A DNA stretch of 63,972 nt, counting the filler, from Rhabdomonas costata (taxonomy: Eukaryota): the NCBI GenBank assembly GCA_019059605.1. It is 41 parts of 41 records of this genome, joined end to end, with 100 filler letters (N's around TTAATTAATTAA, not from the genome) between each part and the next. Parts side by side here need not be neighbours in the genome. Positions count along the whole stretch, not along the records: positions 34,383 to 35,848 come from JAHMHO010015314.1; positions 35,949 to 37,411 come from JAHMHO010015315.1; 39 more parts are not named here. One strand, written 5' to 3'. The translations under genes were made by a program, and so were the position numbers. Below are positions 1 through 63,972 of the stretch, piece after piece. Under the pieces are notes generated by a model that did not search any database, was not told the DNA's origin, and saw only the letters and a list, made by a program, of their open reading frames with translations. Each line of letters opens with the position of its first letter. Position 1 is the stretch's first letter.

Positions 1-8
1 GTGTGGGG

Positions 9-65
9 GTGTGGCATTATCTTGGGGCCGAAGACCAGGTCTCGGGCCCTTTTGGGGGAACTGAG
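9..65 (+). CDS. Possible GYF-domain exon fragment
   Basis: VWHYLGAEDQVSGPFGGTE fits the GYF pattern W-x-Y-x(6)-GPF and is followed by a plausible GAG|GT donor. Very short. Confidence 0.4.
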
Positions 66-1461
66 GTCATTGTGGACTTCCAGCTTCCCAGGCTGTTCTC
101 CGTTGCCAGGCCTCTGCCCTCATATAAGGTAAGTGGAGATGTCGAAATGGCATGGATTTCTGGCAGTGTGGTGGCTTTACACTGTATAACGTCATATTTT
201 GCTGTACGGTGCAGACAACAGCAGAACAGAAAGAAAGAGGAGAAGAGTGTGCTAGAATGCGGAACAGAAACAACCCAATCAAACCCTTGCTGTGATTTAC
301 AGAAGGCACATTTCTGGCACTGTAATGGCGAAAACTGGTAACTGACAACAACAGTGTCCAGGGAATTGTTCAACTGAGGAGGCAAGCAAGCGGGAGAAAG
401 AGATAAGTATCTGCTGGGACACGCATGAACACGGGGGTGGGCAAAACAAAAAGGGAAAAGGAGGAAACGAGGCAGGGAACTGGGCTACGGACGAAAGGCA
501 CCCTAAGACAAAAGGTAACCAAAGTCGGGATTCGAGCAAAACCAGGAAGGAAATGTGGACTGTCCGCTGAACACAAAAGCACAAAAACGTGGGGGCACAA
601 ACAAATGGAGCAGCAGGGGACTGGGGGCCTACATAAAAGGGAGGAAGGGAAGGAAGGAAAACAAAAAGGCACTGCGCACAGTACAATGCAGAAAAGATGG
701 GAAGGGACTGGCAAAGATTCAAAAAAGGGACTGGGCAGCAGCGAAGTGGGGGGCCGAAACACCACAGGGAAGGGAAGACACAGCGGAGCTCGCGCGGAGA
801 AATATGAAGCACCGCATGAGGAGCGCGGGGAAGGCAACGAACGCAAGGACGGGAGAGGGCCAAAAGAAAAGAAAAGGGTGGTATAGCACGTAGAACACCT
901 CGAAGGCAGGAGAACACAGAATGGAAGGAGAACATTGAGGGTGGAAGAGGGGGGGTATCAGACGAGGGGGATTGGCTGGTTGTTGGAGCCGACAAGCGGC
1001 ACCATTATCTACACCGACAACGTCTACAAATGTCTAGAACACAACGCAGACCCACACGACGTCACAGCGAAACATTTGGGGTGGAGGTTAGCATATGCTG
1101 TCCTCCACCGAGCAACCAGTCGCGCCCACGACGTTATTTCTTCTTCTCGCAAGCATTGCCCTCTAACCCCCCAGCGAGACCAACAACCTCTCGTCGAGAA
1201 CAGGCGCAACGCCGACCTCTAGCACCTAGAATATAGGCCTGTTCAAGAGAAATTGTTCTTTTTACCTTTCTTATCTTTTTACCTGTGGGTGAGTGTCATT
1301 TAGGTGATATGCTTCCCTTTGGTTCCATTTGACCCCGTGTACTTCGTTTCAGGCAGTCCAACTGAGTTTGGCTTTTCCACCTAAATCGACTTGCTCGACG
1401 GACGCGCTTGTCCCAGACAGAGCATCCCAAATCATTCAAATCCCAAATCACACACACCCAC

Positions 1462-1561
1462 NNNNNNNNNNNNNNNNNNNNNNNNNNNNNNNNNNNNNNN
1501 NNNNNTTAATTAATTAANNNNNNNNNNNNNNNNNNNNNNNNNNNNNNNNNNNNNNNNNNNN
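1462..1561. other. Artificial contig-joining spacer N44-TTAATTAATTAA-N44 (first of 40 copies)
   Basis: The same 100-bp spacer, with stops in all six frames, recurs about every 1562 bp. Copies start at 1462, 3025, 4591, 6154, 7717, 9280, 10845, 12408, 13971, 15534, 17098, 18661, 20223, 21786, 23349, 24911, 26473, 28035, 29597, 31159, 32721, 34283, 35849, 37412, 38974, 40535, 42097, 43659, 45220, 46782, 48343, 49905, 51467, 53029, 54591, 56153, 57715, 59276, 60837 and 62396. Confidence 0.99.
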
Positions 1562-1567
1562 GGTGGG

Positions 1568-1710
1568 GGTTCGTGCTCGCCTTTGGATTTGCATGTCTGT
1601 GTCTCTGTTTGCCATGCACACAATGTTCGCACACGGGGGGGGGGCGCGCGAACATTGTGTGCATGGCAAACAGAGACACAGACATGCAAATCCAAAGGCG
1701 AGCACGAACC
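1568..1710. repeat. Perfect 63-bp inverted repeat (fold-back) at contig start
   Basis: 1568-1630 is the exact reverse complement of 1648-1710, with a 17-nt G-rich loop. Confidence 0.95.
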
Positions 1711-3671
1711 GCTTTGCAAACCCAAACCACAGCAGCTCCTCCAGCGAGCGGATTGTTAGCATCTGGTTCGCCGCGTACGGCCCGCAGCACAGCACCGCGC
1801 GCACCGCGCTGCCCCCGGTGTCCTCCTCCATCGCCTCCCCCGAGGAAGGGATGCGAGGAAGGCTGCAGCTCGTCGGCAGCGCGGGGAGCTACGGGCGCAA
1901 GTGGTAGTGGGGAGAGAATGACAGGACATTGTGGCGCAGGGGAAGCAACAACTAAAGGCGCCGAATCACGTCGAGGTAATACTGAGGTGCATTCCCACAA
2001 ACACACAATACGCTGCTGACAACAGCTGCGGAACCCTCTCAATGGTCCGCATATCAATACCATGTTCAGAAATAAGACCGGGAAAGAATAACGATGAGAC
2101 CCACAGTGACAAGAGCGAGAAGAAAAGAAAAGGGGGCCCTTGGCCAAACAGAGGTGTCAACACGAAAGAGGCACAGTACGCATAATACTACAGATCATTC
2201 CCCCGTGCACACACACACATCTTTTTGATTCGAGAAGATTATCGCAGCAGATTATCACGCTTTATCACAGCAGCGAATCAAAGAGAAGGATTTTGCCAAA
2301 AGTGTCGAGCGAAGACGGGCACACGCCTCAAAGAGCTGTGACACCAGCAGGATGCCCTTCCCGTCCGCGTCCGGGCTCGCTAGTTCCATCCCAAGATTCT
2401 TCCCTCGAAACGCAATAATCTGCCAAGAGAAGGACACCCCAACTCTCCCCCCACCCCCTTCACCGAAAACGCAAAGATGCGCACGCAGACGTACCACACT
2501 GCGCGCTTTTCGGTACGCAGAGTTTCCGCCCATCTCCATATCTCCATGGCGCGCACGATAGCGGGGGGGGGGGCAAGAAGCAGGGACTTTCCCGGTATGC
2601 CCTTTGGATTCTCTTGTCTCGAACTGTCATCTTTCTCTACCTCCCGCCACTCTGCTCCTTGTCCACGCAACGCTTCCCCGCCGCTCCGCCGCAGCGTCTG
2701 TAGTGCTGTGGAACACTGGTCGTTGTCGGAGTCAGCACAAAACCAACCAAAAAATGGGTCTGGTGTACGAGCGGCGGAAAGACGGAGCAAGTCATCCCGT
2801 CCTCAAACGTTCGACTTTCCGTTGGCGGAAATTCTCCATCTTCTCACCAGCTACGACCTCCATTTCTGTTGCGTTTGTACTAAGTCTCTGAGCGCTCTTT
2901 TCAGGCAAAAGCGTAAAGCTCAATTAAACGATGACACCCCACCCCCGCGAGACGCCCCACGTTCCGTGGCCCACTACCACCGAATCTGGCCACAAAGTCC
3001 AAACCCCAGTCCCACACACGGACGNNNNNNNNNNNNNNNNNNNNNNNNNNNNNNNNNNNNNNNNNNNNTTAATTAATTAANNNNNNNNNNNNNNNNNNNN
3101 NNNNNNNNNNNNNNNNNNNNNNNNGGTGTGGGGGGTTGAATGCGCCAAGGAAATCTGGGGAAATGCCTCCAGCAGAGCCAGCAGCTGCATTCTGCAGAAG
3201 AAAAACGACCGAAACAAAAGCCTCACGTTTGCAGTAGTTAATTATAACCACAAAGTTGTACAGACAAACAAGAGAGAGCCACGATTAGAGGCTCGTTTGG
3301 AGATTCAAGCACACACACACACACACACACACACACAACGGATGCGTTCAAAAGCGTGCGCAATCAATAGCAAAAACAGGAACACTTGGAGGGTTCGCAG
3401 CAACGCTCAAGTACCGACGATAAGAAAACGCAATAATTACAACAAAGGCAGAGACGGCTTGACAGCGTGTGCAACAAAAATAGGACTGCAAGGCACTCAT
3501 TGCAGAAGCAGCGGGGGGGGGGGTGCTGGCACATTAAAAGTTCGATCCTAAGGCATACCCTACGCAGCACTGAGAACACAGGCCCGCCTCTCCCCTTCCA
3601 ACATTTGTTACCCTTCTGATATCCGTGTTCGTCACCCTGTCTTCCGGGTTCATTTGTTGCCTTTGCCCCCC

Positions 3672-3766
3672 TTGGAATCACACCACATCCACGGCGCGTG
3701 TTCTCCGTGTTTTTCTTTCTAGTTTCCCTCTATGATCATTTGACCCCCACGCATTCTCCACCGAAC
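3672..3766. repeat. Dispersed ~95-bp repeat, copy 1
   Basis: TTGGAATCACACCACATCCACGGCGC...TAGTTTCCCTCTATGATCA.TTGACC closely matches 63433-63527 on a different contig. Confidence 0.85.
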
Positions 3767-5985
3767 GCTATTCCTTCGTTGCCAGTGTAAGTTATTGCAT
3801 TGCCTATGGCCCGGACCATGAACAACCTGTGCGCTGCTGCCGTGACCTCTTCTTTAAAAAAAATATTACTTAATATTTTTATTACTTTTAATATTTCCAA
3901 AAAAACTAAATTTATTGGAAAAATAAAAAACAAGAATTCTGCCGATTAGCCCTAATTCCTTGCAAACCTTTCTCGTTCTCTGAACTTTTTGATTTTACGG
4001 CAGGCTAAGCCTCATACATAAGACGACGGAATTTTCGCTGATAACCTACTGGGAAAGCAGAAACAGGCAGCAAAAGTATGACGAAAAACGTCAATTGACC
4101 CTTGTGGGACTTCCCTGATCACTCAACGGCACCATTTTTACCGTCCGAGGAGTTGCACTTTGCTTCTGATTTTCCATGTTGAGCACCTTCTTGTTTTTGT
4201 TTATCGTTGCTCTATATTGCCGTAGGGGATCTGGCCGGCTGCAGAACTCCACGAACTCCGCAAGACAGAACAAGCATCACTCTGCAGGAGAAGAACTAAG
4301 GTTAAAACCACATTGCACGGAGAGGGCGAGCGGCACAAAAGGGGAAAACTTGCTGAAGGACTCGGCCTCCGGTTTGATAAACTTGAGGTGAAAGAGCGCC
4401 TCGCAACATCTGCAAAACTAAGAGATAAAAAAAAACACAAAACATAGGCAAATTCCATACAGACACTCCCTCCAAAACGTCCAAGCCAAAAAAAAATCGG
4501 GCAAAAGCATGTGCAACTTTAAGCATTCACATTTTCTCGACATATTTTAAACACGTTCTTCGATGTATTAATAACTCTTTAACAACAAAANNNNNNNNNN
4601 NNNNNNNNNNNNNNNNNNNNNNNNNNNNNNNNNNTTAATTAATTAANNNNNNNNNNNNNNNNNNNNNNNNNNNNNNNNNNNNNNNNNNNNGGTGTTTTGT
4701 CCAAAGTCTATTGTGCCGCGCAAAGCTCGTTGAGAAGCACTTGCATTTTTTCCGTTCCGCGTGCTGAACTGCTTTTGGCAACGCTTTTGTGTTTCCAGCA
4801 CAGGAATTGCCGATTAGTCTCTTGTACTGTTGGTTTCTTGTGGATGAGGAAACTGACCTGAAAATGGATCTTGATTTCTGGTACCGGGTGAGCCCGAGAA
4901 AATGGTCATCTATAATTTTGCAGTAAAACTGCCTCAACTTCAGGGATTTCAAATGGGGCGGTGTCGTTTGTGCACTGGCCACTGGAGTTTTGGTGTTGGG
5001 ACCGGGGCAGATCTGCTGCTTGGCTAGGGAGAAAAACGACAAAAAATTTCTTTCTCAACCGAAAGTTCACCGAACCAGCGCAGTCCGATCAAGCGCCACA
5101 CCAAGACGTGGGCAGCGCTCCAAGAATGCTGCGCTGTTTCCTGGGATCCGCAATTCTTCTATCTCAAATCTTTGTTGCCTGCATTCTGTGTAATGCCTTC
5201 CTTGTCCTTTCTTGTTGGGTTGTTCGCTTTTCTCGGGTCCGCTCCCGTGTCTTTTGGTTTCCTTTTTGGCCGTGCAACGCCTCTGTCCGTTTCCCCCGAT
5301 TCCATGTCGGAAAAAATTTGGACACTTTACCATGTTTTGAGCGAAGCTCAGGTGCTTCTCTCTCTCGCTGCCTCTTGCGCAACCCACCGACGAACGTGCC
5401 AGCGGTGTGGCTTGAAACGCAATAGTTTTTGCCCCCGCCAGGCGCCCCCTTTTTTTGCCGCATCCTTCGGCCCCGGCGCCACCCGGTTGGTTCCTTCCCG
5501 CTATGCATTCTCTTGCTACCTTTGTTTGCAGGCGCCTCTCCTAGAAGGTTTCGGCCACGTCTTTGGCATTTGCCCCTTTTCACTTATATTTGGCCACGGC
5601 ATGAAAAAGTAACAACGCCCAAACTATGGTTCCGGCGTAGGTGCGGCGAAGGAAACGGTAAATTGTCCGTTTGTGCATGTCTTTCCGTTTGACCCACTTT
5701 CTGCGCTTTCATTTTTGGGCGCCTAAGCGACGCTTGTCAGCTTTTCGAGCTTCCTTCGAGACTTCAATCCTCTGGATTACGCTGGTGGACTCTCCGTGGG
5801 AAAAAGTTTTTGAACCACTATTTTTGCACGCCCTCTCGGCGTGAAAACTCTCAATTTTTGGGTCCGCGGACAGTTCCGCCACCGACAAAGGCAAAAAAAC
5901 GGGTCTCCAGGATGAAAAATCGACCGCACGGAAATCGACCCTACTTTATGTTTTCGAGATATGTTTTTGAGATAAACGCGTTTTA

Positions 5986-6145
5986 GGCCAATTTAAGCTG
6001 TTTATGTGGTGTTTTGGCCTTTTTTTGGTGTAATTTTCCCGTTATTGGCAAGATTTTAGTTATGTGCTGACGTGAGGCTGGGTTGGCATGGGGCAAATTA
6101 CACCAAAAAAAGGCCAAAACACCACATAAACAGCTTAAATTGGCC
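5986..6145. repeat. Perfect 51-bp inverted repeat at contig end
   Basis: 5986-6036 is the reverse complement of 6095-6145 and is followed directly by the C/A-rich contig tail. Confidence 0.93.
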
Positions 6146-7616
6146 ACAACCACNNNNNNNNNNNNNNNNNNNNNNNNNNNNNNNNNNNNNNNNNNNNTTA
6201 ATTAATTAANNNNNNNNNNNNNNNNNNNNNNNNNNNNNNNNNNNNNNNNNNNNGTGTTTGGTGGCCTAAAGAGAATCGGACTAGGGGGCGGAGAAGGCAA
6301 AGCGAAAGCAAAAACACTCGCACATCCAACCTGGCTTTGGCTTCTTGCGGGATTTGTTCCCTCCCCTCGTCAGCTTGGAAGAGTGACCCATATCCGATGT
6401 GAGAGGGTGAAGGGTGAGAGGTGTTTAGTCAGAGGGTGAGAAGAAGAAAGAAGAACAATGGTTCTTGAAAAGAGACGTGCCTGCAAAGAGTAATGAATAA
6501 GAAACGCGCCCCTACTCCCTAACCGTACGGCGATTATCCCAAACACCTTCATCCACGCTCTCTTTAACCTTTCCCTTGTCCGAACGCCCCCTCCCATTGG
6601 TTGGTCGCCAGATCTCCTTCGACGTGCCATTTTTCCTCGGAAGTCAGTAGTTCTTTCCGTTCGGGGCCGCCCTTTCTTCCTGGAATGCTCTCACCCTTTT
6701 TTGTTCTTTGCTTGGAGTTTACTATTTGCTGCTTGATGATTGCACGTGGACCTTGAGGAAAGCATGATGCCCACTTATTTTTCCGACCCAACATTGCCCA
6801 TCCAGTTCCTTCGATTGGTCAATGCACTAAATAAAGGCCTCAACAGTCCCCGCATAGTTGGCTGTGGCACACGGTGTACCCTGAAACCGAATACATTTGT
6901 GTTGAGGCATCGCGCTCAGACAAAAGTTTGCCTCCACCAAAACTCAAGATGGAAATCCAAAATGCGCTCGTGATTCGAAACGATCGGAAAACGCCAGGAG
7001 AAAATGCCACCTCGGTGTACGGGAACAAAACACTGCGTGTGATTGCCCAGTTGCGCAATTGTCCGGTGTGGGGGAACTAAAGCACCAATTCATAATTCTT
7101 TTTTTTGCACCAAAATGGCTTTTTAACGTTCCATCCCTCCGCCAAGAATCAGGCAGAATTCGACTTTGGTTTATAATACTATCTTGCTCTTTGCTTGATG
7201 TTTAATATTTGCACGTGAACCATTCATTGAACAGCGGTGACGCCGTGACGCGCATAAAAATTCCACCTATGTATGTATCGCTTGAAATAGTGTGTTCGAA
7301 ACCAGCTTCCAAGAGTTCCGGTGACAATGCCAGCGGTTGGGGCGGGCATCCAATCCATGGCTCGATTTTTCATAAGTTCTCCCGGTTTCCCTTCCTGTCC
7401 ACGAGTCAGTTAGAGAGGTTCCGAAAGAAGGAAGACGCTGCAAGGGCTTGCATACCCTGACTTCCGATGGGGTTCCTCCCCACAGTCAAGGACGTAAGGT
7501 TAGGGAAGAACGGGGAATCCGCCAAAGCTTTCATACCGGAATCACTGATTTCGTTCCAGCGTGCATTCAAAGTTCAAAGTTAGCTTGGGGAAGAAAGAAA
7601 GTATGTGCGTTGAGGA

Positions 7617-7709
7617 GGGAGACGTCCCCTTAGTAGCCGAGGAGCGTCACCCAGGGAGGGCGATCAGCCCACCCGCGCTTCCGGCTCGGCTACTAAGGTG
7701 ACGTCTCCC
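7617..7709. repeat. 25-bp inverted repeat (1 mismatch) with GC-rich 43-nt loop at contig end
   Basis: GGGAGACGTCCCCTTAGTAGCCGAG (7617-7641) pairs with CTCGGCTACTAAGGTGACGTCTCCC (7685-7709). Confidence 0.9.
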
Positions 7710-7822
7710 CCCACAANNNNNNNNNNNNNNNNNNNNNNNNNNNNNNNNNNNNNNNNNNNNTTAATTAATTAANNNNNNNNNNNNNNNNNNNNNNNNNNNN
7801 NNNNNNNNNNNNNNNNGGTGTT

Positions 7823-8677
7823 TGTGTGCCCACGGGACGCGCGGGAAGAGGCGGACCGGCAGAGGATGGCCCTGGCCTCCCCGTTCGGGGATCACCTGAC
7901 CTACCTTAGGGTGTTCCGCGAGTGGCGCAAGGCCAGGGTGTGCTACCATTTTCTGTTTACTGGGCGGTGTGTGAGAAGGTTTCTTTCTTCCTTCCTATCA
8001 CCCGTTTTGGGTATAATCGGCTGGTTCCTATCCCTGCTTTTGACTTTGATGTGGCTTCGGCTGCTCGTATTGATCCAACCCTTGTTGACCACAATTGCAG
8101 CCAATGCACGTACCGTGGGCAGGGCAGATGGATAATGCTCGCTTCATTTCCATTTTTCCCCGGGCATAATGTTGGTTCTGTGACGGGAACTGCTTGCTCG
8201 AACGCCAACCTCTTGTTTCGTGCGGAACTGTTCCTGTACAGACCAGTCTTCCTGCATCCCTCGCTCAGGAGACTCGCTTGACCATTAACTTTCGGCTTGT
8301 GGCACGTCATCTCAGTGGCTGTCTCTTACCGGCCTGGAGAAAGCTATTTCTGCAGGCCACTTTCCCTTACTCTGTTGAACAAGGGAGCTCACTGCGGTCG
8401 TGCATCCTTCCCCAAAACGGATAAGTGGCTTTGTGAACATAAACTGTAGCCCGCCATGGTTTGCGGTTTATCATTCATCAAACAAACCCGAGAGGAAGGG
8501 TGGTTTCCGCCTTTTCTTTGGAAAGTCTGTTGCTGTTTGGGGAATCCAGCTGGCAAAGCGGGAGATGAAGTGGGCGGAGGACCACTTTGTCAACAAGCGG
8601 GCCATGCTGCGGGTGGAGCAGGTCGTTGCGCAGCTGCTGGAGTTCCAGCCCAAGGTCGAGGCTGCCCTGGCCAAAGG
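7823..8677 (+). CDS. DEAH/RHA-box RNA helicase, HA2-region exons (~7823-7937, 8550-8677), partial
   Basis: Spliced reading PRDAREEADRQRMALASPFGDHLTYLRVFREWRKAR|LAKREMKWAEDHFVNKRAMLRVEQVVAQL fits the GDHLTLL..F..W / W...F.N...M.....V..QL pattern of Prp2/16/22/43-type helicases. The GT-AG intron is in frame. Confidence 0.85.
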
Positions 8678-9538
8678 GTATCTCCTTACTCAGTTTTGGC
8701 ATCAACGGCGTAGGAGCACCGTGCACTGGCATACTGTAACATTTTGCTTTACTATTACACAACCGTACCGTAGAAAGGGATGGCTGTTCTCGCCAAATAC
8801 CGGCTGTTCTTGATTTTCATGAAACTGTGAAGCAGATTCCATCCCTGGAGCATCCTGAACAACCCAACGAGCCTCGAAGTTGTTAGCTTGTGACCTTCAG
8901 GGCTTTTTGCCCTTGAGGCAGTTGCAGCGACGAATTCCATGTGTGCCAATCACTCAGCACGCAAGACCCGGGTCGCACGAGGCTCGAAGCAGCGTAGCTT
9001 CTGCTGTAGTTGGCAATTGAACCACACCCGCTGCCCACAGAACTCAAGTGGTCTGTCCTGGGGTGACCCCCAATCAACGAGGTTGAGCGCAACGCTTCTC
9101 ATCGTTTCCATATCCCCCTTGTGCATGGGTGTGTGAATGGGTGGGCATCCCCGCAGCTCTGGAGTCGCCGAGTTTCTCTCGGGCACCGGGCGGGCCGGGC
9201 GTTCGTTGAACAACGGGTCCTCTTCCTCCTCAACACAACCCGTTTCCAGCAGTGCCTTAGGCACTGGCAGGGAGATCGGNNNNNNNNNNNNNNNNNNNNN
9301 NNNNNNNNNNNNNNNNNNNNNNNTTAATTAATTAANNNNNNNNNNNNNNNNNNNNNNNNNNNNNNNNNNNNNNNNNNNNGGTGTTGTGTGTGTGTGTGTG
9401 TGTCTGTGTGTGTGTGGTCAAGTGCACAAAGTGTGTGTTTTTGGAGCCCTTTATCCAGAGAAATACTGTTGTGTGCTTGTGGGACCGGGAGGGACAGACG
9501 CGATTGATGGGTTCCCTCCTGGTCCCTCCCCGCTGCAG

Positions 9539-10679
9539 GCACAGGAAAGGTGGACGAGGTTGGGGTTCGTGAGGGCCGGTTCTGCAACGTGAATATCCCC
9601 TTGGAGGAGGGGTGCTGTGACACCAGCTTTGTCTCCGTGGTCTGCCCCGTCCTCCGCGAGGTTTAGCTCGTTCATTCTCGCCCAGAACTGTTTTTCATGC
9701 GTGTGTGTGGGGGGGGAGGTCCCTATTGCATTGCTGGGAAGGTTGCCAAACTGCAAGTCTCTCGTACAGTTCGATATTGACACCTATAATTGTAACTGGT
9801 TGGGAGTGCAGATGCATTGAATACATTGCTGCACGCGATTTACAAGATGGGGCGAAATGAAGTGACTTCCGCTCTTCTCAGCACAAACCCTTATCCGTGA
9901 AGGGTTTTTCGACGCAGTACAAAAGTGGTAGTGAGTTGAAGGAGCCTTTTTTTTTTCAAAGAACTTGTTTTCGCCTCTATCACCCTTCGGTCAAGATTTC
10001 TTCATTTCGTTCCTTCACCACGCAATAGACGGAGATTTGTGGTCTGCCACGGTTGTCACCGTTTCCACTCCGCACCTCATTCCAAAAAGGTGCACAGCAG
10101 GTTTGCTCCCAAGGCTTTGGTGGTGGTGTGCGGCGCGGATGTGCTTGCCCGGGACAGGCTGGGGCGATTCAACGTAACCCTGGAAGGCCTGACACAGAGC
10201 TTGGAAGTGCTCGTGAGCTGGGGCCTGCCAACGCTGGTGCTCGGGTGTGCAAACTGCAAACTCCGCTCGCTGTGATGGGTCCCGCGTGGGGTGCTTCTCC
10301 ATATTCAAAGACTATGTCTGCTGTGAATTTCGCCCCGAGGAATTTTCTGAGGGTTGCTGAATGCTTTATGGCTGAGGTTATTGGCTGTTGTGTGCAATGC
10401 AGCTTTATCCCTGAGGTTCCGCCGGGCACTCGAGGCTTGATTGGACGCTCAGTTGCCACATCCCGAATACCCATGGACCGTGTTTGCGTTTTGCTGGTTT
10501 GTCTTTGGCCCCAATGTCGTCTTCCCTTACCCTTAGGAGCTTGGGTGGGGTTTCGCAATGAGGTGAGCCTCCGACGATCGGCTGTGGCGATTTCATGACA
10601 ACTGTCTCTTGTCTGTCTCCTCAGGGGCGGCGGCTACAACATTGCCAACGTGGGGCGCTGCTGGGTCTCTGTCACCTCG
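9539..10679 (+). CDS. Class I histone deacetylase (HDAC8/Hos1-like), three exons 9539-9660, 10090-10244, 10625-10679, partial
   Basis: Spliced reading GTGKVDEVGVREGRFCNVNIPLEEGCCD...|VHSRFAPKALVVVCGADVLARDRLGRFNVT...LPTLVLG|GGGYNIANVGRCW contains the NxPL, GAD...D.LG.FN and GGGGY HDAC motifs. Splice phases are compatible. Confidence 0.92.
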
Positions 10680-11948
10680 GTGTTCCTTGCCCACCACCCG
10701 CTCTGTTCAGGTGCTCCCGCGTCCCCGCACTGTACAGTGTACAGTGTACAGTGTAGCTCTTCCCTTCTTGGGACAGAATATGCTTCTTATAGACCTCCTT
10801 CAGACTCTTGAATAGACTACACTTGCGTCTAACCCACCCCAACCNNNNNNNNNNNNNNNNNNNNNNNNNNNNNNNNNNNNNNNNNNNNTTAATTAATTAA
10901 NNNNNNNNNNNNNNNNNNNNNNNNNNNNNNNNNNNNNNNNNNNNTTGTGGGGTTGGAAAATGCACCACTGCCATTTTGTCTGGCTTGCGTCCTCGGCCGT
11001 GTGGTGATAACAACGCGAAAGGGAACAGGAAGCACGCACACCAGAATTCCGAATTCAGAATTGTGTGTTTGTGAAGGGGGAAGGACAAAGGAACAAACCA
11101 GGTCAGCGGTGCAATGCGCAGAATTGCGATCCAACCGCAGGCAAGAACGGGCACCCACGAAGGGCACAAGTTATCGAACTGGTAGGTATCGCACTGCAAA
11201 ATGACATCACAACACAGACCGTTGGAACCTTCGCGCGGGAGGAACGAGCGGTCATCACCTTCCCAGCACCCCCACTTCGCCCATCGTGCTGGTGTTCAAC
11301 CAATTCATAACATCCATCCCCAAACAACCAGAACAAACAAGTCACTTTGCACTGCCCCTTTGACTTCAACAGTCACGTTGGGAAGATATTTTTTTAAAAT
11401 AGAAACACGAGACACTTTGAACTTTGAGAGTTTGGAATGGGGATGTAACACGGATGTGGCTTTATACTTTATACTTTCGTACAGTGATTCAGAGAGTTCG
11501 CCACCATTTTCCTTCAAAAGAAAGTAGACCGTGAAACGGCGCGGTTCTACTTTCGTTCAACAACTCAGATAGTTCACCACCACTTGCGGATAGTGCATTC
11601 TACACGAAGCTGAAGAAACCCGTAAATTTCAACTTGCAACCAAAAAAAACATCTACTCCTTGCGATAAAACCCCAGCCACCAAAGTCCAAGCTTCAGCTG
11701 ACCGCCCCGCGGACTCGCATAGAACTGTCAGCAAGGCGTAGAAGTGTCAGCAAGATCAAGACATCTGTATGCTTTCCACCAAAGCCATCTACGCAAACTT
11801 AAAACGCTCTCGGATAGGTCAGCCGACGAAACCTGCCCGTGTACGAACTATACATACGAATCAGGGTGTTCCCTCAGAAAGAAGAGGTAAAAAGATGAGA
11901 CGGGGGGGAACTCCTCTAGAAGCTAAACACGATCATGTGCCACCTCGT

Positions 11949-12405
11949 TTACAGAGATCTAAGCGCATCTCTGGCTTGCACGTGCCCTTGGTCCGCCGCC
12001 TTCCGGTACCACTCCATCGCCATCGGTATGTTCATTTCCACCCCCGAAGCCATACTGGTAAAACTGCCCAAAATAAAACTGCCCGTCCGCGTGGCCCTGC
12101 TCTGCCGCCTTGCCGTACCACTCCGCGGCGTTCACCAGGTTCCTTTCCACCCCGTCGCCGGACTCGAGGATGATCCCCAGGTTGATCTGTGCCTGGGCGT
12201 AGCCCTGCTCTGCGGCCCTGCGAATCCATATCGCGGCCGCGGCCCAATCTCGATCCGTTCCCTCGCCCAACATGTAGGCCGCCCCGACATGATGCTGCGC
12301 GGCCGCGTGGCCCTGCTCTGCCGCCCGTCGGAACAAGGCAAACGCTTCCTCGTGATTCTCCGGGGGCAGTCCCGGAGCGAAACGCGGCCCGAATTTTCGG
12401 CACAA
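11949..12405 (-). CDS. Sel1-like repeat protein, C-terminal part, with an apparent 1-bp frameshift in the G run near 12041-12045
   Basis: Four repeats of the type A..W.RKAAEQG.A.AQ..LG..Y..G.G. Removing one G continues the frame as GFGVEMNIPMAMEWYRKAADQGHVQARDALRSL* (stop 11949-11951). Confidence 0.88.
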
Positions 12406-13450
12406 ACNNNNNNNNNNNNNNNNNNNNNNNNNNNNNNNNNNNNNNNNNNNNTTAATTAATTAANNNNNNNNNNNNNNNNNNNNNNNNNNNNNNNNNNNNN
12501 NNNNNNNTGTGTTGGTGATGTTCTACGCTTCTACAGTGCTTGTGTGTGTCAGTGAGTTGGTTGAGGGGTTCATGGCATTCTTGTTTCTTGGGTTCAGGAG
12601 GTAGAGGGGTTCTGTGAGTCAATGCATGAGGTGTAAGGTATCAGCATGACTATAGAGGATAAAGATGCAAAGAAGCACCCTGAAGAGAAAAAATGCGTAA
12701 GATACCCTCCTACTCCGCTACGCTACGTTCCTTCCACCTACTACTACGGCATGCCCGTACCGACCATGCCTACGTGATGCCTTGATGCTTTCTTGAGACC
12801 CGATGCCTTACTCCGATACCCTACGCATGGATACCGCTACCTCAATGCATGGATACCCGATACCTAACGCTACAACCCCGATGTGAGATAAGATGCGAAG
12901 AGGAGCCCGCCGAGGGCGACACGTGATCGACAGAACGTATGGTAAATGCATGATCCGAATGCATGATCCCCCTTACTCTTCTTACCCTATGTGCCCCCAA
13001 GTCGAGGATGTCACTGAGTCGGCATAGATGGTACGGAGTGATGTCGAGGCATCGAGGCATCACGGAGACAGGAAGGCATCTGGCACCGCAGGTAGGAACT
13101 CAAGACCCCTCTACACTCTTTCAACGCTGGTAGGGTGAGGAACGGAGCCGTATAGCGGTGGTGTGACGAACAACGCATCTAGGAGGAGGGACACGACCCT
13201 AGGGAGTGTCACGACGACAGCAAAGACAAAAGCCCCCAAGACCCTCAGATACTCCCTAGCATCTGACTCAGCTTGACATCGCCCCTCTGTCATCCTGCGG
13301 GGCCCTTACGTAGGAGCCATGCCGTAGTAGAGGGTAAGTGTCTGCAAGGCGAGGATGTCAGGGAGTCGGAGTCATGCATCAGGTCATCATGTCTCGAAGC
13401 ATGGGTCTGAGCGTAGCGAGGGAGCCATCCGTAGAAGGAAGGCATCACCC

Positions 13451-13777
13451 CTTCACTCATCTTCTCTCTCTTACCTCACTTATTGCCACTACAAGTCGAG
13501 GATGTCATTGAGTCGGAGTCACCCTTAGGCATGAAGGCATGAGTCACGCAGTGTGTCATGCCGTAATAGGAAGGGCATCTGCGATAGGTTAGCCCTTTTA
13601 CCCTTTTATGCCTTAGGGTGGGGAGTAGCATGAACCATCACTCATAGGGAGCATCGACCAACGGGAGATGCAACCAGCTGAGTATTCCACTGTCGGCTGA
13701 GTATCCCACTCTCCAACCCCTCCCTCACTCCACCACCCTAAGGTGCCTACGGGGTAAGAGAGAGAAGATGAGTGAAG
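13451..13777. repeat. MITE-like unit bounded by a perfect 25-bp inverted repeat
   Basis: CTTCACTCATCTTCTCTCTCTTACC (13451-13475) pairs with GGTAAGAGAGAGAAGATGAGTGAAG (13753-13777). The interior is non-coding. Confidence 0.5.
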
Positions 13778-13827
13778 AATGGAGTAACTACGTCGACGTG
13801 GTCAACAACGCACAATGTTCTTTCGCA

Positions 13828-13963
13828 TGTAAAAAATATCAAAAAAATATCATAATGTGGACCCAAATATTTTAAGCTTTTTGGCGCTCTGGGTGGGTTC
13901 GGCGGGTCAAAAAGCTTAAAATATTTGGGTCCACATTATGATATTTTTTTGATATTTTTTACA
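13828..13963. repeat. Perfect 56-bp inverted repeat at contig end
   Basis: 13828-13883 is the reverse complement of 13908-13963, with a 24-nt loop. Confidence 0.95.
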
Positions 13964-14869
13964 AACAAAANNNNNNNNNNNNNNNNNNNNNNNNNNNNNN
14001 NNNNNNNNNNNNNNTTAATTAATTAANNNNNNNNNNNNNNNNNNNNNNNNNNNNNNNNNNNNNNNNNNNNGGTGGTGTGGCCAGTATGTGTGTGTTGTGT
14101 GCGTGTGATTTGGGCGCATTGCGCGCTGGTTGTTGGTGACCACTGTGGGCTGACGGGTGCCCGCACTGTTGGCCACGGGTGCTCGGGACTACCCTTTGAG
14201 CTTTTCTTTCGGATGGTTGAACGGGCAGCACCGGTATCTACAGGCGTTGCCGTGCCAGCACATCACATTACGCCGGTATGTGTGTGTGTGTGTGGGTACG
14301 CAAGAGGCAAAGGTGTCAGGTGGGTGGGGTGCACTACCCACAACTATTGTCGGAATTCTTGGACCTGAACTTGGTATTTTGGACAGCCCCAGCAGGGGCT
14401 GCCGATGGGGTTTGACGTTGCAATTCACTGTTTCCGCACACCTTGCGCAGGTCTCTCCGCGTCGCCAACCGAGTCGCACGGGCTTTGAGCGGAAGCAGGG
14501 CCTGCACGTCGCAAAATCGCGTGGTGCCCACGGGGGTATCTGGGAGCAGCCCGGACTCGCCAGCAGCAAGCCTGGCCCGTGGAGCAGAGAAAGCGAACAA
14601 CGACAAACACCCAGCCACATGGGGTAGGGGCTCAACCAGAGCTTGTCCCAGGGCTTGCTCGTTTTCGTTTCGGACCCAGATTTTTCGCTCCTTCGCAAGA
14701 CGATGCGCAAACATGCGCTGTTCAGGGTGTTCCCCACTGAAAGTGTCCCACGTTCGAGCGGTGGTAATATTATGCACGAAGAGGGGGTATAAGGAGCGCA
14801 TGGACCAACGCGCGTGTACTAAATACTTGGAAGAAACATTTATGCATCGGCGATGCCCCATGCACAGAG

Positions 14870-15521
14870 GTGCGGTGAACGCGACATACTCCTCAGCCGA
14901 AATGTCACAGCTGCTTGATAACTCGAAGACGCTGGAGGCGTACGGGCACCGTGGGCTGCTCAGAGACATCGGCTCTCGAAGGAGTTTGGAGTGCCTCAAT
15001 CCTATGATCTAATAGAAAGTGTGCGTGTACGGGGAGCAGAAGGGGGGACGGGCGGGATAATCTATTTTTCGTTTGAAAGGATTCCCAAGTGTATTGGGTC
15101 ACTCTGCCATTGGGGAGCCATACGACACCAATCAACCCAAATGAAGGAAAGCACACTGGGAACCATCCAAGCGTCCCAATTTTACTCATATATTCCACCG
15201 GACCCGAGACCCGCAAGAGGAGAAAACGCAGAACCTTGGCACGCAGCTTCCCGCTCTCGGGGTCTTCCTGCACAAGCACGTTCTCCAGCTTCAGGTCGCG
15301 ATGCACAATATCCAGGTTATGCAGGTACGCTAGACCCTCCAGCAGCTGCCGGGTGACGTCTGCAGCCATCCGCTCCGGAAGGCCATGCTTTGCCGCGATC
15401 ACCTCCAAGAGCTCCTTGCCCTCAAATAGCTCCTCCACCAGGTACACTGTGCTGGAGTCCTGGAAGGCATAGAAGAGCTTCATGAAGTGTTCGGAGTCCA
15501 GCATCCTTATAATATCGACCT
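14870..15521 (-). CDS. Ser/Thr protein kinase (CAMK/CDPK-like), exon ~15521-15235 and next exon from 15008 (3' end uncertain), partial
   Basis: VYLVEELFEGKELL...RQLLEGLAYLHNLDIVHRDLKLENVL covers subdomains V-VIb. Donor AAG|GT at 15234 and acceptor TAG|ATC at 15008 continue the frame as IIGLRHSK. Confidence 0.88.
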
Positions 15522-15827
15522 CCCAAAACCAACNNNNNNNNNNNNNNNNNNNNNNNNNNNNNNNNNNNNNNNNNNNNTTAATTAATTAANNNNNNNNNNN
15601 NNNNNNNNNNNNNNNNNNNNNNNNNNNNNNNNNGGTGGGGGGGTAAATGAGCGGGGATAACTTGATGTGAACATGAACCCAGAAGCTCCTGTCTAAACGT
15701 CCAGAGCGTCCAGAGATATAACTCCAGAAAAAGAACGACTCTTTCATCGTGGTCATCCGAAGAAGACGCAAGAACCAATGTGAACGGCGTAGAAGTGCAG
15801 AAAGACGGAAAGGGAGGGTTTGAATAC

Positions 15828-16811
15828 CTTGACCAGGTCAGACTTCACAAATCCGACCTCCTTGTACTCCATCCTACAACACAACAGCACCGCGAGGACA
15901 AAGTTATAAACCATATCAAAAGATCGGGTGAAGCGGAGCTGCACCGAGAAAGAAGAAGGTGAGCATCTCTGCGCGTATTAAAATACTTCTTCACTCAAAA
16001 GCAAACCATACAATTGCCAGCGGTCAGCTCGGTCAGCTGCCCACTCGTACATTTTCCTTTTTCGGGAGAAATTGTGACGCCCCCCCCCCCGGGTGTGCCG
16101 CATACGAGGCAAAGCCATTGGTTGCAGCCCTCAATTCATGGGGGAACCGCCGCACGATCTCCAGGAAGGGCATGGTCAGCTTAAAGCACACTGTGTCCGC
16201 AGCTGGATAGGTTGTCTCGTTGAGTCGACCACGGTGCTCCTGGTGAAAGAGAGCAGGGGCAAAGCGGGGCAGGTGGGTTAGATGCAGACGGAACGAGACA
16301 GAACCTCTGGGATCTGTGACCAATCACAGTTCATGCATCACATCGCAGCATCCACACCACATTAGTGGAAGTTGAGACTGGATGAAGAAAGCTGGTTCTG
16401 CCTGGTTCAAAGCTACTTCTGCCTGAAGCACCGATCAATCAAATATTGCAACCTGTCTCTGCGGGAGACACACACACACACACACACACACACACAAGAA
16501 CATAAAAATATGAGAATGGGGCGCACTTGGGAGTTTAGGAGGACAATCTAACTTTGCCTCATGTCACCGACCGAGTAAGTAGTATGAATGTCTGTAGATT
16601 AAATTTTAGGAATATGTGAGCATCCAGAATGCATAACGGAATGTTTCCTCCAGACGAAAGCAGACGCAAAACAGGGTTCGAAACAACGCAGAATACAAAG
16701 AAAGAGTACACAAAACCTGACACAACGACAGCACAGCCCCACTGTAGCGCTGGGGAACAAAGATTGTCATGTCAACCATGGGCTCCTGGTGCTCCTTCAC
16801 TTTGGGAAAAT
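15828..16811 (-). CDS. GUF1: Translation factor GUF1/LepA (EF4), exons 16811-16717, 16239-16106, 15873-15828, partial
   Basis: Spliced reading EPMVDMTIFVPQRYSGAVLSLCQ|EHRGRLNETTY...MPFLEIVRRFPHELRAATNGFAS|MEYKEVGFVKSDLVK parallels the LepA segment EP...P..Y.G.V..LC...RG...P..E....F...L...T.G.AS.DY....Y...DLVK. Splice phases are consistent. Confidence 0.82.
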
Positions 16812-17639
16812 CTAAGCGTTGGAGCGGCGACGGACCCAGCCATAGCACAAAACAGCTGCCCAGACAAAAAACACGGCCACATAGATCTGCCTGGTGGGGA
16901 AAACCGCGCCATTACGAAGTGCATGCTCGAAACCCAAAAGATCATCATGCATATCTCTTGTGGGTATCCGTCTGTTTCCTTGTGTAACGGAAAAAGTACA
17001 TGGCACAATGCTATTTCTCAACCTGCATCGTTCACCCTTCCCTGCCACCATGAATGACTGTCTTTTCGCGTTGGAAAGCCCGCCTCCCCCCCACCACNNN
17101 NNNNNNNNNNNNNNNNNNNNNNNNNNNNNNNNNNNNNNNNNTTAATTAATTAANNNNNNNNNNNNNNNNNNNNNNNNNNNNNNNNNNNNNNNNNNNNCTG
17201 AAGGAGACCGAATTCCTTCTTAAGGTAATTCGGAGACAATGTAATGGAGAAAAAGCCGGAGTGAAAAGACGGCTTGCTCTGCAGAAAAAAATTGCATTGC
17301 CGTTGAAGCTGCTTCTGTTAAAGGCTCGAAAAGAAATTGCGCAAGGGGTGAGCAGAGCAGGGCAGAGCAGAGCTCAGGAGAAATACGAGAAAATAAGACT
17401 AGAAATGTGAGCTCCCAAACAACCAAGAAGTCGAGAAATGGATGGGGTGGAAAACTGGAGCTGGGGAGTCAGGAAATCCTGATACCCCCACCATCTCAAA
17501 ACTATGGTGTCGTGGGTGACAGGCGACGGGGCAGTTTCCCTTTTACTCAACGTGGAGCTCTTTGTCCAATTTCAGCTTCTTGCTGAGCTTCTTCTACCTT
17601 TAGTCTGCAGTCGTTCTTCTCTTTGCTCCATGCACACAG

Positions 17640-18291
17640 CTGCACCACTGTGATCTGCTCCGACAAGACTGGAACTCTCACCACGAACATGATGAGCGTC
17701 TCCAAGGTAAAGAAGCAGATGCCCCCCCCTCCAACCCCTCTCGGGCGAAAGCGAGATTCTCTCTGAACTGGATCTACTCGCGGTCCTTTCATTGGGGGGA
17801 AGGATGCCTGTTCCCCTAAAATACAATAATCCTGTCCTGTGTTTTTTGGCTGCAACATAACAAGTAAAGGATCCACAAACAATAAAAACCAAGATGATCG
17901 ACCGGGGAAATTCAGAAAAAGCTCTCGCCACCTCATCGCTGGCCTTCGCCCTCTGACGCTTGATGCTGTCCTACTGTGTCTTTGTTCAATTTCCGGCCCT
18001 TCCCTTCCCTCATTCTGTCCAGGTGGCCTTCTTTCGCGGCCCCATCGGCGCGGAGCTCTCGTCCTCGGCTTCCTCCCGGTCCCCACCTCCGCAGCCCCCA
18101 TCCATTGTCGAGCTGGACGTCGCGGACACTCAGTTCGACGTCGGGCTGTGGCCCGCGGTGAGTGCAGAGGGGGGGGTGCCGCTGCGCACCCCAATCCCGA
18201 CCTACCCCGTTCTGGCCACCCTTGCCACTGCGGTGGCGCTTTGCAATGACTCCTCCCTGCAGCTCAACCCCAAGACGGGCCATGCCAACCG
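17640..18291 (+). CDS. P-type IIA Ca2+-ATPase (SERCA-like), exons 17640-17706 and 18023-18291, partial
   Basis: CTTVICSDKTGTLTTNMMSVSK carries the DKTGT phosphorylation motif. The next exon has the N-domain motif ALCNDSSL. GT-AG intron. Confidence 0.92.
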
Positions 18292-19641
18292 GTAGTGCTG
18301 GGAAGGGGTGAATATTTCCTCGCCGCGTCCAGCCCAGTTCGGGATTTGTTAGGGGATCATCGCCCTTAGGTCCGGACAGAAGGGGGAGGGGCGTTGTAAC
18401 GGCGTCACAAAATATTCGCCCCTGTAGGATGAAGCATAATCAAGGGGCCCCGTCTCCCTAAACGTCAGTGCGCTTTGACGTGCATCGCCACGTGGGGACG
18501 AAATCATACCTCCAGGCAACAAGCCACGTCAGCTGCCCGCTCCGCCGCGCCGTGCAGTGGCCTTTCCTCAAATAAACCCCCAATAAAAAACCAACATAAC
18601 CAACCCCGGAAATGCAGAAAAATATTATGTTATCATTTCGGTTTAACGCCCCAAAACCAGNNNNNNNNNNNNNNNNNNNNNNNNNNNNNNNNNNNNNNNN
18701 NNNNTTAATTAATTAANNNNNNNNNNNNNNNNNNNNNNNNNNNNNNNNNNNNNNNNNNNNGTGGGGGGTGATCGGCAGATCGAGCCACTACCGAGCGGGC
18801 GGTGGCCCAGGCTGCCCACCTTGCCGTCCAAGAGGCCTTCGAGGACGTCCTCCGGAGACGCTAACGCTAACGCTCCTCTTCTCTCTTTGGTTCACCCTCT
18901 CGAATCTTCCGTTGCTGCTTGCTTTGCCCTCCTCGTTGTATCTGTCCTGCCCTGGCAATGGAGTCACCTCACCGTCCATTTTTTCTGCGCTGTGGGTGCG
19001 CATCCCTGGTGACCTGGTTCATAACCTTTAGCGCGGTGTCCTGTGAGCCATCAGTTTGCCTGTTTATTACTCAGTTTAGGCTACCGATGCTTGTCGAGGG
19101 TTACGTCAAGAGGTCACGGCTGTTCTGAAAATTGAGTATTAGTACTACTTGCCGCGAGACGACCATTGCCAGAGCGGGCAGAGCAACAGTTCCGCCGTAT
19201 TGTTTCCCTTTCGTGTGTATGTTTGCGAACATGCATCTTTCCGTTGTACTTGGCCATGTGCACCGTTTATGGTACGGGCGGGGGAAGCGGAGCTGGTACG
19301 TCATCTTATCTTCTGTGAGCTCCCTGAAACGGAGATCGCAATCGCTTGACAAGAGGAAAGTGCAAATCGCAATAGATTTCCTCTTCCTGTTTGACCCCTT
19401 TGAAGATTGCACTGGTCCAAGAGCGCCCTTCATCCGATTTTACGATGTTTCCTATGTTTGTTTCAGCACATCTAATCATTGCTGGCACCCCGTGTGCTGG
19501 CACCCCGTGCTTTACCCCGGGCCTGTTTTGTTAAGGCGCACTTTCCCGCACGTCCTGTTCCGTGTGTGTTGTGTTCCTCAGCCGCACAGGTTTGTCTTGA
19601 TTCTCTACACTGTCTTGAGGTCCTTTCTCTCTTTGGAGCGA

Positions 19642-19948
19642 ATGCGGATCTGTGTGGTTGGCGCGGGCTCCATCGGGGGCTACCTGGCCGTCCTGCTGGC
19701 GAAGTCAGGGGAGCGCGTCTCCCTCTTGGTGCGGGGGGCCCACAAGGAGGCCATTCAGCGGGAGGGCCTCCGGCTTCTCTGGAGCGAGGGCAGCAGCCGG
19801 GAGCCTGTGGTGGCTCTGGCCGAGGAGTTTGAAGCGGTGACGGAGAACCTTGAGGACATCGCCAGGGAGCCGCCTCTGGACGCCATCCTTCTCGGGGTGA
19901 AGGCAAACCAGATCCTGGCGCTGCTGGAGGGCTTGGTGCCTCTGCTCG
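19642..19948 (+). CDS. panE: 2-dehydropantoate 2-reductase (PanE/ApbA family), first exon
   Basis: MRICVVGAGSIGGYLAVLLAKSGERVSLLVRGAHKEAIQREGLRL...DAILLGVKANQI has the ApbA Rossmann start (GAGxIGG) and the D.....VK motif. It ends at a GT donor. Confidence 0.85.
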
Positions 19949-20811
19949 GTGTGTGCGGAGCCATCTGAACACGAAAGAAGGGGGGCTTGGTGGTTTGGGT
20001 TGAGGCTGTGACTCCCTGCATGGTGTCAGCAGAATTATTGAGCGGGTTTTGGAAGTAACCGAAAGAGCAGCACGCCCGGGGCGGCTGTTTCCCCTTGTCC
20101 ATCTGTCTCCCTTTTGAACAAGTTCGCGCATTTCCCAATACAATCTCCTCTCTATGCCTTGATCCTTTCACCGCTCTTGCCTGCCCTGCGTCTTGCAGAA
20201 CTGATACTTTGCACACAAACACNNNNNNNNNNNNNNNNNNNNNNNNNNNNNNNNNNNNNNNNNNNNTTAATTAATTAANNNNNNNNNNNNNNNNNNNNNN
20301 NNNNNNNNNNNNNNNNNNNNNNGTGGTGGGGTGTGAGGACGAGACAACTCTGCTACAGTGTATCAAGGACGGTTACTTCCCTTGACTTTGGCTGTGCTCT
20401 CTTCTGTGCCTTTGGACCCGTCTAGTGCACCTATGCCGTGTGAATATAGGCAAGGTTGCAAGGTTATCCGAAGTAAAGGGAAAATACTATGAAACGTGTG
20501 CGTGGCGGAAGCACCCGCACAATTGCAGCAGACACCTCGCTTGCAATCAAGCATAAATCGAACGAAGGAATGAGCAATACCAAATAGTAGGAAGCACCGG
20601 GGCATTGGTCCTCACCGTAGCAATGGGCTAAGGGAACCGTTTCAAAGCAGAGACAAGTGAACCGTGCTTGTTACCAAAGTCAATCCGATGGATTGAAAAT
20701 TGATTACTGAAGGATGCCCACCTCCTACCCGCCAGCGACACAAACGGCGCTACCATGAAAAGCCTGCCTTGAAGGAGGGTCCCCACCTCACCACTCGCAA
20801 AAAGAAATACC

Positions 20812-21330
20812 ACAGGCTTCTTTGGAAGGTCCGGAGAAATCTGGAACGGTGACGGGTTCAGCAGCTGCTTGGTCGCCACACAACGCTCAAGAAACTCGGG
20901 CTTCACCACGGGCACCTTGTATCTACACCAGCAAATTAGGAGTGGGGCTGCTTTCGAAAGCCAATCGCTTGCCGAGTCTAAAAGAACGCAGCAGCTCAAG
21001 TCACATCATTGACGCATCCCTTTTCCGATCACATGAAAGAGCCTCCAGGAAAATTTCAACCAGTCGACGATGCATCCTAAGTGGAAATGGAGCCTCTTTT
21101 GCGTGGATCTTCCGCAGCCATGGACCAATAACAGAGAATATCAACCCTGCTGGCATGAGCTAAACACAATTTAAAGTACAACATCAAGAGTTGTCACCCG
21201 ATACCACGCATCTAAGAAGAGGCATTCCATTCCCAAAACCGAACAACGGGGCTGATGAAGACCTGAGCGCATTGCGCAGTCGAACAGAGGTCTGCGAGAT
21301 GGTCATTAGCATCACCAAGTAGTCCGTGTT
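20812..21330 (-). CDS. BRCT-domain protein exons (~21330-21263 and 20922-~20812), partial
   Basis: Spliced reading TDYLVM...SVRLRNALR|YKVPVVKPEFLERCVATKQLLNPSPF resembles the BRCT C-terminal half (THLV...A....IPVV...W/F...C.....L....Y/F). The phase-2 GT-AG junction fits. Confidence 0.55.
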
Positions 21331-22065
21331 GTGGGTTTTCTTACGAAAAACACATAAACAAACAGAAACGATCCCACCAATCCCATTTTTCAGAAGACAC
21401 CAAAAGGGATACCTTCCCGATTCCAAATCAAAAGCAGTCACGGACCTAAACTCCGTCTATATAGCAAGCGTCCAACATCGACTTTTGTATATTATCGGTC
21501 AAAAGCTTCACACGTGCACATGCAAATCCAAATCAGCATTCACAAATTGCATTTGCACAGGATACCGAGCGAAGGACGGCATGAACTATGCGACCACCAT
21601 TTCTGGTGATCAGCTTCTTCAACCTCTCCCTCTGACGCAAAGGGACAGACAGCTCGGAGTCAATCTGCGGAAGAATTGCAGTAGACAAACGAAAAGAAAA
21701 AAGAAAAGAAAAAAAAGAAAAAAGAAAAAAGAAAAAAAGAAAAAAAGAAAAAACAGAGAAGAGAAGAAGAAGAAGAAAAAAACACNNNNNNNNNNNNNNN
21801 NNNNNNNNNNNNNNNNNNNNNNNNNNNNNTTAATTAATTAANNNNNNNNNNNNNNNNNNNNNNNNNNNNNNNNNNNNNNNNNNNNCTTTCTCTTTACCTT
21901 GTGTGTTTCTCGTCTCGCGTTGTGTTTGTGCTGTTGTTGCCTTTCGTGTGGTTCCCTTGCGCTTTCTTTTGCCTTCTTCCGTTTCTTCTTTTTTCGTTGT
22001 GTTTTCATGGTGGTGACGGCGTTGCTTTTGGACCCCTTCACCGCAACAACCCTGTCGTGCTTCTT

Positions 22066-22327
22066 CTTCTCTGCGTTTTCGTTGTGTTTCTTGTGGTTGC
22101 TGGGCATGGTGGTGATGGTGATTGCCAGCGCCACTTGCTCGTCCTCGGCGTAACCGTCCGGCAGAAGCTGCCTGCCACTTGGAGTCGGCCCCGCGGGTGG
22201 AAGCGACCGCTACGGGACCCCTGCGTCCATCACCACGGTAAGCACCGTGGTTCGCCTCGGCGGCGAAGCTCTTCTCTGCGTTTTCGTTGTGTTTCTTGTG
22301 GTTGCCGTTCATGGTGGTGATGGTGAT
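22066..22327. repeat. Direct repeat of ~58 bp in low-complexity G/T-rich DNA
   Basis: TCTTCTCTGCGTTTTCGTTGTGTTTCTTGTGGTTGC...CATGGTGGTGATGGTGAT occurs at ~22066-22122 and ~22270-22327, with a partial third copy near 21990. Confidence 0.8.
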
Positions 22328-25300
22328 GCTCATGGACCCACACATTACCGCCACAGCCCGGTCGTGCAGCACAGGGGTGGACGAGTAGAGCAGACCCACA
22401 CCTATTTCAGAAGAGGCGCGAACACATGGGGCTTGACGCCCCGGAGGAGCACGACGACCAGCACCGACACGAGAACGAGCACCGGTGGCGAGGGGCTATG
22501 TTTTCCACTTCTTCTAATACCACCACAACTTCACAAACCGCCAGTACGACTGCAAGAATACTCCCTTAGAGTGAAGATGTTTGTTGAGTTCATGACTGCT
22601 CGCCGTGAAGTCCGACACACGTTGCACACTAATCAAGAAGTGAAGATGTAGAGATGCCATCAGCTTCCAGGGTGGCCGCTGCAGTCAAGGCCACTGATGG
22701 GGTAATGGATAAGGCTACCACCATGTCAAGGCAAGCGTTTTGGTGAAGGAAACGGGCATGGAAACCACCTATTCAATTGAGTGTTAAGATATCCTACAAA
22801 AACCTGCATTATGCATTTTGCCAACATGCATGATACCTGGATGGTTAAAATGCCGATACTCAGCATTAATACCTAATTGCCCACTCGAAATGCTCATTTT
22901 CATGCGGTGTGAGGTCGCCATGATTAGGTGACGGGTACCAGGTCTAAATGAGTGGCATTGGTTGCGAAATGGGAAAAGAAACCCGCAAAAATATAAATGA
23001 ATCAACTCAAAAACTGGACCGTAATTCTAATACAACATTTGCGTGGCTGTAGCGGCAATGCAAGCGCTTTTCTTTTCATTCACTGCTTTGTTTATTATGG
23101 CGACGGCTCAATAAATGGACAATCGTTGGAATCAACCGTCTTGGCGCTGACTATGGATACCGAATTTTGGAATTCTTAAAAATCAATAATGTAGCGCATT
23201 TAGTACTTTTTCTACGCACGAGTGATCCGCACCATTTTTCACGCCTTCTTTTTATAGGCATGCTTTGATCTGGCTAAGCGCCATTGCTACTGGCGTTTGT
23301 TGTGAGACCATTTTCATTTTTTGTCGAGGAAAAAGTTGCACACACAAANNNNNNNNNNNNNNNNNNNNNNNNNNNNNNNNNNNNNNNNNNNNTTAATTAA
23401 TTAANNNNNNNNNNNNNNNNNNNNNNNNNNNNNNNNNNNNNNNNNNNNGGGTGGTGGGTGTGTTGGGTGAGGGCAGACGATATAAGGGAGGAAGAAGAGG
23501 GAAAGTGAACAGGTAGTTTTCTTTTTCTTTCGGGCGATGTGAAGTCTCAGAGGATAAGAAATGGAGGAGTTGATGTACAGAATTATAGCAGCGCTGCAAA
23601 TTTAACACAAAATCGGTGCATATGCGCATCCGTTGAATGGCATCAACTAAGCATCAGCTACAAAACCTATTTTGGAATAGGTTTGTCCTGGGGATTTATG
23701 AGAAACCATCATCATGTGATCATGGCCCCCCGCACTATGGCAATCATTGGTTCTTGTGATCAGGGAACTGCGTCATATCAATTCCCTATAGAATGAAATT
23801 AAAAAGTACGCTGAAGTTTGCAAGTACAGGACAAAGGCATTGTGAGGGGAGTTGACAAACAGTCAGTTGTTCTCCCAACGCGGGTTTCTAATGCGAAGTT
23901 AGAGGGCAATGCACCAGCGCTCCCGTCTGAAAGATAAAAGAACGTCCGCGTATAAATAAGAAGAACGATTCAGAACGCCAAACCTACGTCTTCAACACCG
24001 GGGGGGAGGGACAAAAGTCACCGCTGAAGTAAAAACCACTAGTCGAACAACAACATGAAACCGCGTGATGACTTCCATGACTAAAGGGTAAAAGTGAGCG
24101 CAATTGCAGAAAGAAAAAGTCCCACCCAACCGCAACGTTTCCGTTCCCCCTGGGAAAGAGCAGCAAAGCTGCACAGAGCTACCACACACATAAATTGCAG
24201 AGCAAGGTTCCCAAAATCAGCGCCTAAGATCGGGGGTGTCTAAGTGCCGAGTCCCAGTGCGTGTACGCTCCCTTCTGATAGCGGATTCCGGAGCGTGTAT
24301 CCCTCAAAGGTGGAAAAGCAAGCAAGCAATAAATGTTGCAAGCCACAAACTGCAGCTACCGACATGTCCGCCTCCATGAAACATAAAAGATAGCCACGAC
24401 GAAGCAGCAACGTCCTCCGCGAATAAACAGAAGCATCAAGAAGGACGGCCGCAACCCTTGAGTTTCCAAGGAACAAAAGCGCAATAAGTACTTGCAATCG
24501 AGGTGCAAGCTCCTTTCACTCTTTGGCGGTTCAGTTGGAGCCAACATTCCCCCGGAATAATTTCTGCAAAGATGAGAGTCACTTCCCCAATAAAGACTGA
24601 ATCTTCGACATCAAAAATCTTGCATTCGCGATAAATTGGAACCTGACACCTCAGCTGGAAGTGGATGCATCACACCCATTAATATATGACACGGTAGCAA
24701 GGAAGAAACTCGATTGCGCATAAGACGATGCGTCCAAGCGGACCTTTAAGTGGAGCCAAAATATGTGCTAATGCAACCAGATAAAAATGAGAGCGCACAA
24801 ACTGTAAATCGTAGCTGGACCTAGGTGGCTGGCACCTAAGTATCTGGCACCTAGGTGTTGGAACGTCACATTCACCACTACACATGGCAGTTGCCCATCG
24901 ACCCAAACAANNNNNNNNNNNNNNNNNNNNNNNNNNNNNNNNNNNNNNNNNNNNTTAATTAATTAANNNNNNNNNNNNNNNNNNNNNNNNNNNNNNNNNN
25001 NNNNNNNNNNGTGTTGTTGGGTTGCCTTAGCAATCGGCCTCTTCAGTCTCGTCTGACCCGGTTTTGTTTTACTGCTAAATGTCCTCGTTGGACAGGGATA
25101 GTTAACCCCTCCGTTACGTCTGAATATTGCCGTCAGTGCTCCTGTGAGTGTCCTTTGGTCCACGCTGCTTGCCGATAACCCGTCGGAGTGGGGCAGACCC
25201 ACTTCGTCTCCTTCATCTCCGTCGCACTACTCCCTCTTCAACAGGTGTTCACAGTGACTCTTTCAGCTGGGAGCACTCTTGCTTTTTGGAAATTAAAAAG

Positions 25301-26572
25301 TTCTTTGGTTCGTGCTGAGAGCCGAATGCTCAACGTTGTTGTTGTTCTGACCGTAGCTTATGACCTATATCGGGCTAAAAACCGTTTATCGTAGCCGTAC
25401 CGACCCAGCGTTAGGTTTAGGCATTCTTACCCCCCTACTAGCCGTTACTGGTGTGTCTGGGGTAATAAATTGCAGCAGCGCCCCGATGCACTCTCATTCC
25501 GATGGCCCCTGAACTCACCGGCCCCCCAAGGAGGTGTTGCTACCCGACATCATTCTAGAGCCAGCGGGAAGGATGGGACTGGCTTGGAGCTTCGATGGGG
25601 AGGATGTGATGCTGGGGGGCCGTCCCCCTGTGGCACTGGCCCTGCCCAGGAAGGCCGGCAGCACGGCGTCGTGGTAGTGCTCATAGGCTGGCGGGGGAGG
25701 CGCGGGGGCCTCAGCTGAGCCCTGGACCTCGGACTTGATGCACCGGCCTGCAGGGGGTCCCGGGCGAGAAAGACTCCAGCATTAAGGCATTAAACACAAG
25801 AGCGATCGCCATTCAAAATCGAAGAAAGCAGCGCGGTGTAAACCCCAAGCCAAGGCAACGAGGAAGTGGACCGCTCCCCTCGCACTCACCACTTCTGGGG
25901 ACGCTGAACGGGGGGGGGGAAGCAATATTCGAGTATAACGCGATGAAAATACAAGTGAAAAACAAAAAAAAAGGCAAAACAGAAACGTCATCAAAAAAGG
26001 TTTGTCCACGAACGCACAATAGTGAAAAGAGAGGGACGAGGAAGTGGAAGAACATCTGATGCAAAAGGAAGGGACGGGAAGGGAACTGCTCCGTCGGTAG
26101 GGCAAAAGGGTCCTAAAGACCCACACACACAAACACAAACAACGCATGACTAAGTAGAACTACAATGCCGATACACCCAGCAACTGAGAATAGATATGCA
26201 TCCAGCCTGCACTATCATTGTTGCTCACCTCAGCTGAACAGTGCATCAACGCATCATGAAGTCAAGGATAACGATGGCCTCATCTCCATCCTATAAACTG
26301 CGCCTCTTCCGTGGAACGCTATAGATATAGGAAAGAGGGAGGCACCGCGGCATCTGTTTCCTAGCAGAAGCGGAAAGCAGCCACGAGGGAAACTCTTCAC
26401 AACCTTCCGTTCCTGACCTCTTCATTGTGAAACACCCATTCCACAAAAGCAATCCCTCCGAAAAAGGCCCGGNNNNNNNNNNNNNNNNNNNNNNNNNNNN
26501 NNNNNNNNNNNNNNNNTTAATTAATTAANNNNNNNNNNNNNNNNNNNNNNNNNNNNNNNNNNNNNNNNNNNN

Positions 26573-27082
26573 ATGCGCAGACGCATTGATTGGCGGGCGG
26601 GTGGGCTGCGGCCCTTCGCCGTGGGCGCGGTGTGCACAGTGATCCGTGACGCTGTATTTGGAATGATCTACACAACCACCAAGCAGCTCACAGTGGGGCA
26701 TCCCGACGAGGCTGCCCCGGCGGCTTTTGTGGTTAGCTATGGCACTCACTTTGCCAACTTTAGCTGCCCTCAGTTCGTAGCCAAGGCCTTTGCAGGGTTT
26801 CTGGCGACATTGCTATCTAGCCCAGTGAACTACGTTCGGAACATCAAGTACGGCCACCACTCGGCCGTGACGGCACCCCCGTCGTCGAGGTGGATCCTGG
26901 CGGAGTTGTACCATAGCACGTTGTCCCGTGCCCGGGAACCCGGAGGGGGTATGTTTGCGGGGCTGAAGTTTCTACGGATGCGCCTGAACGTGGGCTGGGG
27001 CACGGGCCGAGTGGCCCTGGGTATGGCCTTGGGCGACTACGCCTTCCAGAAGTGCAAGCGGGCGCTGCTGAAAGAATTGTGA
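26573..27082 (+). CDS. Divergent mitochondrial carrier-like protein, C-terminal exon
   Basis: GGLRPF..G...TVIRDAVFG.IY, then ATLLSSPVNYVRN (variant of Px[DE]xx[RK]) and a terminal RL.VGWGT.RVA.GMA helix. Ends at TGA 27082. Confidence 0.65.
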   Translation: MRRRIDWRAGGLRPFAVGAVCTVIRDAVFGMIYTTTKQLTVGHPDEAAPAAFVVSYGTHFANFSCPQFVAKAFAGFLATLLSSPVNYVRNIKYGHHSAVTAPPSSRWILAELYHSTLSRAREPGGGMFAGLKFLRMRLNVGWGTGRVALGMALGDYAFQKCKRALLKEL

Positions 27083-28486
27083 GCAGGAGTAGGGCCGTTT
27101 GTGGAAAGAAGTGCCGTCAGTTGGCCCCCCCTGTTTCTGCATTGTGCACTTGTGCACTGCTGTAGGTTGCCCAAGGATATGTGGAGTGACCAACCTACTA
27201 AGTATCGCTGGTAGTTGTCTTTCTGTGAGCTTCGCTCTGCTCTTTGCTGCGACGCTCCAGGGTTTTTCGAGCTTTTGCACCACCAATAAGGTTCCACAGC
27301 ATAAATCATTCTGCTGGATGGGCAACTCTATTTCTTCCCAAGGTGTTTCAATGGAGCATGGGCGCGAGCACACACATACACACTTCAACGGAGAGCAATG
27401 CAAAGACTGACAAAGGGTTCCTCATACTTTTGCAAGGTGTCACTGCCGCCAGCCGAAGAGGGGCCAGAGAGGATCTCACAAGACCGGGAGGGACCAGGTT
27501 GCGGACGGGGGGAATAATGGCGGCACATGGGGTCGGACCGTCCCTGTTTTTGCCGCGCTCGACCAAACGATGAGAAAGAAAAACACGCTGCTGGCGGCAT
27601 TGCTGGTGCCAAATGGTCCGCTTCCTATCCCGCGCGGAACAGGCGGCCTTTTCCGAGCCTCCTGACCCCCCAAGACGGTCGTTGCCTTGCCCACATGGGC
27701 GAACAAAACCAGTCCATCTTTGCCGTTTCCCCATGCGTATGCTGATTACTCCGTCGGTTTCAATGCACGGCTGGACGGATAAATAACCTTATCCAACGGT
27801 CCAAATTTCCATTGCCCAAGCCCCGGCTACAAGCCATATCCGCTTTAACCGCTTAGCCGCGACACCTCAATGTACAATTGTTGATCGCGGCCCTTCTCCG
27901 GCAACGGCCCCCGTCCATTTTTATCTAAATACTTTTAATTCAGCTTCAAGCGTGTATTGTTTTACCGACCTGGCTTCCCAAACCGACTACCCTTTTGGCT
28001 GCAATATCAATCCTCCGGCGGCGGCATCGGCCCCNNNNNNNNNNNNNNNNNNNNNNNNNNNNNNNNNNNNNNNNNNNNTTAATTAATTAANNNNNNNNNN
28101 NNNNNNNNNNNNNNNNNNNNNNNNNNNNNNNNNNGTGTGGGGTTGGAGTTGCCCAGCAAGTCAAGCCACTTGCTGGGACTGCTGTATCAACCGGGTCATA
28201 AGGGTTTGGACCCATGGGGGGGGGGGTTCAGCAGGGTCCATTGTGTCGGCGGGGGTGTGGGAGAGGGAAGCGAGAGGGCAAAAAGGTGGCCACAAAAACA
28301 TAAATGAATGCTGGAATTTGCGTGGAGTGAGATAGTGTGACATGGGTATGTGCATTGACTGGAGTCGTACAGTTGGGGTCGGAAGTAGCCGATTCTTTGC
28401 CGTGCTTGTTTGCAATCTTAGGATGGAAACCTTGTGGTTTACCTTTAAAAAGACAAAGTTCTTTATTGTTGTTGCTGTCTCGTGTG

Positions 28487-29596
28487 ATGGTTGAAGCTTC
28501 TCGCGCCGCTGTTTGGGTGCTGTTGCTTGCACTCCCAGTTGCGCTTCTGCTGCGGGTACACTGGGATCACTGGGGCGTGCCCGTTCCGATGCATGTTGTC
28601 CAGACTAACCTTCCCCAGAACGACACTTGCTTCCGTGCCATTACCGAATGGCGAAAGACGTACGCTCCCCCACACTCCGCGATCCTGAACGGAGCGCGGC
28701 CCCCGCGGCTGGCAGTGGCAGTTCTCCCTCAAGCAGGCATTGGCGACCAACTGACGGGGGTCCTCACGCTCTTCTACTATGCCCTGTTCACGCAGCGCGC
28801 TTTTCAGGTCCGGGTGGGAGGTGAAGGGGTCAATGGTGCCTCTGAAGGGTGGAAAGATGTGTTCTCCGGAACGTTCACAAGTTTGCAAGGTGTTAACTCC
28901 TGACGACGCGTCCCAGAATGCAAAACAAGTTCAGCCTGCAAATACCTCTTTTTTCGGCTCCGCCAAAAATTGCTTCGCATGCATTCCACAGCATCTGCGT
29001 GCTGCCTCACTCAATCGAGACGCTCATCCTCAAAAATCCCTCTTCAGCTTTTCGGCTTCACCCCTTGAATACCTCTCGGGATTTCAAACCTTGACTTGTT
29101 TTCGTTACATTTTATACCTAATACGGGTTGTTAAAGGATACGAAGACATCTGAGCTGGAGCCGAAGCGACTCTGGCTGTAAAGGTGTTCAGGGTGGTTTT
29201 CGGCTGTTTTTACCTCAAACCTCATAGATAATCTCCTATGGAGTCTTGCCAGACTTCAGCATGGTCTTTGACTCCCCGGCGATCAACTGGACAGCTTCAT
29301 ACCCTGATATACTTTTCGAGCACCTCAAGTTTTCCTACAAGAACCTGCTTTCCCGCACTGCTGGGCGAGTCCCGGAATTCCGCGACGACGCCCGTGCCTA
29401 CACCTACTGGTTTCTCATCAACAACAACACTGCAGCAGGCGAGTTTGCGGTGCGCAACTTCAGCACCATCGGGCCCATTAACAACTCTGCCCCGTACGCC
29501 TTCATCACCTCCAACAAAGGTCGCACTTACCCCCTGTTCAGCAACCCTGTGCATGGCCCTGCGTTGCAACGCCTGGGGTTGCGCCCAGAGGCCACA
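28487..29596 (+). CDS. Type II membrane glycosyltransferase, fucosyltransferase-like (exons 28487-28807 and 29228 to contig end)
   Basis: An N-terminal hydrophobic anchor is followed by AGIGDQLTGVLTLFYYALFTQRAFQ, resembling the G.G(N/D)......F.YAL.T.R motif of GT-B fucosyltransferases. In-frame CAG|GT...TAG|ATA intron. Confidence 0.6.
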
Positions 29597-29762
29597 NNNN
29601 NNNNNNNNNNNNNNNNNNNNNNNNNNNNNNNNNNNNNNNNTTAATTAATTAANNNNNNNNNNNNNNNNNNNNNNNNNNNNNNNNNNNNNNNNNNNNCTGA
29701 GCTGGGAACAGCCTGTTTCACGTTATTGCCTAACCACGGTTCGTTGCTGTCCCGATGTGCAG

Positions 29763-30657
29763 GTTGTTCCCCCCGGGGTTCCCGAAGTCCCTGTTGCAGA
29801 AGATCTACGCTTGCCTCCAGCCTGTCGTGGTGGAGTCCAACGCCGTTCTGGTCCCTGCTCAATCTGAGGTTTGCCGGAAGGCTCTGCAGAACCAACAAAA
29901 CAAAAGTGAGAATACAAGCGGAGCCTGGATGCTATTCATAAGTGTTGACACAAAGAGCGAAAGCTTTTCTTTTGTAAAACAGCAAAGGACTGTCAGGGTG
30001 CACGGGCACATTCAATGTTTGGGAGACAGACAGTTTTATCTCGACCTTTCCAGTTTGAGTTCTGGGTGCGCAAATGGTCACCACTGCGTAAGCTTGTCTT
30101 TTCAGCCGACTTTCAGTTGCTGTTGACGTTGGAGTGTGTGTGTGTGGGGGGGGGGTGACAATGAATACTAGCGATAACAATAGCGTTTACTGGTGGCCGC
30201 ACAAAAACACGATAGCAATGCACCCTTGAATACTTCCTTGGACCGCGTTTCTGGCTGAGTCTCCCGCTCCGGCCGCGTAGTGGGCTGATATCCGCCCCTA
30301 CAATGTCACCTATTCACCCAACCCCGGCAACAGGGTCCATGGCCAGCAGCATTTTTGGAGCGCCAGATTCACCAAAACCCGGATGAAAAAGAATATACTT
30401 GCTAGGTGCCTGTTGCTAAGGATCATTTTCTCGTTGGCTTTTTCTTCGAGGGTCAAGGACTGATGTCCATGCCATTTTGCAAGGGCACGTGCATGAGCGC
30501 ACACTCGCGCACAGGTGAAGTCCGTGTACTTCGTGATCCAGGGGATTGCTGAGGCCGGGGTTCCGGCCATCACTGCGAGGATGTCGGCGTCGGACAAAGC
30601 CCTGGTGGCCGCCCTGGCGGCCGTGGCGGAGAGCCAGAACCCTGTGTGCAACACGCC
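29763..30657 (+). CDS. Unidentified protein, two probable exons (~29763-29905, 30515-30657)
   Basis: GC-rich open segments flanked by CAG and GT sites (…LQKIYACLQPVVVES…; VKSVYFVIQGIAEAGVPAITARMS…). No family recognised. Confidence 0.35.
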
Positions 30658-30961
30658 GGTGTCTCTTTGCGGATTGGTGTGTGCTTCTTCTGTGATAATG
30701 CAGGGCTCGCTTCAAAGGCTCAGCAATTCGTGTGCGGAGTGCATGGAATTCTGGTGTTTATGGAGAGGGGCTCCCTCCTCCATCCCAGCACAACCTTCCA
30801 AGATATGCGTGGGACCAGGTGCCCCTCGTGTAGATCTTAATTAATTGAATTGGATGCATGTCCGACGTTTTGGGAGACTTTGCCTGCTTCGCCATTTGCT
30901 GTTTTGTGTTTGAAAGAAGTTGAATTTTGGCGGATAAATTCGCTTTCACCTTGAGATGGAT

Positions 30962-31026
30962 GGTTGCATCTGATCTGCCCTCCCCTTCAGCGGTTCCATG
31001 TGGAGGAGGGCAGATCAGATGCAACC
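30962..31026. repeat. Perfect 22-bp hairpin with 21-nt loop
   Basis: GGTTGCATCTGATCTGCCCTCC (30962-30983) pairs with GGAGGGCAGATCAGATGCAACC (31005-31026). Confidence 0.92.
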
Positions 31027-33345
31027 CTACATACATGCAGCCAACTCCCCACCCGCAGCCACCCGTTAAAGACCGACTCTTCCGACCCCTCCGCTACTGA
31101 CTCCACCACACTGCACACGAGAGTGGGTATGTACGCTGAAGGGTGGTAACACAAAACCNNNNNNNNNNNNNNNNNNNNNNNNNNNNNNNNNNNNNNNNNN
31201 NNTTAATTAATTAANNNNNNNNNNNNNNNNNNNNNNNNNNNNNNNNNNNNNNNNNNNNGGTTTGGTTTCCGAAGGTTGCCGGAAAGAATCTTAGATTTCA
31301 ATTTACCAATTACTCAGAGAAACCTCGCGTGTGGCTATTACTCAATTACTGTGACTTTCGGAGTCGTCGATTACCGTTCACCACCCATCGCCACTTGATG
31401 GCACAATGGCAGGTTTTGGGGCGGGGGGCAAGCCCCTGAAGTCTGAACGTATGGTATCCTGAGTTTTCACACGATTGTCCGTCTTTTATCCCTCCCTGTG
31501 CAGAAATTGTCTCTCTGGGTTCGTTTCGGTGGACCCTTGTTGCATTGCCAGGTGAGGCGGTTCTTGCGTGGTCCTTTTGCCACGACGGTGAGATCAAGCC
31601 TGACCTCGTGGAGGCTCGCGAAAGGAACCCTGCAACGAGCATCGCGCTGAAGCGGAAGCAGCGCGAGAGCCTGGAGAGCGACGCTCACCCCCAGTGCGGG
31701 GTCACTGCAATGGGGTCGAAATTCCGCGGCCACCCTCTGGTGTCTCTTCCTGGGGTCATTGACTCAAGCGAAACGTAAGCTCAAAGGTGGGTCCCTTGAG
31801 CAGGGCTCTGGGTTCCCGTGAAGTACTTATCGTGGCTCGTGTTATTTTTGAGACGCCCCTCGGCGCGTCGTTGTGATTTGTGTCGTGCGTCTTCCAATGG
31901 GCTATTTTTCCTCGGACAATAATTCTGCCCTTTACAATCATTATCAAAAGTATTTATTATCAAAACTCATCTTTCTTTCGAACTTACCTTTCGAGGTATA
32001 TTTTTGCTTGTATTTTGGAGCCTTTCGAATTTTTGGATATCGTGAGGGTTTCCAACGTTACTCAACGAAAGTTTCTTCCTTTGTCACTCGAGTCGATTCT
32101 GCATCCCCCCCCCCTCTCTCCCTCGAAATTGTGACGGTGGAAGAGACAGGTGAAGGGCCCCATCTTATTTGGATGATCTGCGCAAAGAAATGTGAGAAAC
32201 TGGACATTGCTTTTTGATTGACCGTGGCTGAATGCTGTGCATTACAGTTCTTTCAGAGGTGGGATCCTCATGAGCAGAAATTGCAGTTGCAGACGGCTGT
32301 GGAGTTTGATCTGTCGTCTTGAACCTAACCCTAACCAAACCAAAAACTGCATTGAGGGAAATTATCCGGGAATACCGTGCACAAAGCGAAATTTCTGGGC
32401 TATGAGTTTTGAGATCTATCTCGAGAGTCAGCCGCAGCTTTGAAAGTTCGGCCTTTGAACAAACCCAACACCAAATTGTAGCACTCAATGCGCACCCCAG
32501 GAAGACCGTTTTCAATTTGCCCGCCATAATCAACAAAGTTCCTTTTCCAGATCGCCTTTGCGGAACTAGATTGAATCAAACGACCCGCGAATGTTTGCGA
32601 GAGAATTAAGATCACCAACACCTTCATCAGTCTTTTCTGCGGGTTGTACTAGTGGGCTCACATCGATGGAAAGAATAAACCCACGCAAACCCCCCTAAAA
32701 AAAGCCTGTGCAACCCACACNNNNNNNNNNNNNNNNNNNNNNNNNNNNNNNNNNNNNNNNNNNNTTAATTAATTAANNNNNNNNNNNNNNNNNNNNNNNN
32801 NNNNNNNNNNNNNNNNNNNNGGTGGTGTGGATGGGGGGAGGAATGGATGGCTTGCGTCAGTCAGGCGATGAACATTTGGAAGTTTGGCATATGGTTTGGA
32901 GGACTTCACTATCCAGGATAATAATCCCGGCGTCTCCCTGGCACGTGGTGAGCTAAAGAACATTTGTGATAGTCAGCAAGGGTGGTTTTTGCCTTTTCTT
33001 CCTTTCCTCCCATGTCTTTATTCGCGCGCGCTGGTTGTCGAGTATTTTTACTACTCCCTTTCCATATAAAACTTATAAAAAAGCTGGTGCGCTTGATTTT
33101 CCATGAATATCTTTGGCCACTGATGGTGCGGGTGCCCGAACATAACAAGAACGCCACAATGTCGCGACCGCGCAATATTGCAAAACTGCAATGCCGCCCT
33201 ATCGCCATGAGGCCACAAAGCACTCTGACCTTTTGGCTGTCATGCCTTCGTTCGGAATTGTGGTAATTGGATGGTCGCCATCAGTCGGTTTCAACCCCCC
33301 GTGACCCCACCAGCACCACCTCCTCCCAACGCCTTTGCCTTGCAG

Positions 33346-34189
33346 GCCCTCATTGAGGTGCTGAACCGGCGGGTGCTGTCGGACTTGGAGTGGTTCTGCG
33401 GCGCGAACAGCGCGGAGGAGGTGCTGTCCAGCGGCACGCCGATCTCCGCAAAGGTCCTCGTGGTGCTGATGCAGCAGCTGGCGCACGACTTGTCCAGTGA
33501 GGTGTGCTGCCATGGGGAGGGGCCTTCCTTTCTGTCGCCGTTGACAGAAAGGGTCATTCCCACGCTTCTCCCCCGCCCACCTTCGGAGTGGCGAGTGTTT
33601 TGGTGGAATTTGTTCTATTTGCGATTTTTCTTTCCAGTGGAAATGCATTCTCGGAAATTCACAGCAACTGGCACAGGTCACAATGCTGGGGAATCGAAGA
33701 GGCATCAATCAACATGGAGAGTGGACAAAAAATGCATGTTTCCACGGATTATTTTTTTTGGGGGGGGGTCGCACTTGTTTGGCGAGGCGCCAGTAGTCAT
33801 GCCAAGCAGCACGATTATCCCCTCCCTCTTAATGTGAAGGTACCGACGAATCGCTTACCTTTTCGTGGGTTAATTGGTTTTGTTTTGATCAAAGCAAATC
33901 AAGACCACGTACACACACGCACTGTGTTCTCAACCGTGAGTGTGAGTGGGGCTCCAACGAAAGCGGCTGAAACACGGGTGGGCAGAGGAAGAGGCAGAGA
34001 TGGGATGTTAAGATGAATTTGGGAGGGATGCATTGGATAAATGCATTTCACTTGGTATGGGAGCTGCGCTCTGTCACACCTGCCGCCGCTTCACAGCCTT
34101 CGCTGAAGCTCACGTGGATCTCTGAGGCGGCCAGCGCGCTGGAGCTGGACACCGAGGGTAGTGCGCCCGTCGCGCACCTGTTATCCGAG
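33346..34189 (+). CDS. EDC4: Enhancer of mRNA decapping 4 (Ge-1/VARICOSE) C-terminal domain, exons 33346-33501 and 34097-34189, partial
   Basis: Spliced reading ALIEVLNRRVLSDLEWFC...PISAKVLVVLMQQLAHDLSSE|PSLKLTWISEAASAL fits the Ge-1 CTD pattern AF..AL...DL..V.WLC...PLSQ.VLL.L.QQLA.DL.....KL.W..E...A. Confidence 0.68.
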
Positions 34190-34382
34190 GTGTACCCTCC
34201 CTCCCACGGCAACCCCTTTCTTCCTGTACGACACCCAGCAACCATTTCCCAAACCTGGGCTGAACACCCGAGACACACACAANNNNNNNNNNNNNNNNNN
34301 NNNNNNNNNNNNNNNNNNNNNNNNNNTTAATTAATTAANNNNNNNNNNNNNNNNNNNNNNNNNNNNNNNNNNNNNNNNNNNN

Positions 34383-34920
34383 GGAACTGAGCCATTAGAT
34401 CCCACTGCGGCGGATGAAAAGCCCCAAAAGATGAGCAAGGTGGATCTGGCCGAAATAGTTTTGGCCGAGGGAATCAAAACATACGAGCAGCTGCTTGTAG
34501 AAGGTGTGTTAACTTTATTTTTCTGCTTATTTGCAATTAAATGCACTTCATTAGTGAAAACACGTATGCGTTTTTATAGCTGAGAAAAGACGAAGGGCTT
34601 CTGATGAACGCCTGTGGAGCTTTATCATCATGAGGGGAAGAAAATGCGTTGAGGAGACCGTCGCGATTACTAATACAATGAACACCTCAATTGAGGACGC
34701 GGTCCTTTCCCAGCGGCCAAGACTACAGGTCTTGGCCGATGCCATGCAAAAGCCTTGCGAGTGTGCTGAAAAAGGTCTTTGGAGGTCCCTCGCAGAGATG
34801 ACGCTAAAGAATAATGAAATAGAAAGGGAGGAGTTTTGCCGGGCGGTGGTTGATTTGCTGAAGCTGGGAAGGGGAAAGAATCGCAATATTTTTCTCATTG
34901 GCAGAAGCAACTGTGGAAAA
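34383..34920 (+). CDS. Rep protein central part and SF3-type helicase start (exons 34383-34503 and 34580-34920; 76-bp GT-AG intron 34504-34579), cut at Walker A
   Basis: Spliced reading GTEPLDPT...GIKTYEQLLVE|AEKRRR...LWRSLAEMTLKNNEIEREEFCRAVVDLLKLGRGKNRNIFLIGRSNCGK. The N-hydrophobic-GxxxxGK Walker A context resembles parvoviral NS1/CRESS SF3 helicases. The phase-1 intron restores the frame. Confidence 0.75.
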
Positions 34921-35052
34921 AGTCCTGGTCACCCGGAGATGGTTGCCAGACTCAGTTCCGTCAGCCAGGAACCTTCTCACACCGGATCGCCTAGCTCTCG
35001 ATGCTTCTTCCGTCCTGGGTCTGGCAACCATCTCCGGGTGACCAGGACTTTT
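34918..35052. repeat. Perfect 34-bp inverted duplication marking a rearranged/chimeric junction in the Rep gene
   Basis: 34918-34951 is the reverse complement of 35019-35052. Both copies encode KSPGHPEMVAR, on opposite strands. Confidence 0.92.
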
Positions 35053-35385
35053 CACCACATCATGGTCACTTTTAGTGACATACGCAAGCGCATGGTAGTA
35101 GTTGGAACCTTCAGGAGGGGCCGAAAAATTAGCATAGATTCCATCAGCCCGAAGCAAAGCTGCAACCCTGGCAAATCTGTAGGAACGTCGAAGCTTCAGA
35201 GCTAAATGATAGTGAAAGCCCCCTTCTGAGTGAGATTCCTTTGCTGAGCACCAGCAAACAACGACGTTGCCAAAGCACTGAAAAAAAGCGCCTGCGACTC
35301 GTTGTGCAAAATCTTCCTTGCTGCCAACAGAAGCGGCTCTTTCGGCGTGAGAAAGTGTTACTAAGTAAACCATTTCTTGTGCCAT
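34951..35385 (-). CDS. Rolling-circle HUH endonuclease (Rep N-terminal domain)
   Basis: ATG at 35385. Motif I VYLVTLS, motif II KESHSEGGFHYHLAL (HUH) and motif III AYVTK (YxxK) occur in canonical order and spacing. Confidence 0.88.
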
Positions 35386-35586
35386 GGCCTTGATAAAGAA
35401 AAAAGTAAAGGAAAGTGGCCTTGAGAACCCATTAAACGGCACAAAAGCACACAAAACAGCATTTAAAGATCATAAAATCATTTCATTTTCATGGAATAAT
35501 GCGTTTTGCGCTGCAGGCACAGTCCACACCGAGGTTACCAATTGAAATTGTCTTTCTGATGAAGATTTTTCCAAACTTCACGCCGA

Positions 35587-35847
35587 TCTTGATGCATTTT
35601 CTGTCACCGGTCACCCAGACAACGTTTTCCAAAATACTTTGAACACAGCAAGGTTTTTACCCCCTCCCCCCCCAGGAATCAATGTTGAATTGCTTGGGAA
35701 TAAAATTCAACATTGAAAATTGGGGGGGGAGGGGGGTGTTCAATTCCATTATGGAAAACGTTGTCTGAAAATGACTTTTTCGCAACGGCGGATTCCCAAC
35801 ATCGAAAGTCACATTTAAAACGCCCGAAAAAATGCATTGCATCAAGA
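35587..35847. repeat. Nested multi-arm imperfect palindrome upstream of Rep (candidate origin or terminal hairpin)
   Basis: Paired arms: 35587-35596/35838-35847, 35616-35631/35752-35767, 35639-35646/35736-35743, 35660-35674/35721-35735 and 35679-35691/35704-35716, around a 12-nt apical loop. Confidence 0.85.
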
Positions 35848-36563
35848 GNNNNNNNNNNNNNNNNNNNNNNNNNNNNNNNNNNNNNNNNNNNNTTAATTAA
35901 TTAANNNNNNNNNNNNNNNNNNNNNNNNNNNNNNNNNNNNNNNNNNNNGAGGCGCATATCTGACTTTCACCGGAATTCAACGTCAATGTCAGATTTGGTC
36001 CGTTTCGGATTCTTGCCGAGCTCCTGTTTATATAAGGCCCCGCTGCTGCGGTTTTCGTGCTTCCCTTGGCAGACTGGCCGAAGCTGTGGGTGACCTTCAG
36101 GAAGAAGAGGAGGACCCCCGGCTGCTGCTCCAAGCGGAGGAGGTGCAGGCTAAGTGGAGGCTTCGTGGCAAGTTCGACCCGGTGCGCAGTGTGTTATCCT
36201 GTGCTGTGCGTCTACGGCGGTGGGTTAGGAGTAGGGGATTAAGTCTTTTTGGGGTAAGCGTCGCATCTGTTTGGCCTGAAGTAAATGCTCTTCTGCTGAT
36301 TCTGCTGATTGCCATCCTCCCACCCACGGAGCCTGACTCTGGTTTTCCGATCCTCTTTTCGTGTGTTTTTATATGTGAAGGACATCCTCAGTTGAACAAA
36401 CAGAAACAGAAACAGAAACAGAAGCAGTTGTGGTCTTAAAATAGATCGCTGTTTTAGCTTCGAAATTTGAAAGTTCCGAGTTTCAGAAACACATACGTCA
36501 AAAAGAAAGCGCGAGGGGGAAAAAAAGCACGGGATCGACCACGAGTGGGTGGGGGTGTCTCAG

Positions 36564-36908
36564 GCAGGGGAGATGTTGACCCACACCCACGCTCTCCAAG
36601 AGGCACGTCGGGAGAGGGCCGAGCAGGCCGCAGCGCGGCGGGAGCATCTCCTGCGCAGGGCAGAGGCCCTGCGGGAGGCCTCTCGTACCCCCATAGCTGC
36701 TGCTCCCGGTGGAACCTTTCCTGGTCGTGGTCGCGTGATGGACGCTGCCCAGGCCGAAGTCCAGGCCGCAGAAATGGTGGCCCGAGCTGCCGAGGCGCAC
36801 CTCCGGCACATCGCAGTGCGGAGAGCGGTGGAGAGATCAGACCAGGAGGTCCAGTGGGACCGGCAGGAGAGGGAGCGCCAGCTGGAGGCTGTCGCAGCTC
36901 AGGAGAAG
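36564..36908 (+). CDS. Ala/Arg/Glu-rich coiled-coil exon of unknown protein
   Basis: GC-rich open frame between CAG and AAG|GT (…QEARRERAEQAAARREHLLRRAEALRE…RQERERQLEAVAAQEK). A probable upstream exon lies at ~36073-36181. Confidence 0.5.
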
Positions 36909-36975
36909 GTTGTGTATGACTGTTCACGGCTCCACCACTTGCGTTTGGCTGTGCAGCTTGTACAAAGCATAGAGC

Positions 36976-36977
<2 letters not shown>

Positions 36978-37053
<76 letters not shown>
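36978..37053. repeat. (AGAC)n tetranucleotide microsatellite
   Basis: About 19 tandem AGAC units. Confidence 0.97.
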
Positions 37054-37055
<2 letters not shown>

Positions 37056-40000
37056 TCGCTCCACATCGCAACCACATCGGTCGAGGTTTCGGGTGTTTGT
37101 TTCGTGGAACGCTACTGGGCCGGCAGGCTCAACAGGCCTCTCGCTTTTGATGTCCTCTGCGCAGGCCGTTGCCCCTGATCTCAGCTCGTCCCCCTTGTTG
37201 GCCAAACCGCAAGAGAAAACCAAGCCAATCAGCCAATTTTCATGTCTTTTCCAACCTTTCCGTACCGTCCAAAATCCCGCATCTTGCCGTACTGCTCACT
37301 TTCTTCCTCTGTGGATGTCTGTACTTGTGCCGCCGTTAATCAGCCAATAATACACCAGAAACCCAAGGAAAGGCCCATCAAGGCCAAGTTCCTAGTTCTC
37401 ATCTCCCCCCANNNNNNNNNNNNNNNNNNNNNNNNNNNNNNNNNNNNNNNNNNNNTTAATTAATTAANNNNNNNNNNNNNNNNNNNNNNNNNNNNNNNNN
37501 NNNNNNNNNNNTTTTGGGTGTATGCCTGCGTAGCTTTTGGGGAGTTGATGGGTTTTCAATAGAATACGAAAGGGGAGATATGAATTCGATGAGCATGATG
37601 TGATAGCGGCTTATTTTCAAACGTTTATCACCCTCCCAGAAACCAACCATACAACATTGCGAAGGATGCGGAGCATCCCGCCAGCACGCTGCCATCAAAA
37701 TCCCTCTTTGCGCAGGGGTCTGGTGCCAAAGCGTCGCCAAATTATACGGGCTGAGGGGAGATCACCTCGGCGGCCTGCTGGCACTTCCGCTGCAGCGCCC
37801 GCACGTGCAGGGATCGCAGCTGTGCCCGCAGCTTGAGCTCCTCCTCCACGGCGGCGGCATGGGGATCCACCACGGGCGAAGCCGCTGGCGGGGCGGAGGG
37901 CTCTGCCTTCTCCCCACTTTTTCTCTGCGAGTCACCGCGAGCGCGGGTTCCAACGCATTCCCTTCGAAAGTGTGACAGACCGGGGGACAGCTTTTGGTGG
38001 TATCAGAACTGCGAAGCGAAGGAGGTGCGAAGCTGGACTTGCGGTGAGAACAGAGAAGAGCCGCTCATTACCAAATGAAGGCCAGCGTTTCCAACATGAA
38101 AAAGCCATCGCAGAGCGCACCTCGGAATTGCGAGAAACCTCCTCACTTTCCTGCAAATCCCGTGTGATGCTGCCACCGCCGAAAACCACGAGGTGCAGCT
38201 GGCGGCGGGCAGTAGCCTCCTCGTGGATGATCGCCTGCGTGGGCAACGCAAGAACGGGAGTGCGCCGATAGCAAAATTCAGCAAACATAACCACACATCT
38301 CCGCACAAGGGACTCCAACAACCATATTATTAGAAGTTAACGTAAAAGGCGACGGTCTTCCCTCTGCCTAAATCCTGCAAGTCGAGCGGACAGGACCCCA
38401 GATAGCCACACCTCAACTTGACGCCGTGGAAAGCTGTTGAATGGTATCCGCAACCCCCAAGTCCCGTCAAGCGTACGCATACGCACACCCGCAATTCTTT
38501 AAAAAAAAATACAGTTTAAAAAATACAGTTCGTGCGGCTTAAGGGCTTGACGAAACATACACCCTCTTCCCGCAACTCGCACTTACACTTACTTACCTCA
38601 TACTTACAGAAAAGGTGCAGTGCTCTGCCAGAAACACGACAAATGCACACACACACACACACACACAAACCCACACATACCACGTGCACCACGCATTCCT
38701 TTGGTGGAGGTCTTTCTGCCTCCAGGCTTTTCTACACACTCCCGCTGCCTGGCTGCTTCTGGTAAGGTACGGATCACAATTCGCTGCTCGGCTGAGGTTC
38801 TTCGGAAACCTCAATGGCGCATTCAAACGCGGTGCTAGGAACTGCGGCAAGTGCTCTCCCACACTTCGTGCCTAAGGCGTGGTATTGGTGGAGTTCCTTT
38901 CGGTCTCCAGCGGGCTTTCGAATTCGCACCTGCTGCCTGACCCTGACAGCTTCCTGGAGAACGGATCACCCCTNNNNNNNNNNNNNNNNNNNNNNNNNNN
39001 NNNNNNNNNNNNNNNNNTTAATTAATTAANNNNNNNNNNNNNNNNNNNNNNNNNNNNNNNNNNNNNNNNNNNNGTTGGTTGGTCGACCTCGGGGTGAGGG
39101 GGGAGCGTGGGGTGGAGCCCCCGGCCTTGCTTCGAAGAACCCCGCGGAGCTCTCCCCATGACGCAACCAGGCGGTCGATGTCCGGGGCAAAGGTGAACCG
39201 GGGCGCCTGTGTTTGTGATGAAAACCACACCGCAAATCATGGGAAGGTGGTGGACAGGTGAAAAAGGGAGGTTACTACCCTACCCTGCCCTACACTACAC
39301 TGGGTGCTCTGGTACGGCTGAAATCTTCGAGGGGTCGTGCACGTTTCATTTTGGAACGGCCGCTCATTCTGTTACTGGACTGGAAGGTCCGAGACAGTCA
39401 AATGAGTTAGGTGCCATGCGTTGCATCGCATCGAAGTGCCTATAGCACAATGAAGGGAAGTCTCACTTGTCAGCAAAGAAGGTCCAAAGCAGCCACCAAA
39501 AGACCAGCCAACGCACCCCTCCTGTGAATGTATAAAAGGATGACATTGAAAAATGAAGAATCCCGATCGGTTTGCGCAGTTGTGCAAACGCAAACACCCC
39601 AAGTACAAGGAAGGTGTGCGCCACCCCGAAACGAAATGGTAATTTAACAGATTTTCAACAAAAAGAGATTTAGCGATGAAATCAGCAAAATCACATTCCG
39701 CCTACACACTTTCCCTCTCCCGGAAATCCCAAAAATGAAACAAGGGAGGAAAATAAGCTGTGGAGTAGCATTACCCTCTTCTGCATCTCCAGAAGATCAT
39801 TTTGCGCTCGAGCGAGGTTCCGCTGAGCTCGTGACGGAGCATCTGAGCCTGGGATAGAAAAAGAGAGCAAACTGGTGGCTACCCGATCAAGTAAAGCACC
39901 TACTGGTGGCTACCCAACCACGAAAGGCACATTAACACAAAAAGAAGTTGTGGCCTTGCGTACCTTCTCCGGAGGGCTCCTTGCCTGCCTCAGCGGCTGC

Positions 40001-43000
40001 CGCTGCGAGCAGTGACTTGACATGCCCTCGAAGTGCGTTAAGCTGAATAAAAGGCGGAAATGGTGCAAGCGCTTAATTTCCAGCCGAGAAAAGGGCCAAA
40101 TGTAGGGGCAAAATGGTGGTTCTTAGGCCAAAATTGACGGAAAATGCACAAATTGCAAGTACACGCAGATGCGGGGGGTGGTGAAGCCATAAAAAAACTT
40201 TCGGAAGCCTCGGGAGGGTAAGAGGAGTTCTGCTGACGTAGAAAAATGCTTTGTTGACCCTTTTTACTATGCAATTGGGCATTTTAAAATTGAAGGGGTC
40301 CCAAGGCAAGGACGATCGCACACCCGGTGAAGGTACGCACGCTCCGCCTTGTGGAAGGCTGTGAGCTCCCTAACGTAGAGCTCCTTCACCACGACCCTCT
40401 TGCTGGGCTCTGGGACCTCGAGCTCGGCCAGGCGCTCCAGGGCCTTACAGGAAGTTGCGCCGCACACACACACATGCACGCAGATGTAAGGAAGGCAGAA
40501 GTGCACCTCATACATTTATTGGCACACCCCCACCNNNNNNNNNNNNNNNNNNNNNNNNNNNNNNNNNNNNNNNNNNNNTTAATTAATTAANNNNNNNNNN
40601 NNNNNNNNNNNNNNNNNNNNNNNNNNNNNNNNNNTTGTTGTGTGGTGCGGGGCGTGGGCGTGGACGTGGGCGTGGGCGTGTGTGTGTGTGTGGGGGGGGA
40701 AATTGAATTGCAAAGCTTCGAGGAACACAACAGTTAACAACTGTCGAACGATTCCCAGTGAGACAAACAAACACGTGAAACTGTCGGGGAAGCATAGAAT
40801 TTTGAGAAATTGGACGCTAGCCAAACAGGATAAGAATGCAACAGAGCGTGAATTGGCCACATAGTACGTTGGATGCTCTGATACTCCCATCGTCGTGGAC
40901 CCTTGCCTTCCACGCCGGTACGCGGAACGTGTACTCGTCGGCTGGCTGGTGTGCGGATGCAGTTCTGAAACCCAGGGTGCTCACCTCACGAACTCTGGGT
41001 CACAGGAGTGTCTCGGGGTGCCGACTCGCCATCACTGTGTCACCGTGTCGAGACTGCCCTGGGTCCTGGCTGGTTCGTGATCGGTGGCTCTCACTGGTGC
41101 AGGAACTTCTGTTGTCGCTGCCAATGATTGGACTGCCAATGTTTTGCCGCTGTCGCTACTATTGGTTGCTATGTGTGTTATCAAAACTACTGTTTGACTG
41201 AGATACAATGATGCTGCCACACTCGCGCTCATTGTCCACCCTTAGAAGTTGAAGGTTGCAGGACGTGCGGTCCTGCGGTCAAATGGCTGATGCTGACTCT
41301 CAGGCGGCGAGTCTAAAACGAGATCGAACATGCAGGGAGAAGTGATGTTCACAAAAGGTTTGAGGGGGGCAAACCCGCGCTTTTGACGAACTTTTGCCAA
41401 CCAAGCCACCCACTCCCCAACCGCTGGCGCAGCGCTCAGCGCCGCCTCTGGGCTGCCGCTCTGGCGCTCTGCCGCTCCTGCCTCCCCGGGGACCATCTCC
41501 CACTCCTCTTCGGAGGGCTCCAGGGGTGCGACGGCGGCAGCTGGGGCTTCTTTGTGGTGAGCAGCAATGACGTCTGCTGCGTCACGAAGGCGGTAGACCA
41601 TCCGGATCAGGGCATGGCTCTTTACCACAATCACGCGGACGTTGGGGAACGCGTAGCCGTACTGCTGCAGAAGGGCCAAGCCATCCAGAAGGCTGTCGCG
41701 CCCGCAGAGCATCCTAGTTGAATTCCACGGGATGAGGTGAAAATGTACCCTAGCTGAGGTGGCCAACGTTTTCAGCGTTTGTTCGTTGGACAGCGCCACT
41801 GGAAAACATGCCAAACGCAAGCACCCACACACACCCACACACACACACGCTTACGTGACTCCGACCCGCAAAACCTTACAAAGGTCACAAAATAAGCAAA
41901 CGACGAGATGGAGCGAGCGAGAGAGAGAAACTACAAATAAAGATATTGGAAGATAATGGCGAGACCAGGAGCAGTCGGGAGAGGAGAGCACGACAGCAAA
42001 TGCCGTGGATGCGATGAAGCCCCAGCAGAGAGGTGGCGAGTGAGGGGACCCCCTCGTGGATGCTTGCTCGGAAGTCTATTATTCCTCACACACCACNNNN
42101 NNNNNNNNNNNNNNNNNNNNNNNNNNNNNNNNNNNNNNNNTTAATTAATTAANNNNNNNNNNNNNNNNNNNNNNNNNNNNNNNNNNNNNNNNNNNNGGTT
42201 TTTGTGAAGCACGTTGTGGGTGCTGCCTCCGCTGCGTGGGCAAGAAGCAGAAAGGGATACGAAAGAGCTGCTAGGGGCACCACACCCGGTAAACTCCTGA
42301 CCCCAATGACTAGCCACGGAGCGTTTAGGGTAACCTGCTGTGTAAAAAGACCGCAGGTCTGCTTCAACTTCGTCCTCTGGAAAACATTCTTAGTAATTAT
42401 TAGTAATTCAGAAAAATAAATGGGTCTCATCTCTCTTCACATTGCCTATCGGCTAGTGGAAGAGGCCGCGGTCTGTATCCCCTCCCTTCCAACCAATAAT
42501 TGACACATGGTCTCCTGGAAACACGCCTCTGCAACTTTTTTCAGGGAGTTTCCCTTCTCCTCTTTTTGTCGGTTATTGGTCCCCTGACACATGGCTGAAG
42601 CTGCCTCCAGGGACGTGGCTGAGGTGCGGGGGCTGTCGTTCGTGGATGATGTCCAGCTGGAGGGCTTAGTGGCGAACATTCGGCTGAGCAGTGGCCGGGA
42701 CTACTGCGTCGTCCTTGACGAGGCCTGTCCGTTGGTCCCCTCCTGATTTGCTCGTTCCGCTCTTTCCATCAAAAACTGTCTAACTTGTGTGGCGAAAAAT
42801 TCAGTGTTCACGGCAACAATGCAGGGCATCACTGCAGGCAAGGGCACAGTGCTGGAACATGCACGGGCGAGCAAAAGGAAAGAGTATAAGAATTCAGTTG
42901 TTTTCTTTTTCAGTTTTTTAGTCTGTGCTCGCATTGGGTCGCTCTGGGTGTGAGTTGCTTGGCCGCTTCAGACTCGTTTTTTTGTGCCGAAGAGAGTTCC

Positions 43001-46000
43001 CATCGGGTCCATTTGCGGTCCATTTAGGAGCCTTTGATTTCAAAAAAAACATTCAGTGACCCGTGTGGTGCATTTTCGGAGCTCTCCCCCCCCCCAAAGT
43101 GCTTCCGCATTGGTGTCCTAGCGGTGTTTTGAGGAACGCTCCGAATGTCACGTGGTGGTTGATCACTCCTTAGTGAAGCCTGACGCACTACTATTTTGGT
43201 TCAGTGCACCACGAAGTGTTGAGCTGAGCCCTGAGTTGGAGTCGGTGATTTTCCAATTGGTCGGACGCGTTGTTGCTGTGAGGGTTCACAGAACTATCCA
43301 AAGGGCGAGCCTGTCATGCTTGACGGCACTTTCCTGCCTCGAGGCAGCCTTGCCAAAATAGCAACTCGGCTGCACGAGTCAGGTACTGTGGGTTAGCTCG
43401 TCCTTCTTTGTTCTTCTTCGTTGTTTTTGCTTTGTTTCGTCTTTGTATAGTGTGTGTGCCCCAACCTGTACTGTTCTAAGCTGTTCGGCTTTTCCTCTTC
43501 GAACTTTTCGCTCGACCTTGCCTCCCATGTCTTGCGCATGCAGAGTGCTCCATGGGTGACGAATCGGAAGCTGGTTCTGAGGTGTGACTTCGTGGACCAT
43601 TAGGCACGGGGCGTTTGTCATATCTGAGTTCAGTTTCATTGTGGGGTGCCACCCCCCCNNNNNNNNNNNNNNNNNNNNNNNNNNNNNNNNNNNNNNNNNN
43701 NNTTAATTAATTAANNNNNNNNNNNNNNNNNNNNNNNNNNNNNNNNNNNNNNNNNNNNTCTCTTTTGGATTGCTCTCTCTTTCGACTTTTGTCTGCCTCT
43801 GACTGTTCCTGCCCACATTGCGGTATTGATGATTGTGGATGACTAATTTCCTCAGTTGACTTTGTTGGTGTGGGTTGGGTGGGGTTCTTTTTTCAGTTGA
43901 TTAGTTTCGACTTCAGGGGATAGCTTTGTGAGTGGATTTTGTCTCATTGCGTTTCGTCATTTGTGTGCAAAAGGCCGGTAAGGTCCGCCGGCTGAGGGAG
44001 GCCTGGAACAGTCCGACGTATCAGATGACTCCAAGCTTTCAGGAGGTTGTAAAGCGCTTGGGGGAGCCCACCGTCAAGTTCATCACGGACAAGCAGAAGG
44101 ACGAGATGATTCCCATGTACATGTTCCAAGATTGGTTGGATTGGCCCAACCGGCGGGTTTCGAACACGTAACAGGGCGAAGATAGAAGGGAACTTCCATC
44201 CACACATCTGGGCTATATCTTTGGGGTGGGAGCTGGCGATACGCGTTGCTTTTGTTGTGACACTGCTGTGGTGTGCGTGCCATTGCTTTTCAACGGGAGC
44301 CTTGGCGGGTGCGAAAACTGGGGAAATGCAAACACAGATTCTGCAGCGGTACCGTTTTGAGTTTGTTTTTGCTCATTCTGAGGACCGCCTTCAGCGATTT
44401 TATGGACCAACAAGCGCTTCCAAAAGGTAGAATCCAGGAACATACCTGCCCTTGGAGCCGAGGCTTTGCCTCGATGAGTTGGCCGATTCCTGTGGCTTCC
44501 TTTTGCCGGCACGGCCGGACCAACGCGAACCGGCACCCATTTTTAGAAAGCAGCGGGGTCACCCAAACACGAAAGCGATGTTTGCACTTTTGAGCGCCAA
44601 TTTGCCCGCTTTGCATGATGAAGACGGTTCGTTGCGCTTGGGGCCTTGCCGTTGTGAACCCGTTGCTGCTCAAAGGACCCGTGCGATCCCCACCCCCTGG
44701 CGAGATCCATTTTCGAAAGACCAGTACCACAACGAGCGCGTTGCAAATAAATTTGCTCAAGGTTTAAAATGCCAAACGGTGTCAGCACAAAAAAAAACAG
44801 GAATCACATCAATACGTAGTAATTTTGCTTCATTTCAACATTAACCATGAAAAAACCACTGTGGGCGGTTACCCATGTCCCACGCCCCTCTTCCCTATCG
44901 GCGCGCTGTCCCACTTTCATTCTCGTGCTTTTTGGTGCGCCACACTCTGCCTTCCCACACAACACTACAACTATGACTGAAGCCTCTGACCACGGGTTGT
45001 CTCGGCAGCCGGCTCTGGAATGGGCCCATGAGCTGTTCCTGAGCAACGGGGAGCTCCGGAACCAGGTCGCCGCGCTCCGCCTGGGCCCCTCCACTTCACC
45101 CGGCGCCCCCGCGTACCCGGCCCAGCCGTCGACTGAAGCGCTGACGCTGTTGGAGCACGAACTCCGCCTGCCTGATTTCCTCAAGCCCCTGCTCCCTCCT
45201 GCTGGCCTACAAAACACCCNNNNNNNNNNNNNNNNNNNNNNNNNNNNNNNNNNNNNNNNNNNNTTAATTAATTAANNNNNNNNNNNNNNNNNNNNNNNNN
45301 NNNNNNNNNNNNNNNNNNNGTTGGGGTTGGGGTTGGGGTAGGGGTAAGGAAACAGCAGGAGTATCTTTCAAAACTGCTGAATATGGCCGAGAAGCAATAT
45401 GTCGAAGTGTGCGACAGAGATGGCCACACCAGGCCACCGTCAGAGCCAGCAGAAGCAGCCAGTCCCATACTGGGGACTTGGCATTGCATCTGCAAAACTG
45501 CTCCTCCAGAACCTGAAAAAGCAAGAGGCACACCCAAAAAGGGTCAAGCACCACCCAATCCCAAACTTGGGACAATTAGCTCGTTCTTTTCCCGTTCTGC
45601 GGTTTCGGCGTAAGAACACGCAATCCATGCCAAAAATGTAACGGAGGAATTGCTTTTCACTCAGGTTCAATGCCGTTTCTCAGAATCGGCCAGGAAGATA
45701 TAGCGCACAATTGCTGTGGTGATCCACAAAGCCAACGCGCCTTACGACACATAGGAACCGGAATAAAGGGCTCTCTTTACCTCACTCACTTACAGGAACC
45801 CCCATTGGAAAAGGGCTCCTCATTGTGGAGAGCTCCGGAGCCGATCGGACCGTAAACAACAACTAAAGGTACCTTAACTCGGACGCGCAGTGTACTCAAC
45901 TTGCGTTCTCGAGAAAGAGATTAAGTTGGTTAAGTTGACAAGGGGTGGCGGTGCAAAACCTTGGACTTGAAACGCAGGAAGCTCACCTGCTCGGAGCTGT

Positions 46001-46881
46001 CCCACTCCTGGGAGGGGAAACAGATCAAAAAGCATTGTTGGTCGAAAGTTAAGAGAAAAAAAAGAACGGAAGTATACTCTTATCCCAAAGACTTCATGAG
46101 ACACATTAGTACTGGCTTCACCGCCGCACAGCTGCACAAAATGTGATCATAAAATTGTGTCAACGGATTTTTTGTTCATCTTATGGAAGTGAGCTCAAAC
46201 ATACACAGACAGAGCGGAGAACAACTTTCCAAAACCGTGAAAAAGTCTGTACAGCAGTTTGGATATATCCAGCGGTAACCCTGACGAATATGGCTCTTTT
46301 GACACTGGAACTGGTTGTATCATGGAAAGGCGGTGTGCTTCGTTCAGAAAAAATGAAATAAAAACAGAAACCAGCAGGATTTTTGAGACTGCCTGCAGTT
46401 TTGGCAAACGCAAGCAATTGTAAATGTCGGAACAAGGTCGGAACAAAGGCCCAGAACGAAGACGAGAAACAGGATGGGAATCATGCGCCATTGCTGCCAG
46501 GTCTATGCTACATTGGCAGGTCTCTCCCACAATAAACAGTGTCAAGGCACTTTGTCGGTGGTACGAGCCCTCACACTAAATAAGACAGGCGATCGCCATG
46601 CGAAGACGAAGAGGAATAAAAGTGTAAAATTATACAAAAACATGAAAACAAACTAACTAAAGACACACTAAAATTCACAATAGAATCAAAGGTGAGCAGC
46701 AAGTAAACTATTTATTCTGGGTGAGGCTGGAAGGTGTTTTAAAAATAACTAAAAAGTTTAATGGGGAAAAAAAAAACAGGCNNNNNNNNNNNNNNNNNNN
46801 NNNNNNNNNNNNNNNNNNNNNNNNNTTAATTAATTAANNNNNNNNNNNNNNNNNNNNNNNNNNNNNNNNNNNNNNNNNNNN

Positions 46882-47872
46882 CTGGGCATTCCGATGTGGG
46901 TGTTCTACGTCAACCGAGGGCAGGGCATTGCTGGCTTTGGGGTGGAGAACAAGGACAACGCCATCATGGAGTATCAGCCTGCTAACAAGGTTTGCCTTTT
47001 TTCGTGTCAAAACGGGCTGTGCCCTGAAGGCGTTACAAGTTTCGGAGTTGTCATGTGTGGGAGCGCAGTCAATAAATTGAGAACTAAAGCAAAGGGATGT
47101 CTCTTGCCTTTTGTAGGTAAAGAAAAGTATCATGTGAATCACGTCATCGCCTCGAAGCCACTTGAAAAACTTGAGCCAGAAATTCAGACCCTTACACGTA
47201 GCAGGTTTGGAGAACAGCCCTGGCCTTGTGTACACATGTTTCTCAATGCTCAACGGTCCAATTGCACTGCTCCTTGACGTTTGGGGTTTTTTAACTGTCT
47301 GCGACATAGTTTTTCCCGTGCATAGCTTCGTGCAATTTCAGTGCAATTTCATCCGCCTGGGTTGCACATGTCACTTTGCGTCTGCCCCCCTCTTTTTGCA
47401 TTTTATTTCTTTTCTGTTTAGTCTTCAGGAAGTCCTTGCTTGTTGGTGGTGCTTTCCGGAACACTTAAAACGTAGGTAACGGAAATCACTTGAGGTTAAT
47501 CGCTTTAATCAAGTTAAATCACGCTCGACACGTCTTCTCTTTCTTTGTTCTTTGCGTGCTGTTTGCTAATTTGCTATTTTCTGTTTGCGTGTGGACCTTT
47601 CTCGGAACAGTGGTGACGCTGTGCCGTGCTTTTTGTTGCTGAAAAAAGATAACATTAATTCTCGTTTTTCCATGACCCGCGCATTTGCACGGTGGAGAGT
47701 CAGATGCTCATTTACCCCGAAACAAGTTCTTCAAAAATTGATGCCTTTGGGTGTGGTTGTGTCGTTGTTTTGGTAGGCTTATCAAAGCGTCCCTTGGCTG
47801 GGCTTCCGCACCTTCGTGAAGCTCACTCGCCAAGGCAAGGTGTCCCAATACGAGCCGTTCTCCAGGCAGCCG
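46882..47872 (+). CDS. GH161-like beta-1,3-glucan phosphorylase, N-terminal exons 46882-46989 and 47777-47872, partial
   Basis: Spliced reading [64 protein letters not shown]. Phase-0 GT-AG intron. The motif string matches my recollection of the GH161 N-terminus. Confidence 0.72.
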
Positions 47873-49790
47873 GTATGTGCACGCCCCTCATCACCTCTCT
47901 GCTCATGTGAAATTGCTCTAATACTGAGGTTCAGGTTTTTTTTTGGGGGGGGGGCGGATAAAAGATTTACAGGCTTAAGTTCTTTTATTCACATTGTCTC
48001 CGGTCGTGTCGTCGTTTTGTACCTTCAGTGCAGTGTTTAACTGAGCAGAAATATATACAAACGTAGGCTCTTTTTGAACTCCCCCCTCCCCCTCCCCGAA
48101 CTAAACTCCAGCACCGACCGCACCAAAGTCTCACTCGTCTCATAAGCAGAGGCCCAAAAAGTCAGTTCTCTACGCGCTGCCAGAAACAATGGCAGAGTGC
48201 CGGAAAGGTTTTGAGAGCGCCGCGCAATTCGAAGTATGACAGGAGGGATCTGATGGAGACGAGAGATTGCGTCAGCCGCGTTCATTTCGGACGGGGTGAG
48301 GGCAATGGCGACTTTGAGTTGGAATTGTTCTCACCCCCTCACNNNNNNNNNNNNNNNNNNNNNNNNNNNNNNNNNNNNNNNNNNNNTTAATTAATTAANN
48401 NNNNNNNNNNNNNNNNNNNNNNNNNNNNNNNNNNNNNNNNNNCTATCTCAGTGGTCCAAAATCTTGTGGCTGACCTCCGTACGCATTTGGTTAGTCCTCA
48501 AGCACCACAAGTTTGTGCTTGAGCTCACCAGTTCGCCCGCTCCAAAGCCCTCTCATTGAATGGGCTGCCATTTCACTGTGAATTGGCTCCGAAGGGAGAA
48601 ACCACCGCAAGCACAGGTGTGGCCTCCCGCAGTGTACACAGACCATTTTCGGCGCCTGATGGTCGGGAAACTGGCAAGGCATCCCCTTTGGAAAGTGCTG
48701 TGGAGTGGGGAGGGGGTTGAGCCGTGGTGAACCTGTGCACAGTCCCATCAAAAGCACACCGTAACATAATGTTAAGGAATCGGTGGCATGGGCTAGTCTC
48801 ATCATCTTTGCTTTTTGCTCGAGAGAAACAACAGAGAAAACTGAGGCATTTTGTTGCTTCCATTTTTCCATTGGGTTTCCGTATTTTCTCCTGCGGCCTG
48901 CAAGAGAAATGGTTCCAGCGAAGGGGTTTGCGCCTTGCCCGTGGCGCCTGTGGGGTAGCAGGGCGGGGGGCTCGTTTTGATCCCCTGAAACTAATGACCG
49001 CTCTAAAGCACTAGTCGCGAAATAGGCTATTGCAATGGCAGATACTGCTCTCAGCTGGACTTCTGCGCTCCAATAAGTCCACATGAGGGGGCGAGGGGTC
49101 GCTGCGCTGTCCAAGAGCGCTGTAAAACCGACCCAAAAGGGTAATGTTGGGATTCGAAGAGGGAGAAATTTAATGTTAGGATTTTGGCCACCGCCCTAAT
49201 CGCACAGGCATCTACTGCACCGATAAAAGTGCTACTTGCCCCTCTGTCGCATTTTGCCAGCCCAGTTCTGACCCCTCACGCCATCCGTACCGGCGCCACG
49301 CAAGGGCATATTTGGCTCGCCTCTCCCCCGCTTGTGGGTGTGCCTCTTAGGGCCCCTTCTCTGGTGCAGGCAACTGCGCTGCTTAGCCCTTGCCTTCAAA
49401 AGGCTCATTCAAAAGGCACTCTTGCGTAATAAAAAGTACCGTAAAAGCCCATTCTGCCTCACACAAACACACCACTGTGCCTTATCACCACATCTCTTTG
49501 TGTGGCCGCAGAAGGGCAGCTCCCCAGTGCCCCGACACCCGCCTCCCAACCAATCCAAAGCGCTTGTTTCTGTCCCCCTCTGCTTTAGTGTTCGCCAGCA
49601 TGCACCGTCAGCACTGCCACTGAAGGGAAGAGGGAGGAGGTAGTGCTTCAGGACACTCCCACAGGTTTGCTCTTTGCATGCCTCTGTTCGGCTTCCACGA
49701 TGAAACTACTTTGCTGCTCTTCCCATATGACTTTCCTGTGGAGCCCTGCCTACTTAATTCCGGTTATTCATTTCCTTTTTCTGTTCGCAG

Positions 49791-49892
49791 GATGCTTCCG
49801 GGCTGGTGCCTTTGGCCGTGGCCGTGGCCGCCCACAACGACCGCGCCTGTGCTTTGCTGGCCGAGCCCACCTTCGCGTGCAAGGCCATGCAC
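49791..49892 (+). CDS. Possible ankyrin-repeat exon fragment
   Basis: After a CAG acceptor the frame reads DASGLVPLAVAVAAHNDRACALL, which loosely fits D..G.TPL..A...N......LL. Confidence 0.3.
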
Positions 49893-50879
49893 CCCAACCC
49901 CCACNNNNNNNNNNNNNNNNNNNNNNNNNNNNNNNNNNNNNNNNNNNNTTAATTAATTAANNNNNNNNNNNNNNNNNNNNNNNNNNNNNNNNNNNNNNNN
50001 NNNNGTTGGTGGGGGGTCCTGGCATAGTCGACAGCAAGGTGACCTTGGATTCCCGCCCTCCACCTCCCACCTCTGACCGCAAAGAACAGTGCCCACCAAA
50101 ATGTTCCCATCACGCAATAAGCAGCACTACCCATGGAAAGACGGAAGACCAGAACAGCAAAGATACACAAGCGGACCGTGACACTTCCCCTTGCTCGTCT
50201 CACGCACCCACTTGGCAAGGCGCGTTCCCAATCTTTTCTGGACACCTTAGTGTCACGCTATAGATTCAGACGGAATATCTCTCTCAGAAGGTTTCCCCAC
50301 AACTCTGATGATGCAGCCTCCCGTGCTCCATCTCCGTCTCACCCTCACCATTCCACAGAAAACCAGCGGTCGGATAAACACGCACACAACGCATAACCGC
50401 ATAACAGATAGACCAAAGAGGGCACATTGCCCATCCACTCCGTGTGGCAACGGTGCCCAACAGCCTTCCCCACCATCAATTCGTCAAAGGAGAACTGTAG
50501 AGGGATAAGGAAGGGGGGGCTGCTTTTCTCAAGAAGAAGCGAGCAAGAAAGAGCATGCTCTTTCCTCTCTGCGAGGAAGAGAGGCAGATATCCTTGTCTT
50601 TTCCCTGTGGTTTCTCCTTGCCTCCCTTCCCTGTGGTCGAGTATCCAACAGGGGAGCGAGGGGTTTGTAGATGTTAGTGAGGATGAGAAACCATACCACA
50701 CCTCCTGCAAACACGCATCACCACACACGGCATCCCCAGTCACAGCCTACCATGCCTACCATCTTTAGTTGTAAGCTGTAAACAAGAAAACAGCCGCCCA
50801 CCATTTCTCTCTCTCTTTGCTTGTCACTGTGCACAAGGAAATGAAAGAGCTTCCTCTTTCTTCCTCTTCCTCTTTCCCC

Positions 50880-51062
50880 TTACTTGTGGTCGAAGTGGAT
50901 CACCCCATCCCATGGCACAGAGGTGGAGGCCGAGCCCTGCAGATGTCTCTCGCAGTGCTCCAGCAGAAGGGCACTGGGGCCATCCCCCGGGTGCACTTGC
51001 AGAGCGTTTTGGAACCACTGCCGGGCCAGCTCCAGGCTCCCCGCGCCGAATTCCCTCAGACC
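50880..51062 (-). CDS. Terminal exon resembling the TPR-like C-terminal tail of class III adenylate/guanylate cyclases
   Basis: GLREFGAGSLELARQWFQNALQVHPGDGPSALLLEHCERHLQGSASTSVPWDGVIHFDHK* fits GL..Y/F......A...F..AL...P.D.PS.L....C......WDGV.....K-stop. A TAG acceptor precedes it. This frame is absent from the ORF track. Confidence 0.72.
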   Translation of the reverse strand, partial: GLREFGAGSLELARQWFQNALQVHPGDGPSALLLEHCERHLQGSASTSVPWDGVIHFDHK

Positions 51063-54000
51063 CTACGGGAAAGCGGCAGCATCACTTCAAAAGGTCCACA
51101 GAGATGGTAGGGCAAAGCGATTCATTGCATTTCTTGCTTCGGCCCGTGCCATGTCAAAAGCAAGGGCATGGAAAAAGCAACGGAAACGCCAATCGTAAAT
51201 CTCGAGAAGGAGTACAGAAAAGCACCTGAACCAAGGAGCTTCAAGTGCGCAGGGAGCCAAATCTATCAGCGATCCAGAAAGTAAAGAACCCAAAACCTTC
51301 CAATCGCTTGAGGACAATCGGTCGCGTATGCATTCCTAATCCCCCCCCCCAAAAAAAAACTCGGAAAGCAGGAACTTTACCTATCACCAACTTAAAGCTT
51401 AAATGAGACCATCCAAAAAATTTGCGCCTACCGGTTTGACGTCTCAAACGTTTAACACCACCCCACNNNNNNNNNNNNNNNNNNNNNNNNNNNNNNNNNN
51501 NNNNNNNNNNTTAATTAATTAANNNNNNNNNNNNNNNNNNNNNNNNNNNNNNNNNNNNNNNNNNNNCCACCCCTCATCTCCTTTTTTCTTTTGCTTTTGG
51601 CTGCTCGGCCTTGCGCTGGTTTCTGAACACGGGACATGCATTCCGAGGGAGAGGAGGAGGAGGCATGAGACATTCGAAATTCGGGAGGCTGAAAAAAGGC
51701 ACATCAGTTTGCAAGCCAACTCACTCCGGAGTGGGGCGATGAGTACAGTTTTATTTGCGCGAACTACCAAACTATCAATTTCACTGCACTATTCTGCAAT
51801 GTTCCTAAAATTCCACAAATATTACAGGATAGCTTCCTGACCCGACTCACGCAATAATGCGAACTGTAGGTAGTTACAAGCATCGAATGTGTGATTTTGG
51901 TGGGCAAAGGTGACTGAGAGCCATTTTGCCTTTCGCTGGGATGGAGACCGGTGGTTTTTGAACATACGCAGTCGGTGCCGTCGATAAACCCTCCGCTGCA
52001 CCGAAGAAGAAGAGGAGGGAAGCTTGATCTCAGGACTTCGCAGGAGGGAGGAGGCTGGCAGGGAAGTTGCCGCCCATGCCACAAGCACCACGGGTTGAGG
52101 CTCGCGACGCTGTCATAAAAGGAGCGTTCTTCTATTCTTCTGTTCGTTATAGCCTTCTTCTTTTTCGTCTGCTCTATTGACAGTTTCTTATCCCACCTTT
52201 CCTTATACCGCGCAGCACGACAAGTTTGTGGGGGTTCACGAGGGGTACTTACAGCTGCAGCGCGAAAAGGCCCTTGAGGAGTTGTGCACATCCTTCCTTC
52301 TCCTGGAGGGTACGGGCGATGCTGTTTTATTGGGTTTTTAGGGAAACAGCGCTCATCAGTCGACGTTTTCCCGTGTTTTGGTAGGCTGCGAAAAAAAGGA
52401 TAAGACCGACAGCCTTCGCTTCGCCAACCTCGGCTTCCAGGCATGTTTGTCGCGTCCATTCATGCCTGCTCCACATTTGAAATCCCCAGCTATGCCAACC
52501 CTCGCACTAGGAGATCTCTGAAGAGCGCCAAATCTTTCTCGCCTTAACCCTGGGATTTGCCAACAATTCCGGGAAATTTTTGCGGAAATTGTGCAATTAG
52601 TCTTTGGAACGTTGACAAACAAAACTGAACGAACGTTTCCTTCTGAGACATTTTTTACATGAAGATTCCGGGCGAAGATCATTCTTCGCCTTTGCTGATA
52701 TTGACCTTTGATATATTTCTGTGCTTCATCCGGCATTCCTTTCCGCACTTTTTGTCCAACACAACAAAACAGCTGTCGACATTTGTTCATAGTTTTTCTT
52801 TGTTTCGGGAATGTCGTCGACAAATTCCCCTCCTTTCCAGCAGCTGCGTCGCCTGTGGGTTTCTAGATCGCCAACCTCCGGTGGTACCTTGGTGACTTCA
52901 GTGGCGCCAAAGAAAATCTTAAGGTGTGAACTCAAGTTCTCTCCCTCCCTTACCAGCGGACTCTCCAGAAAAACAGCAGAAAAACAGGACAGTTTGCCCT
53001 CAATGTCGAAGTACTGAGTCCAAAAACCNNNNNNNNNNNNNNNNNNNNNNNNNNNNNNNNNNNNNNNNNNNNTTAATTAATTAANNNNNNNNNNNNNNNN
53101 NNNNNNNNNNNNNNNNNNNNNNNNNNNNGGTGTTGGGGCAGGTACCGGTGTTTATATTTATGCATACTCAAGTTGCCTTGGGGAGCACTCTGAATTTATG
53201 CTTGCATGAGGGGATGTTCCAAGATTTTCTGTGAAACTTAATGTGGTATGCAATGTACCGGCAAGTCCAAGCCGAGAAAAATACCAGCTTGCTATGAAAT
53301 ATTTGGTAAAGGTGGGATATAGTCGATGTCCTGGTTTCACCGATTTCACCCGATTTTTGGTCTAATACCCCTGCAACATCTCACATCTCACGATAAATGT
53401 TGCTTGTTACGTCGTTCGTTGTTTCCTTGATAGGGGGGAGGGGGTTGGAGGCTCCTTTTCAGAGATGGATGCCGCTTTTGTCCTCCGAAGGTTCAGGACC
53501 AGCCCAAGATGCGCAGCCTGTTCGCTGACCTCCCCGTGGTTGTGGTACGGAACTGGAGTACTGTCACGGTGGCCTTCTTGGAGGCCCAGTGGGCCGCGCT
53601 GCGCGCTCGGCGGTTTGACTGGGAGAGGCTCTTTGTGTACTTTTATCTCGAGCGGATTCTGGCGCTGGCTGGCCGGGGCTGAAGAGCTCGCATACCGTGC
53701 GTTCGTCGACTTGGACCAGCACATGTTGTGGCCACTTGTTTTTCAAGTATTGCACTTTTCACAGTGAGGTTCTGTGGAAGTGGTTGTAGTGGGTCCGCCG
53801 TCTCCCTTTGGTGTAAGAGCCAATTCGAAGGATGAATGGCACAACAAGTGCCGCGCGGTGGAATATCAATGCCGAAGAATCGCAGGAAGCGAATCTACCA
53901 AATCTAAGAATCCAAATTTCGGCGCAAGAAGTGGTGGAGTGTGAACCTTTCTCGTGCAGCAAACAGCAGTGTTGGTATAGACCCCTGTGCCCAAACGGAG

Positions 54001-57000
54001 CAAATTTTGCGTCGCGGTTATCAACGGAGGTTTGCTTATCTATTCGTAATGTTTCTCTACGTGTGTGTGGATGATTCGACGCTTGCCTAGGACCGTGAGA
54101 CCAGAGTTTAGGGGCAGATCGGCTCGCAGTATATCAAATCACAGCAATTCCAACCCTTCACTGTCCAATGTTGGATCAGTCAGGATTTCGAGCTCACTGT
54201 GCGACTATCCTCCGATTATTGGATTGTTCGGTCTCAGCGAACTGTTTCCAATCAGTCCAAACAACTTTGTAAGTCAGGCAATCGTTACCTTTTTATGAAA
54301 CACTGAATAGCACACGCCGATTTGCAGTGTTCTTTTCTCTTTTGCATAGTATTCTTCGTCGCACTGTGTGCACATTTGAGTTTTTCCATTTTCCAGACCC
54401 CCCCACCCGCTAGTCCGCACCCTTCGCCTCATCGATCCATGGCCAGCAGTAATACTGTACCCTCTGGTTCCAGCAGTAGCACTGCGTCAATTGCCAGAGA
54501 CCCTTCGGGCGGCGCCTCGGAGGTTCTTGTAGTGGAGCGGCTGCAGGGCCGCGCCCTCGTGGATGAGGTTATTGCGCTGTACAACCACACNNNNNNNNNN
54601 NNNNNNNNNNNNNNNNNNNNNNNNNNNNNNNNNNTTAATTAATTAANNNNNNNNNNNNNNNNNNNNNNNNNNNNNNNNNNNNNNNNNNNNTGTGGTTTTT
54701 TCCTGTCTCCCTAGATCGCGGCAAGACTGCCGCCGCCGTTCTGTTGTCCGTATTCGTTCTGTTTTGTCGTTTGAGAGAATCATGGATTCCGCACAGGCGG
54801 AGTGCGATGGACTTCTGGCTGAGCTGGGCGAGTACTTGAGATACGTGGTAGTGATAGATCCGGAGGTGGAGTGCTCTGTGGTGGTGGAGGTGGGAGGCGG
54901 GAGGTGGAGGTAGTGTGCTGTGCAGGCAGACGAAGAAATGTGTGCGGTACGGCTTCTTGTTCTTCTTCTTTTTTTTTTTTTGCTTTTTTTTTGCTGCGGG
55001 TAGAGACATGACCATAGGTGGATTCCTGTTTTAACATAAAGTGTCCCTTCAATGTTTGCTGGGCTAGGGGGCATGACTAGACCCACAACCGACGATTCAG
55101 ACTCCAGCACCAACCAGCACCCAATGACCCCAAGCACGCACATCCCGCTCCGATGCATTTTTCAGGACGGCCGACCGTACTCAGTGTCCAAATGGCATGT
55201 CCGCCCAACGGCAGGGCTGGCGTTGCTTCTGAGGGCGCTGCGGCCTAATATGCACACAACACATCACAAGGCCTCCCAGGCTTGGGGCTGTGCGGCCCGC
55301 TTTGAGGAGGCTTGCCCCGAAGGTGCGCATTTATCGAGTGCGTTTGAAGAGAAGGGGTCTCCTCAGCGCTTTCGGATTGGGAATTGGGTTATGCCTTGTC
55401 GTACCGTTTTCTTTTTCGATTTTCATTCTTCTTTGAACTCCTGCCATCATGATGTGTTTGCGCGCGTACGATTACCGAAGGACTACTTTGCGATGACTAT
55501 GGAATGTGGGCCCAATGTGTGTGGGTGCTTAAGGTTTGACGCCGTTCAGGCTTAGGGACTTTACTGCCTTGATTGGGACCGCAATAGTTGAGGCGCAGTC
55601 GTGTGGGCGGATGAGTCGGGGAGGTGCCATGGGGTTCATCTGCGATTCTGACTCGTTTTTTTTGAACAACAATTTTTTTGTGTTTCCGACCACAGGGGTT
55701 AGGTATTCTTTGCCAATGCCTTTGCCTGCAGACGATTTTTAAGTTTTAACTTTTCGACCATTAAAACTAAATTAAAATTGTTAACACCCCCTCCCTCCAA
55801 AAAATGCAAGATCACCTTACCCTCCCTAAGGGAAGATGTGCGTCGACTCTGAGGTGGTGCATGGTATCCACAATGTTCAGGAAGTGACAATCTCTCTCCT
55901 CAGCTTAGGTTGTTACCCTGAGTAAGTTGCAGGGGTTCGAACTAACGCCTTCAGTCTCAGAACAGAATTCGAACGGCCACACTTTCTCACCACAGGCAGC
56001 CACTGTCAAAGGATCCACGTCACCGCTGAAGGGTGGGACAAAAAGCGGCCGTGGACTCAGCGCACTTGGCATGGGTACCGCACCGTGAACACCCCACCTC
56101 CTACCGCCCCGACACAGTTCACCGTCAGTCTTGCCCCCCAAACACACCAACCNNNNNNNNNNNNNNNNNNNNNNNNNNNNNNNNNNNNNNNNNNNNTTAA
56201 TTAATTAANNNNNNNNNNNNNNNNNNNNNNNNNNNNNNNNNNNNNNNNNNNNCGACAAGGTGAGCGGAGACGGAGGTCGAATTTCAGACTCTTTTAAGCC
56301 AGCTCCTGGCAAAATGCTAGGTAAGGCTACCTATTCACAGCTGGTAAAGAGATCAGAGAGCAAGAGAGCAGGTGAGAGACGGATGGCCGATATAGTTACA
56401 GTGGGAAAGACCACGGGTGAGACAGAGAGCCATGCCACTGGATGGAGGCCGCATGGAATGTGAATGCGTGCACACAACCCGACTGCAGTGATTCAGGTAG
56501 TGTGTTTTCGGAGTTTTTTAGAGGAAGAAGGATGCATCCACAGTGTTTTCCAGAGTTTTCACAGGTGAAAGAGACGATGAGGTCGAGATCTCAGAAAATC
56601 TTCACAGACTAGGCCTCAGCCGATGCAGGCGGAGAAAACGGACAGGTGTGGTGTGCTACAAAGGGGCAGTTTGAAAGGTGATGGTCCCTTCTTTTGTCTA
56701 GGATTTCAAATGTTACGTTAGGTGTTGAAGAAATCCAAAACGTGGTCAGGTTGTTTGTTTTACAGAGTGTTTTTCTCGTTATTTTTTCCTGTTGTTGTTA
56801 TGTAGGTGCCATAAAAGAACCACAGCAGAGCCGCGGGCCAGAGCCGAGCGGAGACCAGGAGGCCCGGCAGAGGGTACAGAGGGCGGTGGGTTTGCAGAGC
56901 GTGTGGTGGTGTGAACGCCGCAGAGTTACACATGACAGGGTGTGGGAAGTCTTGAGCCCCTTCCATATACTTCTCTTTGTGGTGGTAGTATGGGAAAGGC

Positions 57001-60000
57001 ATAAGCGGCGATACCCGCCCAGCAAAACCCATCCAAAAACCCAGAAGGTGTGACTCAGAAGGTGTAACCGCGCGTTCGGGTCCTTCTGACCAGCGCTCGG
57101 TGGGTCCTTGAGCGGTGAGCACAAGCTTTCGTCTGATTTTGGTTTTTCAGGAGTTTTCCAGGAAATTTGGCACACAGTAGATTGACCACAATGCCTCTTT
57201 TTTTAGTTCGCCAAATGAAAGTGTCACCGCGGTATATTCAATTTTCTTTGAATTTTTCCAGTCCTGCCAAACGATTATGATCTTCGTGATAGACGGGATC
57301 GGTTTTCAGAACCGATAATAATCGCACCTTTGACCTTTGCAGGTATTGAACGAGGAGCATGATGCACGTCTCCCGGAGGGCAGAGAAATCCCACACACAG
57401 AAAAAACGACGTCCGACAAGCAAGAAGTGACCCACAAGTGCACGCATCCTCACGTGCAAGCATGGTACAAGCGAAAGGCCAGGATTTGCACACGCTGTAC
57501 AGGACACCGATAGATGGCGGGGGGAGCCCCACAACGAAGGACGAGACCCTGCTGCCACCCTTTGGTGGACGACCGCACACTCCCAAAGGTGAGGCGATGC
57601 CGTCCTCCATTCCTTTTGGAGCTAATATCACAGCAGAGCCCCCAAAGGCACCCCACGGGACAGGGAAAATGGTTCAACTCAAGTGGTACATCACAACATC
57701 CCGTAAGAACACAANNNNNNNNNNNNNNNNNNNNNNNNNNNNNNNNNNNNNNNNNNNNTTAATTAATTAANNNNNNNNNNNNNNNNNNNNNNNNNNNNNN
57801 NNNNNNNNNNNNNNGGTGTGTGTGGGGGGTGGTTTGAACTGAATGCATGACTTCCTTTGGCTATTCCCATATGGACTGCAAGAGAAGCTTTGCAAGGGTT
57901 TAAGAAGCGTTGAGTTAACGGCGTTCGGCTTTTCATTCTTCTGCGCAGGCCGGTGCCGATGGTGTGCTGCGCACCGACGGGGGTTCGTAATGCGTACATT
58001 TGTGTGCGGATGCCTGTGTGTGCCTGCCTGTGTGTTCCTGTTGTGCATGTCTGCATGGTTTCCAGTGACTGCCCCTGCCTGGCGCCTGTTTTATTCCGTC
58101 GGGCACCGTGTCGTTTGGCTTGTAGTTCGTGAGCGTTCCGTCTTGCAAGGATGAGTTTAGCATTGGTGTATTGTGCGCGCAGTCTTCTTCGAAATCGATG
58201 AGGTTCTTTTTTCAGCTTTTCAGACGTCGAATGCTCTCCTAGGCGTAACTCGCAGGCTGATCGTTCCAGGCCCCCTCCCCGCCCTTCTTCAGTACCGAAT
58301 TTTTTCGCGGGTTTCCTCAAAATCGTGCCGTGGTATTGGAGGGGTGTGTGGTGCTTAACAGAGTAGTTCACTGTGCAGAAATGGGGTTCTGTAGTGGTTA
58401 ACTCTGCAAATCACCAATGCTTGGGGGGGAGACTGCGTGTGTGAACCCGAAACCCGACTGTAGATCCCTGTGCCACCTGTGCCACCCAGCAAAGTTTCTG
58501 TGGGTACCAGCATCTCCACTCAATAGTGATTATATGATTGGTTTCCGCCTTTTTACAAAGGCGTTTTCCCCCTCTGCGATCCAGCATCACTTTGCTGAAC
58601 AGCGCAAAGAAGCAATAATCTACAGGATGAGCAGAAACTTTGGTTTCAGAGAGTTTTAGGCTTGGCCATCGACTGCTTGGCTATCAACCTGGTTTGCATC
58701 CTTCTCGCATCCATGCGCCTCCGTGCCCGTCGGTGCGAGGCGAGGTTGCGGGGTTTTTTGTTTTACAGCCTTTTGTGTCAATAGTGGCTGAAGGTGTTTG
58801 TTGTAATCCTCCTGCTACAGCGAGGTCTGGTTGATGGTTGATAATAGATGAAGGATACACCAAATCTTGTTGGTGCTGACGTGGCAGTTCTGAAGATTTT
58901 CATTATGCTTAGTGGAGACGATGTACACTTGCTTTTAATTCCTTGTCCAGCACCCTTCTCCTTCTGGAATCCTTCCTTGGATCCTCAAAATCCTATGTCC
59001 GGGTGCTAAGGAACGACCACCTTTTTCCTTCCTTTTTCTTTCCCAGGCACTTTTTTATTTTCGTGTCCTGCCCGTTCTTGCGCGCCCTTGCCCGCTGACC
59101 GCTATTCACCTCTGTGTGTCATCGGATCAATATGGACGACAAGCTGGTATAGTGCACCCTCCCCTCTCCCTCAGGGTTGCTTGTTGAACCAAAGTGGAGG
59201 AAACCATTCCACGGCAATAGTTGCGCATAGTTCCAGGGCAATAGTTGCGCCAAAGTTCCAGGGCAACACAAACANNNNNNNNNNNNNNNNNNNNNNNNNN
59301 NNNNNNNNNNNNNNNNNNTTAATTAATTAANNNNNNNNNNNNNNNNNNNNNNNNNNNNNNNNNNNNNNNNNNNNGGTTGTTTTTCTCTTCTGTCTTTGGT
59401 TTCGTCTTCCGGTCTTCGGTTTCTGTCTCCGTCTTCTTGTTTCCATGGGAGTTGTGTATTGGGGTTTAGTTCTCTGTTTATTTCAGCTGCATGGCCGTTT
59501 TAGCCCTGAGTGGCAGGTGATTTCGCTTTTTGTGTGGTAACATGGTAGGACTGTGCAGCATTGGGGGCATTGGTTTTTGCTTGTCTTGAAGTCGCACTAC
59601 TGTCACTCTTTGGTAAGGTCTCCCTTTAGTAAAGCGTTCCTCGGGTTGCAGTCATGCCAACGCGATGTAGCCGAACGAGCTGAGCCTCTCAGAGCAAGAT
59701 AAGGCCACGATCGTGCAAGTGTCAGACGGGTGGTCAGCGGATGGTCGCCAACTCATGGAGTTGAGGCAGGACCTGCTGGAGTGGGTGCCGGTAGCCAAAG
59801 TGCTATGCGGGCCTCTCGCCGGTGAACCGAGCGGGGACTCAACGAAAGCCCAGACCCACGCTGGGGGTATATGCGATTTCGTACGCGTAACACCACGTGT
59901 CATGGGTATCGTTGATGGGATCACCATGGTGTATCCTATTGAGGATCTACGTCATGCCCACAAGCGCGTACACTGGTAACCCACAGAGGTTGAACCAGAG

Positions 60001-62560
60001 ACCGACTACGGTTAGGTCAGGTACGTGAGAGAACCACCTACGTGTGTACTCGCAAGCTATGTAACGGTATGCCAGGTATGCAACTACGGCTCGTTACAGA
60101 TGTGGAAAGGCTCAGAGAAAGTGCTGTTAGCTGGACACTGTGAAACGTCACGTAGCGGTGACAACGGTAGCGTGTGGCGACCATACACACAGACGTAGTG
60201 GAAGTGGTCTAGACAACCAACCACTGAATCGCATATGCCAACGGGACCAGCACCCACGGCAAGGAAAGAGCCAATGTGACGTAGTAGCATCGGCTGTAGT
60301 ACTTGTGGAGTGGAGTGGGCGAGTGCTGCCTCCTGACAGCAGATTCTCTCGCACTTCATAAACGTTCGATGAGCTTTCGTCATCCTCCTCCTCCAATTTC
60401 CGCCACAAAAGTGTCTCGGTGGTAACCAAAGGCTCTCCGGTAGTCATTGTCTACGACAACCACTTGGCCTACCACCTGTACCTGCTGACCTACAGTTGAG
60501 GTACATAGGGGTTATGTTCGCCCCGTTCCGAGTGTTTCAAAAACGTTTTTCCATTACTGAATGCGAGTTTACAAGGACGTTACATCAAATTACACTATTT
60601 ATTGCTTAAAGGCAGTCACCTATGAGCGAAGCCACATATTGCCTATTTAGAACCTTTGTATTCAAAAATGCGCCCAACATTGTCGCCCAAATTGTAGATG
60701 TGTTGAAGAGTTTGGGTGGTGATCCTGAAACCGGTCTTTCTAGTGCGGTAAACTGTTAAACACGTGTAGTATTACCAGCATTTTGTCTTCATTTTCTGAA
60801 AATAAATTGTAAAATAATACATTGCCAACACACCACNNNNNNNNNNNNNNNNNNNNNNNNNNNNNNNNNNNNNNNNNNNNTTAATTAATTAANNNNNNNN
60901 NNNNNNNNNNNNNNNNNNNNNNNNNNNNNNNNNNNNCGCATACTGTGTGTGTTTGGGTGTGGGGGGCAGAAATGCACAAGCGCTAACCATGTAAAAGAAG
61001 TGAAAGAGGCCCAGTGTTACTCAACCTTCGGAACACACAAGCGTGATAGGCACATCCGAGATGACCCAGAAAGATTCCGATATGGACTATGCATGTATGT
61101 ATGTACAACTTTCGAAAAAGCTCTGTGTCGTACTTAAGGACGTTTTCGCGTCTTGGCAAAGCGAATCGGCCAATTCGACCCCAGCAAAACGACTATGGCT
61201 ATTTACGTGAAAACCAGGAACCAATGATGCAATGGGAAGCAAACAAAGTGCAACATAGACCAGCAACTTCAGATGTACGAAAACCATCAGATGCAATCCA
61301 GAACAACCGCGAAGGGGAACCGAGTGCAAGTGGAGCCATTTACTCGCTATCTTTAAGAGCAAGGGAATTCATGTCACTCCCCCCCCACCCACTTTTTCAA
61401 ACAACCGTTGCAAATAGAAAAGGACACTGCAGGGGAACCATAAAACCACAAACCCACCAAACATCAGGTAGCCATGTACGCCAAATGGCAGAAAAGGTCC
61501 ACCGCACAAGGGCAGCAGAATAGATCGACAAAAAATCGAGAAACGAGACCAAAGTGCTGGCAGAAGCACTTTCATACCAGCGTCTAAGAAATCTAAGAAA
61601 TAAGAGTCATGCAGAGAAGCGCAGTGGATGAGTGGGAAGGGGGTGGGGGCGATAAAACGAAGTTATAACGAAGAAGACAAACTCCTCCCTAGATCCGATC
61701 AAACCCTTTTAACACACATTCACAAAAACGAAGGCTCAGACATAGCTGAGCAGGCGGGTAAACTCATAGCCGTCCACATAACAGCACCCACCCCCCGCAT
61801 CATGCTCGATGTATAAAATAATGTCTCGAAAAAGCTTATAGCGACTCAAGGAAAGAATCATCGTCGTCGAGGCCGACACTATCCCAAAAACTCTTGCACG
61901 TTCCTGTAAAAAAAAAAGACGAGAACCAAGCAACAAGTGAAGCAAAAGCGAAAACGCAAGTCCATCCACCAAGGAGTCAGAGTTTCTTGCGGGAGCAGGG
62001 CTTCCCCAACTTCCCTGGAACCCTGCCTCGCACAGTATAATTTCGCTGAAGGTGAACTCCTTTGTTTTCAGGTTCCCCTTCGAGGAAGTCGGGGTAAACC
62101 TTGCCCAAATAACTCGGTTCGGACAATAGCTGAAGCCACAGATTGATTCTGGCGGGAAAGAAACACTTGATGACCACACGTAATTTGTTGAAGGCGAGGG
62201 CCGTCCAAGCGGCACCCCCGGGAAAGACCAAGAAAAGGGAACCATTGCGGCCAAGCGTAATTGCTGGGCGAGTGTCCCGAGCGCAGCAACGCAGGCAGCA
62301 CGACAGTTCTGACGACATAGGGACGCCGCCCAGTTTTTGGGCAGACGAGGTTTCCCTGTGCATTCTTTCCCAAATGAATGACTCCCAACCCAACANNNNN
62401 NNNNNNNNNNNNNNNNNNNNNNNNNNNNNNNNNNNNNNNTTAATTAATTAANNNNNNNNNNNNNNNNNNNNNNNNNNNNNNNNNNNNNNNNNNNNGTTTT
62501 TGTTGGCCCTAGCATAAGGGCTTTGATTTCTTGCGAAGCTCGATGGTCCGCTTGTACTTC

Positions 62561-62562
<2 letters not shown>

Positions 62563-62602
<40 letters not shown>

Positions 62603-62608
62603 CGTGTG
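62563..62608. repeat. (GT)n/(CA)n microsatellite, representative of many (also ~3311-3336, 9385-9415, 16468-16495, 38646-38666)
   Basis: Tandem dinucleotide runs visible in the sequence. Confidence 0.95.
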
Positions 62609-63314
62609 AACAACGAACCTCCACCGAGGCCACAACGTTGGGATGCCGACCGAGCTCCAGAACACGGGACAATTCCAGCTGCAGTGTCCGCTTCGAAACC
62701 TGGTCACCCAAAAACTGGATGGCTAACAAAGCAAGTGAACGGAGCCTTTGTGGAGGGCGGGTGGTCCGACTTCTGGATGTTTACCACATCACAAAATATT
62801 AATAATATTAATGGAGCGAAAGGCGAAAGGTGCAAGCAAAGCAGGGCTGAGCCAAAGGAGGCCTGGGTTTCGAAAGGTACAAAACTAAAGTTCAAATCTA
62901 GCATGAGGCTTCGGCTTCTAACAACCTCGATACAGGAGAACCCGGCCACGTGTAAATGTCATGTGCACATCTTGTTTCAACGGAATCATTCCCATTTGTT
63001 CTTTGTTTCGGGTGAGACGAAAGAGCACCCGCCACATAAAAAACAGAAAACTAACATAATGAGCGCGGAGAGGAGAGCAAAAGAAGGACAAACAATCTCG
63101 ATGAGCAAAACTAATGTAAATTAACCCGGAATCAGGTTTTTGACGGTTGGTGGAAAGAGCCCACACCACGGCAACCAGAGATGTGAGCAGAAAGCAGGCA
63201 GGAGGAGTGCGTCGGACGACAAGGGCGAAGGGCAAAAACAGCATGGAAAAGCAGACAAGGTCTGCCAGAAAAGGTAGACCCGCCCGAATGCCCGAATGGG
63301 TGAAGAGAATCAAC

Positions 63315-63957
63315 CTGCTCCCCCACGTCGATGATCTTTAGCGCATACACAGTTCCAGAGCTCCGGTGCTTCGCCAGGCGTACTGAAGGAAAAACGCAGC
63401 GGGGTCACCCAGGCAACAACCAAAAGGGATCTTTGGAATCACACCACATCCACGGCGCTTGTTCTCCGTTTTTCTCTCTCTAGTTTCCCTCTATGATCAC
63501 TTGACCTCCGGGCCGTCTCCACCAAACTTGAACAAACAAACGGAAAAAAAGCGTTGCTGGAAGCCGGCTGGAGTCTACAAGCCATAACTCTGTGTGGCCG
63601 GTGTTCTCGCCGGTATATGCGCAGAGCGATGGCTCCAGCAACGTATGCACCTAGCAAAAACTCAGCTCCCTCTGCCAATAACGGGGCCACAACTGTTGCT
63701 GCGTTTCGGCAGAAACCCATAGAATGGAGAGATTTGGCGTGATTTTTCGCGCAGAGAGGCCGTTTAAGTAACGAAGTACTATGGATCACTTGCCTAAAAA
63801 CATTGACGACATCACCTCTTCCTTGGGCGCCCTCGCCAATGATGTGCCCAATCCGCAAGTCCGACCACTGGATCTTCCCCAAAAGCTCTGGGGAGTCCTC
63901 CGACACAATAACGTCGGGGCTCGAGACGCGGGTCACCCCCCCCGGCCGAACCGCCAC
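63315..63957 (-). CDS. MAP kinase kinase (STE7 family), exons 63957-63816 and 63382-63315, partial
   Basis: Spliced reading GKIQWSDLRIGHIIGEGAQGR|VRLAKHRSSGTVYALKIIDVGEQ gives the Gly loop and the YALK lysine with MAPKK-like context (DL....IG.G..G.V....H...G..YALK). The phase-1 intron fits. Confidence 0.8.
63433..63527. repeat. Dispersed ~95-bp repeat, copy 2, inside the MAPKK intron
   Basis: Matches 3672-3766. Confidence 0.85.
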
Positions 63958-63972
63958 CTGCTGTCCATTCAG

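Follow-up and report, generated by a model that had tools for sequence, protein, structure and literature searches.

A virus-type Rep gene interrupted by a fold-back in a Rhabdomonas costata contig, probably from a small eukaryotic mobile element

Contig JAHMHO010015314.1 of the Rhabdomonas costata assembly GCA_019059605.1 is probably a copy, rearranged and truncated, of a small mobile element of eukaryotes that may also be episomal. The hallmark gene of this element is a viral-type replication initiator (Rep). Under the best reading of the data, it is a broken Rep-encoding mobile element and not a capsid virus, and its annotation should name a broken mobile-element Rep, not a gene of the host or the genome of a virus. 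The contig corresponds to positions 34383-35848 of the window, i.e., the whole stretch of DNA that was analysed, which is composed of 41 contigs of ~1.46 kb each with N/TTAATTAATTAA spacers between them, 64 kb in all. As read from its sequence, the contig covers the beginning of a gene for DNA replication that resembles those of viruses. The coordinates of its features are collected in Table 1.

Table 1. Features of the contig, in window coordinates.
Feature	Position	Strand	Description
Rep exon 1, after GTE	34383..34503	plus	linker PLDPTAADEKPQKMSKVDLAEIVLAEGIKTYEQLLVE and first base of a split Ala codon
Intron	34504..34579	plus	76 nt, GT at 34504 to AG at 34579, phase 1
Rep exon 2	34580..34923	plus	helical middle domain, as far as the Walker A loop of SF3 (GRGKNRNIFLIGRSNCGKS); 3' end RNIFLIGRSNCGKS
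Inverted repeat, left arm	34918..34955	plus	K-SPGHPEMVAR coding stretch, duplicated in sense orientation
HUH endonuclease domain of Rep	34951..35385	minus	Met at 35385 to ...RFLADGTE; 145 aa
Inverted repeat, right arm	35015..35052	minus	native K-SPGHPEMVAR-P coding stretch within the Rep ORF
Between palindromic module and Rep start	35386..35615	minus	putative 5' UTR or promoter of Rep, presumed from position
Palindromic module	35616..35767		outer arms 35616-35635 (CAGACAACGTTTTCC...) and 35748-35767 (...GGAAAACGTTGTCTG)
Conserved hairpin within module	35653-35743		C-run, CAATGTTG, loop, CAACATTG, G-run
Stretch past module	35768..35848		81 nt to contig end; in relatives, the transposase starts on this side

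The HUH endonuclease domain is intact; it is encoded on the minus strand and contains motifs I (VYLVTLS), II (HYH, within GGFHYHLALKL) and III (YVTK), being 79% identical to the metagenomic protein P0001. A sequence-only reading of this DNA had described such a domain, with YLVT, HYH and YVTK and a GTE ending, and all of these are located where that reading placed them. The same is true of the 9-nt repeat encoding GTE, GGAACTGAG, which is present in the same frame at the start of the contig (34383) and, as its reverse complement, at 34951. From there, the exon 1 piece matches residues 143-191 of P0001 (74%) and is followed by the GT-AG intron, of spliceosomal type, that had also been proposed. 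Frame 0 of this intron terminates in a stop codon, while its removal generates LLVE-AEKRRR, which aligns with the proteins P0004 and P0003; these two, as well as P0023, are intronless at this position. The intron site is shared with P0001 and P0002, whose reading runs into the intron after LLVEG/LLLEG. Exon 2 is 51% identical to residues 192-306 of P0004 (E 1e-32), and family homology ends at 34923. From the Met to the Walker A lysine, the joined pieces amount to 145+37+1+113 = 296 codons. Walker A (GRSNCGKS) is the only SF3 motif in the window: the contig breaks there, so it lacks Walker B, motif C and the arginine finger.

Joining the two halves of the gene yields GTE/PLDP, which at nucleotide level runs from ...GGAACTGAG to CCATTAGAT... 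P0001 reads without interruption across this point (...RFLADGTE-ALDP...), and so does P0002 (...RFIADGTE-PLDD...). Since both proteins are continuous across GTE-(A/P)LDP, the join is real biology. The frame of ~296 aa proposed in the sequence-only reading is, hence, right for the gene, but the contig as assembled does not encode it, because its two gene halves are mutually inverted. Actually, the assembled contig is a fold-back: an inverted repeat of 38 nt (97% complementary, arms 59 nt apart) breaks the Rep gene, with rearrangement junctions at about 34918-34925 and 34951-34955. In consequence, with the helicase motifs past Walker A missing and the halves inverted, the window copy as assembled is unable to make a full Rep. 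Neither this inverted repeat (34918-34955 / 35015-35052) nor the nested palindrome upstream of Rep (35616-35767) figured in the sequence-only reading.

A protein database search with the HUH piece of the window returned 474 relatives at E<=1e-3, 133 of them at E<=1e-10, and these alignments place the window protein in a large HUH-SF3 family (the 474 database proteins) without Pfam coverage. Full-length members share (i) an N-terminal HUH domain with one Tyr; (ii) a helical middle domain; and (iii) a C-terminal SF3 helicase with its full set of motifs (Walker A, Walker B, motif C, arginine finger). The family alignments display HYH, YVTK, GPANCGKTF, FLNDFRW, PIFATS and MMxxRW, and the HUH motif columns show little or no variation across 41 family members. 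When compared with PDB, the family profile matches the AAV Rep40/68 helicase (E 1.2e-4) and the PCV2 Rep helicase (1.7e-3) and, for the HUH part, vientovirus Rep (1.5e-3) and SIRV1 ORF119 (6.5e-3). The AlphaFold model of P0004, a protein 44-51% identical to the window pieces, has a pLDDT of 89.5, and its best match in a PDB fold search is full-length AAV2 Rep68 (E 1.2e-12), with E1, large T antigen, vientovirus Rep and B19 NS1 also retrieved; among viral matches, parvoviral NS1 comes first, followed by E1 and CRESS Rep. The predicted fold of both domains, therefore, resembles that of solved viral initiators. The HUH plus SF3 architecture proposed earlier is thereby upheld by the family alignment, the PDB profile search and the fold search.

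Pfam models recover this family poorly. The window pieces give only sub-threshold values (REP_ORF2-G2P, E 0.077; PPV_E1_C, E 0.11) and no match in a PHROGs search. At E<=0.01, the 41 family members match REP_ORF2-G2P (23), PPV_E1_C (14), Parvo_NS1 (10) and Gemini_AL1 (4), and none of them matches Viral_Rep, or any Helitron or PIF1 model. Curated cut-offs are reached by none of the 11 Rep relatives for which bit scores are shown. The HUH and SF3 profile matches anticipated by the earlier reading are, then, obtained with the family profile (AAV, PCV2, vientovirus) but not at Pfam cut-offs. As a lead, the nearest ESM Atlas clusters are eukaryotic, Cnidaria, Perkinsozoa and Mollusca being the most frequent among few taxon records; this agrees with the marine-invertebrate relatives which that reading had mentioned.

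The HUH columns yield a tree in which the window is placed within a clade of 10 rows (SH-aLRT 100), hereafter clade W. This clade includes P0001, P0004, P0023, P0280 and P0282 and is sister to a 74-row clade containing all transposase-linked loci. The neighbourhoods of the gene were studied in 80 loci, the best 80 of 185 relatives from a metagenome scan with the A3 alignment; all of them belong to the sister clade, and their top identity to clade-W proteins is 37%. Other scans gave 0 relatives: (i) IMG/VR viral contigs with P0001, P0004, A3, P0154 and P0280; (ii) metagenomes with P0001; and (iii) prokaryote genomes with P0004 and P0282. When the sizes of clade-W Rep-bearing contigs were compared with those of transposase-bearing contigs, none matched among the 120 listed of 1032.

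In the sister clade, Rep is accompanied by a Tc1/mariner-type DDE transposase gene. Among the best 80 of 185 loci, this gene is present in 42, on the strand opposite to Rep every time, and in 26 of the 28 that have at least 1500 nt downstream of Rep; the two genes lie tail to tail, in units of 3.7-4.5 kb. The second gene exceeds the Pfam cut-offs for HTH_Tnp_Tc3_2 and DDE_3, with the exception of HTH_Tnp_Tc3_2 in locus L019 (30.9 vs 31.5 bits). There are 34 residues from its second D to its E, the spacing that gives the DD34E class its name, so that the transposase looks DD34E-like. Rep and transposase are the only conserved ORF families in those 80 loci (best 80 of 185), the remaining ORF clusters being antisense shadows that overlap Rep or the transposase; neither a third conserved gene nor a capsid gene was found among them. 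Rep and transposase distances are correlated overall (r 0.94, 0/2000 permutations) and, after dropping near-identical loci, the co-divergence of the 11 loci left is not significant (r 0.25, 116/2000). The 64-kb window contains no transposase match, and the Rep contig stops 81 nt beyond the module, too early for a transposase gene to show and too short to reveal a capsid gene. Judging from the tree, the transposase link holds for the sister clade, and the window's own clade is separate from it.

Sister-clade units have a single kind of module, formed by an inverted repeat, a hairpin and a second inverted repeat. In integrated copies, this module is found at both ends as a direct repeat, with TA on the outside, and no flipped orientation of the end modules was seen in them. 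For instance, L005 (positions 1033-4996) reads TA/CAATGGG...CCCATTG/TA, with a 265-nt direct repeat at each end; L004 has a right end identical to that of L005 and a different flank; and L037, from a second lineage, has a module at each end and TA flanks. The terminal inverted repeats start with CAAT or CAGT. Among 28 inverted-repeat arms, 10 are TA-flanked and 18 GA-flanked. Terminal inverted repeats with TA flanks are present in L005, L004, L015, L018, L039, L042, L078, L079 and L037. The flanks of integrated copies hold eukaryotic transposon genes, including RVT_1 (117 bits) and DDE_Tnp_4. Other contigs of the sister clade suggest a circular or tandem arrangement: terminal overlaps of 99-123 nt occur in 6 of the 80 (best 80 of 185), and several contigs have transposase, module and Rep, in this order, in one stretch. 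The same appearance can result from the assembly itself, if two terminal repeats, or the units of a tandem array, are collapsed into one.

The window has a module of its own upstream of Rep, and the hairpin within it lies ~270 nt upstream of the Rep start codon. A model of the hairpin (R1), built from 22 relatives with the window excluded, finds it with 47.8 bits (E about 4e-8), the runner-up in the window scoring 19.3 bits. The same hairpin is detected in 40 of the 80 loci (best 80 of 185), including 18 of the 58 outside the model-building set. Pairing is maintained in 94.3% of cells, vs 51-62% when the partners are slid, and 6 pairs show double changes, a number reached in 1 of 500 shuffles. 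The stems are conserved, while the loops vary both in sequence and in length (core CAATGTTG to CAACATTG, 34-87 nt), and the family hairpins contain no conserved loop nonanucleotide. No nicking site can be defined, because the loops are unconserved. The hairpin could alternatively be a symmetric two-way promoter. The outer arms of the window module are inverted copies of each other over 20 nt, and their context is of the 'inner' kind (GA/CAAC...GTTG/TC); the model of the inverted-repeat arms (R2) gives no match at them (E<=10), and a short IUPAC arm pattern has 19 matches in the window vs 13.8 expected, which is not above chance.

Based on these observations, the following cycle can be proposed: (i) Rep would nick at the hairpin, the candidate origin; (ii) an integrated copy would be replicated from module to module, releasing a unit-length circle (copy-out); (iii) rolling-circle replication would amplify this circle; and (iv) the transposase would cut 'unit plus one module' from multimers at the outward-facing inverted repeats and move it into a TA site. 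Tentatively, and with more doubt than confidence, these elements may represent a distinct class of eukaryotic self-replicating transposon, i.e., a plasmid-transposon hybrid in which Rep carries out copy-out between origin-bearing modules and the transposase pastes the product into TA. Such a class would be old, with at least two deep clades, and spread across cnidarians, molluscs and protists, the window being from an unsampled clade.

Faced with the alternatives of a viral Rep or a poorly described HUH-SF3 mobile element, between which the sequence-only reading had not chosen, the data favour the mobile element and give no sign of a capsid-encoding virus. It is unlikely that the contig belongs to a co-sequenced small DNA virus or plasmid of CRESS-like or parvo-like type, either exogenous or episomal, whose capsid or other genes lie off this contig. 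The Rep fold is nearest to viral initiators; the ESM Atlas clusters nearest to the HUH domain are, as a lead, CRESS-virus Rep domains (scores up to 0.96); clade-W proteins are located on contigs of 2.5-4.9 kb (3578 nt for P0001, 4904 for P0004, 4408 for P0023, 4000 for P0280 and 4091 for P0282); and the position of the hairpin, upstream of Rep, is that seen in CRESS viruses, some of which also have an intron within Rep. All this would suit a virus, but no capsid-like ORF is conserved in the 80 related loci (best 80 of 185), the IMG/VR viral contigs yielded 0 relatives with the five query proteins or alignments, the Viral_Rep model matches 0 of the 41 family members at E<=0.01, the loop lacks a conserved nonanucleotide, and in the sister clade there are copies inserted into eukaryotic DNA between TA flanks.

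The fold-back raises a different question, namely whether the contig is a dead piece of an endogenous virus or the remnant of a transposon that has decayed, in which case the inversion would be a true genomic rearrangement of an inactive copy. This is improbable, even if the gene stops at Walker A, where it runs into an inverted duplication (33-38 nt) of its linker, the junctions share short stretches (AAAAGT; CTG.G) compatible with template switching, and a related metagenome contig, L055, likewise terminates in an inverted piece of Rep. Against it, the 296 codons before the break are all open and 60-79% identical to P0001, so the rearrangement, if real, would be recent; besides, 4 of the 40 other window contigs carry inverted repeats of at least 24 nt near a contig end, which points to fold-back assembly artefacts. 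It is very unlikely, finally, that the element is real but comes from the DNA of another eukaryote (an animal host or prey), and not from the dominant organism of the assembly. The high fragmentation of the assembly (41 contigs of ~1.46 kb in the window), the metagenomic origin of the relatives and the presence of Cnidaria and Mollusca, besides Perkinsozoa, in the ESM Atlas lead would agree with such a source, but the G+C of the contig (0.46) is inside the range of the window contigs (0.45-0.56) and one ESM Atlas cluster is mainly from Perkinsozoa, a group of protists. In any case, a broken Rep-encoding mobile element is the reading that is retained here.

The classification of eukaryotic DNA transposons usually relies on one enzyme: DDE transposase, HUH endonuclease, tyrosine recombinase or self-made polymerase. 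If true, the conserved association of a virus-type Rep with a cut-and-paste transposase would be a bridge between small single-stranded DNA replicons and classical transposons, a role that an origin-like hairpin within the transposon ends would strengthen. It would also offer a concrete, testable way for a cut-and-paste element to raise its copy number, and an entry route of Rep genes into eukaryotic genomes. The pairing could account for many 'endogenous viral Rep' matches in invertebrate and protist assemblies, and those relatives of the window with both Rep and transposase would be small mobile elements of marine eukaryotes. No description of a HUH-SF3 Rep and a Tc1/mariner transposase in one eukaryotic element was found in the open full-text articles that the search covered.

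Among known systems, Rep68/NS1 of the Parvoviridae and CRESS Rep have the same order as the family Rep, with a one-Tyr HUH domain, an oligomerisation-like helical region and SF3, and they share with it a palindromic element upstream of the Rep gene. They differ from the related units, which have no capsid gene (80 loci, best of 185), an adjoining DDE transposase and TA-flanked integration. With respect to CRESS viruses, the hairpin described here is without their conserved loop nonanucleotide; with respect to the Parvoviridae, whose linear genomes have hairpins at their termini and encode NS1 and a VP capsid protein, the end modules of the sister clade are direct repeats, in units without a capsid gene, and Parvo_NS1 is below its cut-off where bit scores are shown. 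The sister clade resembles Tc1/mariner elements in its HTH_Tnp_Tc3_2 and DDE_3 domains, the 34-residue D-E spacing, the CAAT/CAGT ends and the TA flanks. Unlike them, it encodes a replication initiator in an additional and larger gene, and each of its ends consists of two inverted repeats around a hairpin, with end modules that are direct, not inverted.

In the geminivirus-like transposon of the fungus Tuber melanosporum, a Rep-like ORF is combined with transposase ORFs and terminal inverted repeats; the passages of Liu et al. (2011; PMC3198968) that deal with this eukaryotic repeat regard it as evidence for an origin of transposons from single-stranded DNA viruses. Its inverted repeats are described there as 37 bp long, and its target duplication as not obvious. 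By this description, which is the basis of the comparison, it differs from the present elements in that it is a consensus of decayed copies from one fungus and its Rep is geminivirus-like (PMC3198968). The same source mentions DENSOV_HM of Hydra (Repbase), which could be related.

According to the account of both groups in Craig (2023; PMC10288648), Helitrons combine two catalytic Tyr with an SF1B helicase, Replitrons have a single Tyr without a helicase, and neither group has a DDE transposase or generates target-site duplications. Like the elements studied here, they are eukaryotic and mobile, and they have a HUH Rep and hairpins or palindromes near their ends (PMC10288648). The earlier exclusion of Helitrons agrees with the one Tyr and the SF3, rather than Pif1, helicase of the window's family, as well as with its lack of Helitron and PIF1 matches; Replitrons are excluded, as had been argued, because Rep carries a helicase domain. 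The term 'rolling-circle transposon', used in that same reading, does not hold in the Helitron sense, since the integrated copies of the sister clade bear TA-flanked inverted repeats. The family of the window thus differs from both groups in combining one Tyr with SF3, to which the sister clade adds a DDE transposase and TA flanks.

The contig at 34383-35848 appears, with moderate confidence, to be a broken copy from a family of HUH-SF3 mobile elements that encode a Rep. The window (1-63972) is composed of 41 contigs of 1459-1477 bp, apparently ordered by size and separated by N/TTAATTAATTAA spacers; in consequence, the sequence adjoining this contig is uninformative on its genomic context. 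Its G+C content is 0.46, that of the remaining contigs 0.45-0.56. All the coordinates and motifs that the sequence-only reading had assigned to the Rep pieces, including a count of 296 codons, were found to be correct when the sequence was re-read. Past the end of the HUH-domain ORF (34951), the minus-strand frame continues into sequence without relation to the Rep family.

Coordinates of features in the window and in related metagenome loci (L handles)
Feature	Position	Strand	Description
HUH-domain ORF	Met 35385 to 34951	minus	reads MAQEMVYLVTLS...GGFHYHLALKL...YHALAYVTKSD...RFLADGTE
Exon 1	34383-34503	plus	contig start GGAACTGAG (GTE), then PLDPTAADEKPQKMSKVDLAEIVLAEGIKTYEQLLVE
Intron	34504-34579	plus	GT...AG, 76 nt, frame shift of one
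Exon 2	34580-34923	plus	AEKRRRASDE...GRGKNRNIFLIGRSNCGKS
38-nt inverted repeat	34918-34955 / 35015-35052		97%; copies K-SPGHPEMVAR coding stretch
20-nt inverted pair	35616-35635 / 35748-35767		encloses hairpin; begins CAGA/CAAC
Hairpin	35653-35743		47.8 bits, E ~4e-8
Best arm-model match	31933-31953		TACAATCATTATCAAAAGTAT, another contig; 8.1 bits, E 0.42, not significant
Telomere-like stretch	32322-32336		short, CCCTAA-type, two units
Microsatellite	~36950-37080		long, (GTCT)n-type; translation SVCLSVCL...
Palindromes/inverted repeats	1568-1710, 13828-13963, 5986-6145, 7617-7709		25-143 nt, few bases from ends of four other contigs
L005 element	1033-4996		start TA/CAATGGGCGACAAAAGT, end ACTTTTGTCGCCCATTG/TA
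L002 ORF	245-1576	plus	444 aa
L008 antisense ORF	902-1723	minus	opposite Rep
Second palindromic zone	L030 1847-2100, L026 2884-3087, L019 2063-2192, L041 2820-3073		between Rep and transposase 3' ends

The same reading had joined the two halves of the gene across GTE, and the join is real. P0001, which is 276 aa long and stems from public metagenome data, was retrieved with exon 2 as query in a word-indexed search of proteins. It shares 79% identity with the window HUH domain, past which it reads ...RFLADGTEALDPIAVEEKPLKMSKVDLAEIVLSEGIKTYDQLLLEG, 26 codons of in-frame intron and then AEKRRRVSDAQ...; a second database protein, P0002, continues as P0001 does and ends within the intron at the identical site. 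Three other related proteins (P0004, P0023 and P0003) are intronless at that site and read ...MVEAERLRR.... From this read-through and these intronless forms, the natural order must be HUH, GTE, linker, intron, middle domain and Walker A. The joined frame thus stands as the natural gene order, but not as the layout of the contig, in which the assembled halves face each other as a fold-back.

The 38-nt inverted repeat lies exactly where family homology ends, after NCGKS, and both fold-back junctions, as read from the window sequence, have a few bases in common with native sequence. The fold-back may be an amplification or assembly chimera, or a real rearranged copy. Inverted repeats of at least 24 nt were found near a contig end in 4 of the 40 other window contigs, a hint at frequent fold-back chimeras in the R. 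costata assembly. Among the related metagenome loci, the contig of L055 is permuted, holds more than one unit and terminates in an inverted Rep piece (noted at 4509-4794), and L008 has inverted termini of 123 nt; fold-backs in or near Rep hence recur across independent assemblies.

Searched exhaustively with HMMER, the 145-aa HUH piece matched 474 proteins at E<=1e-3, of which 133 remained at E<=1e-10; many of the matches are 430-540 aa long. Full-length members align end to end and have in common: (i) the motifs VYLxTYS, HYH, YVTK and HPxxxxPRT, followed by a helical middle part; (ii) the helicase motifs GRGKxRN-GPANCGKTF (Walker A), FLNDFRW (Walker B) and PIFATS (motif C); and (iii) the motifs MMxxRW and PCxRCF. 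Pfam does not cover this family: matches among 41 members at E<=0.01 (REP_ORF2-G2P 23, PPV_E1_C 14, Parvo_NS1 10, Gemini_AL1 4, RNA_helicase 3) have bit scores that, where given, all fall below the curated cut-off, and the Helitron and Viral_Rep models matched none of the 41. The family profile matches the helicases of AAV Rep40/68 (E 1.2e-4) and PCV2 Rep (1.7e-3), the nuclease domain of vientovirus Rep (1.5e-3) and SIRV1 ORF119 (6.5e-3). For the AlphaFold model of P0004 (pLDDT 89.5), the best structural match is full-length AAV2 Rep68 (E 1.2e-12), followed by Rep40, papillomavirus E1, SV40 large T antigen, vientovirus Rep and B19 NS1; against viral models, the top match is parvoviral NS1, narrowly ahead of E1 and CRESS Rep. 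Motifs, profile matches and fold bear out the HUH + SF3 architecture proposed earlier, and this assignment is sound; the data do not place the protein as parvo-like or CRESS-like. Thirty-two loci, L008 among them, carry 35 clustering ORFs of at most 273 aa on the strand opposite Rep, probably a shadow of conservation in Rep itself.

A metagenome scan with the family alignment gave 185 relatives, the best 80 of which were kept as loci; five scans of IMG/VR yielded no relative. The sole conserved second gene at these loci encodes a ~360-aa protein and lies tail to tail with Rep, on the other strand. The protein matches DDE_3 with 44-55 bits (cut-off 28.6) and, in L030, HTH_Tnp_Tc3_2 with 45.9 bits (cut-off 31.5), and so looks like a Tc1/mariner-type transposase; 34 residues lie between its second D and the E, a spacing like that of class DD34E. 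It is present at 42 of the 80 loci and at 26 of the 28 whose sequence extends 1500 nt or more downstream from Rep (all but L049 and L060). Its clade is large, with 1032 proteins at E<=1e-20, encoded on contigs of up to 2.4 Mb among the matches listed. The sequence-only reading had left a virus and a mobile element side by side, and this interpretation is borne out in part. The HUH-SF3 mobile element stands, while a capsid virus finds no evidence, as no capsid gene occurs among the conserved ORF families of the 80 loci. At L002 only, an ORF ~1.2 kb upstream of Rep contains two cytidine/deoxycytidylate deaminase-like stretches (dCMP_cyt_deam_1, 73 bits) and may either belong to the host or represent cargo. 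The second palindromic zone of four loci is made of short tandem repeats, e.g., CACAAGTTAC units, and in L026 forms a 204-nt near-perfect palindrome; none was seen between the gene 3' ends of L005.

These relatives are TA-inserting DDE elements carrying a Rep. A 265-nt segment recurs at either end of the L005 element as a direct repeat of 100% identity; an 18-nt inverted repeat bounds each copy, and the hairpin at its centre is composed of a C-run, CAATGTTG, a loop, CAACATTG and a G-run. This right end recurs in L004, where TA and a different flank follow it, and L037 represents a second lineage ordered module, Rep, transposase, module, with ends TA/CAGTC...CCCTG/TA. Out of 28 inverted-repeat arms, 10 (outward-facing or solo) are preceded by TA and 18 (inward-facing) by GA, usually in TCAGA. 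Integrated copies are flanked by LINE-type reverse transcriptase (RVT_1, 117 bits) and Harbinger-type DDE_Tnp_4, and their hosts are therefore eukaryotes.

The hairpin connects the window with these loci. A covariance model built from 22 loci, with the window left out, has its sole match in the 64-kb window upstream of Rep, the next best scoring 19.3 bits, and finds the hairpin in 40 of 80 loci, including 18 of the 58 outside model building. The 8-bp stem is invariant and the C/G stem 88.6% paired; overall, 94.3% of cells pair, versus 51-62% with partners slid, and double changes affect six pairs, a count reached in 1 of 500 shuffles. The CAGA/CAAC start of the enclosing inverted pair resembles the relatives' inward-facing arms. 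Two tests of the transposon reading failed for the window: a sequence model of the relatives' arms did not match the window arms, and the short arm pattern is not above chance in the window. Near the best arm-model match, neither an inverted partner nor a hairpin is visible. The telomere-like stretch and the microsatellite lie on consecutive contigs. In the HUH-column tree, the window groups with P0001 and P0002 (SH-aLRT 98), nested in a 10-row clade (SH-aLRT 100) whose proteins are encoded on 2.5-4.9 kb contigs. Its sister, a 74-row clade, contains every transposase-linked locus; the link to a transposase is consequently observed there and presumed for the window. The palindromic element upstream of Rep is conserved in both clades.

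Geminivirus Rep can free circles of unit length from a partial tandem repeat. By analogy, the Rep studied here would nick at the hairpin, copy from module to module and close a unit circle, and rolling-circle replication would also yield multimers. If the transposase cut each inverted repeat at its outer end, a multimer could release nothing but 'unit plus one module', and this product is the integrated form observed in L005 and L037. Terminal overlaps of 99-123 nt in 6 of 80 contigs (units of 3722-4534 bp), together with several further contigs in which transposase, module and Rep are contiguous, represent circles, tandem copies or cases in which the assembler merged both end modules into one. 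The full copy-out/paste-in cycle is a tentative and rather doubtful proposal; alternatively, the hairpin might be a symmetric two-way promoter for two diverging genes, or Rep might act in some other step.

In PMC10288648, Helitrons are defined by two Tyr and an SF1B helicase, and Replitrons by having no helicase. Both are ruled out for the Rep family, given the empty Helitron search and the SF3 motifs of its members, in agreement with the earlier claim that neither class fits. The predicted Rep works like Rep68, NS1 and CRESS Rep, yet falls below curated family cut-offs; the elements have neither a capsid gene nor a loop nonanucleotide. No description of an HUH-SF3 Rep paired with a Tc1/mariner transposase was found in the full-text literature (supplements, Repbase and subscription journals excluded), and the text consulted in PMC6668415 mentions integrated bacterial Rep plasmids but not a eukaryotic Rep-plus-Tc1 element; the pairing is provisionally regarded as undescribed. 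The window copy, itself no more than a broken fragment, directs attention to a family that is widespread and apparently unnamed and whose gene pairing is unusual. Going by its description in PMC3198968, the nearest published system found is a geminivirus-like transposon from Tuber melanosporum, which combines transposase ORFs with a Rep-like ORF and has inverted repeats of 37 bp; DENSOV_HM of Hydra, named in the same paper, could be related.
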